In this document: positions 1 to 64,000 of the stretch, in pieces
Layout: every line of letters starts with the position of its first letter
How positions within the stretch are numbered: position 1 is the stretch's first letter
NCBI GenBank assembly: GCA_009103225.1
Contig: RHPI01003578.1
Span: 62,001-126,000, forward strand
Direction: 5' to 3'
Origin: Chlorokybus atmophyticus
Lineage: Eukaryota; Plantae; Mesostigma and Chlorokybus algae
DNA: 64,000 bases
The notes under the pieces: model-generated
Databases searched by the model: none
Seen by the model: the letters and a program-made list of their open reading frames with translations, nothing else
Told to the model about the DNA's origin: nothing
Translations under genes and position numbers: made by a program

Positions 1-589
1 GTCCGCGAACTTCATTGTAATATCATTTAAATGACGATGGTGAAGGCTTTGCTTATCATAATCTCTTAGATACATGGCATGCTTCGGCTCATTAAGGAAC
101 TTACCTGCGCCCGCGATAAAAATATAATATGTAGATTATATCGCTATTGCTTGTACATAATCTTACCATAACTTAACGAGTTTGAGCTTATCCTTTAAGG
201 GGTGCGCATCCGGTATCAATCGTTAATGGCGGACCATAAAATGCCAAGGATCTTCAAGATTACAATCTGTGGGGTCAAATGCGCGCTGTAGTAACAATTG
301 TTAAGCAGCGGTGTTATCACAGTTATCGCTTGCAAACTTTGCATAAAATATATCGCTTGTTAATCCAGCACGCAGCATGCACAGTTTGCCATACGGCTTG
401 TATATCAATGTCTCGTACACGCACTTGACTGTTTATAGTTGGCAATGGTCACTGCGCCACCTTTCGCAGCTCGCCAAGTACATCTTTCAACAATGCACTG
501 AGTACAAAATACCAGGCCCCTACTCGTTTCTTCCCTTTATAAAGAGTCAACAGTGCTTCAGCTAACTTTTCTCCGCTTTACGTACAAAT

Positions 590-927
590 TGTCAGGAGAG
601 GGGGTGCTCCCTCCTCCCTTTAACCCCCTACCCCAACACCACCACCAGCCACGTCGCCCACGCCGCCGCCGCCTGGGGCAACTGCCGAAGCAGAAGATCC
701 CCTGGCTATAGTAGTCGCTGCGTTAGCAGCGCCGCCATGCGGTTGATATCGACATGAGACTCATGTCTCATGTCGATATCAGTGTTACAGATAAGTAACA
801 CGACATTAGGGCCTTAACATAGGTTAACGGTCTTAATGTGGCTTAATAGGCTGTATAATCCCGTTGGGACCCTTATTTAATCTTAAATAAGGGTGGGAAA
901 CCTCTATGGAGGTAGCACACCGTTGCA
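590..927 (-). repeat. 3' LTR (338 bp)
   Basis: Starts TGTCAGGAGAG, ends CCGTTGCA; aligns to 7257-7599 at roughly 90% by eye, mostly transitions. Confidence 0.95.
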
Positions 928-940
928 TTCCCCCCCCACT
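928..940 (-). promoter_or_regulatory. Polypurine tract (AGTGGGGGGGGAA on minus strand)
   Basis: Purine run immediately adjacent to the 3' LTR. Confidence 0.9.
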
Positions 941-1050
941 TAGGTTTTAATGTCCTCATTAAAGGGTTAGCAAAGGCCCCCCACGAGAAAAAGAACGAAA
1001 GTAGTAAGAGAATCAGGGCCGAAGCGGTAAAGATGTTTGCCAGCACCCTT

Positions 1051-4000
1051 TTACCGTCCGCGTGTAGACAGTGTACTCCAGTACCCCCGAAAAATCTCCT
1101 GGCAGTTGGTAAGATTCTTTTCGGGCTCCCATGCATGGGAGCCCGAAACATATGTATTGTGCTCAACACCATACTCTTTCCATTTCATCAAGTAAGACGG
1201 CGCGCGTCCGCGTTGAGGCTTACGATGACTCAGGATTGCTTCCACCTCAGACTCAAAAGTATCGTCGCCATCCACTGCAACGGGGGGTGGAGGAGGTTAA
1301 ACCCGACCGTCAGAACGGTACGGTTTCAGTACACTCATATGAAACACATTGTGAGTGCGTATCGATTTTGGCAAGTTCAAACGATACGCGTGAGTGCCGA
1401 CCCGATCAATCACTTTAAACGGGCCTATCCAGCGAGGGAAAAACTTGCGGGTACCCACTCCCTTAATGGATATGTTTTTGGTGCTGAGCACCGAACAGCC
1501 CACATCGTAGTTGGCCTCTCTACGATGCGCATCAGCATGGGCTTTTTTTTCTGTCTTGCGCTGCGCGCAAACAGTCCTTTGCCAATGCTAACCTATCCTG
1601 CATGGCCGAAGCCATCTCGCGTGCTACAGGTACGCGAGTTATGTCGGTAGCTGGCAACGTAATATTTGCAGGACTCAATGGATGCACTCCATAATTCAAG
1701 AAAAACGGAGTTTCCTGCATACTCTCTTGCCATGCATTGTTAATTGCGAACTCAGCCATTGAGAGATAAACATCTCAATTTCATTGGTTCGGATTCTCAT
1801 AATGCCGGATGGTTTCCTCAATTATTTGATTGGCGCGCTCTGTCTGACCATCCATCTGCTGATGGTAAGCTGTGCTCATGTTCCGCTGAATATGTGAGAA
1901 GCTGCATAGCGACTTCCAGAACTGAGCTACAAATCGCGGATCGCGATCAGACACGAAGTTACGAGGCAAGCCGTGTAACTTAAACACAAAGGCGACAAAA
2001 ACCATGCTACTCACGGGAGCCTATTTCCGTGCGGCAAGGGACAATGTGAACCATTTTTGTTAAACGGTCCACACAAACTGCAACCGCAGTGTGCCCTAAT
2101 GCTGTATCTGGGAGCTCAGTAATTTGGTCCATACTCACACTTTTCCACTTGCCATCAGGAACAGGCAAAGGTCGCAGCAACCCAACGGGTTTCTGACGTA
2201 ACGGCTTGTCACGCTGACATTTGTCACACGTGTCAACATAATGCTTCACGTCAACAGGCAACGATGGCCACCAGTACAACTGTTGCGCTGCCTTGGTAGT
2301 CTTGCGACCCCCAAAGTGCCCAGCATACGGTGGATCGTGTACTTCAGCTATGCATTTTATGCGCAACCCAGCATGGTCAGGTTTCACCAAGCTGGCGCTC
2401 ATATAATACAAGTTGTCTCTTTTGCCAAGCTTTTGTACATTCTCTTGTTTAGAGAACCATGGGTATAATGCATACCCCTATAAAACAGCTTGCACAAAAT
2501 CATCATCAGGAGGCAATGTACCCTGTGTTGCAAGCAACTGCGCACGTATAAGTGCCAACAATGACGGATACCGACTCAGAGGATCTGCCACATTGGTTCT
2601 GCTCGGCCGGTATACCCATTCAAAGGTAAACCGCGACAAGAACTCATTCCAGCGAGCTTGCCTACGCGACAAGTTTAGCTGTGTTGAGAAGTACACCAAC
2701 GGGTTGTGATCAGTCACCACTATGAACTCAAATCCCTCCAAGTAACATCGCCATGTTTCAAGAGCATGCACAATACCAAGCAATTCCTGCTCAGTGGTAG
2801 TGTAGTTCACCTCTGCTGGGATGAATTTCCTACTCTCACAAGCACATGGTCGGCCATCCTGTAGCAATACACCTAAGGGTGGAGGCATTGCTAATCACAG
2901 TGAAGTGTTTATCCCAATTTGGCAATGCCAACACTGGTGCCGAAGTCAAAGCCAGCTTCACTTGTTGCATAGCAGCTTCTTGTGCTGCTGCCCAAGAGAA
3001 TGGGGTATCCTTTCGCAACAATTTTGTCAAAGGCACCACTACTGTGGAGTACCCCATCATAAACTTGCGAAAGTAGTTTGCCAATCCCAAGAATGATCGC
3101 AGCTGATGGATATTCTTAGGTCGAGGCCAATCCTTTACAACTTGCACTTTGCGGGGGTCAGGTTTCACACCCGCACCGCTCACAATGTGCCCCAAGAATG
3201 GCAACTCCGTCTTGCAGAAGTCACAATTCGCAAGATTGGCAAATAAGCGATGTGTACGCAGCAAGGCAAACACCGCTTCCAAGTGCTGCTTATGCTCTTT
3301 TTTGGTTTTACTGAAGACAATGATGTCATCCAAGTAAATTATAACATACTTGCCAAGTATGCCACCAAAAATCTTATTCATTTCCTTATGCAACACTGCG
3401 GGCGCATTAGTTAATCTAAAAGGTAACACTTTGTATTGATAATGGCCCGAAGGTGTTCTGAATGCTGTCTTGTAAACATCAGAAGGATGAATCCGGATTT
3501 GATGATACCCACTTGTCAAGTCCAACGTACTAAAGTACGCATTTCCCGACAATTTATCAAACACATCATCAATCCGGGGCAACGGGTATCAATTCTTTAC
3601 CGTGATCTTGTTCAAAGCACGGTAATCCACACACATGCCTAGCTTTCCATTCTTTTTCATCACAAACACAATGGGCGCGCAAAAGGGTGAAGAACTCGGT
3701 TTAATCAACCCCTTTTCCAATAACTCTTTGATTTGAGTTTCCATTTCCCCCCTCTCTCGGGGGCTCAGCCTATATATAGGCCGAAACGGAGGCTCACTAT
3801 CAGAAATGAGTGGTATTGTGTGTCCGACACCTCGGTCAGGAGGTAAGCCTGGCAACTCATCTGAGAACACATCTTGATATTATTTTCTGAATGATGTCTG
3901 CAACACCTTGTGGGTTTCCCGGCACAAAGTCGTCCAACGACGTCAAGTGTACCAGAAAAGCCGGTGCGTTTTTGCGCAACGCACGTTTCACTTGCAGTAC

Positions 4001-4420
4001 AGTGAGTAGCGCAGGGTCGGGCTGCTTGTGGATTAAGCTATATGACCCTTTCACAGACAATGTTACACGCTTACGACCTTTCTTTATTGTGCACAAGCGT
4101 GCGCCGGTATTCAATGTCATTTTGACATTCTCCTGCCATTCCTGTCCTAACACCACATCAACACCTGATATGTCGATGGATACCACTATGAAAGTAAGAG
4201 TGGCAAGATAATTACCAATCTTTATTTTCATTTTTATTTCCCCTTTCACTGGCAACGCACCCCCCACACCCGCAGCTGAAAATGCAGAGGGTTTACACGC
4301 TATTTTGTTGCGCACAACCCATTGTTCCTAAACGAAATTGTGTGTTGCACTAGTGTCAATCAAGAACGAACTTTTTACACCTTGCATTGTGCCACTAAAT
4401 GTCCACAACAGAGGTACTAC
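1051..4420 (-). pseudogene. pol: Gypsy pol (protease, RT, RNase H, integrase, chromodomain), fragmented
   Basis: FLIDTSATHNFV (protease-like), CVDYRALNK and YLDDIIVFS (RT), CACESRK..EQELLGIV (RNase H), HDPPYAGHFG..CDKCQ and VSDRDPRF (integrase), FEVEAILSHR..YLMKWKEY..WEPEKNL (chromodomain); split over at least 8 ORF pieces. Confidence 0.95.
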
Positions 4421-4830
4421 CCGTCCTTGAAATGTAGCCAAGAGTCTGTGACTAATGCGAGAATAAAGTAAAATTGCTGACAATCGCACTGTCCCTGTTT
4501 CACGCTTGCTAAATTGCTTCAACACGATTCCCCCTCGAGTGTGTTTCAACCATGGTCCATGATATTTAAGCACCATCACTACCACACTTAAGGTTTTGTG
4601 CTGACTTTGCAACTCGGTCAAAGTGTGCAACACACTGGTAAGCATGTTGAACTCCACATGTACCAACACACAAGTATTCTCCCCCACCTTTTCAACATAA
4701 AAAGGTGGCAACCTGTTATGTGCTTGCCATGCATGCGTCATTACATGCACTTGGGACAGCTCATCAACCAGTTTGCCACTAGTACAAGCAACTCGTTATC
4801 AACCACTCCTACATCAATCATGGCGTAATC

Positions 4831-6265
4831 CTATTCAACCTTCTTGGCCTTGCCCTTCCCCTTAGTTGGGCAGTTCTTTGCGATGTGGCCAGGCTGATGA
4901 CAGACGTAACAGGTGCGAGCAGCAGCAGGCATGGCACCACCAGCAGGTGCGCCACTGGTAGAAGCACCAAATGTCTTCGCCTTCTGTGCTAAGTGTGCAC
5001 TCGGATGAGAAAAACGCTTTCCTCCCACCCCCGGCGGCTTGGCCGAAATTGCCACATGTGACTTGTCCCTGCACCGCTGTGTCATCATTGTACAGGTACA
5101 CGCTCAGGTTCTGCAGCTTGGCCAAGTCCTCTGCAACCCAAGGAAGTCCCGTTGCTGTATTGTACTGCAGCTGATCACGCACACGCGCATCCAAGCCGCG
5201 CTTGTACAACTCAAACGGCTCGGCCTTGTCCATGGGCATGAGGCCGCTGTTTGCACGACCCACCAATGCCTAAAACTTCTGCAGATAGGTTGAGGCCGCC
5301 CAACCATTCTGGCGCAACTTGCTGAGCTTGTTGCGAGCCTGATTAGCCGGGTCCATGCCACCATAGCGTTCCATCAGAAGCTGAAAAAGTGCCTCCACTG
5401 TCTTGGCAGCACCATCTTCTGTCTGCCTTGCCCATTCGGCGAGAGCATCAGATGGCATGAGCAACTCAGCAACAGTAATGTGCTCATTAACCGGGCGCTT
5501 GAGTGCCGTCAAGTAGTGCTCGACAGTGATCACCCAGTCGTGAATGCTGACGCTGACGTTAGGCTTGAACTTCTCAGGCTTGTTCAGCGCTGTCACTGGC
5601 AGACCTGCTGAAGTAGCACCCGCCACCAGTTGGCGCAGCGCCACCAACTTAGACTGCATAGCATCGAGGCGTGCCGTCAACTGCACTCGGCCAGTCAACT
5701 TGTCTTCCAAGTTAGGTCCCAAGTACCAGAACACATCCTTGCAACGCTGTGAGGTTTCCACTCCCAAGTTGGCCAAAGCCTCAAACGCCATTCGCTTGCC
5801 TTGGTAAGGGAGAGGCTTATCATATACGGTCATAATAGCAGCCACCTTTGGATCACCTCGCACGAGTGGCGGGATGTTGTTAGTTAGCTCATGTTTGAGC
5901 ATGCGGATCACCATCTCCTTGCTTGCACGAGGGAGTGTGGCAAAGTCTGTCTCATAGCCATCACGAACCGTCTGCGCCCATGCATCCCACGTTTCCTAAC
6001 GAAGCTGAGGGTGGGCAGCAAGTAGAGCTTTACGCTCTCAGGCATACTTCTCAATGGCCTTGCCAATGACACTCTGTGTGTCCACTGCAGCTGGTCCACT
6101 TTGAGAAGACAAGTCGGGAGAAGCTTCGCTTTCTTGCTTAGCTCCTTCCTTCTCACTGTCATTAAGCTTATAGCTTTCACTTGTGTCAGAGTAGTTCACC
6201 TCCTCTTCACTCGAAGGCTCATATGATGTGGACTTCTCCACATCATCCCCTCCTTGGTCAGACAT
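4831..6265 (-). pseudogene. gag: Gypsy gag with CCHC zinc knuckle, interrupted
   Basis: ORFs 6038-6376 and 5270-5914 are in the same frame separated by stops (ATG at 6265, MSDQGG...); KPEKFKP..W motif; CYVCHQPGHIAKNC knuckle in a shifted frame at 4831-5088. Confidence 0.85.
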
Positions 6266-6614
6266 TTGCCCAAGAATACAAGCCGTCAATAGTAGAAGTG
6301 TGCAAGTGCACAAAACACACAAGTTGTGCACTGCGAAAGTGTCAAAATCTATAGATTTTGTCTCGTCAAGTTTCAAGTGCTTAACGTGGAGTATTCAGCT
6401 TAAATAAGAGCTCTCCACACCCCTTTCAACTAGACACTCACTTTGAAACAAACCGCACGCGAATGCACGCGGCGATTCACAAGTTACAACTTGTCAAAGT
6501 TTTCACTTTGTACAACTCGGCTCAACCCACAATTGTAATTGACACACAGTGTGCCAAAATCTCGTTGAATCAACCCTACAGGCTGATATTAGCAAGTTGT
6601 GAGTTGTGAGTTTC

Positions 6615-6790
6615 ATATCGGCCACAGAGTGACTCTGGCGGCCTCACCGCACTAACTGGCGGTAACGGCAGCCGATGTTGCCATCAGAGTGCCTCACATG
6701 TTTGATATCGGCCGCACACAGTGACTCTGGTGGCCTCACCGCACTGACTGGCGGTAACGGCAGCCGATGTTGCCACCGGACTGCCTCACA
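6615..6790. repeat. Two tandem ~90-bp copies in the retrotransposon 5' untranslated region
   Basis: ATATCGGCC...GTGACTCTGG.GGCCTCACCGCACT.ACTGGCGGTAACGGCAGCCGATGTTGCCA...GCCTCACA occurs at ~6615 and ~6705. Confidence 0.9.
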
Positions 6791-7243
6791 AGAGTTAGTT
6801 TTGTGAATACAATTTCACACCCTTCACACCACCACGAATTCATGTGGTGGCAAGCACACAAGCACAAGCACAGTAATGTTATCACAATAATGTGATTACA
6901 AGTGATGTGCTCGGCATGCAATGCTTGGGGGATGGGATGCCCGAGTGGCCGCCTCCCCTTCACGCAAGCTAACAAGCCTGGCTAGGCAAGGTAGGGCAAG
7001 GCAAGCTGACTAGGCTAAGCTAGGCTAAGCACCAGTAGCAATTATAACGACTATAACAACAACAACAACAACAACAACAACAACTAGCTAACAACCGCCA
7101 CTACCCCCCCTAGTGGGTAGCGGCTGCTAGTTGCCGCCGCCGCTGCAGTCGCTGCCGCCTGCCGCCACTGGTCAGTGCTGCCGCCAACCGCCGCATTCGC
7201 TGCCGCCTGCCGCCGCCCCTCCCACAGGCCCCTCGCCGCCCGC

Positions 7244-7255
7244 GCTCCGATACCA
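7244..7255 (-). promoter_or_regulatory. Primer-binding site, tRNA-iMet type (TGGTATCGGAGC)
   Basis: Begins 1 nt inside the 5' LTR boundary; one difference from the common plant PBS TGGTATCAGAGC. Confidence 0.9.
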
Positions 7256-7256
7256 A

Positions 7257-7599
7257 TGTCAGGAGAGGGGGTGCTCCCTCCTCCCTTTAATCCCCTACCC
7301 CAACACCACCACCAGCCACGTCGCCCACGCCGCCGCCGCGAGGAGCAACTGCCGAAGCAGAAGATCCCCTAGCTACATCGGCCGCTGCGTTAGCAGCGCC
7401 GCCGTGCGGCTGATATGATATCCACATGAGACTCATGTCTCATGTGGATATCAGTGTTACAGATAAGTAACACTACATTAGGGCCTTAACATAGGTTAAC
7501 GGCCCTAATATGGCTTAATAGGCTGTATAATCCCGTTGGGACCCTTGTTTAATCCTAAATAAGGGCGGGGAACATCTATGGAGGTAGCACACCGTTACA
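7257..7599 (-). repeat. 5' LTR (343 bp)
   Basis: Starts TGTCAGGAGAG, ends CCGTTACA, followed by TSD CAAAT. Confidence 0.95.
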
Positions 7600-10016
7600 C
7601 AAATGGTGTTAACTCAAGGCTATGATTGATTGGCAAAATTCTTGCCACAAGCGCCATTATGCGCGCTTTCCACCAATGCAAGCAATTGCGTCATATGCTT
7701 TTATACAACCGCAACAGATAATCAACGCTTGGAAACTCCGGCAAATCCGGCCGACGTCATTGGGTCGTTACATTTAAAAAAAGGCGGAGGAGGAGGGCGC
7801 GTTGCCTGTTGAGAAGGATTGATCACTGCAGCATACATCAACTTCCACATGTGTGCGTAAACTATTTCAACTAGTCATTCGTCTGATTGGTTTTGCCGCG
7901 CATGTACAATGTTGCACTTAATGGTTAGCACGTGACAGCGTGAGTATTTACGTGATATGGTGCGAGTATGTTCCTCATGGTGAAAAACTTCTTCAGCATC
8001 TGCGAGAAATCGTGAAAACTTGTTCCACGCAGCACATTGCGCTGCAATAACAGGTACAACGGTCGTTCCATGGCTCCGCGTTTAGTCAAAATAGTATCAA
8101 AGGTGTCTACAACACACTTGGCCGGTTGCCTCGTAATACGGTCGTCATGCGACGGTATGGTAAAGTCTTTCTCTTTGGCTTGCACCTTCTTACAAGCTGA
8201 GAGAGGAGATATATGTTACTGTCTGTTCCCAACCTACCGTACATATAACATGTTGAGGGTTGAATCATTACGCATACACCAACATTACAACCACTAAGTG
8301 AACAATTAGGGCGTCCGTAACTGTATGAGTACAACTAAGATTCCGCGTCGAACTATAAATGATAAACTTAACAAATGGTAGATTGCCAACAATCTTGTCT
8401 TTGCCAATTCTCACACGATAGGTCACACCGTCTTTAATAACCTCCATGGGACACTTCAGCACGTTAACCCATTCACAAGAAAATATACGAAGCTTAAAAC
8501 ATCGCCTGTGCACAAATGTCAATATACACACCACAGCAAGACAGCAAGACAGTTGCAACTTATGTACCATCCCTTTCACGTTGGACAAACAAAAGTCTGA
8601 AGTAAAAACCGCGCGACGTTGGGCAACGATGAAGACACTTGACGCGTAACGGATTGGCGCACTTGGCCATCCATTAATGCTCACATATTCTGGTAGATTA
8701 AAGTTACTAGCGTTTTATGTTTTTTAATAAAGGCAAGCGCACTTTGCAACCAGCTTGTTTATCGTTCTCCGTGATGGTGTCTTTGTTTTTTTTCACTTGT
8801 CCATTAGCCCACTAACATATCCAACCCAACTTATGCGCTTTCTAATTCACTTCATCATCAAAGTTTGTGCAATGAAGACAACATGCTGTGCATGTATGCA
8901 CGTGGGTTGATGACTGCGTGCTACACATGCATGTCTGCATGCGTGACCTTTTGTTTGTGCGTGCATCTATATGTATGATTGCATGTGTGTGCGTGCGACT
9001 ACATGCGTGTGCTTGGGTGCATGTGCTTGCGTATGTGTGCATGTGCATGCAAGTCGTGACACATTGCACACCGCATTTTCTATGCGTGCGTGCGTGTGAG
9101 TGCGTGACTGCGCGCTCGTGTGCCCCACATTGCGCACTCCCAAACCGTAATGTGCTAACCAATGTCTGATGTAGGTATGCGAGCGTACAAGTACATCAAC
9201 ATGATGCTAACATACTTGTATAAACGAACATGCTGAAACGAAGCATACCTGACGCAGGCGGGGGCGGCAGCGGTTGAGGTGGCGAAGGCGGTGAAGGAGG
9301 AGGAGGAGGAGGAGGAGGAGAAGGGGGAGAAGGGGTGTGTGAGGTGTTAGTAAGACTGAAGACCTTGAGTAATAACGCAATATCCATGAACTTGACAAGA
9401 TACTGAGGCCAATAAGCACAGCGTGCCAACTCAGTCCGGCAAGTGTTGTGGAACAGGAAGTGTAGCGCTTTGGACCCACATAAGCAATCAAAGACGCACT
9501 TTTGGTGTACACCACGAACGCTCGTACAATATTTGTCTGCACAACAAGTTGATATGGTACGCATGTAATCATAATGTGCACTTGTGTGTTAATATGTTTC
9601 ACACGACACAGCAACAACATAATTGGAGACATGCGTTCGCCATAAGGTGCTGTTGAAATACATACCCTTCATGTGTTAATGTATGGCTGCAACACAAATG
9701 TGGATGAGCATGCTGCATTCATGAACGTAATATTGTCACCGTCTCAATTTTGACCATGAGAGGTGGACATGTCACATCTGAGCAGTTGACAACTTCGCAC
9801 TTCATTGTACTTAATGGGCGCGATTGCCACCATTAATAATAAGCTGCGTCGCATGCAATCGTTTTTGATTATCAAAACGCAAATGGTACATACCATGCAT
9901 CATACGATACCTGTATCACTCTTGACAGTGAAGCGATGAAATTCTACGAGTTGCGTAATGTTTCTATGTCGTCAATGACGGAGTACATAATAGTAGAATA
10001 CACACAATACACCCAG

Positions 10017-10180
10017 TGCAATAGCCCCGTAGCACCGTCGCAATGGCCACAGAAAGTGGGCAAGCCACTCTCTACTGAGACCAAGCCGTCTATAAGTGGC
10101 TTACACAATGCAATAGCCCCGTAGCGCCGCCGCTATAGCCACAGAGCTTGGGCAAGCCGTCTACAAGTGGCTCACACGGT
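10017..10180. repeat. Diverged tandem repeat, ~92-bp period
   Basis: TGCAATAGCCCCGTAGC at 10017 and 10109, each followed by GCCACAGA..GGGCAAGCC; GCCGTCTA.AAGTGGCT also occurs twice. Confidence 0.75.
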
Positions 10181-11067
10181 GCACGCACAACAAATGCAAG
10201 ATGCAAATCACATTACATATGATGCAAATGTCAAATCAGCTTTCCACCTTGTCAATGCATTCACAATTAGCGGCACCATGCACGCGCTAAGTATGGATGG
10301 AGCCTTGCAACATAATACATTATTAGCAACTCGCGCTAAAATTTCCATGCTCACACAGAATCATACGCATGCATTTTGCGAATGTCAGCATGCGTTAAGT
10401 GTAACCACACTCCCAACAAGCATGATGATTATCATCATCATTGCGACAACTTCCAGCAATAGGCTGCTTGCTGTTCGCGACATCTTAATGTTCAATACGC
10501 TTCCTCGCAGGTCTCGTCTTGATCTGTGCAAGTCCTGCGCAAAGCATGCAATGAAGTACAATTAGCCAAGTATACTAAGTAATAAGCAGGACTGAGTAGT
10601 AGGTGTGAGACGATGTGGTGTGATTGCACACACACAGTTCAACCAACCAACCAACCAACCAACCAGCACCTGGCGTGCACAATCGTGCTATATATAAAAT
10701 CATGTGGTGCCAACTTGGACACATAACTAGCCCCAAGAATGGTTTCACTGACGACTAACATTTGCTTTTCAATATAGCCCAGCCTCATCTGCCACCTCCA
10801 ATCCGCCGCCGCCAGCACAGCCTTATCTCCCACCTTCCTCCGCCTCCGCCTCCGCCCCCGCCGCCGGCCCCGCCGCCGACGCAGCTGCCGCTACTGCCCG
10901 TCACTACAGTCTGCAAATTCATAACATGCATTTGAATTACGAACCCTAATCTTGTAAAATAGTATAATCAGAAGCCATAACCAGTAGCAACGTTCGCTGC
11001 TGGCTTAGCTTCCTGTCGCGGCCTCAGCTCACTCGATATTCACTGAATAGTGACTTTAAAGTGAATA

Positions 11068-14000
11068 GGGTAAACCGCCCTAACTTCGTAACCTAACCTA
11101 TCTTCGTATAACCTAGTTAACAGGCGCTGTAGGGCGCATCTGTGCTCTGATTGGCTTGAGCCTTATAGGGTTGGTATTAGGCATGTGTAGGGTTCGTTTG
11201 AACCAAAAACGTTGTAAAACGGACAAATATGGTGGTTTATTCTATTGTTTGAATATAGACAAAATAAACCACAATTACCGTGTACATAATGTCATAACTT
11301 TGTTTGATTATAACTTTTGCAAATGTTGGCTAAATAGGATGAATCTAAGCGCAAACGATTGCTTGTGTAGTGCTTAATCTAATTCCCAAAGGTATTACAT
11401 TTGGGGCGGTGATGCAAAAGTTGCATGGTTAAGGGTGGGGGGGGTAACGCGTAAGATTTTGGGTGAGATGTAAAAGTGCAAGAGTGAGCGTTTGGGCTTG
11501 AAATTTGGCTTGGCGCCTTGTTCTAACGTGCTAGACTGTTTGAAATGTGTTAGTATAGTTGGCAATGCTTAGAAACTATAGTGGTGTGGTCAAGGTTGGG
11601 GTGGTGAGGATGTGAGGTGTCCGCATGCATATGCCACATAGTGTGTATGCAAGTGAGCGCATGCAAGTGTGGGGTTGTGAGCAGGTTTGAGGCAGCAGTG
11701 TAACGCATTAGGCTTGCTTAAGGATACAAGTTATAGCTGTGCCTACCTCAACCTCTACACTACTCGAGGCTACCAATGCGAGGCAGCAAGAGTGCACGGG
11801 TGGGTGATGTATGCCTCTGCACAGCATCATCATCCCTGTGGCATCCCACTCAGACCACCCATGTCTCACATATCGCTGCTCTGGTGTGTGTAGGGCAGCA
11901 AGCGGGTGAGAGCAAAGACCCCACGCAGCAAGGGTCCTCGAGGCCTCCACATGAGACATCACGCCAACGGCAGACATATCACGGGTTGTGAGTGCAGTCA
12001 GAGAAGGGTGCATAACGGTGGGTGCTGCAACCCAGGAGCTGAACATCCCATACACAACTTTACGTGACTACTGCACGCATCCTGAGAAGCTTGAGAAGCC
12101 AAGGTTAGCACTCAGCACCTGCCATTGCATGTGTTAGCAACTGCAGTTGTCAGCACACATTAGCAATGTGGTAGCAATGCATGTACATGAAAAGGCAACT
12201 GTTCTGATGTGCTATGCAACTGCGTGCAGGGGGCCAGGTGCACCCACTCTTGTAACTGATGCAGAGGAGGATGACCTGGCTGCCTACGTGATTGCTAGGA
12301 ACCAAGTCGGACGTGCAATAACTTGGACAGAGCCATGCCTTGAGGTGGGCAAACGTTTATCAAAAGACCCAAGAAGACTGTTGCTGAAGGATGGTGTACC
12401 TTGCCGGAAGTGGAGTGATGCATTCCAAGCTAGAAGGCACCTGTCATCACGCAAAGCTGAAGCTCTGGACCGTTCACGGAGGGTTGGCTTGAGCAGACCC
12501 GTTGTGGAGCACTACTTCAATGTGCTGGAGGAGGTTGTCAAGGACTTGGGGATGGGGCCGGACAGAATTATCTCCGCGGACGAGATAGGAGTTGAGCCTG
12601 ACACTGCCATGCAAAATCAGCGAGTGATTGTGGCAAGGTACGTGTATCCCTGTGTGTGCAATATATGCTTAGCTCAAGTGTGCAATGAATGTGACATACG
12701 TGTGCACATGCAGTGGTTCTAAGTGGGCACAAGCTGCAACAACGGGTTCAAGGGAACATGTTACCTTGATAGCCGCAGTCACTGGCGTTGGCTATGCATT
12801 CCCACCGCTGGTGATAGTGAAAGGACAGAGGCTGAGCAAGGATATTGATGGCTTTGCAAAGGGTGTGCCGCTTGCCCGCTTCAAGGCACGAGAAAATGCT
12901 TGGATGACCACCGAGATCTTTGAGCTCTGGGTGCAGATGATGGTGGACCACATTCCAGGAGGAGTCTCTGTTACCAAGCCTGCACTGCTTGTCATTGATG
13001 GCCATGTCAGCCGTTACAACGCAGCCATGACCACCTTCGCCAGAGAGCATGGACTACACATCCTCATCCTTCCACCCCACACAACTCACAGACTGCAAGT
13101 GCTGGACGTGAGTTGTTTCCACCCCTTCAAGGAAGAGTACCGCAAGCAATATGCAGCAAGGCAAAGAACACGTTACAACTACCACCTGGGCCGAGAGAAA
13201 TTCCTTAGCATGCTCGTACAGCCATTTCATGCATCCATGGCACCTCAGACCATCATCAGCGGCTTTCGTGCATGCGGACTCTGGCCGTTGAACAAGCATT
13301 GTGTGGACAAGTACCTGCCACCTGTTCTGCCCCAAGGACACCTTGGGGCTTTGCTGGATGCCATCAATGCTGAAGTTGCTGAGGATCCCGCTACCGACCA
13401 GGAAGCCCCCAACCCAGAGGGAGATGACTGCGCACCTGGCACAGAAGCACCAGCCAAGAAGAGGAGAGGGGTGAAGGCTGCCCACCTCCTCACCAGTGAG
13501 CAGATGCATGAAATGCTAGAAGAGCAAGATGCAGAAAAGGGGCGGAAGAGGCAGGACAAGATCAGAAGGCAAAAGGAAAGAGCTGACAAGGCTGAGGCTG
13601 CTAAGCACGCAGCTGCTCGGAAGGCAGCCAAGAAGGCTGCCAGTGAAGCCAAGAGGTTCTTGGAGGAACAGGAAAAGGAGGAGAGGAGAGCAGCCAGGCA
13701 AGACAAGCAGCAAGAGGCAGCCCAGAAGAAGGAGGAAGCTGAGGAGATCGCGCACAAGGTGCAGGAGCCAAGGGAGCAGACGAAGGCAGAGGCGATGGCG
13801 ATCCTGTGCCGCTACGAGTGGAACAGTGTCTTGTGTGACAACCAGCAAGGACTCCCTTTCCTTGACAGGTCTGAGGACTACGCAGACACCCGACTCGCCC
13901 CTCACCCAGCAGCCAAGGAAGCCGGAGCTAGGTGGAGAGCTAAGAGGAGAGCTGCAGCGCAAGCCAAAAGTCAGTAATGGCCAGCCATAGTAGAATCTGC

Positions 14001-14688
14001 AGACACATGTACATAGATTACTAGGACCATAGCTAGCGGCTTTAAACACACAACTATGCAACACACATGTGTGCATGCACAAGCTTACATGCACAGGCTT
14101 GCACGCATAGGATTGCTTGCACACACATGCTTGCACGCACACACATGCTTGCAAGCACATGCTGGCAGCACAGCAGGTAACATGCAAAGCACTTGGTTAC
14201 CTTGCGGCCAGCGCTGTGCACAGGGCCTCCAAGCCCGACAACGCCCAGGGTCATGCCCACGCCACCAGCGCCTGCGCCGCCCCCAAGCCTACAACATTGC
14301 AACACCTAAAGCTGCTTGGCGCCAAGGCTGCGCACACCCTTGGCGCCACGAAATGGCTGCAGCCATGCACAGGCCATCAAGGGCCTCAAAGCACTGCCTG
14401 CACCGCCCTGCCTGTCACTGACAGGCACTTCAACAGCCCTCACCACCCCTCAAACCCAGGCAATTACGAAATTAGGGCGAAAGTCACTTTTGGGATAAGC
14501 CCAAAAGTGGCCTACTTTGGCGCGCTACGGACAGCGCGTTACTTGACCATAAATGATGAAAAAATAACCATTATGTAGCTGATATTTTTCTCTACAAGAT
14601 GCCTATATACTTTACCGCCGCCAGATGATCACAGCGCCTGCAAAATGCTTAAAAACCTAAAAACCTACGAAGTTAGGGCGATTTACCC
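11068..14688 (+). mobile_element. pogo/Fot1-like (Tc1/mariner superfamily) DNA transposon, 3.6 kb
   Basis: 23-bp TIRs GGGTAAA[C/T]CGCCCTAACTTCGTA (11068-11090, 14666-14688; 1 mismatch), TA dinucleotide on both sides, internal DDE_1-type transposase. Confidence 0.92.
11960..13977 (+). CDS. DD35D pogo-type transposase, spliced; 5' end apparently disrupted
   Basis: psq-like HTH (AVREGCITVGAATQELNIPYTTLRDY), intron 12104-12229, CENP-B-like HTH (GPGAPTLVTDAEEDDL), intron 12638-12713, catalytic ISADE / LVIDGH / QVLD with 35 residues between the last two D; K/E/A-rich C-terminal tail; in-frame TGA just upstream of the psq exon; start coordinate approximate. Confidence 0.88.
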
Positions 14689-16246
14689 TAGTGAGTGAAT
14701 TCCCCCATTCACTCGCGGCCGTCGGAATTTATAACTAATCACTCGTGGAGAGTGTGGAGCATTGGCTGCAGCCCCGAGCTCGGGCCCGCAGTCTCGTACT
14801 ATGGTTACTACAACTCAACACCCCCTAATTTATAGGGCTTTGTTTGTGAGGCGGGGTTGTTTTCGCATCACTACGGTATCGGTATACGAAAATAGGGTCG
14901 TTTACTAGATCGGGGCGATTTACCCTACACCGCTACACCCGGTGCGAAACGGCCCTTAACTTGGGGACAGGGTTCTTTTGGCTGTCTGCAAGGTGATTGT
15001 ACATGCGTGACCGAATTCGAGACTATTAATTAAACTTATTGCTTAACGGCGAAACCGCTGTCAACGGCAGTGATATAGACCTGGGTCATTCCGCGGGTTT
15101 GCAGCTGGACTCCTTTTACTTCCGCCCGGAAACAAAAGCTTCCTAACAAATGATGGAAGTTCCAGCAACAATGTCATACCTATATGGCGAGCCTTGCCTT
15201 CCGGAATTGCCTTCAATGACACTAACAGTAAGGTAATTGATGAAAAGTCGTCCTGTAAGCCGTTGACGTGCATGTAATATCTCAATGTAAGCAAGACAGT
15301 GACTACTTGTAGTATATAACCATTCTATACGCTTAAGATGAAATTAAACCTATAGATCAATTAGAAAGCCAATAGTTACTGACATTCCGCCAACGAATGG
15401 AAAGTTCTGTCAGCTGACGGAAGGGAAAAACTGCGTGTGAGCACGCCACTTTTCCATTTCGAACACAGACGCTTTCGGATGGGAAGTTGGCTCCGTTCAG
15501 GAAAGGGCACAGGTGTACAGTGACGGGGAACACACGTTTCCGTTGCAGTGTTGGGGCGGGGCTTTTGGAAGGACGCCTTCCGGGGGAGGCTGGGAAAAGA
15601 TCGCGATCTGCAACGGGAGCCGGTTCGCGCGAGATGTCCAGTCGTCGGCGGCTCAGCCGCTGGCACCTTGCTTCAAGTTGCGGTGGCGCGCATGGTCGCA
15701 TTGAAGATTGACTGCTTCAATTGCCTCAATGATCTCTGTCAGTCTGCACCGCACGCCGAAACGCCGTTCCGCGTCCCGTTGGGCTTTGCTTGAACCGCCG
15801 TTAAGGCTCCTAAGTTGTCAACGTGCCGCGTTGTGGTTGGCGCACGTCCCCCCTCTCCGCACATAAAAGATCTCATCACGCAGCGTTGTCACTGAAGTAT
15901 CGCCTGGTTGCAACCATCCCCCGCTGGACTGTTTTTTGGAGTTGGAGTTGGGAGTTGGAGTTGTTTGGCGGGCGGCAGCCTCGGTTTTCAGATCTGCAGC
16001 GACTGGCTAGCTTGATACGGCAGCACGACGAAAGCGGCAGCGGCGGCGGCGGGGGAAAGGTCAGTGGCGGTAACAGCGGCAGCGCACGGGGGAGGCGGGG
16101 GTGGCGGAGCGAGGCGGTTGCGTAGAGCAAGCCTGTCTGGGAAGGAGAGCAGGACGCTTGACCAAAGGTGAACGCACCGGTGGTAACGGCGGCGGCATTG
16201 TGCGCGCCCCGTGCCAGCCAGACACACCCGCCGCCCGCCTGTCCAT

Positions 16247-18573
16247 ATGGTGGCAGCAGGTGCGGGCTCATCTCGGAAACGATGGCTTGCTGGTCTGTTT
16301 ACCTGCAATGCGCTGCCTATCGCATTATACCGACCGCACGACTGTATTGAACCGCTGCACTGGGCTTGTGATCATGCACATGCTTCACCTGCTGGTTGTC
16401 AAAGTGAGTCAACATCATTGGCTCAGGCTGCTGCAACCTCGGTTAGCTTCTAACATAAAGCTGCAATGCTCCACGTCAAGTCGTCGACACCGCATTGTTC
16501 AAAGCAGCGTAAGCTCAACGTCGTGTCATAACACTACGACAGCGCTACAAGTACCATATCGTGACATGACTTGTTTGTCTCAACCTTGTCAAGACTGGCT
16601 TTCGTGGGGTTTTCAGCCGCAGCATCTCAATTAGTTCAACTGTGCAGATGCCGCTGCCGAACAGGTCGTGTCTGTTGAAAACATTGTGAAGCCACACACC
16701 CGGATCATCACCGAAGAGGAACTCGCCAAACACAATTCCGCCAAGGACTGCTGGCTCGCCATCAACGGGAAGGTATGTTACAGACCAGCATTGCCGCCAT
16801 TGTCCAAGTCTGCATGCCTGGCTTTATCAAGCGATGGTGATGAGTTGGTGTCCTGCCATTGTATGCAAGCTCGTGCGTGGAGCAACTTGCCAATGCCCGC
16901 ATGCGTGCAGGTCTACGATGTGACAACATGGCTGTCAAAGCACCCTGGTGGCGGTCTGGTGCTGGTCAACTGCAGCGGTCGGGATGCCACGGACGCGTTT
17001 CTGGCATATCACAAGCCTCCTGTGAGCACAGCACAGTCAGCCGGTCTGTCGTCGGGCGTCGCACACCCGCATCCACTTTGGCACGGGCACACGCGCATGC
17101 GGGCTGATTGTTGTCGGCGAATGCGCCCCGCAGGCGAGGAAGTACTTGAGGGCCTTTGAGATCGGGGAGCTGGCTACGAAAGATGCCGAGCTGGATCCGC
17201 TCACGAAGGACTACCGCGAGATGCTGGCGGAGCTGGAGACCTCCGAGCTCATGCGCGCGAGGGCGGGCTACTACGCGAGGCACTGCCTTCTGGTGCTTAT
17301 GTTCTTGGTAGCGGCAGTGGTGCTTGTCAGGCTCTCGCACCATCCCGTAGCCCTTGCGGTCAGCTCTTTCTGCCTGGCGCTTTTCTGGCAGCAGTGCGCG
17401 TTCATCGGCCACGACAGCGGACACAATGGCATCTTCCAGGACAACAAAGCCGACAGCATCCTTGGCGTCATCGCGGGTGACCTCCTCACCGGCATCAGCA
17501 TTGGGTGGTGGAAGGTGTGTTTAACGACGTGCATTGGTGTGGTAAGCCAGTAATGCAGGTCTAACGTGCGATTGCTCTCGTGCAGAGGACGCACAACAAC
17601 CACCATGTGGTGTGCAACAGTGTCGACCACGACCCTGATATTCAACATGTGCCGTTCATCGCCATCACCACCAAGTTTTTCAACTCCGTGCACTCCTTTT
17701 ACAAGGGCCACGAGATGCCGTTTGATAGCTTTGCACGATGCATGGTCTCCTGCCAGGTATGTGACCCACTCCAACATGTGTCATATGAAACACCCAATAT
17801 TCGGTGCAGCGCTGATCGGAGTGGTTACCCTTCACACAGTCTACAAACTCATACGCGTGTGTCCTCGCAGCATTACACATTCTACATACTGATGACGGTG
17901 GCGAGGATCAACCTGTGGGCGCAGAGCGTGGGCACCATGATTTACACAGAGGATGTGAAGTTGCGCACCGCCGAGTGCGTGGCACTGAGCGTGCACTGGC
18001 TCTGGCTGGGAGCGCTGCTGTCGTACGTGCCCACATGGAGTGGGAAAGCTGCGTATCTTGCCTTTGCATGCGCAGTCTCCGGCATCCTGCACGTTCAGGT
18101 GAGTGCCAATGGTATGCGCATGGTGTAGTATGGGTGTGTGCGCGCATGTGCGTGTGTCACGTATGAACTTCTGGTCTGTGTGGCAGATTTGCCTGAGCCA
18201 CAAATCGATGCACACGTATTTGGGTTTGCCGGAGGACGGGTCGTGGGTGAAGATGCAGATGGCGACGACGATGGACGTGGCGTGCCCGCGCTGGATGGAC
18301 TGGTTCCACGGCGGCCTACAGAACCAGATCGAGCACCACCTCTTCCCTCGCGTGCCACGCCACAACCTGCGCCACCTTACTCCCCGCGTGCGCGAGCTCT
18401 GCGCCCGCTACAACGTGCCCTACAAGTCCGTCTCCTTCTTCCATGCCAATGTCATCCTCATGCGCAGCCTCCGCAGCGTCGCCCTCGCGGCGCGCGCAGC
18501 AGAATGCAGCAGCGCCTCCAAGCACGCCGTCGCCAACTCCCCGCTCTGGGACGCACTCAACCTGCAAGGCTAG
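16247..18573 (+). CDS. Cytochrome b5-fusion front-end desaturase (Delta8-sphingolipid / Delta6-like)
   Basis: Exons 16648-16772, 16911-17021, 17134-17514, 17586-17756, 17871-18098, 18187-18573 splice in frame at GT-AG; HPGG, HDSGH, HNNHH and QIEHHLFP motifs; first micro-exon 16247-16259 (MVAA) is inferred. Confidence 0.93.
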
Positions 18574-19559
18574 AGAGGACACACATGCACACATCACATC
18601 AGTGTCACTGCACCGCACCAGGCACATGCACTCTCACTTCATGTAGTTAGTCATTCATTGATTCATTCGTTTTGCAGCCTCTTCTACTGTTAGCAGTAGG
18701 ATAGCAGCGATGTTTTGCACACAGGATGGAGTCAGAGAGTTTTGGGTGTTTCATGCGAGAGCTTTTAGCGTGGACAGCAGGTCAGTTTGTAGAACGTCAT
18801 GAAGGAGTTGTAGAGCTACCATAGCCGTAGCCAATTGTTTCATGGAACGATTTGTCGTGGGCTTTGCTTAGTCAAGTGGCCAGTTGTGTTGTGGCATCAA
18901 TTCTGCGTGCAGGTGTGCAGTGCTTGTGTCTTGCATGGAGTAATGGATGCGGTGTTGTGTGGCCATTGCTATTGAACGTCTCTGAGTGTTTAGGCTTGCT
19001 TATGATATGAGAAGACTTGCCTGCCGCTGTGCCTTCTTGCAAACTGCTTACAGCTCTGATTGACCAAAGCTTACCCTCCACCAGATGACGCAGAATTGTC
19101 AATTGCTTACTTACATGTCAGGCAAGCAAGTCGCTGCAACTCAGTGCAGAATCTCAATGCAACGCGCCCACCTTGTGCAGTGCATGGCAGAATACGTGTG
19201 AGAGTACATGTTTTGCACAATTGATGTGCAGCAGGTTGACTTGACACACAATGTTCATTCAACCAACGCCTTGATAGAATTAGCAGTGGGTCATCCGCTA
19301 GCAACTTGTGTATGTAGCTGAGTAGCCTGCATCAGCAACTGCTGGCTGTATAGGCTGGAGAGAACCGCTCATTTGTTTGCAGCGCAATCAAGAGACACCA
19401 TTGCGGGCAGCATATCACAAACGCATATCACTGCCAAATCTGTGCCAATTGTACACACTACTAACTGGTATCAACCCACTTGGTGGCGCTGCACTTGCGT
19501 AGCCAAGCACAATTTCGTGAATGAATGAATGTCTACACACAATGTGGCGTTGAACTTCT

Positions 19560-21342
19560 CTAACAGCTGTCCTCGACAAGCACATTTCGTCGTGACAGCA
19601 TCTCAATGTCCCGCTCAATCTGCGTCAACTGCTCCTCATACCTGCCGGGCAAGGAGCACATAAAGGGTGAGTGAGAGGTGTCGCTCACTCACAGCAAGCA
19701 GGTGGTAGACTGAGGCGAGTTCCTCACCTCTCTTTGCGTGTCTTTTTGGCCTGCGTGTCTAGTGTGAAGGACATCTTCTGGTAGGCCTCGTTGACGCGCT
19801 GCCACTTCTCCTTCAGCCCGATGATCAGCGCCTCTCGCTCACCCTCGTCCATCCGCCTCACAGACGACTGTGGTTGTTGTGAGTATGCTGTCAACATCTC
19901 ACCCAATCATGTACGCACACGCACACACATGCCCACGCTCACGCACACGCGCGTGCTTACGTCGTGTGCGCTTGCTGTTGCCTCCTGTTCTGCGCGGTAC
20001 TCCTCAATCTGCTGCTGCTCCTGTCGCACCCTCTCCTTGACGGTGTTCAGGTACTTGGGCACCTTCCCGTAGCCGGGACGCTCCACAGACAACGACTCCT
20101 TCTCAGAAAGACGACGAGGCTCTGAACACACACACACACACACATCACAACACGCTGTCACTTTGAGTGCATGACTCTTTTTATTCTCACATCCGTGTTA
20201 TGGTATTATGTATGCCTGGGCGTATGACAGCAGCAGTGATCCTTGTTGGTCACTCACTTGAGAGGATGGTGTCGATGGCGTTGGACGAGATGAAGTTCTT
20301 GGTGCTCTTAAGCCCGTACACCTGTGTGCAAGTGCGTCCATGCTGAGTTGTCGAGTGTTGCTGTCATCTCACGCTCACGCTCACGCTGATGCTGATGCTG
20401 CCACTACTGACCATGTTCGTGCAGGGTGTATGTATAGTACTCATACTTACCGGCTCATCCAATGGGATGGCGGGCTTCACCTTTGCCTTGGCGGTCGTCA
20501 CCGGCTTGGCTGCGCACGACAACACCACAAGGTCAGTGGTTGAGTCAAAAATGTCACCCAGTGCCAGGTGGCTTCATCATCGTTCTTCTTATCGACGGCG
20601 ACACACGACACCACATGACATGGTATGGCATGGCTGCTTACGGTCTGGTAGTATCATCTCCTTCTCGTGCTTCCCTGTCCACCTCCTGGGGTCGGCCTTG
20701 CAGCTGCCATCGGGAGGGCCGAACGTGGCCGCAGGCTTACGCAAGCGCGGGCCAAGAGAGAACGTCGCAGGGTCAACCTTACCGCTGAACCTGGTGGACA
20801 TAGGGTCGTGCGTTGGTACGCACGCGTGTATGATCGTACTGTCTGCGAGCGTTACTTGCAGGTGGCAAGCGTGATCAACCCCTGCTGTTGCTTTGATGAT
20901 AATGTGTGACACGCCAAAGGGACTGGGCTCCGCTCATTGACCCGGGGGATGCAGCTGAGGCAAGCTTGAGAGTAGCAGTCAAGAGCTGAGCCAAGCGTGC
21001 TCCTTATAGCGTCATCATAGAGTATCGCTGTGTGCAACAGACGGTACAAAGATGGCTACCACGCCCTAGGCCTCTATGTACATGATGCACGGGGTCGTCG
21101 CGTGCATCACGTATGTTCAACAACAACTGTGCCAGTACAAAGCGCAATCGTGGGCTCTACCTTATGCGAGTGTCTGAGAGTGTGTGTGTGTGCGCGTCCG
21201 TGCGCACATGTCAGCGGGTGTTCGTGCGCGCTTGTGTGCGTGTGTGGGTGTTTGCTTACTTGCTGCGGTATATGGGTGGTTTTTCCGGGTGCTCCTCTGG
21301 TGCTGGTATGAGTCTGTAGATGCTCTCCTGCTCTTCCGGCAT
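19560..21342 (-). CDS. ENKUR: Enkurin (axonemal protein, FAP106-like)
   Basis: Spliced minus-strand exons give MPEEQESIYRLIP, KPAATFGPP, KNFISSNAIDTIL, GYGKVPKYL, EREALIIGLKEKWQRVNEAYQKM, RYEEQLTQIERDIEMLS...*; ATG 21342, stop 19560-19562. Confidence 0.9.
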
Positions 21343-22240
21343 CCCCCCCTCCCCCTTGGACCAACCCATCCTCCCCCTGCTCCTGCTGTTGCTGCCACTG
21401 CAAGCAGGCAAGCTAAGCTGTTGCCTCCGCCCGTCTGTAACCCTCTGCTCCCTACTGCTTGACACTACGCTCAGTGCTAATCACCAAGGCCTGACCTTGG
21501 CGGCCGTGCGGGTGGTATGTCAATGGTATGCTCAGCTGGTGGTACGTCAGCTTGGGGAGCAGGCCTAAAGCCGACCCACACAGCTACTACTACTACTACT
21601 ACCCCGTGTCCTCCCGCCCCCCCCCCCCCGACTCTGGTCAAAATGGCCCTGGAGAGGCAACACACACGCCTACGCCTAGGCACACAGAGACACGTCCACG
21701 TGCCACGTGCGCGGCGGAGTCGCGTCGCCGGACTCTTTGTGACTCTATTTCTGGCACTGTCGGGGCAGGAAAAGGCTTGTTTCGACCTAAAAGCACGCCG
21801 TACTGCACAAAGTCCAAGCAGCGACAAAATAGTACAGTGGGGTAACCTAATACTGCCACGCGTGGGTCGAGATGCGGGCGCCCGGGCACACGCTGGTCTG
21901 TCTCGGGGGAGCACCGGATCGACAGCCCGAGCAGGAGGCTGCATGCGGTAGCCCGCTTGAGCGCACTCGGTCAAACGCTGGCCTGGCGGCAAAGGCACCC
22001 CACCTCGTTTTTGGTACACATTGGATCTCATAATAGGACGGAGGTTCCCCCCGCCCACCCCCCCCCAAACACCCTCCGACTGGACCATCCGCATAGCATC
22101 GGCGGCGGCGGCGGAGGCAGTGAGAGGCTCGGTGGCGTTGAGGTGGGCACGGCTGTAGGCTGACCCCGTTGATGCAGCAGCGTAGCTTGTAGCAGGACAG
22201 GAGCAAAAGAAGGGGGTGGTTGTGCGTGTGGCTGCTCGCA

Positions 22241-25200
22241 ATGGCTGTCGGTGACCCCCCGCCGCCCAGCAAGTCCTCCAGCATGAAAAGCCTGGGCGCA
22301 GGAGGAGGAGGAGGAGGAGGAGGAGGAGGAGGGGCATCGCTCTCCTCCTCGGGGAACAGGTCATCCAGGACCAGCGGCGACAGAGACAGCAAGCGTGAGG
22401 GGGCCGGAGGCGCAGGCGCCAACAGCAGCGCTGCGTCCAGGGACAGGCTGGGGGCGGGGACGGGGGCGGGCGCCACCAATGGCAATGGCACTAGCAGTAG
22501 CCGTCCGTCGTCTGCGGCAAACAGCAGCGGTCCCAGCTCACCCACGTCGCTGCCGCCCAAGCCGAGCACGCCTGCCTCCGCCGACAGGACGCCGTCGGGT
22601 CGCCGCCCGCGAGGCACCGTCACGCGATCCAGCTCGCAAACAGACCTATCAGGTGGATGGGATGGGATGGGATGACAGACAGCATCACGGGGATGATTAT
22701 CCATCGCATCGCATTGCATCCCGGTTGAATGTGTTGGGTGGTGGCCAGCGGCATTAGTATCTATCGCAACCGTGACGTTGGCTTGTCAATCACGATATGC
22801 GTGGGCTGGGCCGTTGATATGGATTTTGAGGTCGGTGAATGCGTCCGCTGCTGTTGAGAGAGCGTGGCACGGGCTCTGAGTAAACAAACCAGCTTTCAGT
22901 AGTAGTAGTTGCGTTTTGGTGAATCTGTCGAGTGCAGCAGTTGATTTGCAACGATCGCTTTTGTGTCGTCAGTCAATCTGTAGTTGTATAGGGACAGCAT
23001 GGCTGCTAGCGTATCAACTGCCAGTGGATCACCGCGGGGGTTGGAAGGGGAGAGGGAGGCCTTGACTCACATTCACACATTGTCGTGCGCCTGGGGACTG
23101 CGCACGGCCAACCCACACCACCACCTTCAGATGCTTAAGTCGCTCATAAAGTCAACAACAGCCTTGCATTCCAACTCCATGGGGCTACAACCGCAGCTGG
23201 TCCACGTCTTGCTCTCTTTGGTTTGAAGTAATGATGTGATTGGGTCAGCCTGAATGTTGGACCTCTCTCAGGCTGTTTCAAGTATAGCCTGTAACGGTTT
23301 GGAGATGTGCGCAGCATGTGTTTGCGGCTGCACTGGTGTTGTGATGCGAGGCATGGGGTACAGTGGTTACAATCTCTCAACTGCGATGCCCCAATGCAGG
23401 GCGTGTGCGTGTGGCCGTCCGGTGCCGGCCGATGAACGAGGACGAGAAGCGTGCGGATGCGGACGCACGCTACCTCAGCCTGCTGCCTGAGGTGAGATAT
23501 ATACAAATACGTACCATCAAACAGCATGGGAATGCTCACTGTTGTTGTTGTTGTTGTTGTAATTGTTTTGACCAAATGTCTCTCCATCCTGTGTTTTCAG
23601 ACGAACCAGGCGGTTGTTCAGAAGAACCACTGGGAGAGCGACAAGTACTTCTTCGACGCGGTGTTCCCCGAGTACACCTCTCAGACGCGCATCTACGACA
23701 CGGTGGCCAAGCCCGTCGTGGAGAGCGTGCTCCGCGGCTACAACGGGACCGTGATGGCGTACGGTCAGACGGGCACGGGAAAGACGTTCACGCTGGGACA
23801 CCTCGGAAGAGACGACGTCAGCCTGAGAGGCATCATGCCGCGCGCGGTAGAAGACATCATCGAGATGTGCGACAGGCCGGGAGACAAGATCACAATGTCA
23901 TACATACAGGTCAGCGTCGAGACCGCGAACCGCGTGTCGTGCCAACCACCATGTATACAACGTAGCATGGTTTTCAAGTTGCGGTTGTTCCTGACGATGT
24001 TGCGTGTGCAGTTGTACATGGAGAAGGTGCAAGACCTGTTGGCGTCGTCGCAAGAGGAACTCGCCATCCAAGAGGACTCCAAGACAGGGGAAGTGTCCAT
24101 ACCAGGTGAGTGGCAGTCGTTTATGAGACTGTGACTATTCCTGTGACTGCGGGTGTGTGTGCCTGCTTGTTGACAAAGTCAAACACACCACAGGTGCCAT
24201 TGTGAAAGAGGTGCGCAAGCTTGACGAGTTTGCGGAGCTTCTGGAGCTCGGCGAGAAGAATCGCGTGGTGGCCAACCAGAAGATGAACACCAACTCGTCG
24301 CGCTCGCACGCCGTCCTCATGATCAACGTCTCAAGGTCAGCACACGCTCCTGACCAGACAATTGTTTTGCGCCGTGCACTGCGAGTGACTCAAAGCCACA
24401 TCACTACGTGCAGGCCGCCCGACCCATCAGAGCTTTCGGGAGGAACTAGCAAGGCGGAATTGCTGCAGAGCAGCGTCATGAAGAAGGGGAAGCTCCTCAT
24501 TGTGGACCTCGCCGGCTCAGAGCGAGTCAACAAGACAGGAAGCGAGGGTGTTATGTTTGACGAGGCCAAGTTCATCAACCTGTCTTTGACTTCTCTCGGC
24601 AAGTGCATCAATGCCCTTAGCAGCGACCAGCCGGGACACATCCCGTACAGGGACTCAAAGCTCACACGCATACTCAAGGACTCATTTGGCGGTGAGTGAG
24701 GAGGCACTGTCTCAGCAACCACCCCTTACATGTAGCTTGTCAATTGTGCCTGACCCTAGCTTCAACACGCAGGCACTGCACGCACCTCCATGATTGTGAC
24801 CGTCGGGCCAGCGGCGTCAAACAGGAGCGAAACCATGAGCACCATCTTGTTCGGACAGCGCGTACGTGCATTGACGATTGCTCTCAGGGACAAAGCACTG
24901 TTGTTGGCATGCACCCTAACAGTGTTGCTTTCGTTTTGCGTTGATGTCTGTGAGTCTAACTCTCATTGGCATCATTGCAGGCGTTGAAGATTGAGAACAC
25001 ACTCAAGCAGCGAGAGGAAGTGGACTACAAGGGACTCAGCACGCGATTGAGGGTACGGATTGCATCAATCTTGTTACCTTTCTTATGTGGAGCGCATAAT
25101 GCACTCAAAGAAAATGGTCACCCCTTTTTGAACAACATTGATGGCCAACTGATTCCTGTGTATGCGTTTGCAGGAAGAGATGGAGCGCATGGCGGCCATG

Positions 25201-27899
25201 GCTGAGCGCGCAGATGGTGAAGCGAACAAGCTCGAATCCCAGCTGCAAGCGGCTCAAGAGGTGAGTACTGGTCAGTTGTTTGCCTAGCATCTCACCTGTG
25301 TTGAGCCTTCCTGACATGTCTTTTGTGTGTTAAAGGCTGTTGCGCAATACGAGAGGCAGCGGCAACTCGATCGTGAGGCTCTTGAGCGCGAGAAGGCCGC
25401 CGAGGTGAGACCCTGTTCTCAATACACAAGGACATGCGCATCGGTGTTGCGAAATCTGCGCAGTGTCTGTGTGTGCATCCAACCTGTTGTTGTGCTTTGC
25501 CACCCCGTCAGGTTGAGAAGCTGAAGGAGGGTCTTGAGACCAAAGCGGAGCAGCTGGCGCGTGAGCTCGCGGAAGCCAAGGCCGCGTTGCAGCGACAGCA
25601 GGCAGCCAACGCAGCGGTAGGCTCGTGACAAATTCTGCTGATGACAAGCGGTGTGCATCGTTGCTGCTCATGTTGGGTAGCAGCATGCTAATCATGCGTG
25701 GTTTGCGTGCAGGCGTTGGCTGCGGAGCAAGCGCGCGTGCAGGCGACGATGAAGGAGATGGAGCAGGTGCGCATGCAGCTGCGGCTTTATGCGAGATGGC
25801 GTTGCCATATATCGACGCATTTCACCAACCACCCGCGCGTTGCCTTTCTGCAGGAGATTGTGACCTCGCGCGCGGAGAGCGCTTCGCAGGCGGACGCCAA
25901 GGCCGAGCAGAACGCGGCTGTCGCGGCTGTCAGCGCAGAACAAGCCGCGGTGCGTGCCATGGCTTAGATGAAGGCGATTGATGCACACCCGTGTAGTGAG
26001 CTTGGGCGTGATGGTGTATGTGATGTGCGTGCCGCAGGAGTTGGAGCGCGAGATACGCGAGACGCGCGCGCAGATGATCGCTGTTCAACTGGAGCACCAG
26101 AGGGTGAGAAAGCGTTGTCGTGCAACTGCACCTTGAGGCAATGCATAGTATTCAGAGAAGAGTGTTGATAATTCGTCTGGTTGGTTGTGTGTGTGCAGAC
26201 ATTGCAGCAGACTCGTCTCGAGTTTCAGCGGCGGCTTGAGACGACAGAAGGCGAGCTCATCAAGGCCAAAAGCTACATCGAACAGGGCGCCGCAGCCCAG
26301 CCCACGTCAGTACAAAAGGTTTGTTGAGTATTTCAACAGCAACCAGCCACTCTCATGCCGTGGCCTCATTGCTCAGCGTTCGACATTGAACACACTTACC
26401 CCATGCAGAAGAAGAAGTTTTGGTCTCTTTCTCGCAAGAAGCACCACCACTCGTCGTCGGACGCGAGCGACACGGACTCCGTGCCCGGCACGCCCTCCTC
26501 GCAGCTGTCGTTCTCCTCTCAGTCTTACATCCACCCGTCGCAAGCGCAAGTGCACCCCGCAAAGACTGAGTCGTGGAACGGCACGGACCAGGCCACGCCA
26601 GACTTCAGACGACTGCCGGACCACGAGTATGTGCGCAACCAGAAGGCAGCCATTGCAAAGCTCTTCGACCATGGTATGCTGTTGTGGGCTTGTACAACTT
26701 GTTTGTCCTTTGAACACGTCTCACGTGTGTATGCGCGTGTGCGCAGTTGGCCTGCCCACCATTTTCGGCCTGTTTGAGTTGGACGACATTGATGTTCGTC
26801 TGCACGCGGCCAAGGTTGTTGCCAACCTGGCAGCTGAAGGTGAGGAGTTGTGTCCTGATTGCGTGTGTCTCATCAGTGCTCTCATCTAGAAAGTGAGTGA
26901 CAACCGCTGTTGGTGTTTGCAGAGGGGAACCAGGAGAAGATTGTCAAGGAGGGCGGGCTCAAGTACGTGCTGAAGCTGCTCACCGTCAACGAGAACGACA
27001 ACGTGTGCCGCGTCGCCGCCGGCGCCATAGCCAACCTTGCCATGAACGGTGAGTGACGGCCTCCTCGCTGCCCCGGCCTGCGCGTGTGTGTGTACGCGGG
27101 CTAAGACAAGAACGGACTCGTTTTGTTGTGTGCAGAGCACAACCAGGTGAGGATCATCGAGGAGGGCGGTCTCAAGCAGCTGGTGGTGCTGGCGAAGCAG
27201 ACGGGAGACCCGCAGACGCAGCGCATGGTCGCGGGCGCCATCGCCAACCTATGCGGCAACGGTAAGCGTCACTTAGAGATGAAAAGCCTCAATCGGTGAG
27301 GAGACTCAGAGTACTCAGATGCGCGTGTTTGTGGTTGCAGCCAGCATCCAGGATGGTTTGAGGTCTCAGGGCGGCATCAAGGCGCTGATACAGCTGGCAA
27401 GCACCGACAGGGTGGAGGTGCTGGCGCAGGTCGCACGCGGATTTGCCAACTTTGCCAAATGTGAGTGCAATGCGACACGTCTCACATGCAAGCACACGCG
27501 TGTGAGTGCTGATTGCTGACCAAGAACACACCCTTGCTCGCAGGTGACAAGGCCGGGCACTCAAAGATCATCGAGGAAGGCGGCCTGCCGTGGATCATCG
27601 CCATGGCTCAGTCCGACATGCCCTCCGTCAAGAAGCACGCGGAGCTGGCGCTCTGTCACGTCGCTCACAGAGGTATGCTGTAAGAGAGAGTTGTAGCCTT
27701 TGGGAGAATCTGGACTCATCTGTGCAGCGAATGCTGATGTCACGTGTTTGCAGAGGAGAATGCTAAGGACGTCCTTGCGAGCGGCGCCCTGAAGCTGCTG
27801 CGCAAAGTAGCCGAGGGTGATTCGACCGACATCGGCCAGCTGGCCAAGAAGACCATTACGGGGTGCAAGCTCTACGAGAACGCGCAAGGTGTAATATAA
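22241..27899 (+). CDS. ARK: Armadillo-repeat kinesin (ARK / kinesin-ARK family), about 22 exons
   Basis: S/G-rich exon 22241-22652 splices in phase to GRVRVAVRCRP (23400); motor motifs AYGQTGTGKT, NSSRSHA, IVDLAGSER, HIPYRDSKLTRILKDS; coiled-coil exons; ARM region RNQKAAIAKLFDHVGL..AAKVVANLAAE, AAGAIANLAMN, AGAIANLCGN; stop TAA 27897-27899. Confidence 0.95.
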
Positions 27900-28482
27900 T
27901 ATTGTTGATCATCATAATGGATCCAATGGTGGCGATGGGGGGCCAAGGAAGTGGCCACATCACCGACCCATGTGTGTCAAGCAAGCAAGGGGGGGAGGTT
28001 CATCACATGATGACATGATGTAACTGCGTAGCGATACACTACTATTGTATGTGATGTCTTTCTGCCCCGAGGTTGTCGTGTCACCATTTGTTAGCTAAAT
28101 AGCTAGCCACCACATAAACAACATTGGCTGGGCGTGTTGCCGGCGGGAGCCCACTCAGCTTCCCCCATGAGGCATAGGCTAGTGGTTGGGAATGACTAGA
28201 AGTCGCGGGTGATTTCTATGTAACTGTTACAACGGGTAAGTAGGAGTAAGGTGAAAGACTGGCTGGCAAGGCTTGTCTCAAGCTCGGCTTTGGAGCTGTG
28301 GGCTGGCACATTTTAACTGCACTCACATTCTATTGGCACACGTCTGTGCGAGATGACAGTACATGCTGCCATGAGGGATACGTGCACGTAATGCTGCTGG
28401 ACTGGGTTCGCACATGACTCTAACCTGCAATGAAGGATGCTAAAAACCCAGAAGAGGAAACAAAACAAGTGATTATCGCTAT

Positions 28483-30204
28483 TTACAATCCACCTTCTGC
28501 ACCCGCCAGCTGCAATGCCACGAACACGCATACAAGTCGATCACTTGCGCGCAGTACGCTATATGTGCCGCTGCTTGCATGCTCGCAGCAGCGCGCACTG
28601 CAGTAGCTGAAACGAGGCCACCTTTTCACGGTGGACATCATCATCTGCGCCATCGGAAGCCGCCGCACGCATGACGGCGGTCTTGATGCAAGCTGCGAGC
28701 GTGGCGTCCCGCAGTCTCCTCCTCACAACCTTCAACATCTTGCTCAACAGGCGCTCATCGCTGCCGCTTTGACACTCGGTCCAGCGGGCGAGCTCGGCGG
28801 GGGTCAACGTACATGCAGGGAGAGCCACGCACTCCTCATGCCCCCGTTGGTACGCATGGTGACCAACCACCGCGCGCAGGACTGCACGCAACATCCTTAG
28901 CCGATGATGGTCGCGCAGCCGCCCGCACATGCAAACGAGCTTCGCCATTGCGGCGCGGGTGTCAGCACGCGTGGAGTACGCCCATTCGTTCCACGCTCGC
29001 AGCAGGGTGGCGTTGTCAGCAGCGGGATCATCGGCGTCGACCACGGTGTCGGCGCTGTTGATGCCTCCGCTCTGCACCCGCGTTTGGATGAGTGGATACA
29101 CGCCGTTGGTATCGCCCTCGTCGCTGGCCATGGCGTCACCTGGTTCCTCCTTCACCCGCACCCCCGCCAATGCATGGCTGGAGCCTTCAGTCTCACCATG
29201 CTGGATGCAGGACGGCATCGCCGCTGCCAACAAGGATGCATGAATGGCCATAGCGTGAGGTTCTGCAATAGCCAACCACTCCTGGTGCTGCTGCGTAACT
29301 AAGTCGAAGATGGGGCATTCAAGTGACGCGCATGCATGCACGAGTTATAGTCACCGATGGTGCAATGGTGACAAGAAAACGCCCAGACTCTATATGGAAG
29401 TGGTCATCAATCAAGCCCATATGAACTGGTGGCGATGGTACATGTACACTGGTGGTGGATGCTCAAGCCCGCGTCGGGAACGGCACACTAGCTGCACTAC
29501 GGCGCAAAGTTGGTGGACGTGAGGGCCAGTCACGTCATGCTCATGGTGATAACGTGCACGACAACGAGGATGACTGTGTGACGGCCATGCGCGCGGGCAA
29601 GGCTACCTGCATCGTCGCCGCGTATCCTGCGAGGTCGCTTGCCTCTGTCTCCGCGGCCGTCATCACCAATGTCATGAACTCGCAGCCTGCGCTTCGGAGA
29701 CGGAACACTTCCGGTCAAAGCAGCAGCTCCAGCACGCTGTCCTTCATGTTGTTGGGATGGCAGCACCGACGTCGCCGCGACGGCCGCATACGGGGGGGGC
29801 AGCACTCTCTCCGCCGGTGCTGGAGCAGCTGGGACACATCGCGGAAGGGGCGAAGGGGGAAGACGAGGAGGCGGGGGAGAAGCAGCAGGGAGCGCAGCAA
29901 TGCGCCTGGGTATGTCTCCCCCTATGCTCTGGTCTTCCTCGGGTAGGACGGCCGCGTCGCCGTCGGCGGCGGAGGCTCCGTCAACGTGGAAGCCGTCTGG
30001 CAGACGGCCGCCATGCATGAGCGCCGTCGCCCCCTGACATGACGCCGGCCGCCGCTGCCGCTGCCGGCGGCGGCTCAGCGCCAGAAAGGCCCATGCTGCC
30101 GCGAAGCAGCACAGCGTCAACGCCGATGCCAGCAGCATGCCCGAGTTGAAGCTTGGCGTCGGTGGAGGAGGCGGAGGAGGAGGAGGGGGTGGCGATGCCG
30201 GCAT
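28483..30204 (-). CDS. Unidentified spliced gene: N-terminal Pro-rich and hydrophobic segment, C-terminal helical repeats possibly RST-like
   Basis: Long open frames 29530-30525 and 28559-29341 with CpG-rich exon-like composition, donor-like sites (GCAG/GTAGCC at ~29607, AAG/GTGGCC), SPKRRLR and VKEEP motifs; exon structure not resolved. Confidence 0.45.
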
Positions 30205-31216
30205 AGGCCATGTCCCCAGCGACGACCACATGGTGCAGCAGCCGCAGAGGCAGCGATGGCGGCCTTGCCCGTGTCTGTCTCGCTGAAGAAAGAGAGGTTC
30301 TGTGCGGCTGTGTGTGTTTGAAACGCAGGGAATGAGGCACAAGGAGTTGGTGCACGCCTCCTCCACCCTTGACCCTGCATTCCCTCTGATTGCCACTGCG
30401 TTGCCTGTCACATCAACGCTGTGACGATGGCAACAGATACGAGGCGCAATACATGTACGGGCGGTCATCGGTGGTACCGACCACACTCTGCACCACAACG
30501 CGTTGGTTCTGTGCCTGAGGTTCAACCTGTCCCGTCAGCAATGCACGTGACTCTCCCCCCTTTAGCAACCATCACACGCCGCAGCAAACAAGCGGCCCAA
30601 CAAGCAGCCGAGTGAACAACGACGCTGCGCCGTTAAGCATGTGTGCTTGTTTAAGGCAGCTTGCCTGCTGTGTGCATCCACGATACAGCGGCTGGAAGCT
30701 GCGCCATGAGGTGTGTAGGGGGCAGGCGCTGAGAGAGAGAAGAAGAAGAGTACAATTGTAAACAGATGTGCACGCGCCTCTGCTTGTTAGTTGTGATGCT
30801 GTCCTTGTTGCGGTGCACTGTGTGCTTCGCAGTCACGTACGCACAACAAAGCTTTCGTACGAGAGAAACGTTGGTGGGGGTAATGTCATTCACCCTGCCA
30901 GCAATGTTGTATCCGGTGAGTTGTTGAATGTTGGTCATTGGTCACTTATTCATATCCTCAGCTGCTGCTCAGTCTGCATGTGGCTGCAACAGCAAGCAAG
31001 GCAAAGCGCTGCTGCTAACAGACGTTGACAACTTGTAAGAAAGCTTGGGAGCAGTCTCATGCCTTGTGCGTGAGCGTGTGAAACCCATGCGTGACATGAT
31101 GGTGTGTACATTATGTCTTTGAAGCGCCTCGTCCAATGTGATGCCGAGCCATGTGTGTGTGCATTGCAGCCCAATCAGCAGCACCTGATTCCCACTGGAT
31201 CTGACCGCAGCATGCG

Positions 31217-31257
<41 letters not shown>

Positions 31258-31258
31258 N
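31217..31258. other. 41-nt poly-C run ending in an ambiguous base (N at 31258)
   Basis: Direct read; probable low-quality assembly position. Confidence 0.9.
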
Positions 31259-32235
31259 GGTGAGTCATCTAGCTATCAGTGTGGACAGTGTTAGCAGCTG
31301 TTACAGCACGGCTGTGCGAACCATGATGGACGCCAGTCTTTCTTACAAACTCGTTTATCGTCAACATGCGATCCCATTGCATGGCAACTTGCTCAACGTA
31401 GATTTCGCTTGCTTAGTTGATTTGGCTGGATTGTGTGTATCTAGCCCGATGGTCATATTGAGGTTAGTGTAGAAAATATGCAATGCTGTGCGTGTGAGTG
31501 TGGTTGTAGCCGAGTGTCGTGTCCATGGATGTGTTGTACTTGTTGCATACATTGCTTGCATAATATGTACATAGCCCGGCGGTGAATACGAGCACCTGGT
31601 GGTGTGGTGAGTTACATGTACATACAATGCGCGTGGCATATGTGTTGCGTGTCTCACACGCTCATATATACGAAGGTCGTACCACATTTGTCTCACAACG
31701 GATGTGAAGCACTGATTGCATGCCTAGAATAGTTTTGGAGATCTATGTGCACTCTCATACACGGCGCAACTGCGTGCACCACATATAGTAAACAAATATA
31801 CAACATATGCCATGCAACGGTGCGTGCGTGCAGTGTCGTTAGATGGAGGGAATCCAGCAGAGCACTGGGCATACTGATAACATTGGATAATTGTATGTGA
31901 GCTCCATCAGCACAATCCAAACTCGTAGCCGGTTGCTGTACACTTGATGTGCCATCCGCAGGCTGTGCATGTCAGCAATTGCTCCAATGCACTACGTAAC
32001 ATACTGGACTGCAAATAATCCGAAACGAAAACTCCTGAACCCTGCCCCCAGCTCAAGATAGCAAAACTTGCTTGCGGACTTCTGCAGATGGCGCGGAGAC
32101 GCACTGCTACCAATCTGAAAGCCTGAAACTACAACCTAACCACCTGCCAAAGCCAACCTACCGCGCGACGGGTTGATGCAAAGCTGTTGGGTGCAGAACT
32201 GGCCTGGGCTGCACGGTGTTCTACGCAGGCTTCGC

Positions 32236-34660
32236 TCAAGCTGCGACGGGCTTGCCGCCAAGGGTTGGGAAGGATGCATCATCATCAATCCGGGGTGCTG
32301 AAGCAGAGACCGAACGGCCGCGATAGCCCTGGTTGTTGCCCTGATATCCGCCGCGACCGCGGCCTCCCTCATAGCCGCCGCGCCCTCCCTCGTATCCGCC
32401 ACGGCCACCCTCATAACCCCCGCGTCTATCCTCAGAGCCGCCGCGACCACCCTCATAATTGCCGCGTCCTCCCTCGTAGCCACCGCGTCCTCCCTCAAAG
32501 CCACCGCGTCCTCCCTCATAGCCTCCGCGCCCGCGACCACCGCGGGGACCGCCGCGACCGCGGTTGCGGTTGCCGTAGTACTTGGCAGCGAGCTCCTCGG
32601 CATCAGCGGTACCATCGGGGTTGAAGAAGGTGCTTATCGACATCGGCTGCGGATGAGACAACTGAGTCAGTACACACCAGAACACCAGTAAACATGCTCA
32701 GCAGGCGTTGGTAAATGCCACATTATTGAAGACAGTGCTAACCTTGGCCTTGTTAACTTCCTTCTGCTCACGCTTGGCCTCCTCCAGCTTCTTCTTCCCT
32801 TTCTTGTCAGCAGACTGCACTCAAACCGTTCAATGACCAGATCTGATGCCTTGTGCCGTGCACAAAACAGAAGGCAAGGCACCCTAGATCCACCAACTTA
32901 CCAGCTGCACGAAGATCTCTTCCTCTTCGGAAGGCCTTGTCACAACTTGCATGGTCTCGAACGCCTTGTCCTTGTTCACCTTGCGGACTTCCACTGGCTT
33001 GTTCAAGTTCTTGCGTCGTTCCTCCAAAAGTTTTTCATACTCTTCCAGGGACATCTCCTGCGCCAATTGTACACATCAGACGAAACATGCTGCAAGTGCC
33101 AGAATCCCAATGTTCTGCAGCCAACAGCGTGGTGCCCTCTGATTGATACCCTAGTGGAAGCACATGCAATCGATATAGCAGTGATGGCAAACGAACATGC
33201 AATGCGATGCGTACATGACAAACACAGACCAGCAATGGGGGAGGCATGCAGTATAATGGTAGCTGTCAAGTCAAGCAATCCCAAGAAGTTGGAATGCATA
33301 AGGTGGTTGGGTAACTTACGTTGTCCTCTTCGGCCGGCTTGGCCTCCTCAGCAGCGGCTGGGGCCTCGCCTTCTGCTGGTTCCGCAGCTGGAGCATCGGT
33401 TGCTTCAACATCCTTGTCGTCTGCCTTTTCCTTCTCTTCAGCAACCTCGCTGAATCAAATATCATTGCCCACATTCAATAGCGAGCTCATGCAAGACGTC
33501 GTTTGTAATGGGTATCATACTCAACTTTCCTCAGTGAGACTGCACAGCATGCTGGCAACGCTCATAAACAAGTACAATAAGGCACAATGCTTACGCAGTG
33601 ATAGCGTCGGAGGTGCTGCCCCAGTTGCCCTTTCCAGATCCACTGCGCTTGGTTTCATGCCTGTGACACACAGAGAGTAATCAACACATGCGCGTTGGCA
33701 ACATGCCCCACACGCAACTGCCACAAGGCCAGTTAAACTAGATCAGAAGCATTCCAACAGCGACAGCTACAGGGGCCTGCTGTGCAATGTAGCAGGCCTG
33801 CTGTGATGCGATGAGGAAACAATCACGTTACAGCAGTCGAAGGGGGGGGGGGGGCAAGGCATTGCAGGGCGCGTCTAGTTGTACAACAACACGACACATT
33901 CGCTTACGCCATAAAACAGAATATCTACTTCCTTTAAGACAACCACCTGGCTGCACTCCCTGCATGCTGCAAGTATCCCTGGACAACCTAATGGACTCTA
34001 CGGGCATGCACCTGGTGCATGCAAGCAAAGTAAATTGCCATGCAAACACGTCATGAGCTGATCATGCCAGTAAGCGCACACCAGCGTAACGAAAGCGATT
34101 GCATGCAGAAAACAAGGACGTTCATCAGTGCCTTACCCGCGACCAGTGCCACTGTGCCTGTCAAACTCCCTGCGGCGTGGGGGACGTTCATCAGTGCGCT
34201 CATCGACGGGGACGGCGCCCTCCTCAGTGCTTGCGGCAACATGGTTGCTGGCATGGTTGCCGGCAGCATTGTTGTTGCCATGGTAGTTGGCGCCACCGCC
34301 GCGACCACGGCCCCTGTAGCCGCCGCCGCGGCCACGATTACGGTCGGCATTGCCCGAGGCGTTGTCGGCATCGCCGGCGTCCTCGGCGGAGCCCACGGGG
34401 CGGTAATTTTGGTTCTGGTAGCCGCCTCGGCCACCACCGCCGGGGCCGCCTCGCCCCCGATAGCCGCCCCGGCCTCCGCGGGCAGCCGCCGGAGCAGCGG
34501 CGGCGGCAGGAGCCGCCGGAGCAGGAGCGGGCTGCTCCTTCTCCTTGGGTGCCTGGGGAGCGGGCTTCTTAGCCTCCTCCTTCACGGCCCGTGCCACAAC
34601 CTCCTGAGGATCGCCGCCCTCGTCATCGCCCAGCAGCTCGAAAAAGTTGGCCGTTGCCAT
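32236..34660 (-). CDS. RGG-repeat RNA-binding protein (HABP4/PAI-RBP1/SERBP1/Stm1 family)
   Basis: MATANFFELLGDDE start, RREFDRHSGTGRG / HETKRSGSGKGNWG, EMSLEEYEK, RGG and GGYEGGRG repeats, C-terminal APRIDDDASFPTLG; six GT-AG exons. Confidence 0.93.
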
Positions 34661-35982
34661 CGCTGCTGCTGCCGCTGCCGCCGCAGCTGGTGCGGCGCCC
34701 TCCTTCTCCTCAGGCGTTGATTCACGGCCGCGGGTGAGCCATTGCCACTTCACCCTCTGTCCACAACAATGCGACTTGCGCCTCTGATGATGGCTGAGCT
34801 CAGCCCGGCCAACGACGCCGACAACACCACTGTCGCCGCCGCCGCCGCCTGCCAAAAAGACCAACCCTAGAGGAGGCGGCTATCTCAAGCAGTTTCCCTT
34901 ACCGGTTAACCACAACCCTGTGGCTCGGTTAATACGCGACAACGACGGATCTGGATGCACTCGCCTGCAAAGTATAACCAAACACAGTTGACGTTGTCAC
35001 CGTTTCGGCCCTGTTAAAACCCGTACGGCGCTGTTTAGCAAGTTAACCGCGAAATGAATCTAGCAGAAAAGGATTCATGTTGTTCTGCGCGGAGGGTCGC
35101 CCTGCTCTGCGGTGCGCTGCGGGCGAGGCAAGGGAAACTGCGCGGGCGGGCAGCACAACGGCTTTGGCACTGGGGATGATCGGGATCGACGGCTTCGTCG
35201 CGACCCTTGCGCTTCGGGACGACAGCATCGCACGGTCAGGACAATTTGCAGCCTTTGGCAGGGCCTAATGACAAGGGGGGGGGGACGAGTGCATTGCATG
35301 CACGCATGTGTGTGTGAGTGTACGTGTATGTGAAGCAGAGTGCACAACCGTTGTGCACTCTCACCAAAAAGGGCTCTCTTTGATGAGAGCAAAGTGCTTA
35401 AGGCCAGGCAGGCATTACAATATCATTATTGTTATGCCTAAAGGGGTAAAGGGGGCTTAAGTTACTCTCAGCTTCGCAATAATGCGGTAAGTAACAAGGA
35501 TTAAGTGAGGATTTCGTATGGTCATGCGTGTAGCACTTGGCACACGAGTTGTGTGCGCTTCAGGTAAAGTCATTGCTGCCAATTGCCTGCCTCACTGCCA
35601 TTGCGTTGCACAGCATATAACAACACTTTGGGTAGCAAGTAGGTAGCCTCAGGTGTAATCTTATATGGCTGAGGTGTATGCTGTGCTTGCCTTGCTATGC
35701 ATCTTTGCTTGTGCATGCATGTTTGTAAATTACATCATATGATATCACGCACATATCATGCACATATCACGCACATTCCATTATCGTATACGGTATGAGC
35801 TATACCATATATTTGCCGTGAAGATAGTTCTTGTAAACGTGCGCTGGGTGTGCAAGAGATTAGCAGCTACTGGTAGCACCTCTTTTGTCTACCACTGGTA
35901 GCAAGTGATGGGTTGGTTGGTGTAAAATGTCTGCATTTGTATGCATGTGTATGCACACAATTAATGTAGCTAGAACATGCCA

Positions 35983-36498
35983 TGTCACAGCCCACTCGAC
36001 TACAAAAGACTTGGTGCTTTTATGGTCGATTTGTGGTAATTTAATGTACCTTCCCGTTACATTCCCCCCATTTAAGAATGCTGTCCTCGGCAGCTGGCTC
36101 GCATCAGCTGGGGAATCATCCCAGGGGTCTGCTTAGGGTCGGTCACCGGCCCCACCACCCAAGGACCGGCCAATTTAGGCCCATACCGGTCAACGCGCGC
36201 ATAGCGAAACGCTGCCGGCCCCACAGGTCGCGTCGCCGCAATAGGCAGGTCGCGCCCTGCCGCGCCGACTGAACTAGTCAAATCGGCGCGACTGCCATTA
36301 GGCAAGTCGCGACCCATCGATGATGGCACTTATAAAGACCATTTACGATGTTATTGGATCAAGAAACAACGGTCGCGAAATTCGTGTGCAAGGCAGGAAT
36401 CTCAAGCTCCGATGACCAATGTCACAGCCCACTCGACCATAAAAGACTTGGTACTTTTATAATCAATTTGTGGTAATCCAATGTACCTTCCCGTTACA
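35983..36498 (-). mobile_element. TRIM-1 (terminal-repeat retrotransposon in miniature), 516 bp
   Basis: 79-bp TG...CA direct repeats 35983-36061 and 36420-36498; 5-bp TSD TGCCA both sides; PBS-like TGGTCATCGGAGC (36406-36418, minus); PPT TGGGGGGAA; no coding capacity. Confidence 0.93.
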
Positions 36499-38107
36499 TG
36501 CCATATGCTGTCGTGAATGATTGAACTTTCACAATAACAAAGGCTAATGTGTGATTAGTCCGAGGCTTACGTGTGGCAGCCCGAAGGCATAAGTTGTGCT
36601 CAACGCAATCATAAGAAGGCAAGTTGCATTGAACTTGGGTGTTCTAGATCTGAGAGCAGCAAAAAGGGTGTATACAGGCGGTTCCAACAAGTGTTCGGGC
36701 GGCTCAGCTGATGCCACCAACCGAGTATGCGGCATACTTGACTTTGGTGTGTGGGGTGCCTAGTATAGTTGTTCCAGGGGCTCTCCCTCTCATCTCTTAA
36801 AGGGTGGAGTGTCTTGGATAGCCTTGCACGAGTATGTGGGGTGCTTGAAAGTGCATGTGAGCTGAGAGTAGAGGGATTGAAGTTTATTGTCTCCTTCCTG
36901 GTGCGGTGCTGGCTATCTCTTCACCAAGGTGCTGCACCGGGGTTTATGAGTGGATTCGAATCGATTTGAATTCTTGTGCATGTGCACAAATGTGTGACGC
37001 TCACTAGCAAGTAAGTGAGTGCCACACGTGACAACTATACAACTGTTTGCAATTATGCGCTTAATCAAGGGGCCAGCTTGTACCAAGCATAACAACAGGC
37101 AATGCAAGCACAGGACTGACTTACAAGGTGGCCATAATGCAAGCATGAGTGGATTAAGTCGTTTCTGCAGCAAGAGTGACACCGTATCCGGCAAACACCG
37201 GCAGTATTGGCCGGATTTGTAAATGTACGTTGCATGTCTTTTTTGAAGCATATGCTTGCTGGTGGTGTGCAATCACAATCATTGGCATCAACATGTTGTA
37301 AGCACTCATAAAAACACGACATATGTACCGTAATTGTGGCACAAGTATCTGGACCCTGTTTTGGATATCAGGACATCTCCGTGTTATGCATGTCCAGCAA
37401 CAATCTGATTGTTTTTTGCTGTGTGGCAGCACAAGATGTCATCCACACATGGCTAGCCTAGTGTGATAGAGTGCTATGCCCCGGATGTTTAGCATTGCCA
37501 CCATATGCATGCCTAGCCTTGCCGCTGTTCGCTGTTGCTAAAAATTCACCATGTATGTGGGGTGAGTGTGTGCCAACAATACATTTCAACAATTGCTATA
37601 CCCGGGGGGCAATGGGGCCACACAAATACATCAACAGATACGGCAAGTAGCAATATACGACGCGGCGTTCTTACTATGTTTTCTCACTCACCTGCGTAGC
37701 ATACGTGTCAATACAATTAATTTAGTACACATAAGGAAAATGTCATGTTATTACCGCCCTGATTTTAGGATAGTTCTACGCTAGCAACCATTCTGACCGA
37801 GTAGCAGCTTGCTGGTGCTGCTATGCAATGTTGCACCTGCCCTTTGCCCTTGCCCTTGCAATATATTATATAAGTCCTTTTGGTGCCAATCCTTTCGATG
37901 CAACCGTCGAGAATGAAGTCATGGGACACTATGTGGAAGTCGTGTTAGAAATTTGACTGCAAGAAGGCACAGCTACATGGCAACAGAGAACAGCGCAACA
38001 TGGCAACACGCGTCACAACAGAAATGCATACTGCACACTGTGATGTGCATGCAGCTGCAAGTTGTGCATGCAGCTGCAACGTTGGTGGTCTGATTGGCCC
38101 AGAGCTA

Positions 38108-40350
38108 TGGTCGTCCGAGACGGGGGCGGAGGAGGCGGTGGTGGAGGCGGAGGCGAAGAAGGTCACGAACAGTAATCTGGCGTCTAGGGGCGCAAGCGCT
38201 ATTCAGCGTCCAGGCTCGCGCCTAGCTGCGCTGTTTGCGCCTGCTGTCGGTTTCCTCGCAGGTGTGTTTAGCGACATGTGAACACCTGGTTGTATGCAGC
38301 TGCTTGGCTAGCTGGCGATTGCGAGCATGCAACCACGCGTGCACACAGGCTTACCGGTATGGTACCACACGACTACTGTACACCGCTCCCCGCTGCCCTT
38401 CGACGCCATGCAATTCGCTATGCTTGTCCAAGGCTCATCGTCCTCAACGTCAGCGGCTGTGCAATGGCTGCTATGCAGAGTGCACATTGTTTCCGTCCTT
38501 TCAACCTTCAGCACAACCCAACCTGTTCACGAAAACAACTTACTGAGCTTTTTCCATACAGTCAATGCAGCATGCAAAGTGATTGCGCCGTTGTCGTTGC
38601 TGTTTCATGCCACCAGCATGTTGTAGAGAACACTTCGCGCAGGTGACAGTGACTGTACAAGATGGTGCATTGGCGGGCGTGTTTGCAGTGCCTAGCATAC
38701 ACGAGACGGACAAAGCACTGGAGAAGCTAAGTGAAGGGCTGAAAGGGGTGCAGCATGAGGTGTTTCTAACCATATACTGCACAGCCATTGCGCAAAGGTG
38801 GTTGCTTTTGTCTTATCTTGCGAAAAGGCGAACTGTCATTGGTCTGGCACTTGTCTGCATGCACGTGTCAAGCATACCAGCTCACCTGCTTAGTAGTCGA
38901 GTTTGTTGCAGTCAGCTGGTTGCTATTCAGCCGCCTCCGGCGATAGCTTCCTGACTGTTTGGCGTTGTGAACCCTTACAGCGAAGCAAATGCGGTGCTTG
39001 GCAAGCATCGCAGGGCATGGCTGTGCGTGTTCGACTTCACCCATCAGGCATTGACAACACGCGTGACTCCGGTCATAACACACCTTATAACAAACATCTT
39101 TGCAGCACAGGGGACTGGTACTTCTCTACCATTGTCATCTAATGCAAGCGCGGTCCTCTCCTTTGCTCTGCTCAATGCTGGGCCATCAGACTGGCTCTAT
39201 GGCTCGGACGTTGCTGAGATCGAGGCCACCTATCTGCAGCCCATGTCGGAGGCGTCGAAGCCCGTGGCGACACTTGAAGTAAAAAGTCAAGTGCTGCTTC
39301 ACACGCAGACAATGGTAACAGTGCGCTGGGATGCTTCACGTAAGGTGTTTGTTCGCGTGAGGTGGTGGTTGTTGTCCCGCACTCAGAGCTGCCTTTCTTC
39401 ATCAAGCCGAACGACTGGCATGTAGACACATTGTAAGGCACGGCCGGGCGACTGCTTCATTTCCTCGTGTACATGCCAGCAGCTGATGAGTGCCCCCTCA
39501 GGCTTCAGCTGCCAGATGGCAATCTGTCCGCCACCAGTGGCTTCATCTCACCCGATTCTGGAGGAGTCGTGGTTTGCAATGCTGTGAACTCAGCATATCA
39601 GGCCAACCACAGAATGCTTCCTTTGCTCATCCTCCATTTCTTTATCTCTCTGCAGCGTCCATGCTGACACCTTCGCAGTCATCACTGCTCAAGTCTGTAG
39701 CACATTTTGCAACTTCCAGCCGCACTGCTCAGCGTTGTTGGCAATATCCGTGTTGCACACAAGCTGTCACTACGGCCATAGCCGAGTGGGAGGTGGATGT
39801 GCTCACCAGGCAGCAAGTGGCTGCAGACTTGAGATCCGCAGCTGAATGCTGCCTGCGTTTGTGACCTGCCTGATCTCGTCATACTGGACTCCATTGCTGC
39901 TCAGGTATGTGACCACGACAGACAAGCAAACATCATGGACCTCATCTCATTGAACTATCTTCATGGCATCTGCGCCATCTTGCACATGCTGGCGTTATTG
40001 CAGGTGCGTAAAGCTTTGGCTGCTGCCAATAAGCCCATCAGTGCAGCTTCGCACGGGTGCTATGATGATGCGGCTTCTCATGCACGCGAAGCACGCTTCT
40101 TTCTGTCTAAAGAAGCTTTCTTCACCCAAGTGTCATGTCCATGCTTTACTTCTCCTCTGAGCATGAGTCGGCCATATACACGGTAAGCACAGTAGTTCAC
40201 GTTTTGATTGTCCTACTGTCTTCGCACAAGTCTGTTGCTTACCTCACTGCTATGTGTGGACTCGCAGCCCTTCTTTGTTCCTACTGCAGTTCCAATTTTA
40301 TTAGGCACTGTTCGCGAACTGAGACGAAGGCGTGTAAAGAGCTGCCTCTG
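38108..40350 (+). pseudogene. PIGS: GPI transamidase subunit PIG-S (Gpi17)-like, frameshifted
   Basis: GLPVWYHTTTVHRSPLP, LSFALLNAGP..YLQP..VKSQVLLHT, GFISPDSGGVVVCN, IAEWEVDVL, DLPDLVILDSIAAQ, AFF/..SMLYFSSEHESAIYT, PILLGTVRELRRR; at least two frame changes inside exons (~39850, ~40120); start approximate. Confidence 0.8.
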
Positions 40351-40794
40351 TGAGCATGCACTCGCCACCGTGTGAGAGTGGCAATGGGAGGGGGCCGAGC
40401 AGTCCAATGCACTATGCCAGCAGCAAGAGAGATCAGAGCTTGCCTATCACGTGCCAACACACCTCCCATCATGCTATTGCAATCTTTGTACACATGCGCA
40501 ATCATAAGGTTGTTCAGCCTAGATAGCCCCTATAATCATCTCTCATCGTCTCTTCACACGCACATGCTGGTGTGTGCATGCGTGCACGTGTAAGGAAGCC
40601 ACATGCTATACCGCTCAGAGTGGTATGGCTTAATGTGTTGCTTGCTTCAAGCAAATTGAACCGAGAGCCCCCTTCACTTGTGTTCACTGACATTCATGCA
40701 ACCTCTTCACACTGGTGATAACCTGCAGTCATGCTTTGTGACACAGTGCATGACAGGTAGTTGATGGCCGGCGGCGGCAAGCTGACCTCAGCTG

Positions 40795-42132
40795 CTAGCC
40801 TTGTGCTGGTGCTTCACCTTGTTCTCCTCCGACTCGATGTCCTCCTGACTGTCCATCCCAACTCCAACAGCATGGCGCATGCTTCCGCGCGTGCAGCAGC
40901 TCCAGCAGCAGCAGCAGCAGCTTGCCCGTGACCATGCCCACGACGACAGCGACGACGGACGATGCTCCCCAGGCGTCTGTCAAAGCTTCGGCACCACTCT
41001 TCCAGCTGCTTAGCGGAGAGGGCGGGGAGGAGGACGATGAGGGCGAGGATGAGGGCGAGGATGAGGGGCTTGATGGCGCAGCTGAGCAGGTGTGAAACTT
41101 GATTGCTGGTGTCACAACTTGTGCAAGCATTTTGCGGTATTGCTTATGTGATTTGTGTGTTAAAACGTATGATTGCTTCACAAAGTCGGGCAATGTGCAA
41201 CAATAGTAGCCACAACGACGATGACACCAAACCAACAACAACAGCTTGTTACCTTCTGCATTGTCGTTTCATGTTCAGGAAAACCTCGCAGCTGAGCCAG
41301 TGTCCACGACAAGGGGGGGTAACCATGAAACAGAACACCCTGCATATCATCAAGTAGGCGCTTCTCTTTGAAGCCCAAGTTCTTGCCACGAGCCTGGTCC
41401 CAGAAGGCATACTGGCGCGAGTCGTGCGTGAACTTGTAGATGCGTCCGTCCATGGCCATGATGACATCACCAGCATCACGAACCGGGGTGGCGTCCAACA
41501 GCGTCGGCGCCTCATCAGCGTCATCACCAATGTCTTTTGCTCGATGCAGGCGTGGAATCTTAGGCAGATGTCCCTCAGCATCAACGACAGAGTGAGTAGC
41601 AATGGGAGCAACGTTCGAAACCCATGCGAGCGTGGACTCAACAGCCAGACGCATGCTCAAATCACCATCGGGAGGATGCAACAGATTGACGCCCCAAACA
41701 GGCGAGCGTTCATGCATCATGGGCACGAGCACTGACTCTACCATCACCTTTTCCCATCCCGTGTCTCTGCCTGTTCAGAGCTCGCAAATGACCGCACAAC
41801 CAGCTGGGATTGGAGTTCCAATACAAGGAGAGCTTGTTTCGGAGTGTGAGGGACTCCACGAAGCGGCCAGATGGTGGGGTGACAGGCTGCGCGTCACTCC
41901 AGAGCTCGAGCGTGGCGGTGCGGGGCCTGGCGTAGACAGCACCTCCCGTAGGCGCTGCCGAAATGCCTGCCGCTGGCGCTGTAGTTGGCGTTGCTGAATG
42001 CGCAGCAGGTTGGAAAGTGGCAGCTGGTACGGGCGGGCCTTGCTCTGGCGTTGCTTGTGCTGTAGCGCCCGTCTGAACTTCACCACCATCCCCCTCTTCC
42101 CCCATCCTCGTGTATGCAGTCTCATGCAGCAC
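40795..42132 (-). CDS. Unidentified gene or gene remnant with Ser/Pro-rich stalk and a hydrophobic C-terminal segment
   Basis: Three successive minus-strand frames (41710-42132, 41178-41747, 40795-41241), donor AAG/GTAACA near 41260, PSSPSSSP repeats then VVAVVVGMVTGKLLLLLL; no family recognised. Confidence 0.35.
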
Positions 42133-43204
42133 TCAGGCTATACAGCAAGCAGCATGAATAACACAACAAAGGCCTCAACAACAAGCTCAGCGCCACCGCC
42201 GTCGCTGCTGCTTAAGTAGAATAACAACGACAACAACTACGGCGTGCAGGCTCACAGGGCCCTGCAAGGTAAGCTTCACAAGCTACCGATTGCGTAACTC
42301 GATTATGATTATGTTAGCAGAGGGTGCAGGCTGAGGGGCGCGTTCGATGCCCGCCTGCATCCTCTGCAGTGGCGGATTTACTGACGGCCGACGTCAGTTG
42401 CGGTCAGCCAGTAACGTCGGCCGTCGAGCATCGGCTAATGTGCGAGTACAAGACTTCCCCAACTCACCGTGAACAACCTTGCCCAAACAGGTGACGCAGG
42501 GAACTTAATGCAAACATCTGCCAGTATTCAAGCGCTGCGATTGGACGGCACGGCAGGTCAAACACATTCTTCATCCTCAAGTCACCCACATTTCCGTAAT
42601 TTCCTTCACGATTGTGTATGAAGAATAAGAACACAGGTACCGGTAGCCGTATGTACATAAACGGCTACCGGCTTATGGATGTATATACATGTATACATAT
42701 ATATATTGTATATACATACGTATATGTACATATATATACATATTTATGGATAACTACCATATTCATGCATGCAATCCATTCAACAATTCTTGCGGCACGT
42801 GAGACCATTGAGACAGCTCATTATAAGGTGATAATGGTTACAGTTTTCATCCTAGGTGTGTTGTGTCGTTGTAGTCTAATCGGTCAGGGTTTAGGTCTGA
42901 GGTCCTTGCTTGCAAATCCAACAGGCGCGTCCACATAAGTTCGCAACCCGATGACGTGATCGCAAACCTCGCTGCGTTGCGACGTTTTTGGGTTTTTGCC
43001 GCGAACTGCGGCCATATCATTTTTGGGTTACATCACGCAATAAGTTTAATTACCTTAATATATGATCCAATCTAAAAATAGTACATGATGTGGGCATTGT
43101 TAAGTTCAAGAAAAGACGGATACCGAACTGAATGCACACCAACTACTTGACCTTAATGGCAGCCAAATACCAAACTTGGTTGTGGCTGCAGCAGGAAAAA
43201 ATGC

Positions 43205-43272
43205 AAAATCCGTTACGTTGCTTACATGCGGATCCCTAAAATCCGATACGTTGCTTACATGCGGATCCCTAA
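43205..43272. repeat. 33-bp tandem duplication
   Basis: AAAATCCG[T/A]TACGTTGCTTACATGCGGATCCCT twice, one mismatch. Confidence 0.9.
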
Positions 43273-44642
43273 GTAAATTATAGCTAGATTCTCCATTTAA
43301 GTTGAGGGCAAGGCCGAACTGTTGGGGGGCCGTTTCTATCGGTGCAAGGTGCCTAAGGTTCAGCAGCACCTACTTGCAGCACCCCCTGGTCCCGCGCCCT
43401 GAGCATAGCAGCAGCATTGAGCTACCCCGACCGACAGTGACACCCCGGGTCACCTGTGGGTGACTGTCTGAGACATTTGTCAAAAATTAATGTGTGTGTA
43501 CGTGGTTAAACAGTCATGTGCACAAGTTTTGTACATCGATGTGTGTGCGCGTGTGCGTGTGCGTGTGTACACATGCATACACACACGCATGACTGTGCAC
43601 ACGCGCGCCCGCGCTTGCATGCATTGCGTGGGTGTACTTCAAGCACGCATACATACACACAACCTTATCCTCACGGCACCTTCAAGCAAGAATTGCATGC
43701 CAGCTGCTTTGTTAAAGGCACCAACCACGCCTCCTCCACCAAGCAGCTTTTAGTTGTCAGCACTTTGCTTAAGCATCCGCCTGTGTAACCTAACATGTTC
43801 GCTTGCACTACATCAACTATGCAACTGGAAGCAACTTTCTGATTAAGCTGATCTGGCCAATGCACAGCTGCGGGCACAAGGCATGCAGCTCCTGCTTAGA
43901 AGTTGACATGTGCAGTTGCACCAACCTACTTGAAGTCAATATGTCGATCAAGCTAGCAGCCATCAGCTGCCGACTTGGTGTAATTGCGCAAAACAACAGG
44001 CATGAATGCTTACTGACTCACAATGCTAATGCATCCGCAATTTCATCAGCCAAGAGCTAACACAAGACAACTCAATTGTGACATGCATTAGCAACATCAC
44101 TCATGCATGAGCACCGGAATAATTGGCACTTACAATAATAGCACAGTTGCTCACGGCAGGTCAAACAAGAGCTGCACCTAGTTTAATCTCACCGTTAGCA
44201 AGCCAGCATCAGCAAGTGTTGATAACAACAGTGGCAGCAGCAGCGGCGGCTGTAACAGTGCGCATGCTTGCCGAAAGACTACAGCAGCAATGCTACGTCT
44301 AACAATCGCTTTGGCTGCTAGCAGCAGCGCATCTAGCTTCGACAAAATGAACAACCCATTGCTCATGCCCGCACCATCACCGCCGCCGCCGCCAGCTGGA
44401 TTGCAGCAGCACCAACAATGACAGCTTATCCAATTCCATTTGTATGTCCACAAGCGCGGATAACCACAATGTTAGCATCTTGCGCTCTCTGCTGGCGTAA
44501 GGCCGACCCAATCTGAGTCAGCGGTACAGTATGTAATGAGCTGCAGACCGCAGTGCCTGGTGCGCTAGCACCGCCGTGGTACCGGGCCGGTGCTGCTCTG
44601 GTTAGCAAGTCGCAGAGCACAGCGACCAACCCTGGTCCTATA

Positions 44643-44816
44643 CAGTCTAACCTCGATAAGTGCATATTCGATAAGTGCATATCCGCGATAAGTGCATGGT
44701 TTTGCCCAACACCAATGCATGCTCTACTGGTAGTATAAGGCAGCGTAAGTGCATATCCGCGATAAGTGCATAGAAAGAGGTGTTCCCGATGGTATGCTCT
44801 TATTGAGGTTAGACTG
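44643..44816. mobile_element. MITE (174 bp), Tc1/pogo(Tigger)-like CAGTC termini
   Basis: 24-bp TIRs CAGTCTAACCTC[G/A]ATAAG[T/A]GCATA, TA on both sides, internal GATAAGTGCAT repeated five times. Confidence 0.9.
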
Positions 44817-44839
44817 TAGCTCAGGCCGCGTGCTGACCA

Positions 44840-45030
44840 GTGCTGTATCGGTGTACAAGCCACAGGACACACGACCAGCCCTAGTCCGGTCATTCGGACC
44901 ATACTGGCGGGCTCCCGGGGCGGACCACCGGTGGTCCGATCACGCCGAACCAGTTGCGGCAGTGGTACGCTGAGCTGTGCCAGACGTGGCCTGCGCGCCG
45001 CCTCTTACTGGTTCGCGCGTATAACGCCGG
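44840..45030. repeat. Left arm of a diverged inverted repeat whose partner is 46606-46728 + 47202-47212 + 48145-48204
   Basis: Reverse complement (..ACGCGCGAACCAGTAAGAGGCGGCGCGCAGGCCACGTCTGGCAC..GACCACCGGTGGTCCG..GCCCGCC..TATGGTCC..AGGGCTGGTCG..) aligns collinearly to the right arm once the MITE and TRIM insertions are removed; ~75% by eye. Confidence 0.75.
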
Positions 45031-45575
45031 GTGCTACACAGGCTCCATCTCTCCTCCACCTGCTCCAAATGACGCCTGCTCCTGCGCAGTACTTCAGCGG
45101 CAGTACATAATCAACGTAGCTGTACATAGCTGTAGCTGTACTGTACAGTCTGTACATAAGCATCTGGTACAGTGATATACTACATGCTACTGGCCACAGT
45201 GTGCAATGCAGCATTCCCAGCTCACATTTGCTCATCTTGTGCACTCATGCAGCATTGTGCACTCATGCAGCATTCACAGCTGGAGTGCGCCCCACCACTT
45301 GCTTTTGCTAAAAACATGACAAGCAGTAATTAAGTATTGGGTTCAAGGAAGAGCTGATGCATCAAGAATTAAGCAATAAGTTTAAACGTCCACAGTTTAC
45401 AAACTACTGGGACTTTATGTCAATGTACATGCCGGTAAAAATGCGTACGGTGTCTAGCAGTGACTTCGCACTCCTGCCATCTTTAACGATTTTTCGGTTT
45501 TAACCCTCCTCCAGCACAACCTTTTTACTACCTCAAAGGGGGATAACTCTTGGTTTGATGCTATGCATTGACCAC

Positions 45576-46389
45576 TCACATCCCATCTGACGATAGCTTC
45601 CTAAAGTAGTCCACTCTTATCTTGTAATTGTCAAGCACCTTGGTCACCACGGCAATCCATAGCCCCGGGTGAAGGTGACTGCTTCCTCTTTTATGGGGTA
45701 GGCGAAAGTCCCACACAGACGCCCGCACATCTTTCACGTGCAAGACTTCACCCTCTGCTGGCCAGCGGGGGACTGCAACATCCGCCGCTGTTACTTTAAT
45801 ATCAAAGGATGCATAGTTGTACGCAAGCATGCCATTATAGTTTCATCATAGCAGCAGCCAAATCTTGCGCAAAATATGGTCTGCACGAAACAATGCCCTG
45901 CGGTTTATGCTGGGGCCCAGCTTGCTTGCCCAAATGTCTCGATCACAGAGATACTCTCTGTCTTTATCGCACTCCACCAGGTGGCGAGCAACTGCGTAGA
46001 TGGTGGCATTCTCGGCAAAACGGTTGTGAATAAGATCCTCAACTCTGCAGCATGTTTCATCTTCCTTAATGACATCGTCTGCCTTGCCTGTATGTACACT
46101 GCTTGCACGCTTTGACCTAAAAACACGCTATATGAGCAATAGGTGGGGTGTACCTGTAGATAAGTCTGTTGCGGAAAAGGGCCGTATAGCTCCAAACAGT
46201 GCATGGTATGTCACCTTGGATATTCTCCTCTTCCCCCAATAATCGCTCTAGCTCGTCATTCAGCTTTTTGACGCGAGACGTGCTTGGCGTGCGACAGCTG
46301 AGGATAATCTTGTGCAAAATCCCAGAGTTGCTTAGCCTGTTCTTGTGCGCGGTCAGTGTTAAAGGTTTGCCCGCCCATGACTTTGGCAC
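45576..46389 (-). pseudogene. Unidentified coding fragments lying between the inverted arms
   Basis: Protein-like frames 46117-46389, 45905-46204, 45576-45830 (e.g. WIAVVTKVLDNYKIRVDYFRK); no family recognised. Confidence 0.3.
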
Positions 46390-46730
46390 AAGCAGCCATC
46401 AACTGGTTAGCTCGCTAGGGCAGCAGAACACCAGCCCATTAATCCTCTCGTAGGGTGTTTGGAGTGGAGAGGAACCATTGGCGCTGTAATCTGCAGCATG
46501 GGCATTTATAAGCAAATGAAGTGCATGCGTACATATTGTTAGGCAATGAAGTTGCTCGAGTACCTGCGCGCGAAAGAGAGCTCATACTCCTTGAAGTTAC
46601 ACAAGGTGTTTACGCGCGGACCAGTCGGAGGCGGCGCGCAGACCACGTCTGGCACGTTAAAGCGTACCAGTGCCGCGAGTGGTCCTGCGTGACCTGACCA
46701 CCGGTTGTCCGACCTCGAAGCCCGCCGATA

Positions 46731-47199
46731 CAGTCTTACCCCGCTAAGAGAATTCGTCTTAAGAGCATAACCCCGCTTAAAGCATGAAAAATGAAATTAC
46801 CAAACATCATAGAGGCAAGTGTTGCACCTTAAAAGAATATGACTATTCGCGAAGAGCATATTTGTTTTTCCTGAAGTTTGCGTGGGTTTCATAGGTTTAA
46901 ATGAGGGGTGTGATATTAAGTTGAATGTCACGCATGACGGGTAAGGTGATAGGCGTGATAAGTGTGACGAGTAGGGCATGACGGGTAATCCATCAGACGT
47001 ACTTGGTGTGGTGACGTGATGGGTGCAATGTAATGAGCGCGACGTGTTATGCGTGAGGTGATGAGAAACCCTCGTAGATAGCATATTTATGCTCTTGATG
47101 TCCAAGAGCATATTATGATCTTAGGCGTCAAGTGGAAAACCTCGCTAACAGCATAAGATGACGCGGGATAAACAGTATGCTCATAACGAGGGTAGACTG
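46731..47199. mobile_element. MITE (469 bp), same CAGTC/TA family as 44643-44816
   Basis: Termini CAGTCTTACCCCGCTAAGAG and (reverse complement) CAGTCTACCCTCGTTATGAG; TA at 46729-46730 and 47200-47201. Confidence 0.85.
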
Positions 47200-47212
47200 T
47201 ATGGTCCCCTCC

Positions 47213-48139
47213 TGTAACAATTGGGGCCCGACCACTAGGCTATGGTAGTAAAAGACACTACCATGAGTGAGGTCTGTCACAATTTATCCCAATTCGTGAC
47301 ATTCCTCCCCAATTTAACCCATGAGTTCCTCATAATCCAATGAGGCACTAGCCCACGTCGCCGTTTTCGCGGCCGTACCACAATCGGTCTGCCCGCGGCC
47401 TGTTGGATCCGGCCACCGAACGGTCCTGACCGACCGAACGGCCATCCTCACCGCGCGACCTGCCATCGCAGCGCGACCGCTCATGCGGCCTTAGGTTGAA
47501 CTGGCTCGGCGCGCAGGTCGTGATCCCGCGCCCAGCCTAGGGCAAGCCGCCCCAAATGTTTTTGTTTTTGCCTTGGATCTGCCTCAGTCCCCTACGGGAA
47601 TTGAACCTGAGACGTCAAGCTCCGAAACCATTGTAACAATTGGGGCCCGACCACTAGGCTATGGTAGTAAAAGACACTACCATGAGTGAGGTCTGTCACA
47701 ATTTATCCCAATTCGTGACATTCCTCCCCAATTTAACCCATGAGTTCCTCATAATCCAATGAGGCACTAGCCCACGTCGCCGTTTTCGCGGCCGTACCAC
47801 AATCGGTCTGCCCGCGGCCTGTTGGATCCGGCCACCGAACGGTCCTGACCGACCGAACGGCCATCCTCACCGCGCGACCTGCCATCGCAGCGCGACCGCT
47901 CATGCGGCCTTAGGTTGAACTGGCTCGGCGCGCAGGTCGTGATCCCGCGCCCAGCCTAGGGCAAGCCGCCCCAAATGTTTTTGTTTTTGCCTTGGATCTG
48001 CCTCAGTCCCCTACGGGAATTGAACCTGAGACGTCAAGCTCCGAAACCATTGTAACAATTGGGGCCCGACCACTAGGCTATGGTAGTAAAAGACACTACC
48101 ATGAGTGAGGTCTGTCACAATTTATCCCAATTCGTGACA
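47213..48139 (-). mobile_element. TRIM-2 tandem array (LTR-internal-LTR-internal-LTR), 927 bp
   Basis: Three 89-bp TG...CA LTRs (47213-47301, 47632-47720, 48051-48139), 419-bp period, copies identical by eye; single 5-bp TSD CCTCC; PBS-like TGGTTTCGGAGC; PPT GGGGAGGAA. Confidence 0.95.
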
Positions 48140-48206
48140 CCTCCCCAATAACTGAACCAGGGCTGGTCGCGTGCCCCGCGGCCTAAAAACCAGTGCAGCA
48201 CTAGTA

Positions 48207-48634
48207 CAGTCTACCCTCGCTAAGAGCATACTGTTTATCTTGCGTCATCTTATGCTGTTGGCGGGGTTATGCACTTGACGCCTAAGATCATAATATGCTC
48301 TCTGACATCAAGAGCATAAATATGCTATTTACGAGGGTTACTCATCACATCACGCATAACGCGTCACGCTCATTACACCACACCTATCATGTCATCATAG
48401 CAAGTACATCCATTGGATTACCCGTCATGCCCTACTCGTCACACTTATCATGCCTACCACCTTACCCGTCATGCGTGACACCCACCTTACTAGCATACCC
48501 CTCACTTAAACCTATGAAACCTACGAAAACTTCAGGAAAAACAATTATGCTCTTCGCGAATAGTTATATTCTATTGAGGTGCAACATTTGCTGCTATGAT
48601 GTTTGGTTATTTAAATTTTTCATGCTTTAAGCGG
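48207..48634. mobile_element. Second, inverted and one-end-truncated copy of the 469-bp MITE
   Basis: TA+CAGTCTACCCTCGCTAAGAG at 48205; reverse complement aligns to 46773-47199; lacks the last ~42 bp including the second TIR. Confidence 0.85.
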
Positions 48635-48814
48635 TCCAACCAGCGTGCAACAGACCGGCACATTCAAACAGTTTGAATAATCGCCAGTGCTAACGGTCGA
48701 TGATAGATACCTTGCCCCGATTGCAGCAGTAACATACGCCGCGCGCCAGCGGAGATTCACAACTCCAGTGACGCGGGCCGCGGCGCGATGATTGCGCTTC
48801 ATAGTCCGCGAGTG

Positions 48815-49346
48815 TGTGGTGTTTGTTAATGACTGAGTATGCTAAGAGAGCATATTCAGCCGTTTATAAGCATTACACAGCCTCTCATAGTAGCGGTTTT
48901 GCTACTGTGGCTAAGTCGGTTAAAGCCAGGTTCCACAATGCTATCGGAGCTAAAGGTCTCGAGTTGGAGTCCCACCGGGCGCAAAAAGTTGCGCACGAGT
49001 GGGTAGAACAAGACCGCGTTTAGAACGATCCAAGTCCGAATTAAGACCGGGTACGGCTGACTTAGTCGGCGCGCAGAGTCCCTCCTGCGCGTGCCAACGT
49101 GGCAAGTCGCCGCGGATAACTATGCGGTATGACCGGCTAGAGGCAGGTTATGACCGGACGTGAGTCAGCCCTGTCAGTTTGTAGGTGGCTGTTCAGGTAG
49201 TTCACGGTTAAAGCCGGGTTGAATGTGGTGCTTGTTAATAACTGAGTATGCTAAGAGAGCATATTCAGCCGTTTATAAGCATTACACAGCCTCTCATAGT
49301 AGCGATTTTGCTACTGTGGCTAAGTCGGTTAAAGCCAGGTTCCACA
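48815..49346 (+). mobile_element. TRIM-3, 532 bp
   Basis: 123-bp TG...CA direct repeats 48815-48937 and 49224-49346 (3 mismatches seen); PBS-like TGCTATCGGAGC at 48939-48950; imperfect TSD GAGTG/GACTG; PPT poorly defined. Confidence 0.85.
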
Positions 49347-49420
49347 GACTGCCACAATGTCCTGACCACAATGTCCTGACAGGGGCAAACTGCACCGCGT
49401 GTCGCTGGAGATTCCCCAAC

Positions 49421-49694
49421 TCAGGCTCGCGCGGTGCTTACTGCCCATGCATTTGGGGGAAGGGCATTCCTGCGGACTGCTGCGGCGGCTGTTAAGCCGC
49501 TTAACAGCCGCCGCAGCAGTCCCAATGTAGTGAGGCAAAATGCAATGTCGTGGCCCATCTTCCCACAATACGAACACGCCAGGCCTTGCCTTTTTCGAGA
49601 GTACTTTGCTGTGTCCGGTCCCGTTTGCTGCTCCTCATGCCGAGCACCAATGGGAACGCCGTTTGCAACCATCACACTCCCTACCGGAACTAAC
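49421..49694 (-). pseudogene. CCHC zinc-knuckle (gag-like) ORF remnant interrupted by the Academ-like element
   Basis: CSYCGKMGHDIAFC = CX2CX4HX4C; frame stays open across the reconstructed empty site into 58276-58358. Confidence 0.55.
49474..49522. repeat. Perfect inverted repeat, 23-bp arms with 3-nt loop
   Basis: GGACTGCTGCGGCGGCTGTTAAG-CCG-CTTAACAGCCGCCGCAGCAGTCC. Confidence 0.95.
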
Positions 49695-50053
49695 TTGGCA
49701 GCCGGAAAGCCCGAGAGGGTCGCGCCAGGCGTTCATTGTCTCAAAATTTGTGATGCCGGTCAATGCGCCATGACGTTGCGGCTTGTTAACGGTTGATGGC
49801 TGTGTTAGTGCGTTGACGTGCGGAGCCGTCAATAAGTGTCGGCGGTGGTGATGTGTGTTAGGGTATGGTGACGACGATCGTGTCGATCTTGATGTGACAG
49901 AGTGATGTCGGTAGCGCAGCGGGAACGTCAGCGCAGCCATCAGGCTGTCAACTTTGAGCTCTGCTGGCATTGCTCCCGCGCAACGCAGAACGAGGGTTTT
50001 GTCGCCATGGCTGGTCTGAGTCACAGGGCGGCGGCGGTGAGTGGTGTGGGGCA

Positions 50054-50886
50054 ATGGCGGGCGATGGTGCTGGCGTGGTGGTTGAGGGGGGTGGTGTTGA
50101 TGGTGGTGAGCGTGATCACCGCCCGCAGAGCGCCGCGGTGAATGCTGTGAGTGATTTGGCGGCGTTGGTGGCCGCGGTTCATGGTCGTGGGGTGCAGCAG
50201 CGCCGTGGGTCTGCAGCGGGTGGGCCACAGGACGGTCCATTCATTGATTGTGCGCGGGCGGAGCGCAAACCTCCTAGTTACGCTGTCCAGCGCGACACCG
50301 ACTTCTGCTTCCGTGACATGCGCCAGGTTTGTGGTTTGTGTTGAGACTTTATGTGCATGTGTGTGTGCAAGCGTTCTGCAACGTATGACGTGTGACTAAT
50401 GCGTGTGTGTTTGCAGGTAACCCTGCGTGGGTTGATGATATGGCCGCGTGAGATGGAGGGTGGTGAATTGGAGACCTTGCACCTGGATTTCTGCAATGGT
50501 TTTGAGTTGGCGATCACTGCCCACTCGGAGGAGCCTGACCCTGAGCGGTGGGGTGCTGTTCTGCCCGACATTGTGTGTGTTGAACACTTGGTCCGTGGCG
50601 TGCCACTTGGCCGCGCCTGTTTTCAGATGGGTGATGATCCAGCCGCAGGTGAGCACAGCTGATTTGACTCGTGTTGCATGATTAGTTTAGGTGTTTATGC
50701 ATGTTGACAATGCTGGTCTCATGTGTGCTTGTGCGTGCAGGGCGGCGCCTCGCATGGCTTGACCTGGAGGGTGCTCCTAGTGGGTACTCACGCCCTGGCT
50801 CTATTATGTTCCCAGTCACGCCTCGGTTGGGGCGCGCCTGCCTGGCTCACGGTCGCCACGCGTTTGTGCATCTGCCTGATGCTTAG
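50054..50886 (+). CDS. Transposon passenger gene, 216 aa, AlkB-like 2OG-Fe(II) dioxygenase-like fold (tentative)
   Basis: Exons 50054-50326 (273 nt), 50417-50648 (232 nt), 50741-50886 (146 nt) join at GT-AG into one 651-nt frame; CNGFELAITAHSE (HxE), IVCVEHL, RPGSIMF..R..LAHG resemble the AlkB pattern VNxYxxgxgIxxHxD..SL..gSL.vM..aR..w.HgI; terminal RxS/TFR strand not evident. Confidence 0.55.
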
Positions 50887-51106
50887 ATTGTGTGTGTGTG
50901 TGGTTATGTTGTGGTGAGCAGTGTTTCCTGCAGAGTACTGTTGTACATATGTGCGAGCGTGTTGTTTGTGGCCTGTGTTATGTTCAACTGTGGCACGGTG
51001 CTGTGTGAATGTGCTCAACCCTTGACAGTGTAATACCTTTTTTGCATTGTGGCCTGATCGACACATGTGATGCATATTGAATTTCATAGTCGAGTAGTTT
51101 GATTGC

Positions 51107-54100
51107 CTACCAGTCTATGTCTCTATCCTCTAACTGTTGCAGCCATGCATGCACGTCGATGTTTGCATCCTCGTCCTCGTCCGAAGAGTAGGGGTCTACT
51201 TCAGGTGAGTCGCTTGGGTTCGGGGGCTCTTGCTCCTCTTCGTTTTCAGAGTCACTCTCATCACTGCTGGAGTCTTCCTGTATGTCTTGTGCATGCCCGG
51301 GGTCTGATGCATGGTTGTGTGTGGTGTTGCCCACGGTCTCCTGCATGCTTTGGCAGTCAAAGCAGCCGCAAGTGGGTCCGCAGACAGCACCATTTTTCTT
51401 GCATTTGCATTGCCTGGTAGTGCACTTGTTTTTCTTGCATTTGCACCCATGCATTACAAGTTCCGCCCTTGTCTTTGTGGCCTGCATGTTTTCATCTGTG
51501 TCTGGCTGAGCCTTGTACACTCCTTCAACCAGCACATATCCATACTGTGACAGTGGTGGCTGCTGCGACTGTGGCTGACACATCTGCAGCCACATGCTCG
51601 ACACCCAAATGCTCCTCTTGGCATGCAGCTCCAGGGCTGATGGGGATGGCATGTCATCTTTGTAGTCTGCGGTCTTGATCCAAATGCCTGTCTGGATCGT
51701 GTGCAACCACTTGCTTAATGCTGAGATGTCTGACTTGCTGGCTGCAGGGCCATTGGAGTCCATGAAGATGCTGGCCGCGCTGCTGTGCGAGGGGAAAACC
51801 ACTTTGTGTTTGGCATAGTATGCGCACCCTATCAGGCGCAACAGCAATGCAGTGGCGCCTGGCTCGTCCAAAGGTGTGTTTGCTGTTATGAATTCTGTCT
51901 CCTTGCACAGCACTTCAGTCCAGTAGTAGTGTTTGCTGATGCCCGCAAAGTAAGAGGTATAGTATGAGCCGGTGCCCGCGAAGAACAGCAATAAATATCG
52001 AGCTCTCTGATGAGGTTGAATGTGTCTCAGCTGTGGCAGCAGTCCCAGGTGTTTGAACAGTTTGCTCAAGTCAAGGAACGGTGGCCTTGATGAACTGTGT
52101 GATGTGGTCGCCAGCTGCACGTAAACTTGTCTACCAGGGTCCTGCCACTGCTCGAGAGCAGCCATGCCAATGATGGAGACATCAGTGTCTGGGGAGTAGA
52201 TGAGCACTGTGTGATAGCCACAGCGGAGTGCATGCAGCCACACTCTGCTATCAGCCTCTGCATGGTTGCATTGGTAATGTGCACTGATTGTGTAGCAAAT
52301 CCCTGCAGGTGTGTGGGCGACCACCCTTGCCTTGTCTTTGAGCAGTGGATGGTCAGAGCCTCCTGCAACGACGAAGCTCTAACCTGGGCGTAGGTATGGA
52401 GCTACCATCTCAGGTAGGTGATCTGTCATGAGGTTGCATAAGCTTCTCTTTAGGCTGCGGTCAGCGAGCAAGTCCCTCCATGATCTAGGTACCTCACTGT
52501 CAAGTGTTAAAGTGCGGCCTGTGCTAGTAATGCCACAGTCCCTGGCAACTTGTAGGGAGCTCTTGACTCCAGTGGCATGTGCAGGGTCATCGAAGACGAC
52601 GTGCAGAGACTGGACGCTGGGGTTGAAAAGTCTTGGTAGCAGTGAGGTGCGTACTGTCTGCAGTAAATAGTCTTGCATGGTGTCCACTCCAGTAGTAGGA
52701 CCTTTGTTGATGAGGAACATGCCTTCCGCGATAATTGACTCGATTCCTGGTGGATGTTTCAGGAGCTGGGAATCAGGGCATGTTGAGCTGAGGTCAGCCA
52801 GGAATTTGGCCTTGTCTCCCTTGCGCATACTGCCATCTTCTGTGAAGATGGCAAGCGGTATCGCCTGGTATGATGCCATGTCAGCATCCAATGGAGCGGA
52901 AGACTTGCCCAGTTGCTTCAAGATAAGTGTCTTGGTCTTGTGCAATCTTTGAATTGCACGCCCTTTCTTGATGGCCTGCTTTTTGATTTCCATGGTCTTG
53001 AGTCCGAACCGTCTTCCCACATTGCTTGCCTGCATCTCGTTACTATGCACAGCTTGAACATACAGCCTGAACTGATCAAGACCTATGCTGTAATGTTGGC
53101 TGAGGTCAGATGCAGCAGCTGTGCTGGCCTGACGCCCACTAAGGAGATGCACGAGGTGGTCTTCGTGCTGCTGGTCAAGGGTACCAGCGTTGAGCAGGAG
53201 CTGGAACATGCCGTTTACATTACACGATATCTTGTCACTGGGCATAACTAGAGGATCCTGCTGACATCTTGGGGTTGACTTGCGCTGTAGCAGACTGACC
53301 AGCTGCTTCAAACCCAGCGCCCTGTGAGATATGTGCCCTGTCTTGCGAATGAGGTAGTCTGGATTGGGCCTGTGCAGTGCAGACTTCAGGTCCTTGTTGA
53401 TCAGACACTCGTGCGCTTCGTCGAGACCCACACTGGAGGATCTCTTCCCACTGATGCTGATGGTGAACGCCCCTGCATCCAGCTTGCTCAAAATGTGATC
53501 CGGCATTTGTTGACAGTCAACCAAGTGCTGGCTCATCAGTTTCTGATAGTGCGGTCTGTCCCACGCAAATGCCAATGGTGACAAGTTCTTGTATGCTGCT
53601 AGGCGCAACTGCCACTGACTCGTTCTCAATGCAAAGTACAGGGCCAGATATGGAGCACAGTCGCGGGTGGTGAAGTTCCACCACATCCTCCATGTGGTGT
53701 CTCTCTCGCTCTTGGCTTCCCCGTAAGCAAAAAACTCTGCACAGTGCCTTGGATCGTTGATGTCCAGGTTTGCCACACAGTCCACAGAACACTCTTGCAT
53801 TGCTGCAGGGTTGTCTTCATGGAACCGAAGGAGCTGGTATCTATATATGGCTTCCCAGCATTGCACCAAATACGTGTGCATTCGCTTCCAATTGCTGCCT
53901 TCTGCTATCATGTTGCGAGCTGAACTTGCAGGAATGCTGCAAGCCACAGCCATGGCGTCCAGCACGGCATCCCAGTATATCTTGAACAACACAGGGATGA
54001 GGTTGTACAATGCATGCCAGTCCCCTGGCAGGGGAATCAACCAGTCCCAGTATCCTGGCTCAGTATGCTTGAAGGTCTGCATCATGCTGTACGTTTTCTG

Positions 54101-57100
54101 ATCCCCCGCCACACAAATCGTGTGTACCTGCTCGTCAACCCCAAGTTGCTCTTTCAGCTGCAGGAGTGCAATCTTGAGGTTGTCTGGCTTGTCTGGCTTG
54201 TCTGGGTTGAAAGGAAGCAGTGGCATGTAGAAGACGTTGCTCGGAGCAGTCTCTACGTGGTCAGGTCCCAGCAGGTACGCAAGTACACTCTTCAGTGTGT
54301 TCTGATCGAAGTCTTCTAACTGACTCCTTTTCAGCACTGTGTTATGCAGGTGGACCTGGAAGTTGGCAAAGCTCGCTGCCTCTATGTCTGACTTGTTGGT
54401 AATGATAGCACTGGGTGGGGGTGTGTTGAAGGTTCGTGGCCTTGGCGGCCGAACAGGCAACGTAGCAGGTTTGGGGAAAGGACGCCCGGCCTGTGAGAGG
54501 GTGCGGTAGCGCACTGCAGGCACCTCCTCCACTTGCATTGGTTGTGCATTCTGCCTTGGCTGAGGTATCACCACTTGTGTAGTTGTACAATGGAGGTCCT
54601 TGTCAGAACCCCCGTTATACCTGACCTGACCTGCACACTTGAAGTCCCAGTTGTCGATGGATGCAATGACGAACTCATCGCCCCCGGCTTTGACAGGGCA
54701 AGGCTGGCGTGATACAGCCACATTGCGAGACATGATACTTCTCTCAAGTGCTGCTCGTGCAATGCAGACTCCCAGGCGGTTCAAGATAGTCAGAAGTTTT
54801 GTGGAGCCACTCATGCCATCAACTGCCTCAGCCAACGCCACATGCAGTCTTGAGTACGAATGAGAATTCCTTGTGTAAATGACTCCACTCAGCAGGTAGA
54901 CAGCCCTCAGGTGCTTCAGACGCTCCCAAGGTTCCTCGCCCTCACGGCGGGGCGGACAACCAGTCAATGCCTTAAAGAAACTGATGAGGTCAGGGTGACA
55001 ACCACTCAGCTCTTTGCATTCATCAATAAACCTCACGTCTGCGCAGGACTCCTTGTTGATGTTTGCACGCTTTGCGGCCTCGGCCTTGACCAGCTCTCTG
55101 ATGTACATCAAGGTGCGCGCACTTAACTCCCCTTCTACCAGTCTGTGCTCATCTTCCTGGTGTTGCACGAGCCCTAAAAGGCAAGCTGCAGGGTCAACCC
55201 AGCTCCTCAACAGCAGTGTGCCACGGCGCCTCGAACCAGTCACCACAAACATGGCTGCTTGCAGCACCCTCCTCGAGGTACGCACCAGGTTGTTGGGCTG
55301 GCTGCGGTTCAACTTGTACAACTTGCCAACCTCATTCATCTTGACAGGGCAGGTCTGCTCCAAAAGCTGCTGCGCAATATAGCAAACTGGATCGCCAGGC
55401 AACTCCTGTTCAGTGCTATTCCCAGCAACATTTCTCAACAAGGTCAAGTGCTCCTCCTCTCTCACATTTTGTTGCTTCCACCATGGCATCCCAGCCTCTT
55501 CATGTGTCGTTTTGAGAGCTTGCAATGCGTCCTGAAGTCTTGCCACATCCAACTCCAACTGCAGCACATCCGCCTTACTGTTGGCTGCCTCTTGCTTAGC
55601 CTCCAGCACTCTGCTCTGGAGGTCGTGGACTGTTCCTCTAGCATCAGCCAATTCCTGCTGCCGCGTCTGCCAGTGACAACATCAGGTACTCGTACAGCAC
55701 CTCCAGAACTTGTGCACGGACACCAGGGCCACAATACAGTTCCAAGCACCAATTCACACACCTGGATCACTTCTTGCAGATGCATTGCCTCCTGTTGAAG
55801 GCAGATCAACTGGGCTTGACTGCTGGCACTTCGCTGGTCAGCATCCACCAACCTCGCAGCAAGGGCGCTACTCCATGTCTGCAACTCAGCATGCACCCCC
55901 TTCAACTCCTGTCAAGAAGGTTGGTGCCCATTGCAATTCTGCATCCAACACCATCTAACTAACACAGTCAGAGACTTCAGCAAACTCACACACACCATTC
56001 CTAGCACTACTCACCTGCAGCTGTGTGGTTGCAGAATCAGCCTCTGCTCGAAGATGTTGAACACTTGTGTTCAGATGCAACAAATCTCCTTCATGCAGCT
56101 CTTGATCGACCAGCTGCTGCCTGTTCAGAGACTCCAGCTGCGAGCGAATCTGCCTCTCGCTCGCCTCCACTTGCCCAATCTCGCACACCAAGTACTCAGA
56201 GTGCCGCTCCACCTGCTCCAAGTGCAGGCTCACATCACAGCACCCAGGAGCGTGCACGTGCTCTCCTTCACGGCTGACAACGGCACAGCCATCCAAGTGG
56301 TCACCCTGGGTACTTGATGATTCCTCACAAGCCCTAACTCGAGACAGTTCTTCTCCAACAGCCTCAAGTTGCATGAGGAGGCCACCCCTCCCTGCATCCA
56401 ACTCGCCCACTAGTCCTTTGAGCTGTATATTAGACTGCTCCGCTACAGCTAATGCTCTTGTAACATCCTCCAGCTCATCCAGCATTCCACATCTCTCAGA
56501 CTCCCATGCAGCCAACACATCCTGCAGCAAGCACACAACCTGATGACGACCAACCCAATAGACAGTTTTACACATGCAAGCTGATATAACATGATAGTCG
56601 TATGCAACTCAAAGCCATGTAATGAGCTGTATATCGTGTGCTTTAGACTTTTGTACACTAGCGCTTCAGAGGTTGAGATACACAATTTATAGTTCACTTA
56701 CATGCAGTCTTAACATCACAATACACTGCAGGTGTTGTCGGGCACACATGTGGTATGTTCACGGTTGCATATGCACTATCTACTCATCTTTTGTACACAC
56801 TCATGAGAGTACTTGCAATGCGCCAGCCAGGATGTGTAGTGTACAGAACGGACCTGCACAGAAGACAAGTTGTCCGCACGCGCGTTCATGTTGAACAACG
56901 GCACTTGCCCACAGCTCATAGTTGCTTGTTGCATACCTAATACAATCAGAGTTTCAGCAAATGTATGTTCCGCACACTAGCCATAGTAAGCAGGTCGCAC
57001 ATAAGGGCCTCTCGGACCTCCGGCAAATTGCTGACTACGACTCGCAGTCTGTGGCCCGGTGTGCTGTGAGCCCATCGTTGCATCATTGTCACAACTCTGC

Positions 57101-57944
57101 GACTGATGCTGGTGCTGAGACTGGTGCAGCACATTTGCATCAGTGAAAGGGCGAGGTGCTGATCGCGGCTGCTGACCACCCTGAGGTGCATTCCTCAGGG
57201 TACAGTTGCCTTGACTAGCAGCTGGGTCAACGTTCTCCTGGTTCTCACCGCCGCCACTCTGCATCACAAGACACCTCACACTTAGATATGCACATCACAG
57301 GCCAGCCATATCACGGTGCGCAGCACTAATGGCAAAAACACTTGGGACTCACCACATAAGCACTGCCAAGAGGTGAGCTGATGTATGGCACAGACGACCT
57401 GGCCGCATTAGCTTCTTGCGAGCCAGCAGAGCCAGGCAGACGCCACTCAGGATGCACACCCTGCAAACCAAGACCCTTCAGAACCTTGAGTATGCGCAAG
57501 TGAGTGAAACAACTTACATGCAACCACAGCTAACATTACTGCATAACTTACATGCAACATCACCAGAGTGCGGCGATCAGACTGCAACTTCCAGCACCGC
57601 CCCGAACAGGCAACTTGGATGAGCACCTCACTGTCTGGCATACCATCAGACAGGTTGAGGTCGGCACGCAGTGTCTCGATCACATCCTTCCTCTTGGCTC
57701 TGTACTTCCGGGCCGATGCAGCCTGCTGGAGCCTACGCCGCTTCTTAGCAGCCTCATCAGCAGGTGAACTCGCAGTGCGCTCCTCAGCAACCTCGCGCCC
57801 ACGTTCACGGCCAGCGTCGGCCTGAGATGCGTCCTCACAGCGCTCCCCAGCATCCCCGCTAACCTCATCGTTAGCAGGAGACCCAAACAAGCCACCACCC
57901 CTATCGTCCCCACCCTCACCACGATGACCACCATGACTACCCAT
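51107..57944 (-). CDS. Academ-like transposase (basic-helix N-terminus, coiled coil, DDE-like core, XPG/FEN1-like nuclease, Cys8 finger), one premature stop
   Basis: ORFs 52379-55651 (1090 aa) and 51107-52324 (405 aa) are in the same frame, separated by one TAG (52379-52381); motifs IDNWD, GDQKT, PGDWH, LDEAHE, IAEGMF, HVVFDD, NHAEADSRVWLHA, SPDTDV, CKCKKNKCTTRQCKCKKNGAVCGPTCGCFDC; upstream coiled-coil exons splice in frame; link to exons at 57944-57000 is inferred. Confidence 0.85.
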
Positions 57945-58456
57945 CTCGCGCCCCTGCGGCCACCGCCAACCCAGTACTCGCTATTACCGGCCCCCCCGAA
58001 CAATGAGCTCCACACCCTGCCAATGACATCAACACGTTTGAATTTGCAAAATGAGCGCGCTCCGGTTGATACCGTTGCAGCGACCATAACGTCGACTTGG
58101 AGCAACCAGTATCAATCTCCAGTGTCCACACAGACGCCGTTAAACGTCGACATCAGCCGACTCTTGTCGACCAAATCTACTCTTGGGAACGTCAACAGAC
58201 GGCGAACGGTGTTAATCGCAGTCGCCTGCAGTCAACGTTTTTGAGACAATGAAACCCCCTCGGGCTTTCCGGCTGTTGGTGACTGTAGCTTGACCTCCAT
58301 CGCGCCGACTAAAATCGCCTAGCATCGGTGTGCTTGGTAGTTCTCGACAGCTGCGTCGTCATGCTCTCTATTCCCAACGAACTACCGGTGCGGCTGATTG
58401 GGCGTGTGATTGGGCCGGCCGGCATAAGGGCACAAAACACATCACACGCGCACGAC

Positions 58457-59279
58457 GGCCATCAGTGACATACGGCACCCGCGACTGCTGGGCTGCGCGG
58501 TATGCGCCGCCCGCCTGCCTCTCATTGGCTAGGCAGCAATAATAAGTTATCGGCCGTTCGATCTGTCAAATTAAATCTCGACCGTCCAAAGCTCATCCCA
58601 TTTTCATGCAACTGCTCAAAATATATGCCAGTGATATATACTTTATTTATGATGATCTTAATAACTATATGCAATTATGACATAAAAATTATGCACTGTA
58701 CTTTATGATAATCAAAAATATGTACATGCATCATAAGTGCAAGTTATGTATGATATATACGCACTTATATACGAGTAATCTTGTATCATACATATATTAC
58801 ATTATATATGAATGCAAGATTTTACATATATATTATATAATAATACATAGTACCATACACATTATATGCATATCATAACATAATATTATTATAGAATTAA
58901 ATATATATATTATTTGTGATATACAATAAACATATGAGACATGGAATCTTTTATGCATCATGTATAAATACTATATATATTATTATATGCATATAATATA
59001 TATTGCAAAAAATGAGGACAACATGGTGCACATTTGGCGGCATATAGTTTCACATGGCTTATATGATCTGAACATGTCCCATAATATATTAAGTACTAAC
59101 GTTTCTGCCACGTTACGTGCGGAGATACGTGGTGCGGCTTTGGTCGGGCCATCACACGGCCCGCGACTGCCGGGCTACGCGGCAGTATGTGCGGCCCGGC
59201 TTCTCATTGGCTAGGCGGCGAGTACAGGCATTACACCGTTAGATCTGCCTAAACGATCGTGGCCATCCAAAGCTCATCC
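58457..59279. repeat. Two diverged direct repeats (~58457-58598 and ~59147-59279) flanking an AT-rich spacer
   Basis: Shared GGCCATCA..CCCGCGACTGC.GGGCT.CGCGG..CTCATTGGCTAGGC.GC..GATCTG..TCCAAAGCTCATCC; spacer 58610-59100 is strongly AT-rich. Confidence 0.75.
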
Positions 59280-60779
59280 AATTGTTTAAACGCATGCCAA
59301 TAAATGTAAAATTAAGCACAGTTCTGCATACGTGGCCGCTTAAGGCTGCATAGGCTTTCCAACAATTGCAACACAATGTAAGGCACCAGCAAGCACACCA
59401 GCCAGCACACCAACAGGCACACCAGCAAGGACTGAATTACAAGGGCAAGGGCAAGGCTATGTGCACTAGCTACGTGCGTATGCTGGTGGAAGTGGGCGGA
59501 GAGGTGGGGCGGGGCAGTAGCAGCACAGCAGGTGTAAGGCAAGGCAAGGCAGGGCAGACCTGAGCAACAGCGGGGCTGGTGTCAGCGTAGTTGTAGAAGC
59601 GACTAGCAGGTAGCAGCAGCAGCAGCAGGCAAGGGAGGTTAGGCGAGGGGGTGAGCGGGATGCTGTGTTGTGCTGTGCGTGAGGGGCGCAGCAGGCCGGG
59701 CGGCTAGGTTATGGCATGCTGGTCTTTCACAGCCGCTTGTTGTAACACCCGCCGCCAGCAGGAGCAGTAGCGATACAATGGCTGGCCCAACGGACACTTT
59801 GCTGAGTCAGATGAGACACAGGCATTCTGAGCGACAGCACTTGACATATCACGTTAGTGCACTGTCAGCTCAGCAGTCAGTCAATTAGCACAGCAGTCAG
59901 CATAGCAGGCAGTTAATCACTTAGCAAGTAGTCAATGGCAAAATTGCAATCACTGACAAGCTGACATTAAATGCATGCATGTTGATCGTTTTTATGTGTA
60001 ACAGAAATACTATTATTAAATATGGAGATACATTGATACATGGTGATATCTCTGATGTGTTGCAAAATGAAGCACATGTATTGCAATATGGTGCAATATG
60101 GCTAGCAACCTGCAGCTAAGCATTGGAAAAGTTAATATTCAACGTAATGTTCATGCCACGGTACGTGCTAAGATCTTCAATAAGTAATGCCAAAGTTACA
60201 ACCATTAAAATAATGCTAACTTAAATTACCTTAACATTATGATTCAACTAAACGAAAAATTGCATCGTTAGCCACCATTTGGTCACGCATGAAACTGATT
60301 AAATGGAATCGCAATGGTGACAACAGCCGTTGCTGAAAAAGGCAGCGAATTGGCCAATCATTGCAGAGATACATAAAAGATGCTGAAAACTATTACGGCG
60401 GCAACTGCTAGCCAACGGCGATCAAAAATTGCTAGCGATTGTGTGCAATTGCAGCACAGATCGTGGTTAAATCGGCCGCGTTTTTGGCGGTACGAGGTCG
60501 GGGCAAGCCCTATACCCAAAAGACATGCCGCCACTACTCACCCTCGCTAACTAATCCACTCTACCATGTAACGCTAATTAATTACACGCTATAGTTACTG
60601 CGTCATCAAACATGGTCAATAGCCGAACCAATGCTCTTCTCATACTCTTGTTGCCATTGGGCGTTTTCGGCTGCAACAAAGACGTCATATAGCGTGTAGC
60701 TTGCGCCTTGATGTGCTCCTCTTAACATGGTCTGCATCGCCTCCCTCAAGCCGTCCTACAACGCACACAAGTACAACAC

Positions 60780-61250
60780 CGCGGCCATCTTGTGTGATAT
60801 AACCTTATGCGTCGTGTCCTCTTACAACTTCACCATCCTGGTGTACATCATGCGTGGGGTCTGACCATCCTTGCGCTTGAAGTACATCAGCTCCATCATC
60901 GTTGCAGGTGCCGATTGCGGATACGCCGACGTAAATACCACCATGAACTCCCTCCACGTGCTTCATCCTTCAAGAACTCGAGAATCATCCTGAATGCTTT
61001 ATACTCATTTCATGACTTGTTACATGCTGAGCAGGCGCGGGTTAGCACGTGATAGCTGATCATGCGCCACTCGAACCCATCTGTCAAGTCTTGTAGGTCC
61101 AATATGCCGGGCCAACCACTGAAACGCGAGCCTGCACCCTCTATCTCCGTCTCCAACAAGGTGTCAACGATATCTGGCTGCTCCTCTTCAACGTCCTCGT
61201 CGTCTTTTTTGTCACTGGCTGGCTCCTTCTTGAAGTCCTTCGTTTAGGGA
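60780..61250 (-). pseudogene. Highly degenerate coding remnant, possibly Ty1/Copia gag (UBN2-like)
   Basis: Broken frames reading EYKAFRMILEFLKDE and ELMYFKRKDGQTPRMMYTRMVKL; no LTRs or pol found. Confidence 0.3.
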
Positions 61251-64000
61251 AGTAGGCACCTCTTTTTTGGGCAACTCATCTCTCTCCAAATAGACTTTAT
61301 GCTCCTTTAAACCAAATTGTGACCTTGTTTCCACGGGCAATCCACTTCCGCCACAACCACAAACACCCGTACACCTTAAAGTCAATGAGTCAAGCGCAAG
61401 TAACTAGCGCGTGTCTTTGCCAACCTGGACACAAGCACGGGCTGCTACATGTTCGATTGACATGTGATGCACGGGGAGATGAGGCAAAGTCCGTTCACAA
61501 GGTGTGGCACATGCTCATACACTGCACACAAGCATATCCAAGCATGTGCACAATGAAGGCGAGCACACAACCCAGGCAGCAACCAATCAGGTCTTAAAGC
61601 CTCTCCCAGTAGCTGTATGCTCCCAATAGAACAACTTGTCGTAAATTGGTTCCTCTTACGGCCGACAAAATAATGGCAAGGGCCGTGCACCTGAGGATAT
61701 TCATTTTCACCGTCGTGGCTCAGTCCACCGGTAACCTTGATACAGGGACCTGAGCATAACGACCGTTTTAATCAATCGACGGCCATTTACACAAAGGGCC
61801 TGAGCCTAACTGACAGGTACCTGTCAAGTACCCATTGGTCAAGCAAAAGGGACTTAACTTAACTGACAAGTAATTTATTAGTATCTAACAATTGGGTACC
61901 GGCGACTATACATTAAATGGTTGTGCCTGCCAGGTACCTAATGGTACCTTTATAGTACCGGCCATTATTGATGTTTACCATCAGAGGTACCTGTTGATAC
62001 CGCTCGATTATGATTATGCATCACACAATGATTGTTGTCAACTGTGCAAAACGGTGATAAATAATACATGAATAACGCCAATGAATGCTACAACGTAAAC
62101 TCCACTGAGCTACTACTACTACTACTATTGCTAGTACAACTCAGCTACTACTTCCCATACTAGTACCCTTGTATTAAGCTGCCGCTCTTGCACCGCCCAC
62201 CACTGAAGCTGGCAAATCCGCCGCCGATGTTCCTCGCCCGCCGCCACTCCTGTAAAGCACACAAGGCAATTTTGCAAGCGCAATCAACAGAAACATACAC
62301 ACCTACATGCTGTCGCTTGCCATGTATTGCCACCGCCGCCGCCGCCGCCGCCTAGCCTGGCCCGGCCGCCTAACGGTACAAAGGGTGGTTAGGCTGCCTG
62401 CGCTGTTGCGCATAACACAACGTTATAACATACCGCAACCAAGCTCACCTACTGTTGGCCATTGCCGCCACCGCCGCCGCCACCGCCACCGCCGCTGCTG
62501 CAGCGCAGCTAGCCTAGGGCTGAGCCCCTGCACAACACTCACAAGTCACTTGAGTTAGAAATCAACTTGACTTAAGCCGTTGAGCGTTTAGATTGCTACA
62601 GCAGACACGATAGCACACAATCGTACCATCAAAACGGGACGATTGTACCATCATCACAATGGAAGCATTGTACAATGTCAATGGTACATTTAATGCATCG
62701 TATAAGTCACGACTTGCCGGAAATGCGCAGCGACAAGTAGGAATTGCTGATCACTTGCTTGACGCTAAAAGATCGCTGCCGCGCATGATATGCTACGGTT
62801 AGGTGATGACCGACAGTCAGCCGGCACCACAAGTCACTATAAGGCGACCTGCTTGCCACAACAGGCAGGCCTCTGCAACAGCCAGGCTACGATCGGTCGT
62901 CACCGCAATGTCACGTGCTTGCCATTTTAAGCAAGCCACCGTTGCTTGTACTATCGACCGTCGATTGACCGTGAACAACAGTTCACAATAGCCGATCGCA
63001 AACCCAACAGTCCAAAAGCGACATGTCAGGCATGGTTAGGCATGGTTAGGCACCCATCAGTCCCTCAGTCCCTGGTCAATCATCGTGTAATTTGCCTTGA
63101 AAGGACTTGCGCTCAACTAGCTGCAAAACAAGTCAACGACACTAACATACCCTACTACCATGTCTCTACAACCTCTACAACCGTTTCAACCACTGTAACT
63201 GCCATAACTGCCTTACAACTCCCAAATCAGTCACACACACAACTAGCGGTTTTCAGTTACTGATATGTGGCACATGCGAATTCTACTAGCGTAGTTCAAA
63301 TACGCCTCAATGTGCTGACCGTAACTCTGCCGTAACTCACACAATATGACTCTAAAGCCTTTACAATCGATGTATTGCGCCACTAATACGCACGCGCATG
63401 ACACAGTCCTTCTGCAAGGACACAACAAAGTATTGCAATGCGTTTTTTCTTATATCAGTTTACATGTATGATAAGCGTAATTGCGCGTTAATGTGTGCGC
63501 TGCGTTTCCTCATTAATGTACATTGCTATTTGCAATTGCTCTATGGTTTACATTCATGTACACATACAACACTAAGTGGTAATTGATTATAATGGTGATG
63601 TGATGAATTATTAATAATATCGCTTATTTACATTATCATAAGAAGTGTTACATAATGGAGATAATAATTTCGTGACGATGTATACCATGGTTATGCAGCA
63701 GAATATACCAATCTCGACTATGACATAAAACGTGTAATGTTATAATTATTTACTATTGCAATCATGTGATATATTTGCTAACAAGGTAGTGCTATACGCA
63801 AAGACTTGTCACCGACATAAATGCATACTTGCAACATTGTAAACGTAATACATGTGTGAATTTCACTATGGAGTGGAGCGCGTACTATGATTGCTCCGAT
63901 GACCATAATTATAATTTGTTCAATTGTCATGAATATAAGACAAACCACATAGGTTGCATGTGTTCTTGCTTCTCATGTGCTTAAGAAGCCATCCATTCCT

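Follow-up and report, generated by a model that had tools for sequence, protein, structure and literature searches.

A complete, TIR-bounded 8.6-kb DNA transposon of the Academ type, recognized by sequence reading and repeat search, occupies positions 49699 to 58275 of the 64,000-nucleotide stretch of Chlorokybus atmophyticus DNA analyzed here (the window). Besides a transposase gene on the minus strand, it carries on the plus strand what its sequence indicates is a real gene, with three exons, that encodes a small orphan protein. The explanation that we favor, with a probability of about 0.5, is that this is a lineage-restricted orphan accessory gene that moves along with an AcademX-like element and that selection has preserved intact.

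An inverted-repeat search and alignment resolved the TIRs into two blocks. The outer block pairs positions 49699 to 49720 with 58254 to 58275 (22 nt, 1 mismatch), and the inner block pairs 49732 to 49746 with 58239 to 58253 (15 nt, perfect). At the left TIR (49699 to 49746, plus strand), an insertion of 11 nt that the right TIR (58239 to 58275, minus strand) lacks lies between the two blocks. Direct reading gave identical TTGG TSDs at 49695 to 49698 and at 58276 to 58279. Two Logan contigs contain the left flank up to 49696 and then run straight into a match of the right flank past 58279. This empty site is paralogous, is about 87% identical, and has TTAA where the TSD of the element has TTGG. 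Although diverged, it fixes the borders of the element independently. The matched TIRs and TTGG duplication reported at 49699 to 58275 in the first-pass annotation of this DNA are thereby and by the direct reading confirmed. Inside the left TIR, the subterminal region (49747 to 50053, plus strand) has TGACGT at 49771, 49814, and 49925 and is the putative promoter and presumed 5' UTR of the plus-strand gene. The motif GACGTT/AACGTC is also found there, and 5 of its 25 copies in the window lie within the two 212-nt subterminal regions.

The minus-strand transposase gene has multiple exons, which encode a domain matching Pfam DUF6589, a nuclease motif of the PIN/XPG-like type, and a cysteine cluster of the CXC type. 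Its 5' exons (55652 to 57944), with a structure predicted from ORFs and sequence, start at an ATG at 57944 and encode a basic helix similar to the basic region of bZIP proteins, together with coiled-coil exons; Pfam gave no bZIP match for these exons, which are separated by several GT-AG introns in an approximate layout. The large exon is a 1090-codon ORF (52382 to 55651) with the DUF6589-type domain at about 53840 to 54178 (E 8.7e-8, 31.7 bits versus a cut-off of 27). On the minus strand, a single in-frame TAG at 52379 to 52381, with ORFs in the same frame on both sides, splits an otherwise continuous frame of about 1,500 codons, and this copy of the element, with its transposase interrupted, is probably nonautonomous. 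The part downstream of the TAG (51107 to 52378, 423 codons plus a stop) has a PIN/XPG-like EAD...DTD motif at about 52166 to 52264, recognized by eye, a CXC (Tesmin/LIN54-like) cysteine cluster at about 51347 to 51451, and an acidic tail. The cluster, with nine Cys within HGCKCKKNKCTTRQCKCKKNGAVCGPTCGCFDC, matched the Pfam TCR/CXC family (E 2.6e-4, just under the curated cut-off) and the LIN54 CXC domain in the PDB (5fd3, E 0.016). The protein-atlas features of this downstream part scored 0.88 to 0.91 to eukaryotic hypothetical and CXC clusters (CXC, 0.88) and only 0.74 to 0.78 to XPG_I, Pox_G5, 5_3_exonuc_N, and XRN_N clusters; the structural neighbors of the 0.91 top match include 5'-3' exonuclease, XRN, and XPG_I models (TM 0.36 to 0.49). 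Neither Pfam nor PDB sequence searches found an XPG/FEN nuclease in the transposase, and no relatives of it turned up in word-indexed protein searches or in a metagenome scan.

These features suggest an AcademX-like TIR transposon, based on the TSD length, the DUF domain, and the weak nuclease and CXC signals. The AcademX lineage is part of Academ, a superfamily of eukaryotic DNA transposons (Kapitonov and Jurka 2010; Kojima 2020; both as cited in PMC10045372 and PMC5751038). Elements of this lineage have TIRs with TSDs of 3 to 4 bp (PMC10045372), and the element described here has the 22- and 15-nt TIR blocks, a 4-bp TSD, and an empty site. It also resembles AcademX in encoding one very long protein that combines a transposase, a nuclease-like region, and a C-terminal cysteine-rich domain of the Cys8 type, as the nine Cys and the CXC matches indicate. 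The DUF6589 domain, which is above the Pfam cut-off, may be equivalent to the Academ RNase H-like (DDE) transposase, because both are abundant in rust fungi. The element differs from AcademX in that its XPG homology comes from a motif and weak feature matches rather than from a sequence-search match, in that its host is a streptophyte alga, and in that it adds a convergent spliced gene unrelated to the transposase. The earlier description of the element as an Academ-like TIR transposon with a 4-bp TSD is supported, as is that of its intact second gene in a green-lineage genome. A literature search that covered papers other than the key Academ ones returned no description of a second gene in Academ elements.

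Two introns, 90 and 92 nt long and bounded by GT-AG, divide the plus-strand gene into three exons, whose 651 nt in frame encode 216 amino acids. Re-joining the exons in frame reproduced the convergent gene of the first-pass annotation, with its stop 220 bp from the transposase stop (51107 to 51109), and the peptides quoted there are present in the product. Searches of 1.84 billion representative proteins and 5.8 billion clusters found a single homologue, Chrsp1S03102 (P0001), an annotated C. atmophyticus protein of 171 amino acids. The two proteins align without gaps over 166 residues, spanning both splice junctions, with 58% identity (E 2e-71), and the P0001 gene model ends at most 4 residues from the C terminus of the cargo protein. 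Exon 1 (50054 to 50326, 91 codons), in which the start codon is uncertain, encodes about 50 Gly/Ala-rich N-terminal residues that have no match in P0001, and its last 27 or so residues are conserved. Exon 2 (50417 to 50648, 77 codons plus 1 nt) is the best conserved, with 55 of 77 residues identical to P0001, and exon 3 (50741 to 50886, including the TAG stop) has 24 of 47 identical residues and the same C-terminal end. The splice model is supported by the gapless alignment over both junctions, by the contrast in GC content between the exons (58 to 67%) and the introns (46%), and by the annotated frame, which has the best codon score of the six frames. The shared end point also indicates that the gene does not lack a fourth exon.

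These data make it improbable that the gene is an ORF that stayed open through an A-poor plus strand, or a decaying pseudogene, with P0001 being an over-predicted model of a sister copy. Such an origin would be consistent with an A content of 13% in the coding strand, which makes stop codons rare and leaves several overlapping ORFs, with the low-complexity, unconserved N-terminal 50 residues, and with the low protein-atlas recognition score of the protein. The Logan contigs over the junctions, which come from the only public runs holding the sequence, are unspliced and of the genomic type, with no transcripts among them. However, the alignment with P0001 crosses two introns at identical positions, the composition contrast between exons and introns is clear, and conservation is uneven (71% in exon 2 and 43 to 51% elsewhere), which fits a folded core. 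The changes at 42% of the residues have introduced no frameshift, indel, or stop, which makes long neutral decay unlikely.

Capture of a host gene is the next alternative. Pack-MULEs, CACTA elements, and Helitrons capture host genes, introns included, and typical captures are recent, fragmentary, and decaying. As in those captures, an intron-bearing gene lies inside a DNA transposon, and a homologue exists elsewhere in the lineage. The gene could have been taken up as DNA with its introns from the host, with P0001 as the parent gene or a paralogue, and have no role in the life cycle of the element. The introns shared with P0001, the separate orientation and presumably separate promoter of the gene, and a family of only two members in very large databases are all consistent with this origin. 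Nevertheless, we consider it rather doubtful. At 58% identity, the divergence from the sole candidate parent is far greater than a recent capture would leave, yet the gene has kept an intact ORF, and no closer host parent was found among annotated proteins. Captured genes are also usually partial or chimeric, whereas this unit looks complete and covers the full length of its homologue, starting at the conserved core and reaching the shared stop.

The first-pass annotation had read the product as an AlkB-like dioxygenase with an HxD/E...H metal site. No Pfam family at all, 2OG-FeII_Oxy, AlkB, Tet_JBP, and cupin included, matched at E values up to 1 for the three exons or up to 10 for P0001, NCBIfam had no match, and a PDB profile search returned chance-level matches with E values near 1. 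When hhalign was run against an alignment of 19 AlkB sequences, it aligned 16 columns with a probability of 0.08 (on a percent scale) and E 0.63. A search with an AlkB HMM reported about 60% of shuffles and none of the real sequences, so that the real sequences scored no better than shuffles. The cargo protein had a z score of 0.9 against AlkB in a Smith-Waterman permutation test. P0001 alone showed weak local similarity to E. coli AlkB (b2212; z 3.3, 8 of 1,000 shuffles) in a short IVSV..G.P..A.FQ.G stretch, but the best alignment does not pair the iron ligands of AlkB, H131, D133, and H187, with the conserved H127, E129, and H205/H208. AlphaFold2 models had a mean pLDDT of 31.1 when built from one sequence and of 35.8 when built from an alignment of 4 rows, and these low-confidence models had an all-beta tendency with 8 to 9 strands; Foldseek found no PDB match for them below E 0.3.

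A likeness to AlkB persists in a superficial H-x-E...H-G pattern. H127-S-E129 and H205/H208 are present in the cargo protein and conserved in P0001, with a spacing inside the range of 2OG oxygenases, and five of its six His are conserved against a background of 58%. These conserved His carry no weight, because the family consists of two sequences at 58% identity. In 2OG oxygenases, the C5 carboxylate of 2OG is bound by a basic residue (Arg or Lys) on the strand after the distal His. The cargo protein has no Arg or Lys after H208 and ends in AFVHLPDA 8 residues later, and the C-terminal end of P0001 has a single Lys that is not conserved. Both proteins end 8 to 11 residues past the last conserved His, with no room for strand VIII, and the RxxxxxR 2OG-binding strand of AlkB is absent. 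Since P0001 shares this end, the absence is not a splicing artefact, and the earlier suggestion that truncation or mis-splicing hides the strand does not hold. The AlkB-like identity is not supported, and the cargo protein is no recognizable 2OG-Fe(II)/AlkB dioxygenase. An AlkB-like or other 2OG-Fe(II) dioxygenase (DSBH) that the transposon carries and that oxidizes modified bases as an antisilencing module is scarcely credible, even with the conserved His pattern, the all-beta models, and the local P0001 similarity in its favor.

A lineage-restricted accessory gene remains our preferred reading, in which an AcademX-like cut-and-paste transposon would have inserted into an older repeat and duplicated its TTGG target. 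Its transposase would combine a DUF6589-type catalytic domain with a PIN/XPG-like nuclease and the CXC cluster and would be disabled in this copy by the one TAG. The convergent three-exon gene, which lies between the left TIR and the 3' end of the transposase gene, would be independently transcribed. Its product is a small acidic protein (pI 5.0 to 5.6) with a core of about 150 residues and eight conserved Cys/His, and the models suggest that it is probably all beta. Other TIR transposons also have second ORFs, and by analogy the product may assist transposition as a cofactor or modulate how the host controls the element; its acidity argues against a simple DNA-binding cofactor. Selection on the gene is suggested by a single protein pair. 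We regard as highly improbable the more specific proposal that the product is a minimal and highly divergent enzyme or factor with a metal-binding beta-sandwich or jelly-roll that uses the conserved H113, C117, H127, H148, C202, H205, and H208, is carried by the Academ element, and alters DNA or chromatin marks or otherwise blunts host silencing, as one of several interchangeable epigenetic cargo modules downstream of the Academ transposase in Chlorokybus.

KDZ (Kyakuja-Dileera-Zisupton) transposons are reportedly associated with TET/JBP dioxygenase genes in basidiomycetes (Iyer et al. 2014, among the references of PMC5751038). Like KDZ elements, the present element is a large cut-and-paste transposon with cysteine clusters and a travelling second gene. 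It differs in TSD length and in a cargo that has no TET/JBP or other 2OG-dioxygenase signal, and its transposase has no KDZ match in Pfam. Second ORFs of TIR transposons include the Myb-like ORF2 of PIF/Harbinger, TNPA of En/Spm, mudrB of MuDR, and VANC of VANDAL21, an orphan antisilencing protein in Arabidopsis. The cargo gene, which is known here from its sequence, resembles them in being a small, lineage-restricted extra gene inside the TIRs beside the transposase gene. Were it no more than a host gene that was captured, it would represent ordinary transduplication. If it is constant and selected in the transposon family, it would be the first Academ accessory gene known to us and would encode a transposon protein specific to its lineage, in a streptophyte alga that is among the earliest to diverge. 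Like VANC, the cargo protein has no recognizable domain, and it would then be a candidate for functions in transposon-host conflict comparable to those of VANC in Arabidopsis.

A repeat search paired an outer TIR of 22 nt at 49699-49720 with 58254-58275 (one mismatch) and a perfect 15-nt inner block at 49732-49746 with 58239-58253. End-to-end alignment showed that the outer and inner blocks are collinear and that the left side carries an 11-nt insertion, and the TSD TTGG is present at both ends of the element (49695-49698 and 58276-58279). In the Logan contig sets of two public runs, one contig of 1579 nt (X1) and one of 554 nt (X2) follow the left flank as far as 49696 with ~13% mismatches. 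Past that position, both read on as AATGACTGTAGCTTGCCCTCCATCGCGCCG, the sequence present in the window to the right of 58279, and they carry TTAA in place of the window's TTGG. These contigs represent a paralogous, diverged copy of the flanking repeat that lacks the insertion, and therefore, the transposon entered an older repeat, with duplication of four bases. Repeat pairing and alignment bear out the matched TIRs and TTGG TSD described in the first-pass annotation. The element is genuine and its borders are exact, with the public contigs providing independent support.

The element flanks (49619-49698 and 58280-58310) belong to a repeat family, insertion-free copies of which, ~87% identical, occur in Logan contigs from two runs at a word depth of 8.5-8.9 versus about 3.5. 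A perfect 49-nt palindrome (49474-49522; 24-nt arms with a 1-nt spacer) lies ~180 bp to the left of the element, within the target repeat. Immediately to the right, the region 58700-59000 is AT-rich and has several short inverted repeats, and beyond 58 kb, GC declines to about 46%. Two 212-nt subterminal regions of the element (49747-49958 and 58016-58227) hold 5 of the 25 window copies of GACGTT/AACGTC, a ~30-fold enrichment noted post hoc, and TGACGT occurs at 49771, 49814, 49925, and 58189; these motifs may be transposase-binding sites. The surrounding window is transposon-rich, with domain matches marking mobile-element remnants at 2836-3582 (reverse transcriptase and RNase H; RVT_1 E 1.5e-26), 5270-5914 (a retrotransposon gag), and 12685-13977 (a 430-aa ORF for a pogo/Tc1-like DDE_1 transposase, E 1.3e-20).

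On the minus strand of the element, a 1090-codon ORF (55651-52382) matched Pfam DUF6589 at E 8.7e-8, above the curated cut-off. It is closed by a TAG at 52381-52379, and the next 423 codons, to 51110, share its frame; therefore, a single premature stop breaks a frame of ~1,500 codons. Since the codons around the TAG are otherwise intact, this copy looks recently inactivated, unless the TAG is read through. Between 55652 and an ATG at 57944, the same strand has several putative GT-AG-bounded exons that encode a basic helix and coiled coils. We considered a bZIP reading of this N terminus from its bZIP-like basic helix and rejected it, as Pfam gave no bZIP match.

The 423-codon distal part encodes an EAD...DTD motif that we read by eye as PIN/XPG-like, a CXC cluster of nine cysteines (Pfam TCR, E 2.6e-4; LIN54 5fd3, E 0.016), and an acidic tail. 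Plain sequence searches of Pfam and the PDB with this part matched neither XPG nor FEN1. In a protein-atlas feature search, its nearest neighbors were eukaryotic hypothetical and CXC clusters (0.88-0.91), followed at lower rank by XPG_I, Pox_G5, 5'-3' exonuclease, and XRN clusters (0.74-0.78), and the structural neighbors of the top atlas match include 5'-3' exonuclease, XRN, and XPG_I models at TM 0.36-0.49. This placement is suggestive of an XPG/5'-3' exonuclease-type nuclease in the transposase, short of proof. A word-indexed protein search with the whole transposase and with residues 470-1085 found no relatives, nor did a metagenome scan with its core.

The cargo gene lies on the plus strand in three exons (50054-50326, 50417-50648, and 50741-50886) separated by GT-AG introns of 90 and 92 nt. 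The joined exons comprise 651 nt, or 216 codons and a stop, and 220 bp separate this stop from that of the transposase. GC reaches 58-67% in the exons, whereas the introns have 46% and the 3' flank 44%, and the annotated frame had the best codon score of the six. The only public runs that contain the locus gave ~200-nt contigs that are 100% identical and unspliced at the donor of exon 2 and the acceptor of exon 3, the two ends of intron 2, so these contigs are genomic. At 51020-51035, ~145 nt past the cargo stop in the 220-bp convergent gap, a TGTAA pentamer is a candidate polyadenylation signal; many green algae typically use TGTAA for polyadenylation.

An exhaustive phmmer search of 1.84 billion representatives with exon 2 returned one true match, P0001 (E 2e-31, 72% identity), a 171-aa C. 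atmophyticus protein annotated Chrsp1S03102. Two further matches with E near 1e-7 (P0002 and P0003) were giant TPR/cadherin-like repeat proteins with repeat-driven scores, and we discarded them as spurious. The window protein and P0001 align with no gaps along 166 residues, at 58% identity (E 2e-71). The aligned stretch spans both exon junctions, and the C termini agree within four residues. This alignment independently supports the splice model and shows that no fourth exon is missing, and together with the in-frame GT-AG introns, it bears out the convergent, spliced, three-exon gene for a 216-aa protein that had been proposed. Exon 2 shares 55/77 residues with P0001, exon 3 shares 24/47, and the tail of exon 1 shares 18/42. 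P0001 has no counterpart to the low-complexity N-terminal ~50 residues, which makes the start codon uncertain. The core of the protein is acidic (pI 5.0-5.6), and residues C66, H113, C117, H127, H148, C202, H205, and H208 and three Trp are conserved in both proteins. A word-indexed protein search for relatives of P0001 returned P0001 alone, a metagenome scan returned none, and the protein atlas offered exon 2 and P0001 only sub-threshold bacterial hypothetical clusters, including DUF6334.

The cargo is most likely a genuine spliced gene that is intact, encodes a lineage-restricted orphan protein, and lies inside an AcademX-like transposon. Because 42% of residues changed without an indel, frameshift, or stop, most of the divergence between the window protein and P0001 probably arose under purifying selection, as judged from the two sequences. 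Set beside this pattern and the alignment over both junctions, a nonfunctional ORF is an improbable explanation of the cargo. Self-BLAST found no second copy of the element within the window, and an exact look-up of P0001, the 1090-aa ORF, and the exon 2 ORF in public assemblies gave no record. We prefer an accessory gene that is maintained with the element, to which we assign a probability of about one-half, over a host gene that the element captured passively, which we consider rather unlikely.

The first-pass annotation had also proposed that the cargo encodes an AlkB-like 2OG-Fe(II) dioxygenase, and this part of its reading fell while the transposon and its spliced cargo stood. Neither the exons (E up to 1) nor P0001 (E up to 10) matched any of 24,736 Pfam models, among them every 2OG-FeII_Oxy family, Tet_JBP, and cupins, and NCBIfam likewise gave no match. 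All PDB sequences were searched with a profile built from the two homologues, and only chance matches near E 1 came back. For an AlkB reference, we retrieved Escherichia coli alkB, collected 80 AlkB loci, and built a 19-sequence alignment; comparison of the cargo profile with this alignment in hhalign yielded a probability of 0.08 (percent scale; E 0.63) over 16 columns. With all filters off, the AlkB HMM reported neither real sequence and about 60% of 4,000 shuffles. In Smith-Waterman permutation tests against AlkB, the window protein scored z 0.9; P0001 scored z 3.3, but the iron ligands are unpaired in the alignment. AlphaFold2 reached a pLDDT of 31.1 from one sequence alone and 35.8 when given the small alignment, showing an all-beta tendency only, and a Foldseek run on this low-pLDDT model was uninformative.

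The H-x-E and HG.H patterns that prompted the proposal are present and conserved in the window protein and P0001, but in a comparison of just two sequences, 58% identical, they weigh nothing. In both proteins, the chain stops 8-11 residues past the last conserved His; a conserved basic residue is lacking, and there is no space for the 2OG-binding strand. The first-pass annotation had allowed that, with this strand not visible, the protein may be truncated, spliced differently, or of a different fold; since P0001 has the same C-terminal end and no fourth exon is missing, the absence of the strand is not a splicing artifact. The dioxygenase claim has zero positive evidence and lacks one defining feature, and the tests were all negative or uninformative. 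A cryptic dioxygenase is highly improbable.

AcademH elements have 9- to 10-bp TSDs and encode a helicase, and AcademX elements have 3- to 4-bp TSDs and encode a nuclease (PMC10045372). In 2017, the RNase H-like domain of Academ, found in greatest abundance in rust fungi, was not covered by any Pfam family (PMC5751038). Rust fungi are also reported to be enriched in DUF6589, and we infer that DUF6589 is the Academ transposase domain. An element of Academ type that carries a second, orphan gene is possibly a new variant, the significance of which depends on copy number, selection, and expression. The AcademX-like label is reasonable for this element, short of proven, and its 4-bp TSD falls within the AcademX range.
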